1,903 nt of DNA, taken from Escherichia coli (lineage in GTDB: Bacteria > Pseudomonadota > Gammaproteobacteria > Enterobacterales > Enterobacteriaceae). The translations under genes were made by a program, and so were the position numbers. Within the stretch, counting starts at the first letter, position 1, and each line of letters starts with the position of its first letter. The stretch lies in the NCBI RefSeq assembly GCF_003334255.1, contig NZ_QOWU01000143.1, one strand, 5' to 3'. Of this stretch, positions 1-1,903 are shown piece after piece. The notes under the pieces were generated by a model. It did not search any database and was not told the origin of the DNA. It was given only the letters and a program-made list of their open reading frames with translations.

Positions 1-65
1 AGTTATCGTGAGAGTAATTCATCGGCACGTTAAATCATATCAGGCGTAATACCACAACCCTTAAG

Positions 66-299
66 TTAGCGCTTATGGGACTGCATCCCCCGCGGTCCCT
101 CCATCAGAGCCCGGTATCGACGGTAATCCTCCTCCGTGACACCCCACTGAGCGGCCTGTTGCTGCAGCGCCTGTGTGGTGGTACTGACCTGCGAAGAGGC
201 CTGCGTGCGTGTGCCCTCGGGCGCACTCTCCCGTACAGCAGCCACCGTCTGCAGGGAAATGAGCAGCATGAGCACCGGTGACAGATTCTTCATTTTCAT
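66..299 (-). CDS. Small Sec-secreted protein (77 aa precursor, ~56 aa mature), function unknown
   Basis: ORF 66..299 (-). ATG 299-297 lies 4 nt after the upstream stop (TGA, 306-304); SD GGAG is 7 nt upstream within the previous gene. N-terminus MKMKNLSPVLMLLISLQTVAA|V looks like a Sec signal peptide with an AXA-type cleavage site (VAA). Mature part is Gln/Thr/Ser-rich, then a charged C-terminus (GVTEEDYRRYRALMEG). Short length lowers confidence. Confidence 0.6.
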   Translation of the reverse strand: MKMKNLSPVLMLLISLQTVAAVRESAPEGTRTQASSQVSTTTQALQQQAAQWGVTEEDYRRYRALMEGPRGMQSHKR

Positions 300-303
300 T
301 TCA

Positions 304-1071
304 TCACTCCACCATGACCCGGACCTGACGTCCGTTCACCCGGAACGAGGCTTCTCCCCGTCCGGCACGCTCAAGCATCCAGCCGGCCGTGCTCTCCCCT
401 TCACCCAGCAGCGTCACATCTGAAAGACGGGTAAATCCACGGGGAGCCACCGCAGCATATGTGCGTCCGCCACGCTGCTCCGTGCCTGTCAGCACAAACG
501 GTGCGCTGCGGCTGATAACTGAAATGCCGGAAGAGCCCTTTTTCTGGCGTGGCGTGACCGCCGGTGTGCTCTTCACCGTGCCCGTTCCTTTCGCAGATGA
601 CGGTGATACCGGGGTGAATGGCGCCTTCTCCAGCTTCTCCAGTCGCAGGTCATACGCACGAAGCGTTTCTCCCTGCTGCGCCAGCGTGGCCTGCAGTGAT
701 GCCAGGCTGGCGGCCATCTGACCAGTGCGTGCATGCTCTTCCTCCGTCAGTACAGGTCGTTGCTCCAGCAATGTCAGTCGCTCCGTCACGCTTTTCAGCT
801 GTTTTTTGGTTTCAGCCAGCCGGGACCTGAGCGGTTCAAGCTCACTTCCCGACAACGCGAGAGCATCTGAATACGTTTTCATTTGCCCCTCCAGTGCGGC
901 AATGCGTTCATCCTGCTCCCCGCTGTAACGATAGAGGCCGCAAACCGCCAGAATGGTCGCAACCAGAACGGTCAGTACAAATCCCACGGAAAGCATGGGT
1001 GACACACAGGTCCACCCATCAAGAGGAGATGAATGCACTGACGGTAATGTCTTCTGTTTTTTTTCACTCAT
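304..1071 (-). CDS. Bitopic membrane protein (255 aa): short cytoplasmic N-terminus, one TM helix, long coiled-coil region, Ser/Thr/Pro-rich linker, small C-terminal domain. Family unassigned.
   Basis: ORF 304..1071 (-). Start ATG 1071-1069 overlaps the upstream stop (ATGA); SD GGAG lies 8 nt upstream inside the lipoprotein gene. Lys-rich N-terminus MSEKKQK, then a single hydrophobic segment PMLSVGFVLTVLVATILAVCGLY (about residues 25-47, nt ~931-999). Residues ~52-140 are Leu/Ala/Glu/Lys/Gln-rich with heptad-like spacing, ending in LRLEKLEK. Linker PFTPVSPSSAKGTGTVKSTPAVTPRQKKGSSG, then a ~70-aa C-terminal domain. Confidence 0.8.
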   Translation of the reverse strand: MSEKKQKTLPSVHSSPLDGWTCVSPMLSVGFVLTVLVATILAVCGLYRYSGEQDERIAALEGQMKTYSDALALSGSELEPLRSRLAETKKQLKSVTERLTLLEQRPVLTEEEHARTGQMAASLASLQATLAQQGETLRAYDLRLEKLEKAPFTPVSPSSAKGTGTVKSTPAVTPRQKKGSSGISVISRSAPFVLTGTEQRGGRTYAAVAPRGFTRLSDVTLLGEGESTAGWMLERAGRGEASFRVNGRQVRVMVE

Positions 1072-1646
1072 TTTTTAAGCTCCGCTCCTGCGCCCCTGAC
1101 ACCGGCCGGTACCGGCGCCAGCTGGCCCGGCGGCAACTGATAACCTTCCCGCAGGCTGTGACAGACAACCCGCTGCACATCATCAACTTCAAGTTGCCAC
1201 GCCGGACCGGCCATCATCTGCAGGGCGGTACGCAACCTGAGCGGCCCCGTCTGATACTGCACTGCCGGCAACGCCTGACGATAAAGCACCCCGTTGGCCG
1301 GTCCGGTGGCACAGAGCGTGTAGCCCGACTGTTTCAGGGCATAACGCATCGCATCTGCCACCGTCGGCTTCAGGGATGCCGGAATACGGATGTCAATCAC
1401 CTGGGAAAGGGGATCCCGCTGTACCGCATCCGGATGAGTGTTAACCAGCAGATAGCGGTCATAACGCACCACCTCGGGCACAGTCGTCCCAGCGTACATA
1501 TCAGGGCTGGCCGGACGGACATTATTGCTGACCGTCACCGACGGTACCGGAACAGCCGCATCCCGCTGCAGCAGTTTTTGCTGCCCCTGACAGCCAGTCA
1601 GAAGTACGCAGGCGGACAGCACGGAAAGAAGAAGGGATGTTTTCAT
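1068..1646 (-). CDS. Predicted lipoprotein (192 aa), probably outer-membrane sorted; first gene of a three-gene envelope operon. A conjugation/pilus-associated role (PilL/TraV/VirB7/DotD-like) is hypothesis only.
   Basis: ORF 1068..1646 (-). ATG at 1646-1644 is preceded by SD GAGGT (1656-1660) with 9-nt spacing. N-terminus MKTSLLLSVLSACVLLTG-C has a positive n-region, hydrophobic core and lipobox L-T-G-C with Cys19 (codon 1590-1592); Gln at +2, so no Asp inner-membrane retention signal. Pro/Gly/Ala-rich C-terminal tail (QLPPGQLAPVPAGVRGAGAELKK). Composition is protein-like, unlike the R/H/C-rich antisense frame. Stop TGA overlaps the next start (ATGA at 1068-1071). Confidence 0.8.
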   Translation of the reverse strand: MKTSLLLSVLSACVLLTGCQGQQKLLQRDAAVPVPSVTVSNNVRPASPDMYAGTTVPEVVRYDRYLLVNTHPDAVQRDPLSQVIDIRIPASLKPTVADAMRYALKQSGYTLCATGPANGVLYRQALPAVQYQTGPLRLRTALQMMAGPAWQLEVDDVQRVVCHSLREGYQLPPGQLAPVPAGVRGAGAELKK

Positions 1647-1740
1647 CAGGAAGTTACCTCTGCGGTGAAGTGATAAAGTCAGAGGTCAATTTGCAGAAGA
1701 AGTCCAGACCGGCTCAATGAACAACTGATTTCCGGTTGAC
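1647..1740 (-). promoter_or_regulatory. Promoter and 5' leader region of the lipoprotein operon (exact -35/-10 uncertain)
   Basis: Only non-coding interval between the upstream terminator and the lipoprotein start. Candidate sigma70-like hexamers on the minus strand: TTGAGC (1717-1712), 17-bp spacer, GCAAAT (1694-1689). An alternative -35-like TTGACC sits at 1689-1684 but has no good -10 partner. Matches are weak; the TSS cannot be fixed from sequence. Confidence 0.35.
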
Positions 1741-1768
1741 AAAAAAAACGCCTGCACAAGGCAGGCGT
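1741..1768 (-). terminator. Rho-independent (intrinsic) terminator for the upstream minus-strand gene
   Basis: On minus-strand RNA: GC-rich 7-bp stem (1761-1767 pairs with 1749-1755; GCAGGCG/CGCCUGC), 5-nt loop (1756-1760), then immediately U8 (complement of the A8 run at 1741-1748). The plus-strand side has no downstream U-tract, so it is unidirectional. Confidence 0.6.
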
Positions 1769-1799
1769 GGTGTAAAAGGGAACAGAGTCTTCCGGTTAT

Positions 1800-1903
1800 T
1801 CAGTCCTGATTTAGCGCACCATTACGCTGCACCGGGACGTAATCCAGAGCCTGCAGCAACTGCTCATCTGTCAGATCCAGAAAATCTTTGATTTCCTCCA
1901 GAG
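1800..1903 (-). CDS. 3' end of an upstream CDS (partial; 5' end outside the window), product unknown
   Basis: Minus-strand frame is open from the window edge (1903) to TGA at 1802-1800 and encodes ...LEEIKDFLDLTDEQLLQALDYVPVQRNGALNQD*. An intrinsic terminator follows ~32 nt downstream on the same strand. Only 34 codons are visible and there is no start in the window, so the coding call rests on open frame plus terminator placement. Confidence 0.4.
   Translation of the reverse strand, partial: LEEIKDFLDLTDEQLLQALDYVPVQRNGALNQD

Follow-up and report, generated by a model that had tools for sequence, protein, structure and literature searches.

An IS186/IS421-interrupted operon head of a GI-type ICE type IV secretion system in Escherichia coli, with a PilL2/IceB7-type lipoprotein gene and a putatively DotF-like membrane protein gene

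Here we describe a 1,903-nt stretch of Escherichia coli DNA (hereafter the window) that, judged from identical and related loci, is the promoter-proximal end of a GI-type (MPF_G) T4SS operon in an ICE of the SPI-7/PFGI-1/ICEclc family. We are highly confident in the account as a whole, in which the head of an ICE T4SS operon encodes a PilL core lipoprotein, a DotF-like second protein and a TIGR03759 protein cut short by an IS. The transfer module itself is an already known system.

From base 77 to base 1903 the window matches an annotated SPI-7/PFGI-1/ICEclc-type ICE of E. coli STEC2018-553 (locus L001) at 100% identity, and the RefSeq annotation there agrees exactly with the ORF calls of the window. 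There the operon runs in the order PilL, a hypothetical protein, TIGR03759, SLT transglycosylase, TIGR03765 and TraD, continues with TIGR03747/45/50/46/49/52/51, a conjugative ATPase and TIGR03756/57, and is preceded by Ssb, TopoIII, ParB and an SPI-7-type DnaB; a 98.8%-identical relative (L002) additionally shows an integrase and a TraG_N-like protein. The MPF_G set (VirB4-like ATPase, TraD, TIGR03745-03759 proteins, integrase, and SPI-7-type replication and partition genes) is present across these two loci, where the co-occurrence was read, the 1.9-kb window itself holding the trio genes only. The region was found in 54 of 5426 complete E. coli genomes, and the gene order PilL, gene 2, TIGR03759, SLT, DUF2859, TraD is seen again in Salmonella SGI4, Pantoea, Serratia, Klebsiella, Pseudomonas and Stutzerimonas plasmids, and on metagenome contigs; a scan of viral contigs turned up no relatives. 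A preliminary description of this DNA had proposed the start of a GI-type ICE transfer region with a PilL-like gene as its opener, which is borne out by the TIGR03748 match given below and by the MPF_G set in near-identical loci; the ATPase, coupling protein and integrase that it proposed to look for among flanking genes are found in L001 and L002. Its suggestion of a poorly characterised, possibly novel module falls away, given that NCBIfam models exist for two of the three genes and that the ICEclc homologues have already been studied.

The three ORFs occupy the minus strand at 1068-1646 (192 aa), 304-1071 (255 aa) and 66-299 (77 aa). The TGA stop of pilL and the ATG of gene 2 share an ATGA overlap (1068-1071, minus strand), read from the sequence, that translationally couples gene 2 to pilL. 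Gene calls place the same 4-nt overlap in 12 of 14 diverse loci, which, together with the exact RefSeq match, indicates that the arrangement is real and conserved rather than due to chance. A gap of 4 nt (300-303) separates gene 2 from gene 3, and both genes have a GGAG Shine-Dalgarno sequence embedded in the gene before them, at 1080-1083 (minus strand) within the 3' end of pilL, 8 nt before the gene-2 ATG, and at 307-310 (minus strand) within the 3' end of gene 2, 7 nt before the gene-3 ATG. This close packing had been described correctly beforehand, as had the lipobox, the single TM segment and the Sec signal peptide of the respective products. Upstream, AGAGG at 1657-1661 precedes pilL, and an intrinsic-terminator-like hairpin with a T-run (1740-1768, minus strand; 8-bp stem with 6 GC pairs) ends the preceding Rpn-like gene and marks pilL as opening a new transcription unit. 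That preceding gene, whose 3' end lies at 1800-1903 (minus strand), encodes a 122-aa C-terminal fragment of an Rpn-family putative transposase (RefSeq CDS at 21724-22092 of L001) with a weak TIGR01784/RpnA match, and stands outside the T4SS module. A scan for sigma-70 promoters upstream of pilL found none; such an absence is consistent with the activator-dependent promoters of this ICE family and proves nothing. Rfam at E <= 1 returned four matches, all far under their gathering scores. An antisense ORF at 894-1673 (plus strand) was rejected as a gene, as it shadows two annotated and conserved minus-strand genes and is absent from the RefSeq annotation.

The first gene (1068-1646, minus strand) is of the pilL2/iceB7 type and encodes an outer-membrane lipoprotein. 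Its product scores 128 bits (E of 1.4e-37) against TIGR03748 (conj_PilL, PilL2), above the curated cutoff of 64.15 bits, with residues 60-162 aligned to model positions 1-104 of a 105-position domain. The lipoprotein signal peptide, MKTSLLLSVLSACVLLTG-C19, carries the lipobox L-T-G-C19, and G18 and C19 are invariant among 13 homologues. The conserved domain has an N0/STN (DotD-like) fold; searches of Pfam and of PDB sequences gave no informative match. The fold resembles those of DotD, Xanthomonas VirB7 and BfpG. Within the outer-membrane core complex, the N0/STN domain of PilL2/IceB7 would take the part of VirB7/DotD. In ICEclc, orf73676 (conj_PilL, DotD-like) is iceB7 and is essential for transfer (PMC10018362).

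Gene 2 (304-1071, minus strand) encodes a bitopic inner-membrane protein of 255 aa, with a short basic N-terminal stretch, a TM helix around residues 26-46, long periplasmic helices up to residue 103 and over 110-149, a disordered linker (150-190) and a beta domain of the GspC-HR/PilP/DotF type (192-254). Its single strongly hydrophobic stretch reaches a Kyte-Doolittle 19-mer value of 2.57 over residues 26-44, AF2 places helices at 25-103 and 110-149, and the C-terminus has the small two-sheet beta-sandwich fold of a membrane-tethered periplasmic protein. Profile searches, which had been recommended at the outset, confirmed gene 1 through TIGR03748, left gene 2 unmatched and placed the gene-3 ORF below the TIGR03759 cutoff, and Pfam yielded nothing beyond coiled-coil noise for any of the three proteins. 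Specifically, the gene-2 query had no Pfam match at E <= 0.001; its 113-member alignment gave few Pfam matches, to generic coiled-coil families and none to GspC, PilP or DotF; NCBIfam returned no match to the whole protein or to the isolated C-terminal domain; and PDB sequence searches with gene-2 profiles gave designed or generic coiled coils or nothing, with none for the C-terminal domain profile. A weak match to TraP_IncI1 (E of 0.01; 15.5 bits, where the cutoff is 135) is confined to the coiled coil and was set aside. The modelled likeness to DotF, PilP and GspC is at the level of fold only, in a small domain, with no sequence-detectable relation. The family comprises about 250 clusters at 50% identity, has neither a Pfam nor an NCBIfam model, and carries annotations such as 'hypothetical', 'Tat signal', 'DUF2275' and 'methyl-accepting chemotaxis protein'.

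By analogy, the gene-2 product would most likely act like DotF, as a peripheral, non-essential subunit whose beta domain may dock onto the periplasmic/outer-membrane ring and tie that ring to the inner membrane; candidate partners are the VirB9-like IceB9 or an N0 domain. DotF has 269 aa, with 50 cytoplasmic residues at the N-terminus, a single TM segment and a periplasmic C-terminus; its beta domain (208-266) is similar to GspC and PilP and has DotH and Dis3 as binding partners, and dotF deletion causes a partial defect only (PMC8486379, PMC3676331). The ICEclc protein at the gene-2 position, orf73029, is 'PilP-like' and dispensable (PMC10018362), and is in this respect like the DotF of Legionella Dot/Icm. 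The parallel has its limits: no sequence similarity is detectable, dotD and dotF are neither adjacent nor coupled in Legionella, unlike pilL and gene 2, the equivalents of DotH and Dis3 that gene 2 would contact are putative here, and the two systems belong to different T4SS lineages (MPF_G for this element, MPF_I for Dot/Icm). The comparison with the GspC HR domain of the T2SS and with PilP of the type IVa pilus is likewise bounded, in that gene 2 matches no Pfam model of either; furthermore, PilP is a lipoprotein whereas gene 2 encodes a TM protein, GspC has an extra C-terminal PDZ or coiled-coil domain, and this ICE has no secretin to which gene 2 could bind. The reading that the gene-2 family is the DotF-equivalent of GI-type ICE T4SSs, a spacer anchored in the inner membrane with a GspC-HR-type domain decorating a VirB9-like periplasmic ring, is a serious candidate that falls short of being probable.

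A more specific pairing is unlikely, namely that the gene-2 product works as GspC or PilP does on a secretin and that its HR-type domain pairs with the N0-like domain of PilL, the lipoprotein translated together with it, as a 1:1 tether between inner and outer membrane. PilL does carry an N0 fold, and such a tether, if it exists, would explain the conserved ATGA coupling, the 4-nt overlap being kept in 12/14 loci. However, when we modelled a fusion of PilL(40-172)-(GGGGS)4-gene2(186-255) in AF2 with 13 paired rows plus unpaired rows (the 13 PilL/gene-2 pairs being taken from plasmid records and encoding contigs), no confident docking was seen; the pTM of 0.47, the sole readout for the sole partner tried, is about the value for two undocked domains. 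Moreover, the closest T4SS analogue is Dot/Icm, whose DotF domain has DotH and Dis3 rather than DotD as its partners (PMC8486379), and in loci that have a pilus cluster this cluster separates gene 2 from pilL. The stoichiometric complex of the first two products put forward in the preliminary description stays at the level of inference, with this one docking test negative.

We give still less weight to the idea that PilL and gene 2 are remnants of a type IVb (R64/PAPI-1-type) mating pilus system and do not belong to the T4SS proper, in which case PilL would partner a secretin as TcpQ or BfpG does and gene 2 would be an alignment protein akin to PilP or PilM. The PilL name, the NCBIfam description 'type IV pilus protein PilL2' and the PilP fold of gene 2 would all suit it, and in four of the related loci (L005 and L016-L018) the gene-2 homologue lies directly 3' of pilV (Shufflon_N) and prepilin peptidase genes, a position that is that of pilM2 in the PAPI-1 pil2 operon (PMC3984277). 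Yet the E. coli ICE and ICEclc keep both genes without adjoining T4bP secretin, pilin, assembly ATPase or platform genes, and in ICEclc conjugation is lost when iceB7 is deleted, and IceB7 needs the VirB9-like IceB9 to form its foci (PMC10018362).

The third gene (66-299, minus strand) is a truncated TIGR03759 (thioredoxin-like) gene, of which native codons 1-74 lie at 78-299, while the IS contributes the final three codons together with the TAA stop (66-68). Its Sec-type N-terminus is MKMKNLSPVLMLLISLQTVAA. An IS421/IS186 (IS4-family) terminal part spans 1-79 (minus strand), with the transposase ATG at 22-20 and an N-terminus reading MNYSHDN, and over bases 1 to 92-103 the identity to plasmid and chromosomal IS421 copies is 93-97%. 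In a three-way alignment the window matches the IS as far as base 79 and the ICE from base 77 onwards, which sets the IS/ICE junction at 77-79; of the IS, the window includes no more than the first 77-79 bases. In the uninterrupted locus the target reads GGGG-ACTGCAT-CCCC, the IS in the window lies at codon 74/75, and GGGG(N6/7)CCCC is the IS186 target motif (PMC5009759). By sequence, then, the insertion site is the canonical GGGG-N7-CCCC target of IS186/IS421, and the terminal sequence, the MNYSHDN transposase start and the GGGG(N7)CCCC insertion all match this IS4-family element. This particular insertion site occurs in none of the 5426 complete E. coli genomes.

In its uninterrupted form, gene 3 encodes a secreted thioredoxin-like (CxxC) protein of 240 aa that may help to fold disulfide-containing periplasmic parts of the T4SS. 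The uninterrupted orthologue scores 259.4 bits against TIGR03759 and has CGTC at residues 157-160, a motif lost from the window ORF, which ends at native residue 74 and covers model positions 3-35 of 200 only. We regard the 77-aa ORF as a fragment of a TIGR03759 member and a truncation artefact, not a member itself. That it is instead a genuine small secreted protein, as first described, has next to no likelihood and is refuted by the IS/ICE junction alignment: an ATG, a Shine-Dalgarno sequence, a signal-peptide-like N-terminus and a stop codon are all present, but residues 1-74 are identical (74/74) to the N-terminus of the 240-aa WP_001681757.1, the stop codon falls within the terminal repeat of IS421/IS186, a gene of 205-266 aa occupies this position in each of the 18 related loci examined, and the score of 31.7 bits is far from the TIGR03759 cutoff of 126.4. 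Because the third ORF is what an IS has left of a thioredoxin-like gene, the earlier proposal that all three products form one sub-complex does not follow. The insertion leaves a 77-aa stub that bears a signal peptide and has no catalytic domain, and probably also exerts polarity on the downstream transglycosylase, TIGR03765, TraD and other transfer genes.

Among the closest described systems is ICEclc of Pseudomonas, whose transfer operon likewise opens with orf73676, orf73029 and orf72295 in this order and at this position; Daveri et al. 2023 (PMC10018362) carried out deletion and imaging of these homologous genes. Their NCBIfam assignments are conj_PilL, none and conj_TIGR03759, respectively, and orf72295 is thioredoxin-like (PMC10018362); the assignments of genes 1 and 3 are the same here. 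Shared as well are the predicted signals (SPII lipoprotein, SPI signal peptide), the reported folds (DotD/STN, PilP-like, thioredoxin-like) and the genes that come next (VirB1-like transglycosylase, DUF2859, TraD). The E. coli element, known here from its sequence alone, belongs instead to the enterobacterial SPI-7/SGI4-like branch; its gene 2 has 255 aa as against 216 aa in ICEclc, the equivalence with orf73029 being one of position and reported fold only, and its gene 3, unlike that of ICEclc, is destroyed by the IS.

Beyond annotation the window matters little. The ICE conjugation module that it documents in E. coli is a known one. It does carry a useful caution for sequence-only reading, IS186/IS421 having made the gene for a 240-aa periplasmic oxidoreductase look like that of a neat small secreted protein. 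Furthermore, the insertion probably cripples transfer of this ICE copy, which bears on predicting the mobility of the island and its cargo. The middle gene of a very widespread ICE family, which is without a family model, can now be described as DotF/PilP/GspC-HR-like. If it is indeed the DotF-equivalent, the HR/N0 pairing of the T2SS and T4P would be a building block shared with a third T4SS lineage, and in pilus-bearing relatives the homologue, which sits where pilM2 would, might connect the T4SS with the type IVb mating pilus.

To judge by the gene content of related loci, the three minus-strand genes of the window form the head of an ICE transfer operon. The first, pilL (1068-1646; 192 aa), encodes a product whose N-terminus is a lipoprotein signal ending L-T-G-C19; the second (304-1071; 255 aa) has a single strongly hydrophobic segment at residues 26-44 (Kyte-Doolittle 2.57); and the third ORF (66-299; 77 aa) starts with a Sec-type signal peptide. 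The gene-1 stop overlaps the gene-2 start in a minus-strand ATGA (1068-1071), genes 2 and 3 are separated by 4 nt (300-303), and a minus-strand GGAG precedes both the gene-2 ATG, at a distance of 8 nt and within gene 1 (1080-1083), and the gene-3 ATG, at 7 nt and within gene 2 (307-310). All of this anatomy, from ORFs to export signals, had been reported in the preliminary description and is present in the sequence, and the three gene calls exactly match the RefSeq CDSs of an identical E. coli locus. A 259-aa antisense ORF across the pilL/gene-2 junction (894-1673, plus strand), which has no RefSeq annotation, was rejected as a shadow ORF of GC-rich coding sequence.

Among 5426 complete E. coli genomes searched by megablast, positions 77-1903 occur at 100% identity in STEC2018-553, and in 54 genomes the match covers 80% or more of the window. 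STEC2018-553 annotates the trio as ‘PilL N-terminal domain-containing protein’, ‘hypothetical protein’ and ‘TIGR03759 family integrating conjugative element protein’. Upstream of the trio lie Ssb, the replication proteins STY4534 and STY4528, topoisomerase III, ParB, a SPI-7-type DnaB and ParA; downstream come first a transglycosylase, a TIGR03765 protein, a restriction-endonuclease-like protein and TraD, and farther on TIGR03747, RAQPRD, TIGR03758/45/50, PFL_4703, TIGR03749/52/51, a conjugative transfer ATPase and TIGR03757/56. A 98.8% relative (L002) is in addition bounded by a tyrosine integrase on one side and a TraG_N-like protein on the other. The genes of the related locus are those of a complete ICE of the SPI-7/PFGI-1/ICEclc family with a T4SS of the GI type (MPF_G). 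The earlier best guess, the start of a GI-type ICE transfer region, was thus correct, as the MPF_G gene set flanks the trio in related loci, and inspection of the neighbourhood recovered the ATPase and TraD (STEC2018-553) and the integrase (L002). Within the T4SS block of STEC2018-553, between TIGR03757 and the ATPase operon, sits an iha (siderophore receptor/adhesin) pseudogene (2626-4716 of its locus, L001), which is cargo or an insertion and is absent in L002.

A strong minus-strand hairpin resembling an intrinsic terminator (1740-1768; hairpin at 1768-1748 with an 8-bp stem of 6 GC pairs, then T8) parts an Rpn-like gene from pilL, which fits pilL as the first gene of the unit; a scan of the leader (1647-1740) for a sigma-70 consensus promoter found none. 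Upstream of pilL (1800-1903, minus; L001 21724-23089), a gene fragment of 122 aa encodes the C-terminal part of an Rpn-family nuclease (‘transposase’) and adjoins an Rpn paralogue of full length. At this fragment the megablast match to most other E. coli copies breaks into two pieces, probably owing to Rpn paralogy.

The leftmost 77-79 bases belong not to the ICE but to an IS421/IS186 (IS4 family) end, which hundreds of plasmids and chromosomes match at 93-97% identity; in a three-way alignment, IS identity runs up to base 79 and ICE identity starts at base 77. The IS transposase ATG (22-20; MNYSHDN) faces in the same direction as the operon. Residues 1-74 of the gene-3 ORF are identical (74/74) to those of the TIGR03759 protein (240 aa) encoded at the intact locus, and its final three residues and TAA stop are IS terminal repeat. 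Against the TIGR03759 model (cutoff 126.4 bits), the window ORF scores 31.7 bits and the intact protein 259 bits, and the sole CxxC of the latter (CGTC, residues 157-160) is missing from the former. The uninterrupted site within the TIGR03759 gene, GGGG-ACTGCAT-CCCC (L001 19998-20015), is an exact instance of the IS186 target pattern GGGG(N6/N7)CCCC (Lee et al. 2016, PMC5009759), and we therefore regard the insertion as a bona fide transposition event. None of the 5426 complete genomes searched contains the IS/TIGR03759 junction; on these comparisons, the insertion is specific to the source strain and gene 3 is truncated. The three-gene arrangement first described is accordingly real, but its ‘small secreted protein’ is the N-terminal 74 residues of a longer protein, with a stop supplied by the IS.

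Profile searches gave a mixed outcome: PilL passes the curated TIGR03748 model (128 bits), whereas gene 2 matches no Pfam or NCBIfam model and the gene-3 ORF falls below its cutoff. The lipobox Gly-Cys is common to 13 diverse PilL homologues, in which C112 and C162 (window about 1161-1313) are two further invariant cysteines. Their most conserved segment is residues 57-68, PEVVRYDRYLLV (window about 1443-1478), N-terminal to the N0 domain; modelled in isolation it reaches a pLDDT of <50, and it recalls the ‘lid’ strand of DotD, for which a partner is required. Comparison of PilL gave scores of 7.6 with EscC N0, 7.5 with the lipoprotein of the BfpB-BfpG T4bP complex, 7.2 with DotD, 6.4-6.8 with TonB-receptor signalling domains, 6.5 with the Xanthomonas VirB7 globular domain and 5.7-6.4 with GspD/PilQ N0, in agreement with the report on ICEclc Orf73676 (Daveri et al. 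2023, PMC10018362). Renamed IceB7, that protein abolishes transfer on deletion, and IceB7-mCherry forms envelope foci dependent on IceB9 and Orf62755 (Daveri et al. 2023, PMC10018362). Since the ICE operon in L001 encodes several thioredoxin-like proteins (TIGR03759, TIGR03765/DUF2859), PilL, with its two invariant cysteines, may be among their disulfide substrates; loss of TIGR03759 in the window copy could affect PilL.

A profile search of 1.84 billion representatives placed gene 2 in a family of 248 clusters, most of them 210-300 aa long, in which a C-terminal domain (about 65 residues) is strongly conserved. It lies immediately upstream of the TIGR03759 gene in every locus examined (E. coli, Salmonella SGI4, Pantoea, Serratia, Klebsiella, Pseudomonas, Stutzerimonas and several metagenome contigs) and immediately downstream of pilL in most; in 12 of 14 cases the two genes overlap by 4 nt. 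In an AF2 model built with 113 sequences, a TM-to-periplasm helix covers 25-103 and another 110-149; a disordered linker then leads to a beta domain at 192-254 (pLDDT about 96). A second enterobacterial branch (P0016-P0120, E. coli/Salmonella paralogues), about 42% identical to gene 2, is commonly annotated ‘Tat (twin-arginine translocation) pathway signal sequence’ because a TTRRRSLLRG motif precedes the TM helix, and other members are annotated DUF2275 or methyl-accepting chemotaxis protein; these labels look like misannotations of one uncharacterised family.

In four relatives' loci (L005, L016-L018), the gene-2 homologue lies away from pilL, with type IVb pilus genes (Shufflon_N/PilV, prepilin peptidase) directly upstream (L005 1-912, L016 1-1224, L017 1-1572, L018 1-1682). 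This is the place of pilM2, last in the PAPI-1 pil2 operon pilL2N2O2P2Q2R2S2T2V2M2 (PMC3984277), and by this analogy gene 2 may correspond to pilM2. The ICEclc gene at the gene-2 operon position, Orf73029, is unmatched and termed ‘PilP-like’, and its deletion leaves transfer unaffected (Daveri et al., PMC10018362); from position and fold, we infer that it is homologous to gene 2. The closest T4SS analogue of gene 2 is Legionella DotF, a 269-aa protein with a cytoplasmic N-terminus of 50 aa, one TM and a periplasmic remainder, whose deletion causes only a partial defect (PMC3676331). DotF residues 208-266 fold into a domain of six strands, for which its authors, too, noted matches to GspC and PilP; it binds DotH (VirB9-like) and Dis3 of the periplasmic ring and outer-membrane cap (PMC8486379). 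By analogy with DotF, our reading of gene 2 is that of a candidate DotF-like accessory subunit.

In both T2SS and T4P, N0 domains are recognised by the HR/PilP fold. As PilL adopts an N0 fold, its docking with gene 2 was tested in AF2 with a construct of PilL 40-172, a 20-residue Gly/Ser linker and gene-2 186-255, using 13 paired sequences from the loci plus unpaired homologues. Each domain folded confidently, and the pTM of 0.47, obtained with shallow pairing, a makeshift linker and no PAE, is as expected of two undocked domains, a negative but weak result for a PilL/gene-2 complex. It fits Dot/Icm, where DotF contacts the VirB9 homologue and not DotD.

The initial interpretation thus largely identified the right system, an ICE T4SS, while its three-protein sub-complex and possible novelty did not hold up: the system is already known, annotated and, through ICEclc, partly characterised experimentally (PMC10018362). 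What small interest remains lies in the DotF-like reading of gene 2, still without a family model; for the source strain, the IS186/IS421 insertion has probably put its copy of the transfer operon out of action.

What the first reader, a model, noticed from the sequence alone, without database searches (positions are those of the whole stretch)
1068..1646. Lipoprotein with outer-membrane sorting signal and Pro/Gly/Ala-rich C-terminal tail
Lipobox LLTG-C with Cys19 and Gln at +2 predicts a Lol-sorted outer-membrane lipoprotein. The mature protein has a Pro/Val/Ser-rich N-terminal tether (AAVPVPSVTVSNNVRPASP), a ~120-aa globular region and a flexible C-terminal tail (QLPPGQLAPVPAGVRGAGAELKK). 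A tether plus a compact domain is how VirB7/DotD/TraV/PilL-type lipoproteins dock secretin-like or core-complex partners. That role is inference, not a recognised match.
Basis: partly seen in the sequence, partly recalled or inferred. Interest (0 to 1): 0.45.

Follow-up and report, generated by a model that had tools for sequence, protein, structure and literature searches.

The report
ICE conjugation lipoprotein (PilL-N / IceB7 type)

Summary
The ORF is real: minus strand, 1646 to 1068, 192 aa, lipobox LLTG|C with Cys19 and Gln at +2. It scores 128 bits against NCBIfam TIGR03748 (conj_PilL; cutoff 64). RefSeq annotates an identical stretch in E. coli as "PilL N-terminal domain-containing protein".

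It is the first gene of the transfer module of an SPI-7/PFGI-1/ICEclc-type integrative conjugative element (ICE). The gene order is PilL, a 255-aa protein, TIGR03759, a transglycosylase, then TraD and the VirB8/9/10/4-like genes.

The ICEclc counterpart, IceB7 (conj_PilL, SPII signal, 206 aa), is needed for transfer. Its envelope foci depend on IceB9 and Orf62755 (PMC10018362).

The protein lacks the TcpQ domain of the long PilL2 forms that head type IVb pilus clusters. It has no detectable similarity to the namesake R64 PilL, and this ICE carries no pilus cluster. It is therefore most likely a T4SS outer-membrane-complex lipoprotein, not a pilus protein.

The family is already known, so interest is low.

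The parts
1068..1646 (-). Complete gene for a 192-aa PilL-N-domain lipoprotein (TIGR03748 conj_PilL; IceB7/DotD-like), stop codon included
   Evidence: ORF. TIGR03748 at 128 bits against a cutoff of 64.15. 100% identical DNA in E. coli STEC2018-553, annotated 'PilL N-terminal domain-containing protein' WP_032308781.1.
1593..1646 (-). Signal peptide, residues 1-18 (MKTSLLLSVLSACVLLTG), ending in the lipobox L-T-G
   Evidence: Read from the sequence. A lipobox occurs in 116 of the 150 best family representatives.
1590..1592 (-). Cys19 codon (TGT), the predicted lipid-attachment residue; the next residue (+2) is Gln
   Evidence: Read from the sequence. No Asp at +2 in 116 representatives.
1470..1589 (-). 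Disordered Pro/Val/Ser/Ala-rich tether, residues 20-59
   Evidence: No secondary structure and pLDDT about 61-67. The family-wide tether has a median of 31.5 aa (range 21-70) and is P/A/S/T-rich.
1149..1469 (-). Conserved PilL-N domain, residues 60-166. It opens with the near-invariant VVRYxRY motif, continues as an N0/STN-like core, and contains the Cys112/Cys162 pair.
   Evidence: TIGR03748 matches residues 60-162. pLDDT is 88-98 for residues 71-170. N0/STN fold matches. Conservation.
1071..1148 (-). Flexible Pro/Gly/Ala-rich C-terminal tail, residues 167-192. It aligns with the start of the linker of long PilL2 forms.
   Evidence: pLDDT about 61-63. Alignment to pKLC102 PilL2 residues about 165-199. 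Family tail median 24.5 aa.
1657..1660 (-). GAGG Shine-Dalgarno sequence 10 nt upstream of the ATG
   Evidence: Read from the sequence.
1748..1768 (-). Intrinsic-terminator-like hairpin followed by a run of T, ending the upstream gene. The PilL gene starts about 100 nt downstream, so it probably opens a new transcription unit.
   Evidence: 8-pair stem, 6 G-C pairs, tail TTTTTTTGTC.
304..1071 (-). Downstream, translationally coupled gene (ATGA overlap at 1068-1071) for a 255-aa protein: membrane anchor, long coiled coil, disordered linker, then a conserved ~65-aa beta domain
   Evidence: ORF. Model. Conservation. It occupies the same position as ICEclc orf73029. It follows the PilL gene in every locus with the identical protein.
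66..299 (-). 5' part (77 codons in the window ORF) of the TIGR03759 thioredoxin-like ICE gene, cut off by an IS421 insertion
   Evidence: TIGR03759 hit on residues 43-75 only. The intact gene is 240 aa in L001 and L006-L011. Junction alignment.
1..76 (.). Terminal 76 bases of an IS421 (IS4-like) element, including the start of its transposase gene

Best explanation
The gene encodes the outer-membrane lipoprotein of the conjugative type IV secretion system (MPF_G / GI-T4SS type) of an SPI-7/PFGI-1/ICEclc-family integrative conjugative element. It is the counterpart of ICEclc IceB7.

Proposed mechanism, step by step:
1. The precursor is exported. It is lipidated at Cys19 and cleaved by signal peptidase II. 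[quoted passage not shown] This is inferred from the motif and from the established E. coli sorting rule.
2. A disordered tether of about 40 residues lets the domain hang into the periplasm. The model shows this.
3. The domain of about 100 aa has the N0/STN fold, probably stabilised by a Cys112-Cys162 disulfide. It docks onto the outer-membrane core complex made of the ICE's VirB9-like (TIGR03749/DUF3438), VirB10-like (TIGR03752) and TIGR03751 lipoprotein components. DotD in Dot/Icm and the N0 domain of Xanthomonas VirB7 decorate their core complexes in the same way. The docking is inferred by analogy and from the ICEclc experiments.
4. Without this protein the machine does not assemble and the ICE does not transfer. 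This has been shown for ICEclc IceB7, not for this protein.

It is not a type IV pilus protein, despite the 'PilL2' label.
For: Family: TIGR03748 at 128 bits against a cutoff of 64.15.

Context:
- Identical DNA lies in a complete ICE in E. coli STEC2018-553. The order is PilL, a 255-aa protein, TIGR03759, a transglycosylase, TraD, TIGR03747, RAQPRD, TIGR03758/45/50, PFL_4703, TIGR03749, TIGR03752, TIGR03751 lipoprotein, then the VirB4-like ATPase. Upstream are SPI-7-type dnaB, parB, topoisomerase III and ssb.
- The same order is found in all six loci that carry the exact protein.
- It is also found in distant short homologues from a metagenome contig, another genome and ICEHin1056.
- pKLC102 and ICEHin1056 are typed MPF_G.

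Fold: N0/STN.

Experiments on the counterpart (PMC10018362):
- ICEclc Orf73676 is 206 aa, conj_PilL, with an SPII signal and STN/DotD structural similarity. It was named dotD/iceB7.
- Its in-frame deletion lowers transfer more than 100-fold, with partial complementation.
- IceB7-mCherry forms envelope foci that need iceB9 and orf62755 (TIGR03751).
- IceB4 foci need iceB7.

Further literature: PilL homologues of ICEHin1056, ICESb1 and PAPI-1 are among the genes listed as essential for conjugation in at least one of those elements (PMC3864950).

Conservation: Cys112 and Cys162 co-occur in 87 of 90 sequences, and 77 of 90 have exactly two Cys in the mature part.
Against: - Nothing about this particular protein has been tested experimentally.
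- Its identity to IceB7 itself was not measured, because that sequence was not retrievable here. Equivalence rests on shared family model, size, signal type and gene order.
- Outer-membrane localisation is a rule-based prediction.
- There is no solved structure of any MPF_G outer-membrane complex, so the docking partner is inferred.
- The same N0 fold is used by secretin partners (BfpG, TcpQ) and by TonB-dependent transducer signalling domains, so the fold alone does not fix the partner.
- In the window's own genome the neighbouring TIGR03759 gene is broken by IS421, so that copy of the ICE may no longer be transfer-proficient.
Confidence: 0.8

Rival explanations
1. It is a type IVb pilus biogenesis lipoprotein, as the labels 'pilus assembly protein PilL' and 'type IV pilus protein PilL2' say. 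It would dock onto a PilN-type lipoprotein secretin, as BfpG and TcpQ do.
For: Database names carry this label. The protein is 44% identical over about 200 aa to the N-terminal half of pKLC102 PilL2, which heads a pilN-pilO-pilP-pilQ-... cluster. Its fold resembles BfpG, a type IVb secretin partner (PMC12531336).
Against: - The TcpQ domain (PF10671) of long PilL2 forms is absent.
- No pilM, secretin, pilO or ATPase genes lie next to it or anywhere in the ~70 kb examined around the ICE.
- Sampled short forms all head T4SS clusters (window family, ICEHin1056 and two others). Sampled long forms all head pilus clusters (pKLC102 and two others).
- R64 PilL, the namesake, neither hits TIGR03748 nor matches the family profile beyond the signal peptide. 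It shares only the C-terminal TcpQ-like part with PilL2.
Confidence: 0.07
2. It is a decayed remnant: the 5' half of a long pilL2 gene left behind when the pilus operon was deleted, with no function of its own.
For: The C-terminal tail aligns with the start of the long form's Pro/Ala linker and then stops. The window's copy of the ICE carries an IS421 insertion nearby.
Against: - Short forms are the majority class: about 100 of the 150 best representatives are 140-220 aa.
- They occur in ICEHin1056 and ICEclc, where the gene is listed or shown as needed for transfer.
- The exact 192-aa sequence is recorded in 1658 assembly blocks.
- The gene is translationally coupled (ATGA overlap) to the next conserved gene.
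- The domain, the lipobox and the Cys pair are all intact.
Confidence: 0.04
3. It is a trans-envelope signalling module. The STN-like domain of the outer-membrane lipoprotein would talk to the periplasmic C-terminal domain of the co-translated inner-membrane 255-aa protein, as FecA/PupB STN domains talk to FecR/PupR. That could, for example, report mating contact.
Against: - The 255-aa protein has only about 25 cytoplasmic residues and no anti-sigma or DNA-binding part.
- No sigma factor gene is adjacent.
- Deletion of the positional equivalent in ICEclc (orf73029) had no detectable effect on transfer, whereas iceB7 was needed.
- ICEHin1056 and L013 lack the intervening gene altogether.
Confidence: 0.05

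Closest known systems
IceB7 (Orf73676) of ICEclc, Pseudomonas (Daveri et al. 2023, PMC10018362)
   Same: Same family model (conj_PilL/TIGR03748), SPII lipoprotein signal and about 200 aa. It holds the same position as the gene that opens the T4SS region, followed by a ~216-255-aa protein of unknown function, TIGR03759 and a transglycosylase. STN/DotD-like predicted fold.
   Different: Different host and ICE lineage. Pairwise identity was not measured here. The function (transfer defect, foci dependent on IceB9 and Orf62755) is shown only for IceB7.
PilL2 of PAPI-1/pKLC102 (long form; 374 aa in pKLC102)
   Same: Lipobox, tether and N-terminal domain are homologous: 44% identity over about 200 aa, and both hit TIGR03748.
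   Different: The long form adds a Pro/Ala-rich linker and a C-terminal TcpQ domain (PF10671) and is followed by a type IVb pilus cluster. The window protein ends where that linker starts and is followed by T4SS genes.
DotD of the Legionella Dot/Icm T4SS (PDB 3ady, 6x62, 7mud)
   Different: No detectable sequence similarity. It belongs to a different T4SS type (MPF_I/T4BSS) with different partner proteins (DotC, DotH).
Xanthomonas citri VirB7 (PDB 3ov5, 2l4w, 6gyb)
   Different: No sequence similarity. Canonical VirB7 proteins are far smaller and lack the N0 domain. Whether the PilL-N tether binds the VirB9-like protein is unknown.
BfpG / TcpQ, N0-like partners of type IVb pilus secretins (PDB 9u5s; PMC12531336)
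   Different: According to the domain scheme in PMC12531336, BfpG has a signal peptide followed directly by its N0-like domain, with no lipidation region described. It binds a secretin. No secretin is encoded in this ICE, and PF10671 (TcpQ) does not match the window protein.
PilL of IncI1 plasmid R64 (the namesake)
   Same: Lipoprotein signal; first gene of its cluster.
   Different: It does not hit TIGR03748, and the profile comparison aligns only the signal peptide. It shares only the C-terminal TcpQ-like region with PilL2, a region the window protein lacks.

Membership tests
NCBIfam TIGR03748 conj_PilL (PFGI-1-class ICE PilL2 N-terminal domain) | Score above the curated cutoff of the family HMM | tested here: met
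   128 bits against a cutoff of 64.15, E = 1.4e-37, covering model positions 1-104 of 105.
NCBIfam TIGR03748 conj_PilL (PFGI-1-class ICE PilL2 N-terminal domain) | N-terminal lipoprotein signal ahead of the domain | tested here: met
   LLTG|C with Cys19. A lipobox occurs in 116 of the 150 best representatives. No dedicated predictor was available.
NCBIfam TIGR03748 conj_PilL (PFGI-1-class ICE PilL2 N-terminal domain) | Located in the conjugative transfer region of an SPI-7/PFGI-1/ICEclc-type ICE | tested here: met
   Flanked by TIGR03759, TraD, TIGR03747/45/50/58, TIGR03749/51/52, a VirB4-like ATPase and SPI-7-type DnaB.
IceB7 / DotD-type T4SS outer-membrane-complex lipoprotein (functional class) | Lipoprotein carrying an N0/STN-fold domain | tested here: met
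IceB7 / DotD-type T4SS outer-membrane-complex lipoprotein (functional class) | Same gene position as iceB7 in the ICE T4SS cluster | tested here: met
   Gene order compared with Table 1 of PMC10018362.
IceB7 / DotD-type T4SS outer-membrane-complex lipoprotein (functional class) | Required for conjugative transfer and physically part of the T4SS complex | not testable with these tools
   Shown only for ICEclc IceB7. Needs genetics and biochemistry on this ICE.
IceB7 / DotD-type T4SS outer-membrane-complex lipoprotein (functional class) | Outer-membrane localisation | not testable with these tools
   Predicted from Gln at +2, with no Asp at +2 in 116 relatives.
DotD family (sequence homology) | Detectable sequence similarity to DotD | tested here: not met
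   phmmer and a profile search against PDB sequences found no DotD hit even at E <= 10. The resemblance is in fold only.
Type IVb pilus PilL / TcpQ-domain secretin partner | TcpQ domain (PF10671) | tested here: not met
   No Pfam hit in the window protein. pKLC102 PilL2 has PF10671 at residues 292-370, and the long forms P0142 and P0143 carry it too.
Type IVb pilus PilL / TcpQ-domain secretin partner | Adjacent pilM, PilN secretin, pilO, pilP and ATPase genes | tested here: not met
   Absent next to the gene and in the ICE region examined. Present next to long forms.
Type IVb pilus PilL / TcpQ-domain secretin partner | Sequence similarity to R64 PilL | tested here: not met
   hhalign of family profile A1 against R64 PilL aligns only the signal peptide (probability 15.6%). 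R64 PilL has no TIGR03748 hit.
Secretins / TonB-dependent transducers (N0 or STN as the N-terminal domain of a larger outer-membrane protein) | Secretin or beta-barrel domain following the N0/STN domain | tested here: not met
   The protein ends 26 residues after the domain, and there is no Secretin or TonB-receptor Pfam hit.

The most novel reading that the evidence does not exclude
The short PilL-N lipoprotein and the co-translated 255-aa inner-membrane protein may form a secretin-less version of the N0:HR contact that links the outer and inner membranes in type II secretion (GspD-N0:GspC-HR) and type IVa pili (PilQ-N0:PilP). The 255-aa protein has a coiled coil and a small C-terminal beta domain. 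In this reading the family's invariant VVRYxRY motif, which lies just ahead of the N0 core in a segment the monomer model places with low confidence, is the strand-addition site for a partner. It would also mean that the MPF_G T4SS and type IVb pili share an interchangeable N0 adaptor module, since pKLC102 carries only the long PilL2 form.
Probability: 0.15. Interest if true: 0.4.

Novelty: already known. Interest (0 to 1): 0.12.

Why it matters
It matters little beyond correct annotation. The family has a curated model, the exact protein is in RefSeq, and a counterpart has been studied genetically and by microscopy.

The useful points are practical:
- The 'type IV pilus protein PilL2' label on short forms is misleading. 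These proteins lack the pilus-specific TcpQ domain and sit in T4SS clusters, so 'IceB7/DotD-like T4SS lipoprotein' describes them better.
- This ICE occurs in about 1% of complete E. coli genomes (54 of 5426), including Shiga-toxin-producing strains.
- No MPF_G outer-membrane complex has been solved. The domain boundaries, the conserved Cys pair and the RY motif given here could guide construct design.

Tried and rejected
1. Pfam on the 192-aa protein found nothing significant: DUF7782 at E = 0.032 and the MltD lipid-attachment motif at E = 1.7.

2. Sequence searches against PDB chains, with the single protein and with a 90-sequence profile, found only signal-peptide-level noise: TrwH, an apolipoprotein E entry and aspartate transcarbamoylase.

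3. I tested whether the 192-aa and 255-aa ORFs are a split long PilL2. BLASTP of pKLC102 PilL2 against the 255-aa protein gave nothing (E > 2), so this was rejected.

4. I tried to test the PilP/HR-like fold of the 255-aa protein's C-terminal domain.
- A profile of the domain against PDB sequences, Pfam and hhalign against R64 and pKLC102 PilP all gave nothing.
- The PilP-like idea therefore rests only on the statement in PMC10018362 about the positional equivalent, orf73029.

5. I tried to retrieve ICEclc IceB7 itself through cluster look-up of ten ~205-aa representatives. It was not among them, so no direct identity figure is given.

6. Rfam scan of the window found nothing above any gathering score.

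7. The sigma-70 promoter scan found no site.

8. The 259-aa ORF on the plus strand (894..1673), antisense to the gene, was set aside as a by-product. All homology support is for the minus-strand frame.

9. The invariance of Cys19 in alignment A1 is by construction, because sequences were selected for a lipobox. I do not count it as evidence. The unfiltered figure is 116 of 150.
Full report
**The observation.** The window holds a 192-codon ORF on the minus strand from 1646 (ATG) to 1068 (TGA). A GAGG sequence lies 10 nt upstream of the start. A longer ORF on the plus strand (894..1673) overlaps it but has no homology support.

**Family.** The protein scores 128 bits (E = 1.4e-37) against NCBIfam TIGR03748 'conj_PilL', whose curated cutoff is 64.15. 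The match covers residues 60-162. Pfam has no model that matches. Sequence searches against all PDB chains, with the protein and with a 90-sequence profile, give only signal-peptide noise. An exhaustive HMMER search of 1.84 billion cluster representatives finds 947 relatives at E <= 1e-3. Of the best 150, 116 have a lipobox in their first 45 residues, and none of those has Asp at +2. Most of the listed ones without a lipobox look N-terminally truncated or mis-started. Lengths fall into two classes: a majority of 140-260 aa and a minority of 350-500 aa.

**Genomic context.** Bases 77-1903 are 100% identical to the chromosome of E. coli STEC2018-553, and 54 of 5426 complete E. coli genomes hold at least 80% of the window. 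In that strain the gene (WP_032308781.1, 'PilL N-terminal domain-containing protein') opens the transfer module of an integrative conjugative element. The order is:
- PilL
- a 255-aa hypothetical protein
- TIGR03759
- a transglycosylase
- an 'integrating conjugative element protein' (DUF2859)
- a restriction endonuclease and a hypothetical protein
- TraD and TIGR03747
- RAQPRD, TIGR03758, TIGR03745 and TIGR03750
- PFL_4703, TIGR03749, TIGR03752 and the TIGR03751 lipoprotein
- the conjugative ATPase

Upstream lie ssb, topoisomerase III, ParB and an SPI-7-type DnaB. The exact 192-aa protein is recorded in 1658 blocks of public assemblies. All six loci read show the same neighbours.

**Short and long forms.** Distant short homologues sit in the same context: a 173-aa protein on a metagenome contig, a 194-aa protein in another genome, and the 209-aa lipoprotein of ICEHin1056. 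Long homologues carry a C-terminal TcpQ domain (PF10671) and are followed by PilM, a PilN-type secretin, PilO, an ATPase and the rest of a type IVb pilus cluster. In pKLC102 the secretin gene follows PilL2 directly. No pilus genes are present next to the window gene or in about 70 kb of the E. coli ICE region.

**Relation to proteins called PilL.**
- The window protein aligns with the first ~200 residues of pKLC102 PilL2 at 44% identity. It ends where that protein's Pro/Ala-rich linker begins.
- The downstream 255-aa protein is not the missing half.
- R64 PilL, from which the name derives, does not hit TIGR03748. It aligns with the family profile only over the signal peptide.
- R64 PilL shares only its C-terminal TcpQ-like region with PilL2, and the window protein lacks that region.
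- The 'type IV pilus protein' label on the short form is thus a transitive annotation that the sequence does not support.

**Structure.** With a 90-sequence alignment (A1), AlphaFold2 gives mean pLDDT 82. Residues 20-70 score about 61-67 with almost no secondary structure. Residues 71-170 score 88-98 and form a beta-alpha-beta / beta-alpha-beta-beta domain. Residues 171-192 score about 62.

Foldseek's best hit is DotD in the Dot/Icm outer-membrane complex (E = 8e-3, probability 0.98). BfpG is itself described as an N0-like partner that binds the outside of a type IVb secretin, and as similar to Xanthomonas VirB7 (PMC12531336).

**Conserved features.** Across the 90 short lipoproteins, Y65 and G108 are invariant. 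R64, L67, Q76, Q82, C112 and C162 are conserved in at least 90%. The two cysteines co-occur in 87 of 90 sequences, and 77 of 90 have exactly two cysteines in the mature part. The tether (median 31.5 aa, range 21-70) and the tail (median 24.5 aa, range 2-108) vary in length and are P/A/S/T-rich across the family. The VVRYxRY motif, the most conserved stretch, lies just upstream of the N0 core in a segment of lower model confidence.

**Published function of counterparts.** In ICEclc, Orf73676 is 206 aa, hits conj_PilL, has an SPII signal and shows STN/DotD structural similarity. It was named dotD/iceB7 (PMC10018362). The key results were:
- Its in-frame deletion lowered transfer more than 100-fold, with partial complementation.
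- IceB7-mCherry kept wild-type transfer and formed envelope foci.
- Those foci weakened without iceB9 (the VirB9 analogue) or orf62755 (the TIGR03751 lipoprotein).
- IceB4 foci depended on iceB7.
- The next gene, orf73029 (216 aa, no domain match, structural hit to PilP), was dispensable.
- The gene after that is TIGR03759, a thioredoxin-like protein.

This gene order is the same as in the window. The E. coli ICE encodes every proposed partner: TIGR03749, TIGR03751 and TIGR03752. PilL homologues of ICEHin1056, ICESb1 and PAPI-1 are among the thirteen genes reported as essential for conjugation in at least one of those elements (PMC3864950).

**Most likely mechanism.** The protein is exported, lipidated at Cys19 and sorted by Lol to the outer membrane. 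Its N0-like domain hangs on a tether of about 40 residues and docks on the VirB9/VirB10-like core complex of the ICE's MPF_G T4SS, where it is needed for assembly.
- Shown here: family membership, context, fold and motif conservation.
- Shown elsewhere for a family member: requirement for transfer and dependence of localisation on core components.
- Inferred: outer-membrane sorting, the disulfide and the docking partner.
- My confidence is 0.8.

**Rival explanations.** A pilus or secretin partner (0.07), a dead remnant of a long pilL2 (0.04) and an STN-type signalling pair with the 255-aa protein (0.05) are each contradicted by domain content, context or conservation, as set out in their entries.

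**Surroundings.** The 255-aa gene overlaps the PilL stop codon by ATGA (1068-1071), which suggests translational coupling. Its model shows a membrane anchor and about 125 residues of coiled coil (25-149), a disordered linker (152-185) and a confident beta domain (190-255). That beta domain is the best-conserved part. Whether it is PilP/HR-like could not be tested. The TIGR03759 gene is cut after about 74 codons by the end of an IS421 element that occupies bases 1-76, so the copy in the window's genome may be damaged. A terminator-like hairpin at 1768-1748 on the minus strand precedes the PilL gene.

**Verdict.** The feature belongs to an already known, curated family with an experimentally studied counterpart, so interest is low. 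The one refinement is that the short form should be read as a T4SS core-complex lipoprotein rather than a type IV pilus protein.

Noticed in passing
window 1-76 (junction at 76/77) and 66-299 (-): The left end of an IS421 (IS4-like) element, including the start of its transposase gene, is inserted into the TIGR03759 thioredoxin-like ICE gene. Only about 74 of its 240 codons remain. No complete E. coli genome in the collection has this junction, so this copy of the ICE may be transfer-impaired.
   Followed up: yes
window 304-1071 (-): A 255-aa protein is translationally coupled to PilL by an ATGA overlap. It has a membrane anchor, a long coiled coil, a disordered linker and a well-conserved ~65-aa C-terminal beta domain (PFVLTG..GW..F.V.G). 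It has no Pfam, NCBIfam or PDB sequence match. Relatives about 41% identical are annotated 'Tat pathway signal sequence' and carry an RRR motif that this copy lacks. It holds the position of ICEclc orf73029, which is reported as PilP-like and dispensable.
   Followed up: partly
window 1161-1163 and 1311-1313 (-), the codons of Cys162 and Cys112: The two cysteines of the mature protein co-occur in 87 of 90 family members, which suggests a disulfide. The ICE encodes TIGR03759, a family that PMC10018362 reports as thioredoxin-like. The PilL-N domain could be one of its substrates.
   Followed up: partly
L016 (R64) 44592-45659 and L002 (pKLC102) 8887-10011: R64 PilL, the protein the family is named after, lacks the 'PilL N-terminal domain' (TIGR03748). 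It shares only the C-terminal TcpQ-like domain with PAPI-1/pKLC102 PilL2, so 'PilL' covers two unrelated N-terminal halves. pKLC102 has only one TIGR03748 copy, the long form, which might serve both the pilus and the T4SS.
   Followed up: partly
window 1748-1768 (-) and 1800-1903 (-): A strong terminator-like hairpin (8-pair stem plus a T run) follows a small gene that RefSeq annotates as 'transposase' (122 aa, no Pfam hit in the loci read). An Rpn/Transposase_31 gene lies just beyond the window. The consensus scan found no sigma-70-like promoter between the terminator and the PilL start.
   Followed up: no
window 894-1673 (+): A 259-aa ORF runs antisense across the whole PilL gene and part of the next one. 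It has no homology support and is probably a by-product of the composition of the coding strand.
   Followed up: no
L004 (NZ_CP075665.1 2715000-2755000): In STEC2018-553 an iha (siderophore receptor/adhesin) pseudogene lies between the ICE's T4SS genes. Beyond the last T4SS gene (TraG) the region carries several restriction-modification and toxin-antitoxin systems.
   Followed up: no

Follow-up and report, generated by a model that had tools for sequence, protein, structure and literature searches.

The run of eight A residues (A8) forming codons 3-5 of gene 2 on the minus strand of a 1,903-nucleotide stretch of Escherichia coli DNA, here called the window, was confirmed as an indel hot spot in nature, A7 and A9 alleles occurring on several independent haplotypes in public assemblies. 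The explanation that fits best, and that we consider probable as a whole, is that the window is part of a mating-pair-formation operon of an E. coli integrative conjugative element (ICE) of the PFGI-1/SPI-7 class, and that A8 is an ordinary lineage-specific by-product of lysine codons in an A-rich translation start, mutable and not an evolved switch.

The pilL2-gene 2 junction and the gene 2 protein

The open reading frame listing of the minus strand gave genes of 192 aa (1646..1068) and 255 aa (1071..304). The former was assigned to pilL2 from its match to TIGR03748 of NCBIfam (residues 60-162 of gene 1; 128 bits, the curated cut-off being 64.15). The identity of the locus was further supported by an intact ICE context that includes TraD, the conjugative ATPase and genes of the TIGR037xx series. 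The TIGR03759-family gene in the window's element is reduced to 77 codons by IS421 (ORF 66-299, minus strand), and the IS421 end was the sole match when a plasmid collection was searched with the window. The features of the window are as follows.

1-76, no strand given: terminal part of an IS421 (IS4-family) copy, inserted in the gene that directly follows gene 2 (TIGR03759 family)
304-1071, minus: gene 2, 255-aa bitopic membrane protein, start MSEKKQK
994-996, minus: ATG of Met26, start of the 230-aa ORF called in A7 isolates; the 32-aa frameshift peptide stops just downstream, at 972-974
1057-1064, minus: A8 run, codons 3-5 of gene 2; alleles A7, A8 and A9 in public assemblies
1065-1067, minus: GTG, brought into the reading frame of the gene 2 body by a tract of A9 or A6; start called by PGAP in an A9 isolate
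1068-1071, minus: ATGA stop/start overlap, the pilL2 TGA over the gene 2 ATG; kept in clades A, B and C
1068-1646, minus: pilL2, lipoprotein and type IV pilus protein of PFGI-1-class ICEs (TIGR03748); lipobox LLTGC, C-terminal end ELKK
1071-1076, minus: A6 run; last two pilL2 Lys codons, A-rich spacer between Shine-Dalgarno (SD) sequence and ATG, and the A of ATG
1080-1083, minus: GGAG, Shine-Dalgarno-like, inside pilL2 near its 3' end and 8 nt before the ATG of gene 2
1741-1768, minus: intrinsic terminator upstream of pilL2; hairpin 1768-1748, then T8 at 1748-1741

On the plus strand the two runs appear as T8 (1057-1064) and T6 (1071-1076), separated by CACTCA, and the minus-strand junction reads CTT-AAAAAA-TGAGTG-AAAAAAAA-CAG. 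The positions given by the sequence-only reading were confirmed in the letters, as was its statement that A6 ends gene 1, as the last two Lys codons of pilL2, and contributes the A of the gene 2 ATG. Translation likewise placed A8 at GAA AAA AAA (Glu-Lys-Lys). A second AGGAG is located at 1085-1089.

We compared the window's A8 clade (clade A, 98-100% identity) with two sister clades, B and C, of which the chicken-associated clade B may be ICEEc2-like. The A6 run, the ATGA overlap and the SD sequence were kept in all three clades at protein identities down to 41%; in clades B and C the SD was GGAG or GGGAGG. One lineage has GGGG. The A6 run was 6 nt long in 47 of 47 loci, which lends no support to the proposal that it too is prone to slippage. 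Overlapping stop and start codons and an SD located within the upstream gene, retained by homologues, are marks of a coupled gene pair, and the conserved, length-invariant A6 together with ATGA and GGAG fits a translational-coupling junction. The sequence thus suggests that translation of gene 2 is coupled to that of pilL2. The gene 2 start would then sit in A-rich, weakly structured RNA at the coupled junction, with A6 as a conserved component of the site, supplying both the terminal Lys-Lys of PilL2 and the spacer between SD and ATG. For the start region, an opening energy of 4.1 kcal/mol was computed with A8, against 4.2 kcal/mol when codons 3-5 were GAA AAG AAA and 9.4 kcal/mol when they were GAG AAG AAG, which argues that A-richness helps and that an unbroken run is not required.

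The gene 2 protein has a 25-aa N-terminal tail with K4, K5 and K7 as its only basic residues. A transmembrane (TM) helix follows at about residues 27-46 and leads into a long coiled coil, which a Pro/Ser/Thr linker joins to a GspC-HR/PilP-like beta domain at the C-terminus. The clade protein begins M-S-E-K-K-Q-K, and the three lysines probably serve the positive-inside orientation of the TM helix. The C-terminus resembles in fold the solved GspC-HR/PilP domains. Searches with the protein gave no Pfam match at E ≤ 0.001 (61 aligned homologues gave scattered coiled-coil matches only), only weak coiled-coil matches far below the cut-offs in NCBIfam, none in PHROGs and only coiled-coil noise in the PDB. 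No secretin partner for it was identified in the ICE. Homologues of the family are often mislabelled "Tat signal sequence" or "metallopeptidase". An identification of gene 2 with Tfc2 of ICEHin1056 was considered and not adopted; Tfc2 has been grouped with a TraV-like protein (PMC4027160).

Tract-length alleles and their products

Public E. coli assemblies contained A8 on about 2,500 contigs, A7 on about 31 contigs representing at least four haplotypes and A9 on 3-4 contigs representing at least two; A8 thus makes up about 98.6% of roughly 2,565 contigs, a rough frequency, since clonal relatives and repeat assemblies of single isolates are counted together. The counts were taken from the protein products per contig, with the DNA inspected directly for part of them: full-length ATG-start products were found on 938 + 747 + 583 + 102 + 54 + ... 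contigs and variant products on about 35. Exact look-ups returned no frameshift peptides (31-33 aa) and no A6-type (253 aa) or A11-type (256 aa) products; short ORFs are probably not called, which makes their absence weak evidence. A variable-gap pattern scan of JGI metagenome contigs found three loci, all A8, which is too few for frequencies.

Within a 1.3-kb alignment of 33 loci the tract was the sole internal indel site. A7 and A9 have both arisen on the window's own identical haplotype, besides others, and both were also present in short-read assemblies. One haplotype, found in isolates and metagenomes, comprised 20 A7 contigs and one A8 contig, a pattern more like stable inactivation than rapid switching. 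The comparison of tract length across isolates, suggested by the sequence-only reading, bore out an indel-prone A8 that varies to A7 and A9, next to the invariant A6; phase-variable ON/OFF switching, which the same reading had put forward, was not borne out, with A8 at about 98.6%.

A change of ±1 had been expected to truncate the 255-aa protein after a few residues and to leave the upstream lipoprotein intact. The latter holds, as pilL2 is unaffected by changes in A8 length. The former needs revision, since the product from the ATG is 32 aa for A7 (-1) and 17 aa for A9 (+1), and the +1 allele is not a simple truncation: it brings the GTG at 1067-1065 into frame, and the resulting 254-aa protein has been annotated by PGAP (WP_438401713.1). 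In A7 a 230-aa ORF from Met26 remains, which keeps the TM helix and the periplasmic domains, and the frameshifted allele might permit a weak restart there. With the +1 and -2 alleles rescued by a fortuitous GTG and the Met26 ORF left in the -1 allele, the shifted alleles may not all be null. Their annotation was found to take three forms, 230 aa (Met26), 244 aa (GTG at Val12) and 254 aa (GTG at 1067-1065). The alternative frames held no long ORF and closed after 17 and 32 codons.

Origin of the A8 run and alternative explanations

A8 was restricted to one clade. The junction reads GAAAAGCAA in clade B and GAACAACAG in clade C; these sister clades keep the gene order and nearly the same N-terminus but break the run, with MSEKQQ encoded by GAA AAG CAA and MSEQQE by GAA CAA CAG. 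Homologues that write the N-terminus in a broken run, which the sequence-only reading had itself named, along with an invariant tract, as arguing against its proposal, thus exist. More distant homologues of gene 2 had variable N-termini.

Dinucleotide-preserving shuffles of the window predicted 0.01 A8/T8 runs where two are present, and 32 kb of the same element contained six such runs against 0.81 expected, four of the six within coding sequences. The A8 run is therefore non-random relative to composition, yet not unique within the element. All-AAA codons were used in 2 of 4 E-K-K tripeptides and 12 of 24 K-K pairs of the ICE, and codons 2-11 of its genes were 51% AT compared to 45% elsewhere. 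Given the usual codon choice of the element and the AT enrichment at the 5' ends of its genes, E-K-K is written GAA AAA AAA. A single synonymous change from AAA to AAG would abolish the hot spot without folding cost and was not seen in clade A, but little can be made of this in so young a clade (98-100% identity).

In MMR-proficient E. coli, the background switching of 8-nt runs is roughly 1e-6 per generation or less. To judge the mutability of the tract, the T8 of the terminator copy nearest pilL2 (one of two copies) served as non-coding control; among relatives it was T8 or T9 and followed the haplotype. In 14 loci not chosen on gene 2, the tract was A8 in 13 and A7 in one, while the control was T8 in 12 and T9 in two. 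A coding A8 in an STY4528-family gene gave a -1 product on one contig against 399 with the wild type (1/400, 0.25%), compared to variation of the gene 2 tract in 9 of 947 contigs (0.95%; Fisher p = 0.30). The variability of the gene 2 tract is therefore comparable with that of the non-coding T8 and above that of the coding A8, the latter difference not being significant. The indel rate in E. coli rises exponentially with run length (PMC8510543), 12.3% of A/T 8-mer loci in S. Typhimurium LT2 were found mutated (PMC8538453), and selection generally acts against mononucleotide runs, not for them (PMC1378130).

We favour the by-product explanation on these grounds. The run of eight A/T would act as a generic hot spot for replication slippage, and weak selection on ICE transfer genes during vertical inheritance of the element may explain why A7 and A9 alleles are still seen at about 1%. 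The recurrent gain and loss of a base on one identical haplotype is a point against it, as is a point estimate higher than that of the coding control.

That same recurrence, seen on other haplotypes as well and at the region's only indel site, supports A8 as a true contingency locus, reversibly giving a full-length (A8, ATG), an N-terminally altered (A9 or A6, GTG) or an off/truncated (A7) protein; the benefit may be cheaper expression of transfer genes or escape from pilus- or T4SS-targeting phages. The repeat lies inside the reading frame and is length-polymorphic among close isolates, as is characteristic of SSR contingency loci, A9 and A6 restore the frame via the GTG with a product annotated in an isolate, and the A7 lineage is widespread (20 contigs, isolates and metagenomes). 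However, ON and OFF lengths are not both common among the roughly 2,565 contigs, about 98.6% of which are A8, and the repeat is missing from clades B and C, whose gene order is unchanged and whose N-termini are almost identical to that of clade A. Nor is the GTG conserved, clade C having AGC (Ser). The tract varies about as much as the non-coding T8 and not significantly more than another coding A8, and eight A/T is an ordinary enterobacterial run length, with 294 in LT2 (PMC8538453). The A7 haplotype appears fixed, 20 to 1, rather than switching, and the next gene in the window's own element has already been destroyed by IS421. We therefore hold a contingency locus to be unlikely. The particular form of a three-state switch, with A8 native, A9/A6 a GTG variant with a changed cytoplasmic tip and A7 an off or weak Met26 form, by which lineages silence or retune a GspC/PilP-like connector, e.g., to avoid the cost of transfer or phages, appears quite improbable. 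If a switch were real, it would be a rare case of SSR phase variation controlling the transfer of a conjugative element in E. coli, a species with, to our knowledge, few classical contingency loci.

The sequence-only reading had also raised transcriptional or ribosomal slippage at A8. Programmed recoding, whether by transcriptional slippage or by -1 ribosomal frameshifting on A_AAA_AAA, would yield an additional protein or adjust how much of the gene 2 product is made. The zero-frame A AAA AAA is a formal slippery heptamer that fits X_XXY_YYZ, and E. coli RNA polymerase inserts somewhat on A7 and is at the detection threshold for slippage at A8 (PMC6260861). However, the alternative frames end at 17 and 32 codons and so leave no second product, the -1 frame ending after 17 codons with no overlapping downstream ORF. 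The reported slippage of the polymerase amounts to 0.39% on A7 and escapes detection on poly(A) shorter than 8; on A8 the enzyme barely slips (PMC6260861). Eight bases also fall short of the 9A/9T that define a slippage site, and the length is not conserved among homologues as such a site demands (PMC1088944). The run lies three codons past initiation, with no stimulatory structure seen downstream. Recoding is accordingly very improbable.

Homopolymer sequencing or assembly errors on an invariant tract were rejected as the source of A7 and A9 and are hardly credible: SCU-171 and a 5.4-Mb contig, where A7 was first met, are long-read-style assemblies, but the allele is also present in many NCBI drafts made of short contigs, in ENA metagenomes and in Logan assemblies of independent runs, is shared by all 20 contigs of one SNP-defined haplotype, and in SCU-171 is accompanied by no other 1-nt indel within a coding region over 30 kb compared to an A8 element.

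Significance and relation to known systems

The practical value of the by-product explanation lies in a recurrent source of frameshift alleles, present in about 1% of assemblies and resolved in three ways by annotation pipelines, with one widespread ICE lineage bearing the A7 allele. The GspC-HR/PilP/DotF-like end of the unannotated gene 2 family may prove more lasting than the result on the tract. The likeness in fold offers a structural role, open to testing, for a gene that is conserved in the MPF-G (ICEHin1056/PFGI-1/SPI-7) transfer system.

The GspC HR domain, the C-terminal domain of PilP and DotF are secretin- or core-complex-binding beta domains, and the fold of the gene 2 C-terminus suggests a functional link to them, while the protein is without a sequence-family match in Pfam, NCBIfam or the PDB. 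GspC has a linker and a PDZ domain where gene 2 has a long coiled coil. Programmed transcriptional slippage in IS transposases, Thermus dnaX and Shigella mxiE (PMC1088944) likewise involves poly-A in a coding sequence; those runs are of at least nine bases, whereas here there are eight, of unconserved length and with no extended ORF in another frame. The SSR contingency loci of Haemophilus, Neisseria and Campylobacter, and the poly-G rmp switch of Klebsiella, share with gene 2 a mononucleotide run just past the start, a ±1 frame shift and coexisting lengths. They differ in that the run here is only 8 A, is of one length in about 98.6% of contigs, is unconserved in sister clades and varies like the control runs of the element.

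Translationally coupled overlapping genes share with this junction the four-base ATGA overlap, the GGAG placed 8 nt ahead of the start codon and the A-rich start region of little structure, all three conserved in the three clades. In the known pairs the downstream gene depends on translation of the upstream one, whereas for pilL2 and gene 2 such coupling is what the conserved junction points to. Finally, homopolymer pseudogenisation in Enterobacteriaceae (PMC8538453, PMC8510543) likewise involves a run of eight A/T early in an ORF and frameshifts that arise sporadically and become fixed in some lineages; gene 2 differs in that +1 and -2 changes can be rescued by an in-frame GTG and a -1 change leaves the Met26 ORF.

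The pilL2/gene 2 junction and its element

The window of 1903 bases holds three co-directional genes, all on the minus strand.

Features of the window
1-76: end of IS421 (IS4-family), inserted in the TIGR03759-family gene directly downstream of gene 2
299..66, minus: gene 3, first 77 codons of a TIGR03759-family ICE gene
1071..304, minus: gene 2, 255 aa
1057-1064, plus: T8, the A8 tract of the coding strand, read from the sequence
1071-1076, plus: T6, the A6 tract of the coding strand, read from the sequence
1646..1068, minus: gene 1 (pilL2), 192 aa, lipobox LLTGC
1741-1768, minus: intrinsic terminator (GC hairpin and T8) upstream of pilL2

Gene 1 scored 128 bits against TIGR03748, "PFGI-1 class ICE element type IV pilus protein PilL2" (curated cut-off 64). 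The intact relative in E. coli STEC2018-553 is 100% identical across window positions 77-1903; there the genes lie within a complete SPI-7/PFGI-1-type integrative conjugative element (ICE), which also holds TraD, a conjugative ATPase, TIGR0374x-5x transfer genes, ParB and an island helicase. In the window's element the IS421 insertion leaves gene 3 with 77 codons (ORF 66-299, minus strand), and this IS421/gene 3 junction was found in 0 of 5,426 complete E. coli genomes. The ICE copy of the window is therefore probably already transfer-defective.

Gene 2 had no family match in Pfam, NCBIfam or PHROG. When 1.84 billion representative proteins were searched, 200 relatives of 200-300 aa were retrieved that have a conserved C-terminal block in common. 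In the AlphaFold2 model a tail at the N-terminus leads into a single long helix starting at residue 25 (TM and coiled coil), followed by a Pro/Ser/Thr linker predicted to be disordered and a C-terminal domain of six strands. Domains of the matching GspC-HR/PilP/DotF-like type link components of the inner membrane to a secretin or core complex, so gene 2 probably encodes a connector that spans the envelope as part of the transfer or pilus apparatus of the ICE.

On the coding strand gene 1 ends CTT AAA AAA TGA, overlapping the gene 2 start ATG AGT GAA AAA AAA CAG. Coordinates, ATGA overlap and the assignment of the longer run to Glu-Lys-Lys are all as described in the sequence-only reading. The A6 tract had a length of 6 in 47 of 47 loci, with no variants among them. 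A +1 or -2 change in A6 would join pilL2 and gene 2 in frame (447 or 446 aa), while a -1 change would only turn the PilL2 end from KK into KNE.

Other repeats were seen nearby. A second, near-identical terminator with T7 lies ~440 nt farther upstream, past the next gene; the pilL2-proximal run and this second one are at 16665-16672 and 17107-17113 in the STEC2018-553 element. Copies of the 12-nt unit TCTCCAGACCTT differ in number within small "transposase" genes upstream of pilL2 (STEC2018-553 element, 16897 and 17327; SCU-171 element, 20795-21629); one such gene, whose 3' end is window 1800-1903, is duplicated in SCU-171. Iteron-like tandem repeats of ~36 bp upstream of the STY4528-family replication gene span ~235 bp in STEC2018-553 (23062-23296) and ~1 kb in SCU-171 (27676-28718).

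Natural length alleles of the A8 tract

The tract had been called slippage-prone, and natural A7 and A9 alleles bear this out. A8 was present in 17 of 18 complete genomes of close E. coli relatives; the exception, SCU-171, carried A7, and its gene 2 is annotated by PGAP as a 230-aa protein starting at Met26. Sampling by identical PilL2, that is, unselected for the state of gene 2, gave one further A7 in 24 contigs read. Exact-sequence look-ups of the products predicted for each tract length returned 938 contigs for the 255-aa protein of the window and 747, 583, 102, 54, 41, 20, 20 and fewer for the remaining full-length alleles. A few dozen contigs encoded Met26-type 230-aa products, a 244-aa product or a 254-aa "MKKKQ..." product. 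The DNA behind these variants comprised ~31 A7 contigs and 3-4 A9 contigs; several contigs of one shortened product (P0126) were A8, the product arising only from a contig cut upstream.

In a SNP table of 33 loci A7 fell on four or more haplotypes (that of SCU-171, which accounts for 20 contigs, that of the window itself, the P0129 type and a GGGG-SD variant) and A9 on two or more. The tract was the sole internal indel site in the 1.3-kb alignment of these loci. Homopolymer miscalls were ruled out as the origin, and the alleles are taken as real, because the variants came from NCBI drafts, Logan assemblies of independent runs and ENA metagenomes, and because SCU-171 compared with an A8 element over 30 kb had no further 1-nt indel within coding regions.

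In the GGGG-SD lineage nine independent contigs, from metagenomes or Logan, end 31-115 nt upstream of the tract, in the last ~100 nt of pilL2, and gene callers choose Met26 in them despite A8. One possible cause is that the assembly graph breaks where ICE variants meet at a recombination boundary.

Shifted products and the origin of the run

A change of either sign had been expected to truncate the protein after a few residues. Neither shifted frame yields a product: translation from the ATG would stop after 32 residues with A7 and after 17 with A9. For A7 the truncation holds as to this peptide, which terminates at 972-974, 20 nt beyond the Met26 ATG (994-996), but a putative 230-aa Met26 ORF remains that retains the TM helix and everything downstream of it. 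A small hairpin, CCCATG-CTTTC-CGTGGG (983-999, minus; a weak terminator-pattern match only), includes the Met26 ATG and could hinder internal initiation in A7 alleles. For A9 the expectation needs correcting: A9, or a tract of A6 length, brings GTG 1067-1065 into frame to give MKKKQKTL... of 254 aa, and an A9 isolate is annotated with precisely this protein (WP_438401713.1). The GTG is not conserved (the Ser codon is AGC in the 41%-identical sister clade), and its rescue of the frame is therefore treated as a coincidence.

Both sister clades retain gene order, ATGA overlap and A6, and the A8 run is interrupted in each. One of them, 73% identical and represented by 36 complete genomes of which many are of poultry origin, reads ATG AGT GAA AAG CAA CAG (MSEKQQ); the other, at 41% identity, occurs commonly in E. 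coli and Salmonella and reads ATG AGC GAA CAA CAG (MSEQQE). A GGAG 8 nt upstream of the gene 2 ATG, within pilL2, is likewise kept in all three clades with its A-rich spacer and the overlap, an arrangement that has the apparent anatomy of a translationally coupled start.

Codons 2-11 of ICE genes have 51% AT versus 45% elsewhere. AAA accounts for 58% of the Lys codons of the ICE, and for 20 of the 29 Lys codons that fall within the first ten positions. Half of the Lys-Lys pairs (12 of 24) are written AAA AAA, and the Glu-Lys-Lys tripeptide takes the form GAA AAA AAA in two of its four occurrences. By computation, opening the start region costs 4.1 kcal/mol when it carries A8, 4.2 when a single AAG interrupts the run and 9.4 when the codons are GAG AAG AAG, which suggests that accessibility is helped by A-richness and gains nothing from an unbroken run. 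Basic residues ahead of the TM helix are K4, K5 and K7 only in the window's clade, whereas the sister clades have an Arg/Lys cluster adjoining the helix instead; we infer that the three lysines are a positive-inside signal. A8 would then be the default spelling of a needed peptide, and the young clade (98-100% identity) would have had little time for its synonymous interruption.

Switch, recoding or ordinary homopolymer

Transcriptional or ribosomal slippage had been suggested, and a programmed form of it is not supported: the shifted frames yield no product, and the survey by which bacterial slippage sites were defined took runs of 9 with length conserved among homologues (PMC1088944), the tract falling outside both. 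For E. coli RNA polymerase slippage was undetected on poly(A) below 8, with 0.39% insertions on an A7 tract (PMC6260861).

Phase-variable ON/OFF switching draws on the existence of the length alleles, but A8 makes up ~98.6% of ~2,565 contigs, the sister clades break the run, which had been named as an outcome against the proposal, and control runs appear to vary comparably. Together with one haplotype in which A7 outnumbers A8 by 20:1, the A8 share is more in keeping with a stable mutation, either inactivating or tolerated, than with rapid toggling. In 14 loci unselected on gene 2 the tract was A8 in 13 and A7 in one, and the terminator run upstream of pilL2, which is T8 or T9 among relatives, was T8 in 12 and T9 in two. 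For the coding A8 of the STY4528-family replication gene the -1 product was found in 1 contig versus 399 wild type, compared with 9/947 for gene 2 on the window haplotype (Fisher p = 0.30). Variation rates thus appear comparable between the tract and control runs of the same element. An apparent spread of the non-coding control over 7, 8 and 9 was an artefact of matching two terminator copies. The evidence does not support a phase-variable switch, and we regard a multi-state switch of the ICE connector protein as very improbable.

Two runs of this kind are present in the window versus 0.01 expected from shuffles, and six over 32 kb of the element versus 0.8 expected, four of the six within genes. 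Apart from the gene 2 tract, three further 8-nt A/T runs lie in ICE coding sequences (STEC2018-553 element, 423-430, 8387-8394 and 23725-23732), the last having a -1 allele on one public contig. The element holds ~1 run of this length per 5 kb, compared with a published 1 per 16 kb in the chromosome of S. Typhimurium LT2.

The locus is best described as a conserved, putative translational-coupling junction (A6, ATGA and SD) and, downstream of it, a Lys-codon run that is specific to the lineage and behaves like an ordinary homopolymer hot spot. In E. coli the rate of indels increases exponentially as runs grow longer (PMC8510543), and a stretch of eight A/T is nothing unusual: 294 of them are present in S. 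Typhimurium LT2, with mutations in 12.3% of the loci (PMC8538453).

Follow-up and report, generated by a model that had tools for sequence, protein, structure and literature searches.

Secretion machinery that is expressed in the wrong cells is costly, and within the ICEclc/SPI-7/PFGI-1 family of integrative conjugative elements (ICEs) transfer competence arises in no more than a few percent of cells. Because cargo such as adhesin and siderophore genes, restriction systems and IS elements gathers before the transfer operons of these elements, its transcription threatens their silence: How, then, might the first gene of such an operon be shielded from transcripts that enter from outside? The stretch of Escherichia coli DNA analysed here (the window, 1,903 nucleotides in its entirety) raises this question, since a preliminary description of it had proposed that a 7-bp stem-loop over the Shine-Dalgarno sequence (SD) of the first gene gates a whole coupled operon.

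The operon head and its upstream module

In the window lies the head of an operon for mating-pair formation (type IV secretion), carried by an E. coli ICE of the PFGI-1/SPI-7/ICEclc class, and positions 77-1903 are 100% identical to the ICE of E. coli STEC2018-553. Genes of the ICE follow the order ssb-Rpn-pilL2-hyp-TIGR03759-transglycosylase...traD, and the product of pilL2 is a DotD/VirB7-like lipoprotein, homologous to iceB7, which is the annotation (conj_PilL/iceB7) carried by orf73676 of ICEclc (PMC10018362). A paper on the 'pilL2' of PAPI-1 was dropped as a comparison because its subject is a type IVb pilus operon and its results are not transferable. Within the operon, pilL2 and the next open reading frame overlap by an ATGA at 1071-1068, which makes translational coupling from the first gene to the second plausible.

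The pilL2 start codon (ATG, 1646-1644) lies 9 nt behind its SD, GAGGT (1660-1656), and the placement of this SD in the 3' arm of the stem, ahead of a lipoprotein gene, was correctly read in the preliminary description: the gene is pilL2, with lipobox LLTGC. The minus-strand leader (...caaattgACCTCTGactttatcacttcaccgCAGAGGTaacttcctgATG) is part of an intergenic module of about 120 nt that is conserved despite changing upstream genes (Rpn, DUF2442/DUF4160, DUF433, a hypothetical gene, IS600). Cargo (iha, restriction-modification genes, IS66) adjoins the operon heads upstream, often in the same orientation. The ICE copy to which the window belongs is interrupted by IS421 and may on that account be decaying. 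Table 1 gives the positions of all features.

Table 1. Features of the pilL2 operon head, by position in the window
Feature	Positions	Strand	Basis and remarks
Terminator hairpin, ACGCCUGC-cuugu-GCAGGCGU	1748..1768	minus	Terminator scan; conserved ICE backbone, before the pilL2 operon
Terminator U-run, TTTTTTTGTC	1738..1747	minus	T-run conserved in the alignment
Box M1, AGTT-N5-TTGAGC	1712..1726	minus	TTGAGC (1717-1712) -35-like; A-GTT-N5-TTG near-invariant in clade representatives
Fold-back 5' strand, GUC.GGA...CUUCUGC	1693..1709	minus	Spacer of the putative promoter and first base of the hexamer; MFE pairing
-10-like hexamer, CAAATT (family CAnAnT)	1688..1693	minus	Conservation and spacing
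5' arm of the 7-bp stem, ACCUCUG	1680..1686	minus	Anti-SD; 2-8 nt past the -10-like hexamer
Predicted transcription start	1679..1681	minus	7-9 nt past the hexamer; standard sigma-70 geometry
Loop of the 7-bp stem, 17 nt	1663..1679	minus	Holds AUCAC, vestige of the 3' arm of an inner hairpin (UCACUG)
Fold-back 3' strand	1645..1663	minus	GCAGAGG (1663-1657), UCC (1651-1649), GAU (1647-1645)
pilL2	1068..1646	minus	TIGR03748 PilL2 match, 1.4e-37; lipobox LLTGC; first gene of the T4SS operon
Second operon gene	304..1071	minus	Coiled-coil membrane protein; start overlaps the pilL2 stop

At its upstream end the module carries an intrinsic terminator with an 8-bp stem that has six G-C pairs and runs into T8; its folding energy is -14.1 kcal/mol (z -4.1). 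Across an alignment of 31 leaders, 93.3% of the cells in this hairpin are paired, a level equalled by none of 500 shuffles and approached by slid controls at no more than 54%; and in 27 cells, spread over four pairs, both sides have been altered together, demonstrating that the hairpin is kept by compensatory changes. Such a terminator presumably blocks impinging transcription.

Between the terminator and the gene lie two boxes, M1 and a -10-like hexamer, whose conservation and spacing suggest a promoter, M1 being presumed to serve as an activator or -35 site. Of 72 leaders, 66 carry the hexamer CAnAnT 37-50 nt upstream of the ATG (its columns in the logo being fixed by the sequence anchoring), and of 70 leaders, 62 have a TTG a further 16-18 nt upstream of the hexamer, the spacer between TTGAGC and CAAATT in the window being 18 nt. 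A strict scan of the window for the sigma-70 consensus returned no promoter, and CAAATT agrees with TATAAT at only three of six positions, so that any promoter there would be weak or activator-dependent. The TTG is missing in the Pantoea/Mixta clade, and the 16-18-nt geometry is not kept in one distant homologue (L088); the distant PilL homologues, four proteins from five loci on short metagenomic contigs (one protein occurring on two identical contigs), offer anecdotal support. A sigma-54 promoter (GG-N9-GC, in two sequences) was considered and dropped because it falls one base short in spacing and its GG, judged by eye, is not conserved.

From standard geometry, transcripts of this putative promoter would begin at about 1681-1679, that is, inside the 3' end of the 5' arm of the 7-bp stem, so that at most the last two bases of the arm would be present in the RNA; the arm probably lies outside the native mRNA. 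The preliminary description had named a start site downstream of 1680 as a finding that would speak against its proposal, and the predicted start falls close to that position. A search of the literature returned no mapped start site for pilL2 or iceB7 in any relative.

Pairing of the ribosome-binding site with upstream sequence

When applied to the 31-leader alignment, RNAalifold recovered the terminator only and no consensus structure for the leader. Because the helices over the ribosome-binding site (RBS) shift register between clades, pairing was evaluated by energy, comparing strands from the same element with strands from different elements: the 18 nt 5' of the hexamer were paired with the last 20 nt of the leader plus the ATG in 20 clade representatives, which are related to one another phylogenetically. 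Strands of the same element pair at -11.4 kcal/mol and those of different elements at -7.7 kcal/mol, a difference as good as that in none of 20,000 permutations, with 5' strands that were reversed or shuffled giving -8.8 and -7.5 kcal/mol, respectively. Two control pairings within elements were not significant (p = 0.12 and 0.32). Masking of the RBS by upstream sequence is thus a conserved and co-evolving property of this family of leaders.

Several further measures describe this fold-back. Relative to shuffled sequences its mean z is -2.4, with values below -2 in 11 of the 20 clades, and about 12 of 18 RBS nucleotides are paired family-wide. The cost of opening the RBS, a computed proxy for translation, rises by a mean of 7.0 kcal/mol (median 4.9) when a leader is given its own 5' segment and by 1.6 kcal/mol when given a foreign one (p = 1e-7). 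The partner of the RBS was mapped in long RNAs that were picked independently of the hairpin, in place of an earlier estimate of the dyad centre that had been partly fixed by the folding window: in 13 of 20 clades this partner is the promoter-like spacer or the hexamer, and in six of 20, the window included, it is the stretch of 12 nt past the hexamer. Across the family the 5' strand comprises the promoter-like spacer together with the -10-like box and a few bases beyond it, and the 3' strand comprises the SD, the spacer behind it and the AUG. An inner hairpin co-evolves as well (p = 0.0002), being 82.9% paired family-wide with GC-to-CG exchanges; it is degenerate in the E. coli subclade, and just three of its seven pairs remain in the window. 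An H-type pseudoknot joining the inner hairpin to a stem of the 7-bp type was ruled out, since a single nucleotide would have to span a helix of 6-7 bp. The family consensus also holds a possible CsrA-like site, ACAGGA, which is absent from the window.

The window itself has the weakest fold-back of the 20 (-13.4 kcal/mol, z -0.57), which counts against a protective role there; opening of its RBS costs an additional 5.2 kcal/mol when its own 5' segment is present. Its 3' strand takes in CAGAGGU (1662-1656), including the SD, together with the A and U of the start codon. Two anti-SD pairings are isoenergetic in this leader, namely the 7-bp stem and CUUCUGC (1699-1693) with GCAGAGG (1663-1657), as compared in RNAs lacking the ATG and coding bases, a truncation that leaves the comparison unaffected. 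The second pairing is the window's homologue of the family-wide one.

Proposed protection from read-through transcription and its rivals

Because the predicted start falls within the 5' arm of the 7-bp stem, the model that fits best is protection of the IS10/IS200 type, a reading to which we give an even chance. The module would be ordered as a terminator (1768-1738), a weak and presumably activator-dependent promoter (1726-1688), and a fold-back against the SD, its spacer and the AUG. Transcripts that enter from the variable cargo genes and pass through the terminator would carry the 5' strand, fold back on the RBS and escape translation; and since the downstream genes would be coupled to pilL2 in translation, the whole operon would then stay silent. 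If fired from the operon's own promoter, an RNA would have its 5' end close to the fold-back's apex (about 1681-1679); it would be without the 5' strand and remain translatable. The 7-bp stem would be one of the two equal-energy anti-SD pairings that this fold-back can adopt in the E. coli subclade. Two predictions sit uneasily with such protection: A terminator this strong, just upstream, would leave little read-through to guard against, and an RNA beginning at 1680 still has its SD roughly 75% paired, the partner being the CU-rich beginning of the coding sequence.

The layout is not confined to pilL2. In four E. coli ICE classes the same arrangement, with inverted repeats of different sequence, stands before the RAQPRD and TIGR03757 operons, and within the ICE that carries pilL2 an M1-like box precedes both of these further T4SS operons. 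A strict search for the M1-M2 motif across 50 kb of the ICE returned pilL2 only; the other two operon heads came to light when the intergenic regions were read through. With somewhat less confidence than in the pilL2 case, we suggest that promoter-embedded fold-backs, in which the spacer and -10 region double as an antisense of the RBS and the start lies at the apex, head T4SS operons of the ICEclc/SPI-7/PFGI-1 family, at least those of pilL2, RAQPRD and TIGR03757.

The most serious alternative, which we nevertheless consider unlikely, is that the fold-back is a brake standing in every pilL2 mRNA, as in the tnpA leader of IS200, either because the start site precedes the 5' strand or because the operon is expressed mainly from a long transcript that runs through the terminator; relief would come from processing by RNase III or another route, from a protein or sRNA acting in trans, or from ribosome standby, and CAnAnT would be kept for a reason at the RNA level. 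Co-evolution of RBS-occluding helices does imply that some RNA contains both strands, and several of these helices are of a length suited to RNase III (e.g., 16 + 7 bp in L023, and a fold of -32 kcal/mol in L061). Observations on ICEclc point the same way: RT-PCR detected a break in the 139-bp intergenic region before orf73676, microarrays suggested one continuous 14.5-kb transcript across the same junction, described as 'rapidly processed', and attempts at 5' RACE did not succeed there (PMC2892462). A continuous transcript fits a hairpin that is present in the main mRNA, and so counts against protection from read-through. IS200, moreover, joins a terminator to an SD-sequestering stem-loop that lies within its own 5' UTR (PMC4513863). 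What a standing brake leaves unexplained is the retention of TTG and CAnAnT at 16-18 nt while the intervening sequence varies, and the retention of CAnAnT where it is unpaired, as in L059. The two-box layout is common to three operon heads of one ICE, and a strong conserved terminator 30-40 nt upstream argues for a promoter between it and the gene. A ChIP peak of BisC upstream of the conj_PilL gene of ICEclc, iceB7, likewise suggests a promoter, and the region was remarked on for an absence of read-through (PMC12409273).

Improbable by comparison is the proposal from which the analysis set out, that the 7-bp stem is itself a control element of the native mRNA, as an RNA thermometer or as a gate opened by an sRNA or protein. 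The stem is real as an inverted repeat, ACCUCUG (1686-1680) and CAGAGGU (1662-1656) being perfect reverse complements across 17 nt (7/7 Watson-Crick pairs, four of them G-C, with no internal mismatch), and the isolated hairpin folds at -7.9 to -9.0 kcal/mol. Folding predictions place the exact stem squarely over the SD, which is 94-99% paired in RNAs containing the 5' arm; the arm itself has a pairing probability of 0.42-0.69 in RNAs with upstream sequence, and in the window's RNAs of this kind the stem is the likelier of the two anti-SD pairings (0.66-0.69). Both arms are kept in three E. coli ICE classes that are 14-24% divergent in the region, the loop tolerating a 6-nt deletion among them, and the arms appear to have lengthened together, from the CCUGU/ACAGG of the family to CCUCUG/CAGAGG. 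Similar arms directly after the hexamer dominate in six of 20 clades.

As a conserved unit, however, the 7-bp stem fails. It is complete in just four rows, all of the E. coli subclade, among the 31 leaders, with 34.6% of the cells paired, a figure that 102 of 500 shuffles equal and slid controls reach; and when its segment is scored in the same element against mixed elements, the difference is weak (-6.0 vs. -5.1 kcal/mol, p = 0.02). Nor does it behave as a thermosensor in silico: Across 20-50 C the SD stays 90-98% paired in arm-containing RNAs (unpaired probability of GAGGU, 0.02-0.10), and an Rfam E-value scan of the window returned no thermometer or other family in the leader, its four weak matches lying elsewhere or far under threshold. 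The arm begins so near the -10-like box that it could hardly sit fully in that box's transcript, and a pairing of equal energy is available in its place. Of the original idea, what stands is that upstream sequence masks the SD, as a co-evolving property of the leader family; the 7-bp stem is the form that a larger, conserved hairpin takes locally in E. coli, and not the unit of function.

Quite improbable, too, is that the repeat is a chance match without a function of its own. Counting perfect inverted repeats of 7 bp whose loops span 3-30 nt gives six in the window and 3.8 +/- 2.4 in dinucleotide-shuffled sequence, so that a 7-bp stem is not unusual by itself; CU tracts, which can pair with any purine-rich SD, abound in the leader, and this copy of the ICE has been disrupted by IS421. 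Placement over the SD is another matter: a 7-mer that perfectly complements sequence overlapping the SD turns up in 1.6-2.4% of shuffled leaders, and the unpaired probability of the SD, 0.01-0.06, falls within the lowest 3-10% of shuffles. Taken alone, masking by the 7-bp stem is modestly unusual for a feature chosen after the fact, and chance would not account for the retention of the repeat in diverged E. coli classes or for the selection for RBS masking shown by the leader family.

A dyad acting in DNA, as an operator bound at -10/+1 by a dimeric repressor or activator, or as a cruciform or single-strand hairpin in conjugative transfer, is very improbable. The complementary sequences vary among clades and among the three operon heads, whereas one protein needs one sequence; G-U pairs are tolerated (ACGCACU/GGUGCGU in SI-NP020, and several outer helices), which fits RNA and not duplex DNA; and the SD/AUG region invariably supplies the 3' strand, a position that implicates translation. 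The -35 box is also left outside the helix, unlike in Frpo-type single-strand promoters. What speaks for a dyad is that CAGTGA-N9-13-TCACTG straddles the -10-like box and the predicted start, and that the BisC sites of ICEclc contain a weak inverted repeat at 12-bp distance (PMC12409273).

If protection from read-through is the correct reading, a conserved terminator and an RBS-masking fold-back would keep the ICE backbone silent under any upstream cargo, adding leak-proofing at the level of translation to the bistable switch of transfer competence. The fold-back would also give a concrete cause for the RT-PCR break and the failed 5' RACE at the ICEclc junction, and the expression of such operons may be misread wherever reporter fusions or annotations take no account of the leader. 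For the preliminary description the value of these results is corrective, in that function is moved away from the 7-bp stem.

Comparison with known systems

A close counterpart of the locus is iceB7 of ICEclc, which likewise stands at the head of the T4SS region, with the shared gene order conj_PilL, small membrane protein, TIGR03759, and for which little read-through and an activator-bound promoter are indicated (PMC2892462, PMC10018362, PMC12409273). That region has a candidate BisDC-dependent promoter, a leader hairpin or translational control being undescribed there. RNA thermometers of the ROSE and fourU types resemble the 7-bp stem in that an upstream pyrimidine stretch pairs with the SD; the stem differs from them in its four G-C pairs, its lack of mismatches and of predicted opening between 20 and 50 C, and its lack of an Rfam match.

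At the left end of IS200, a rho-independent terminator guards against impinging transcription and a stem-loop in the tnpA leader sequesters the SD (PMC4513863). The pilL2 head shares with it the succession of terminator, weak promoter (putative at pilL2) and SD-sequestering hairpin, and presumably the aim of near-silent expression of a mobile-element gene; in the window, too, an intrinsic terminator lies directly upstream and would block incoming transcription. The IS200 stem-loop, however, forms part of the native 5' UTR, and every transcript is repressed by it, with the antisense sRNA art200 and Hfq adding further layers, whereas the 5' strand of the pilL2 fold-back overlaps the promoter-like boxes.

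This overlap is the trait of IS10 and IS50, in which fold-back is reported (in work attributed to Davis, Simons & Kleckner, 1985; Krebs & Reznikoff, 1986; and Schulz & Reznikoff, 1991) to inhibit read-through transposase transcripts. In those elements, and in the pilL2 leader as proposed, a mobile element shields a costly gene from transcription of external origin; the helix that occludes the RBS has its 5' strand ahead of the gene's own start and overlapping the promoter (start and promoter being predicted for pilL2); and only RNAs started externally would fold back on the SD and AUG. The 3' strand of the window's helix (1709-1693 with 1663-1645) covers the SD and part of the start codon. There is no sequence relationship between the systems, and the guarded genes differ: IS10 and IS50 protect a transposase, whereas the ICE would protect the first gene of a type IV secretion operon of roughly 25 genes, for which it adds an intrinsic terminator upstream and repeats the design at three operon heads.

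The 7-bp stem and its place in the E. coli subclade

The leader 5' of pilL2, caaattgACCTCTGactttatcacttcaccgCAGAGGTaacttcctgATG on the minus strand, had been described on preliminary inspection as forming a short stem-loop that sequesters the Shine-Dalgarno (SD) sequence of the first operon gene. An inverted-repeat search confirmed that its arms are two 7-mers that are exact reverse complements about a 17-nt loop, and the SD GAGGT does lie 9 nt 5' of the ATG; folded in isolation, the hairpin has an energy of -7.9 to -9.0 kcal/mol. Taken alone, this stem has small statistical weight: The window holds six 7-bp inverted repeats of this kind, against 3.8 +/- 2.4 in shuffled sequences, an exact anti-SD 7-mer arises by chance in about 2% of shuffled leaders, and SD accessibility falls within the lowest 3-10% of the shuffled values. 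Folded in full, the 118-nt leader does no better than its shuffles (z -0.8), and in its minimum free energy structure the SD pairs with CUUCUGC, further upstream, and not with the proposed arm.

The stem is not conserved across the family: In an alignment of 31 leaders, its seven pairs occur in 34.6% of cells, a value equalled by shuffled and slid controls, and it is complete only in four rows, all of the E. coli subclade. In this subclade CAAATT or CACATT has replaced CACAGT as the -10-like hexamer, and AGAGGUAA has replaced ACAGGAA as the SD. The new SD is matched by two segments upstream of it: ACCUCUG (aligned with CCUGU of the family) and CUUCUGC (1699-1693, aligned with UUCCGC), the latter continuing as an interrupted helix of 13 bp (1709-1693 paired with 1663-1645) that reaches the first two AUG bases. 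In upstream-containing RNAs of the window, AR_0089 and SI-NP020, the two anti-SD pairings are at most 1 kcal/mol apart, with ensemble shares of 0.42-0.69 and 0.27-0.55 that sum to about 0.95-1.0. Because the energies are nearly equal and the ensemble is shared, the 7-bp stem is one half of a redundant anti-SD pair.

Features of the leader and operon (window positions unless a locus is named)
Feature	Position	Strand	Details
Intrinsic terminator	1768-1738	minus	G+C-rich hairpin and T-run; -14.1 kcal/mol, z -4.1
M1 (-35-like box)	1726-1715	minus	A-GTT-N5-TTG; conserved in leader comparison
M1-M2 spacer			16-18 variable nt
M2 (-10-like hexamer)	1693-1688	minus	G-CAnAnT; CAAATT here; CACAGT, CATAGT, CAAAGT, CAGAAT or CAAAAT in relatives
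7-bp stem, ACCUCUG / CAGAGGU	1686-1680 / 1662-1656	minus	
CU-rich signal-peptide codons of pilL2	1644-1610	minus	CCCUUCUUCUUUCC; able to pair with SD
pilL2	1646..1068	minus	TIGR03748, E = 1.4e-37; lipobox LLTGC
Coiled-coil protein gene	1071..304	minus	ATGA overlap with pilL2
TIGR03759 gene		minus	first 77 codons only; cut by IS421
IS421 (IS4 family) end	1-80		inserted in TIGR03759 gene
RAQPRD and TIGR03757 operon heads	L082 (E. coli) 24455-24560 and 13725-13830	minus	same sites in L084, L085 and L086

Conserved boxes and co-evolving pairings of the leader

A related leader occurs in 75 E. coli genomes of several divergence classes, in some of which similarity at the DNA level is confined to the intergenic part. 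The upstream neighbor varies (an Rpn fragment, Rpn, a hypothetical gene, DUF433, DUF2442/DUF4160, or IS600), and an intergenic block of about 120 nt 5' of pilL2 is retained whatever gene is upstream. A scan anchored on the protein, with one genome for each species, gave 73 loci, from Serratia, Xenorhabdus, Pantoea, Erwinia, Pectobacterium, Yersinia, Edwardsiella, Proteus, Salmonella, Citrobacter and two Pasteurellaceae; pilL2 start codons of relatives were set by lipobox and N-terminal homology before leaders were compared. One E. coli locus (L008, NCTC9112) has a 6-nt TGATGA insertion directly 5' of the pilL2 ATG, CCTGATGATGATG, which adds in-frame start codons and lengthens the SD-AUG spacer.

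The terminator hairpin is 93% paired across 31 leaders, with 27 cells changed on both sides, at four pairs, and no shuffle or slid register comes close. It goes with the backbone of the integrative conjugative element (ICE) and not with the upstream gene, and shows strong compensatory variation across Enterobacterales; it is a genuine intrinsic terminator of the ICE backbone. CAnAnT lies 37-50 nt 5' of the ATG in 66 of 72 leaders and TTG 16-18 nt 5' of CAnAnT in 62 of 70; 3' of the hexamer, some 10-13 nt precede UCACUG, which is followed by the SD and the ATG. Judged by sequence, the invariant TTG, hexamer A2 and T6, and fixed spacing would be the pattern expected of a sigma-70-family promoter. 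A strict sigma-70 consensus scan of the window reported no promoter and the boxes match the consensus poorly, so any promoter here should need an activator. This view agrees with the literature on ICEclc, where a BisC ChIP peak is suggestive of a further transfer-competence promoter 5' of iceB7, a region noted for absent read-through (PMC12409273), and where RT-PCR did not bridge the 139-bp intergenic region and 5' RACE yielded no product (PMC2892462). In E. coli JNEC-KY171 (L004, ~1714-1760), IS600 lies directly 5' of CATTGAG and cuts M1 off from the remaining promoter-like sequence, a natural test case on the need for M1.

Two pairings other than the 7-bp stem are conserved, and they link this region to the ribosome-binding site (RBS). 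In the inner hairpin, hexamer positions 2-6 plus GA (ACAGUGA) pair with UCACUGU just 5' of the SD; it is 82.9% paired, as good in none of 500 shuffles and at most 44% in slid registers, with G-C to C-G exchanges in Xenorhabdus and a wholly different yet complementary pair, GUUAAC/GUUAAC, in one relative (L052). It is degenerate in the E. coli subclade, with three of seven pairs in the window, where its vestigial 3' arm, AUCAC, lies in the 17-nt loop of the 7-bp stem. In the outer helix, the variable promoter-like spacer pairs with the SD, its spacer and the AUG, by sequences that differ among clades: GGUUCC(C)UGC/GCAGGAACC in Xenorhabdus, UUAUU(U)CCUGC/GCAGGAAUAA in locus L053, GAAGAGUU/AACUUUUC in Mixta, CGGGGG/CCCCCG in Edwardsiella, and CCGUCAAAAUA/UAUUUUGACGG in Yersinia.

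An alignment-free co-evolution test compared duplex energies of strands from the same and from different elements in 20 representatives less than 80% identical. The 18 nt 5' of the hexamer bind the last 20 nt plus ATG at -11.4 kcal/mol within elements and -7.7 between them (0 of 20,000 permutations), the own partner being best in 8 of 20 rows; reversing the 5' strand gave -8.8 and shuffling it -7.5, and the same-element effect was gone. The corresponding values were -5.3 and -3.6 for the inner hairpin (p = 0.0002), -6.0 and -5.1 for the 12 nt 3' of the hexamer, the segment of the 7-bp stem (p = 0.02), and, for the controls, -6.3 and -5.6 for the 5' strand with coding region (p = 0.12) and -5.9 and -5.7 for the -35 region with the RBS (p = 0.32). 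From 20 nt 5' of the hexamer to the AUG, nearly all 20 representatives form one long imperfect hairpin, or fold-back (mean z against shuffles -2.4; z < -2 in 11), that of the window being the weakest (z -0.57). Opening the RBS (-15 to +5) costs on average 7.0 kcal/mol more once the own 35-nt 5' segment is added, and 1.6 more with a foreign one (p = 1e-7). In longer RNAs chosen irrespective of the hairpin, from 70 nt 5' of the hexamer to +33, about 12 of 18 RBS nucleotides are paired, with the promoter-like spacer in 13 clades and with the ~12 bases 3' of the hexamer in six, including that of the window.

SD masking at the head of the coupled operon, as originally proposed, is real and selected in the family, but the 7-bp stem is not the functional element: It is a subclade-specific, redundant part of a larger fold-back that overlaps the putative promoter and follows a terminator.

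Four distant PilL homologs, 37-43% identical, lie on short metagenomic contigs (five loci, L087-L091, one protein having two identical contigs); each has an RBS-occluding hairpin from or just 3' of a CAnnnT-like box (AUGUGUUCUUAC/GUGAGGACACAU in L091), and the two-box spacing is absent in one. From these short contigs, RBS masking may extend well outside Enterobacterales.

The element and its other operon heads

From position 77 to 1903 the window matches the E. coli STEC2018-553 chromosome at 100% identity; the annotation around the match is that of an ICE of the PFGI-1/SPI-7/ICEclc class with the order ParB, dnaB-PI, topoisomerase III, STY4534, ssb, Rpn, pilL2, hypothetical, TIGR03759 and transglycosylase, followed 3' by traD and many TIGR037xx conjugation genes. 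The window genes are all on the minus strand. ICEclc, known here by its published description, has the same trio at the start of its type IV secretion (T4SS) region: orf73676 (conj_PilL/iceB7, a DotD/VirB7-like lipoprotein), orf73029 and orf72295 (TIGR03759) (PMC10018362). Because IS421, present in 2,188 of 5,426 E. coli genomes, sits in the TIGR03759 gene, the first T4SS operon is disrupted in the source genome; in the otherwise identical ICE of STEC2018-553 it is intact. On the plus strand, a 259-codon ORF (894-1673) lies opposite pilL2 and spans the leader stem; annotation of relatives does not support it, and it is probably a side effect of the G+C-rich coding sequence opposite it.

The pilL2 layout has counterparts at the heads of the RAQPRD and TIGR03757 operons in four E. 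coli ICE classes: an M1-like box (AGTT/AATT-N5-CTG), 17 nt, CA(T/C)(G/C)CT (CATGCT or CACGCT at the hexamer position), and an inverted repeat that links this region with the SD (e.g., ACGCACC...GGTGCGT-ATG). With the 5' segment present, opening the RBS costs 3.1-10.6 kcal/mol more in seven of eight cases. The repeat sequences are unlike one another and unlike that of pilL2 but share the complementarity, which speaks for an RNA helix rather than a common protein operator.

Repeat arrays occur elsewhere in the ICE at L082, on the minus strand. At 39280-39655, 5' of a PFL_4669-family gene, 6-7 tandem copies of a ~33-bp unit each carry the palindrome TGTTGGCAGTGCCAACA; iterons or a parS/bisS-like loading array are possible readings, and a ParB-family gene lies ~5 kb upstream in the direction of transcription. 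At 35793-36530, 5' of the STY4534 replication gene, three ~45-nt direct repeats (ccagccaatgt..cagcagtctgagaggagcgccttcgggtga) each end in a small GC hairpin.

Transcript origin and the fold-back

If M1 and M2 act as -35 and -10 elements, transcription would start 7-9 nt 3' of the hexamer, at ~1681-1679, and the RBS-pairing parts (spacer, hexamer and first bases after it) would all be upstream of the start. Arms like that of the 7-bp stem lie 2-10 nt 3' of the hexamer in the window, Pectobacterium (CCACC), Erwinia (ACCCC) and the RAQPRD leader (ACGCACC), too close for full inclusion in a hexamer-started transcript. With the start so predicted, the 7-bp stem is probably missing from the operon's own transcript, and the helix would be possible only in RNAs arriving from upstream. 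In an RNA from 1680 the SD is still predicted to be ~75% paired, its partner being the CU-rich signal-peptide codons. Just 5' of the three T4SS operon heads, the junctions are hot spots for cargo and insertions (5' of the terminator in L001-L008, between operons in L082 and L084-L086), holding Rpn nuclease genes, the DUF2442/DUF4160 pair, DUF433, IS600, IS66, iha, McrBC, an AraC regulator, type I/II restriction-modification genes and toxin-antitoxin-like genes; cargo at these junctions, often in operon orientation, fits a model of protection from read-through.

The main rival explanation is that every pilL2 mRNA contains the hairpin, which would then act as a standing brake like that of IS200, relieved perhaps by RNase III or another factor. 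In favor of this rival, several helices are of RNase III length, and array data on ICEclc suggest that a long, processed transcript spans the junction (PMC2892462). A thermosensor, raised in the preliminary description, finds no support: in silico, SD pairing hardly changes between 20 and 50 C, and an Rfam scan of the leader found no thermosensor or other family; as modeled, the stem is not a thermometer.

In the "fold-back inhibition" of IS10 and IS50, the helix forms only in externally started transcripts, the same logic as in the mechanism proposed for pilL2. The terminator-first order of the pilL2 leader is shared with IS200, where it is documented (PMC4513863). By this analogy, the fold-back at ICE transfer operons would be a new instance of a protection strategy known from insertion sequences.

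Follow-up and report, generated by a model that had tools for sequence, protein, structure and literature searches.

The closest described counterparts of the gene junction analysed here are the iceB7 region of ICEclc, the pilL2 promoter of PAPI-1 and, for the cargo gene on the upstream side, the chromosomal rpn loci. Genes for resistance and virulence are disseminated among Enterobacterales by ICEs of the PFGI-1/ICEclc family, such as SGI4 and the islands of E. coli/STEC. In ICEclc, BisDC activates the transfer genes, and it does so in a few per cent of the cells in stationary phase; BisD is a ParB-like CTP clamp and BisC an FlhC-like DUF2857 protein (PMC7423338, PMC9286271, PMC12409273); DUF2857 is carried by BisC and a ParB domain by BisD (PMC7423338). 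The type IV secretion (T4SS) genes of the ICEclc family are expressed only in transfer-competent cells (PMC9286271). Whether the operon that begins with orf73676 (conj_PilL/iceB7, the ortholog of the pilL2 gene considered here; PMC10018362) has a promoter of its own has been argued in ICEclc since 2010, over a processing site, a silent fragment (2022) and a ChIP peak (2025). In the 2010 study, RT-PCR gave no product across the junction upstream of orf73676, Northern analysis detected two separate RNAs of 8.5 and 6 kb and 5'-RACE failed, and the authors favoured the processing of a 14.5-kb transcript between ORF74436 and ORF73676 (PMC2892462). In 2022, the cloned upstream fragment UR73676 gave no bimodal (subpopulation) reporter signal and slightly raised the population-wide fluorescence, while read coverage rose at the junction upstream of orf73676 (PMC9286271). 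The 2025 ChIP-seq data contain a BisC peak upstream of iceB7, for which the authors propose a probable additional promoter (PMC12409273).

A second point of reference is the pilL2 promoter of PAPI-1 in P. aeruginosa, controlled by TprA and MvaT, which is weak and needs an element-encoded activator; the TprA site lies 254-287 bp upstream (PMC8565334). PAPI-1 belongs to a related family of ICEs, that of pKLC102. As here, a PilL-family gene heads an operon for the conjugation apparatus, although the pilL2 of PAPI-1 heads the type IVb pilus operon and not the T4SS core operon (PMC8565334).

The third reference concerns the Rpn proteins of E. coli toxin-antitoxin systems directed against phage, toxic nucleases that are neutralised by a small RpnS protein made from an internal start within rpn (Zhong et al, 2023; PMC10400941). 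At some rpn loci, a second, stand-alone copy (rpnSs, e.g. ypaA) lies downstream and is derived from the adjacent gene. Repeats of four amino acids, which begin 8-20 residues after the RpnS methionine, vary and set partner specificity, and a repeat mismatch in the published RpnC experiment abolished neutralisation (PMC10400941).

Here, we analysed a stretch of 1,903 nucleotides from E. coli (contig NZ_QOWU01000143.1; "the window"), in which all genes lie on the minus strand according to the translated open reading frames. The window lies at the junction where the variable cargo slot of an E. coli ICE, downstream of ssb, meets the type IV secretion (mating-pair) operon of the element, and this operon is headed by pilL2, the iceB7 of ICEclc. 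Database comparison matched bases 77-1903 with 100% identity to the E. coli STEC2018-553 chromosome, whose L001 coordinates are those of the window plus 5924; the region is present in about 54-75 of 5,426 complete E. coli genomes. Homology to the ICE starts at base 77, directly after the end of an insertion sequence (Table 1). The surroundings in STEC2018-553 constitute an ICE whose genes are those of the PFGI-1/ICEclc/SPI-7 family, comprising ParA, dnaB-PI, a ParB family protein, DUF2786, DUF2857, STY4528 and PFL_4669 as well as topoisomerase III (topB), STY4534 and ssb, then the TIGR037xx conjugation genes and traD.

Table 1. Features of the window with the evidence for each; positions are those of the window.
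Feature	Position	Strand	Evidence
IS4-family IS186/IS421 element, terminal sequence	1..76	n/a	100% matches, thousands of IS421 copies
TIGR03759-family gene, 5' part	66..299	-	ORF and annotation
Second operon gene, 255-aa membrane/coiled-coil protein	304..1071	-	ORF and annotation
pilL2, iceB7 ortholog	1068..1646	-	TIGR03748, 128 bits vs cut-off 64; annotation
Shine-Dalgarno (SD) AGAGG and pilL2 start ATG	SD 1661-1657, ATG 1646-1644	-	Sequence, alignment
-10-like hexamer CAAATT, 3/6 matches	1688..1693	-	Alignment, profile
-35-like hexamer TTGAGC, 4/6 matches	1712..1717	-	Alignment, sequence reading
Near-invariant 13-nt box AGTTGTTnATTGA (AGTTGTTCATTGA)	1714..1726	-	Alignments, conservation profile, four-fold-site control
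Predicted intrinsic terminator, stem ACGCCTGC/GCAGGCGT, loop CTTGT, U-tract	1741..1768	-	Structure scan, fold
rpnSs-type gene, last 34 codons and TGA stop	1800..1903 (stop 1802-1800)	-	Translation; CDS L001 7724-8092

The first gene of the secretion operon, pilL2, encodes a DotD-like outer-membrane lipoprotein with the lipobox LTGC in its translation; it passes the cut-off of the conj_PilL model, carries the lipoprotein signal and is followed by a conserved gene order. Its stop overlaps the start of the 255-aa gene (ATGA, 1071-1068), and the TIGR03759-family gene after that is interrupted at base 76 by the IS186/IS421 end. The likeness to the iceB7 junction of ICEclc extends from the orthologous first gene for a conj_PilL/DotD-like lipoprotein through the order of the operon (PilL, small membrane protein, TIGR03759, transglycosylase and, further on, TraD and TIGR03747) to the size of the intergenic gap, which measures 139 bp there and 153 bp here. 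The upstream sides differ: in ICEclc the junction is preceded by the long orf81655-74436 cluster, whereas ssb and cargo genes are found here.

An earlier reading of this DNA from the sequence only had let the upstream minus-strand gene end at 1800 and had found its protein unrecognisable. The end of the gene was placed correctly: minus-strand translation of 1901-1800 yields LEEIKDFLDLTDEQLLQALDYVPVQRNGALNQD followed by the stop TGA at 1802-1800, the RefSeq CDS of STEC2018-553, which is 100% identical, ends at the same base as the open reading frame of the window, and the C-terminal peptide given in that reading is right. The protein itself can now be assigned. In STEC2018-553 the gene, which runs past the end of the window, is annotated as 122 aa with a GTG start at the window-equivalent position 2168 and the adjacent gene upstream encodes a full-length Rpn-family nuclease of the PD-(D/E)XK type with 307 aa (RpnL), which matches the RpnA model with E = 2e-61. 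With residues 193-307 of this RpnL, the product of the smaller gene shares 92% identity; it has one LEKG repeat more than its partner and matches the C-terminal region of TIGR01784 (positions 184-272, E = 1.4e-7). Direct repeats with a period of 430-442 bp span the coding part and the terminator, and the hairpin that follows the smaller gene is also present after the full-length rpn. On the strength of the 92% identity, the direct repeats and the shared hairpin, we read the gene as a tandem duplicate of the 3' end of rpn (about the 115 last codons) together with its terminator, and its product as the RpnS domain, the C-terminal antitoxin part of the neighbouring nuclease, in stand-alone form.

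Within this rpnSs-type gene, a strong SD (AAGGGGGTGATCATG) stands ahead of an internal ATG, from which the product would read MTIAEQLEEKG(LEKG)RAEE... An RpnS-type start with SD and ATG at about position 2000 is likely, and an RpnS antitoxin-domain protein of about 66 aa (predicted mass about 7 kDa) is probably made from it; the RpnA-S structure in the PDB (7th0) aligns end-to-end with the 66-aa product at a weak E = 0.5. The number of four-residue repeats varies among E. coli ICE alleles from none to several. Like ypaA/rpnESs and rpnCSs (PMC10400941), the gene encodes a stand-alone variable RpnS domain directly downstream of a full-length rpn, corresponds to a tandem duplication of the neighbouring rpn's own 3' end and carries its LEKG repeat variation about eight residues after the internal methionine. 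Unlike these genes, which lie at the chromosomal rpnC or rpnE loci, it resides on an ICE, and Pfam DUF4351 (PF14261) was not called on it, a weak DUF433 match (E = 0.004) to the C-terminal tail encoded in the window appearing instead; the DUF4351 annotation of stand-alone RpnS proteins applies "in some species", so it is no strict requirement (PMC10400941). No Rpn model was hit in PADLOC, which has none for this gene. A plus-strand open reading frame at 1736-1891 (51 aa, TTG start), which runs across the terminator and into rpnSs in antisense, was discarded for want of support.

To place the junction in an evolutionary context, regions upstream of pilL2 were compared across ten lineages from seven enterobacterial genera, collected from other E. 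coli ICE variants, Salmonella SGI4, Serratia, Klebsiella, Pantoea, Mixta, Erwinia, Chimaeribacter and Xenorhabdus. The genes that precede pilL2 vary widely and include rpn alone, rpn with a small gene, a DUF4160/DUF2442 pair, STY4534, an IS element and a Ner-like gene, which marks the slot just upstream of pilL2 as a site where toxin-antitoxin and antiphage cargo tends to accumulate. Compared with the window, pilL2 of the other lineages has an identity of 32-62% at four-fold degenerate sites, which is close to random.

The sequence-only reading had closed the upstream gene with a strong unidirectional terminator, and the structure scan agrees. Beginning 31 nt past the rpnSs-type stop, the hairpin ACGCCTGCCTTGTGCAGGCGT (1768-1748) has eight pairs (1768-1761 with 1755-1748), six of them G-C, around a 5-nt loop and is followed by TTTTTTTGTC; the T-run covers 1748-1741, where its first T pairs with A1768, and the U-tract 1747-1741. 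Stem-loop and T-run together (35 nt) fold with -14.1 kcal/mol (z = -4.6), a stability that none of 200 shuffles reached. Because the plus strand after the hairpin reads GGTGTAAAAGGG and is devoid of a T-run, the terminator should act in one direction. In STEC2018-553 it is the third consecutive minus-strand terminator-like site between ssb and pilL2.

A hairpin with a T-run occupies the same position in eight of the ten lineages, with -11 to -16 kcal/mol, seven to nine T's and a distance of 15-16 nt to the 13-nt box downstream, and it persists irrespective of the gene in front of it (rpn, rpnSs, DUF2442 or STY4534). The stem sequences differ (for example GCCTGC/GCAGGC, GCTGAC/GTCGGC and GCGCC/GGCGC). 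In the alignment of these eight hairpins, 95% of the cells are paired vs 26-56% in slid controls, two of the eight pairs show compensatory changes, and the covariation score was reached by 4 of 500 shuffles. Outside the enterobacteria, a terminator-like hairpin that ends in a T-rich tail precedes the pilL of an ICEclc-like Ralstonia element by about 110 nt. These comparisons identify 1768-1741 as an intrinsic (Rho-independent) terminator by its predicted structure, which has been kept despite the change in sequence.

Between this terminator and the pilL2 ATG lie 94 nt (1740-1647), in line with the earlier statement that an interval of about 95 bp contains weak candidate sigma-70 hexamers: with a threshold of 9 of 12 matches, the sigma-70 scan found no site in the whole window. 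Two blocks of the interval are nevertheless conserved at 90-100%, whereas column identity in the spacer between them is 30-80%. The first is the box AGTTGTTnATTGA, of whose 13 positions 12 are kept in at least nine of ten lineages and which overlaps the -35-like hexamer, the TTGA of the latter being kept in eight of ten. In E. coli JNEC-KY171, the box is interrupted by a natural IS600 insertion. The second, GCAAATTGA (1694-1686; GCAnAnTGA across the lineages), includes the -10-like hexamer, in which C1, A2, A4 and T6 of CAnAnT are invariant in all ten. The length of the spacer between the two hexamers is held at 17-18 bp (18 bp in the window) while its sequence varies. Since four-fold degenerate positions in pilL2 have become close to random over the same distances, both blocks are under selection. 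The spacing fits the geometry of sigma-70, and A2 and T6 of the -10-like element are present, even though the hexamers stay below the threshold of the scan. We infer from this arrangement that TTGAGC serves as -35 and CAAATT as -10 element, which would place the transcription start at about 1681-1679 and give a predicted leader of about 35 nt, containing the SD AGAGG, up to the pilL2 ATG. Seven conserved bases just upstream of the -35 element, AGTTGTT, are a candidate activator site, as sigma-70 has no use for them.

Together, the conserved and covarying terminator, the terminators in series and the conserved blocks strongly support, by comparison, the earlier proposal that the pilL2 operon is an independent transcription unit; its independent transcription from a weak promoter is well supported as a prediction. 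In the mechanism that we favour, the hairpin and U-tract at 1768-1741 would stop the transcription of the cargo, with rpnSs presumably being expressed continuously as the Rpn literature suggests, and would thereby protect the transfer operon, which is costly, against read-through. The following 94 bp would carry the operon's own promoter, composed of TTGAGC, an 18-bp spacer and CAAATT. Given the poor core hexamers and the presence of BisD-like and BisC-like genes in the ICE, this promoter would most likely be kept low and be turned on by the element's own activator at transfer competence, as in ICEclc. We hold this account as a whole, from the rpnSs end and the insulating terminator to the weak own promoter and its control by an activator of the element, with moderate confidence.

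Instead of -35 and -10 elements, the conserved blocks could also represent an operator or belong to a 5'-UTR. We consider it possible, if unlikely, that the promoter lies elsewhere, either at the junction of the T-run (TTGTCA at 1742-1737, 17 bp, CATTGA at 1719-1714) or further upstream, and that GCAnAnTGA belongs to a 5'-UTR whose pairing controls the stability or translation of the mRNA. A perfect inverted repeat of 7-8 bp (ACAGTGA...TCACTGT) occurs in six lineages, with the -10-like block as its left arm and, after a loop that varies from 9 to 13 nt, a right arm that abuts the SD. Such an arrangement is more in keeping with a hairpin in the RNA than with an operator bound by protein, and Xenorhabdus has a compensatory AGTC/GACT version of it. 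In the lineage of the window this repeat has decayed; there, ACCTCTG (1686-1680) can pair with CAGAGGT (1662-1656), forming a 7-bp stem that would cover and sequester the SD with -9 kcal/mol. The 3' end of the T-run, moreover, provides a TTGnnn hexamer in several lineages. Against this reading, the alternative -10 element (nATTGA) has the key T6 in none of the lineages, whereas the distance of 17-18 bp from TTGA to CAnAnT is what sigma-70 requires. RNAalifold found no consensus structure for the sequence that runs from the -10 block up to the ATG, the stem in the window is modest compared with shuffles (z = -1.9; 9 of 200 as stable), and the two pairings differ among lineages. With transcription beginning upstream of 1694, the arms would be leader hairpins and our promoter assignment would be wrong; with a start near 1681, they would be features at the DNA level, e.g. 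an operator.

Returning to the favoured promoter at TTGAGC and CAAATT, its control can be compared with that of ICEclc. Like the latter, which has BisD and BisC, the E. coli ICE encodes a ParB-type protein (L003 11746-13371; TIGR03764, 379 bits; BisD-like) and a DUF2857 protein (L003 10450-11028; E = 1e-65, with an additional weak FlhD match; BisC-like), and the presence of both makes a BisDC-like control plausible. The DNA elements known from ICEclc were not detectable, and a canonical terminator and an enterobacteria-specific box are found in their place. With a position weight matrix (PWM) built from the published instances of the 27-bp ICEclc motif (S3 Fig of PMC9286271), the best score in the window was 1.7, equalled by 17% of shuffles, and none of the enterobacterial regions upstream of pilL2 or RAQPRD contained a significant match, while the region upstream of pilL in the ICEclc-like element of Ralstonia scored 12.1, equalled by 1% of shuffles. 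The palindrome of the bisS loading sites near ssb (GAGCTATCCCCnGGGGATAGCTC) had no match with up to three mismatches in the 17.6 kb searched, nor was a comparable palindrome found there. The regulators have diverged, and the missing 27-bp motif lowers the case for membership of the BisDC system but not for the analogy. By that analogy, the dependence of the pilL2 operon on an activator or an alternative sigma factor is plausible. The sequence-only reading had suggested such a need from the weakness of the hexamers; the BisD-like and BisC-like genes speak for it, the absence of the 27-bp motif and of bisS speaks against it, and the conserved blocks are also compatible with a plain weak sigma-70 promoter.

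Such a constitutive promoter, whose weakness alone sets a low level of expression with no dedicated activator, seems to us distinctly improbable. The conserved TTGA, the 17-18 bp and CAnAnT would amount to a complete sigma-70 architecture, the ICEclc motif is absent and UR73676 slightly raised the fluorescence of the whole population in ICEclc, all of which this explanation would accommodate; it leaves aside, however, that the seven invariant or near-invariant bases AGTTGTT upstream of the -35 element are not needed by sigma-70, that T4SS expression in the ICEclc family is confined to transfer-competent cells (PMC9286271) and that BisD-like and BisC-like genes are present in the ICE.

Very unlikely, finally, is the lack of any separate promoter, with the operon being reached by partial read-through or antitermination from promoters in the ssb/topB region and the intergenic sequence serving for mRNA processing, the 2010 proposal for ICEclc. 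In its favour, a processed 14.5-kb transcript was concluded there (PMC2892462), UR73676 showed no bimodal reporter activity and the window has no strong sigma-70 site. Against it, three canonical terminators stand in series upstream and the one at the pilL2 junction covaries, the promoter-like blocks are conserved at sigma-70 spacing, the ssb-pilL2 cargo is fully different between lineages so that the distance to an upstream promoter would be variable, and the 2025 BisC ChIP-seq peak lies upstream of iceB7.

The gene boundary between the rpnSs-type gene and pilL2 is thus ordinary but well conserved, with nothing of a new kind, and rpnSs likewise belongs to a known kind; of use are the precise coordinates and the comparative support on a question that is still debated in ICEclc. 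That a terminator and a promoter-like footprint are kept at the same junction in enterobacterial relatives favours a separate insulated unit and names the exact bases. A further-reaching reading, which we offer as speculation and think doubtful, is that the hairpin, T-run, box and -10-like block form a fixed "insulated docking site" for swapped cargo in the enterobacterial ICEs of this family, the box and the inverted repeat overlapping the -10 being the operator of a regulator with a specificity other than that for the ICEclc BisDC motif. Cargo such as Rpn/RpnSs, DUF4160/DUF2442 and IS elements may then be swapped just upstream without disturbing the control of the transfer operon and, if this were true, the enterobacterial branch would have rewired the control of its secretion operon. 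The Rpn module of the ICE is of interest in its own right, as the repeat number of rpnSs (one LEKG) differs from that of the partner toxin RpnL (none).

Several other candidates in the 94-bp interval were rejected. A sigma-54-like TGGAC-N-CTGCA has a GG-to-GC spacing that is one base short, and its GG is absent in other lineages. The sigma-E-like GGACTT-N16-TCTGA (1705-1700 and 1683-1679), which resembles rpoH P3, was dismissed as a conserved feature: its -35 part falls within the variable spacer, and its TCTGA is confined to the E. coli lineages. Sites for IHF (WATCAR-N4-TTR) and LexA (CTG-N10-CAG) are each mismatched or one base off, and neither is conserved. No Rfam model came near its gathering score. 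A search of the whole ICE with 14-mers from the region upstream of pilL2 (up to two mismatches) had two results only, the terminator in its duplicate copy and one exact 14-mer within STY4534. The 13-nt box is not repeated at the other SGI4 operon heads examined, so nothing ties it to a regulon-wide activator, and GTTGTT was dismissed as a regulon-wide motif on the same set, where it occurs only upstream of pilL. Within the E. coli ICE, GTTGTT is enriched in intergenic regions, which contain 7 of its 23 occurrences in 9% of the sequence.

The interval between ssb and pilL2, the head gene of the type IV secretion operon, is a cargo hot spot. Comparison of this slot in the loci L001 (the matching region of E. 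coli STEC2018-553), L002, L014–L020 and L004–L012 showed that its contents vary by lineage: it is empty in some, and in others it is filled by rpn with or without rpnSs, by IS elements, by a Ner-like gene or by a DUF4160/DUF2442 pair. Beyond the cargo, homology between lineages picks up at or within the terminator hairpin. The rpn/rpnSs arrangement of the window allele is a tandem duplication of the 3′ third of rpn including its terminator, and the small copy has one more of the four-residue repeat LEKG than the adjacent RpnL. For RpnC, neutralisation was abolished by a one-repeat mismatch (PMC10400941). In other rpn/rpnSs alleles, those of strains E23 and AR_0089, the repeat counts either match or differ considerably, and the C-terminal tails differ as well.

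Features in the window and in related loci
Feature	Coordinates	Source
IS186/IS421 end (IS4 family)	window 1–76	
Truncated TIGR03759-family ORF	window 66–299	
Inverted repeat ACCTCTG/CAGAGGT	window 1686–1680 with 1662–1656	window lineage
Tandem duplication, rpn 3′ third plus its terminator	L001 7663–8083 and 8104–8513 (window-equivalent 1739–2159 and 2180–2589)	
Second T4SS operon head, upstream of RAQPRD-family gene	L013 ~40470–40560; L023 ~43190–43230	E. coli; SGI4
Terminator-like hairpin and 27-bp motif match upstream of pilL	L025 933–950 and 976–1002	Ralstonia sp. RRA.1 plasmid

The beta-proteobacterial ICEclc-like element L025 has a significant match to the 27-bp transfer-competence motif of ICEclc upstream of pilL, with a score reached by 1% of shuffles; within it, ATTGTTTGC is identical to P67231. 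A hairpin and motif in this position fit the promoter that has been proposed, from ChIP data, to lie ahead of iceB7.

The region just upstream of pilL2 contains inverted repeats that are lineage-specific. Pairing of ACCTCTG with CAGAGGT in the window lineage could, judging from the sequence, sequester the Shine–Dalgarno (SD) sequence, and in six other lineages an ACAGTGA/TCACTGT repeat pairs the −10-like block with a segment 5′ of the SD. Whether these repeats act in RNA or DNA depends on the position of the transcription start. This region also includes GGACTT-N16-TCTGA (window 1705–1700 and 1683–1679), which resembles a sigma-E promoter of the rpoH P3 type; the match is not conserved in the other lineages compared. 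In E. coli JNEC-KY171 (L017, ~1900–1950), the conserved box is split by an IS600 copy: CATTGAGCC and the −10-like block still adjoin pilL2, and the AGTTGTT half of the box is displaced by ~1.2 kb together with the terminator. This allele is a natural mutant for probing the function of the box.

Sequences similar or identical to parts of the pilL2 upstream region occur elsewhere in the ICE. Upstream of the RAQPRD-family gene, the block (G/A)CAAATAGAGTTTATCGCTGA is conserved between E. coli and SGI4 and contains GCAAAT(A/T)GA, which is similar to the −10-like block of pilL2; the two regions could share a common core element, a resemblance to be taken as a lead only. The 14-mer ACTTCTTCTGCAAA of the pilL2 spacer/−10 region has an exact second copy on the same strand (2765–2778 of the E. 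coli ICE sequence L003), where it lies in codons 6–10 of a STY4534-family gene; ~0.04 such exact matches are expected by chance.

Within the operon, the start codon of the next gene overlaps the pilL2 stop codon (ATGA, window 1068–1071), which suggests translational coupling. Further downstream, a TIGR03759-family conjugation gene, intact in the closest genome, is interrupted by the IS186/IS421 insertion. As a result, transfer of the ICE may be impaired in the source strain.
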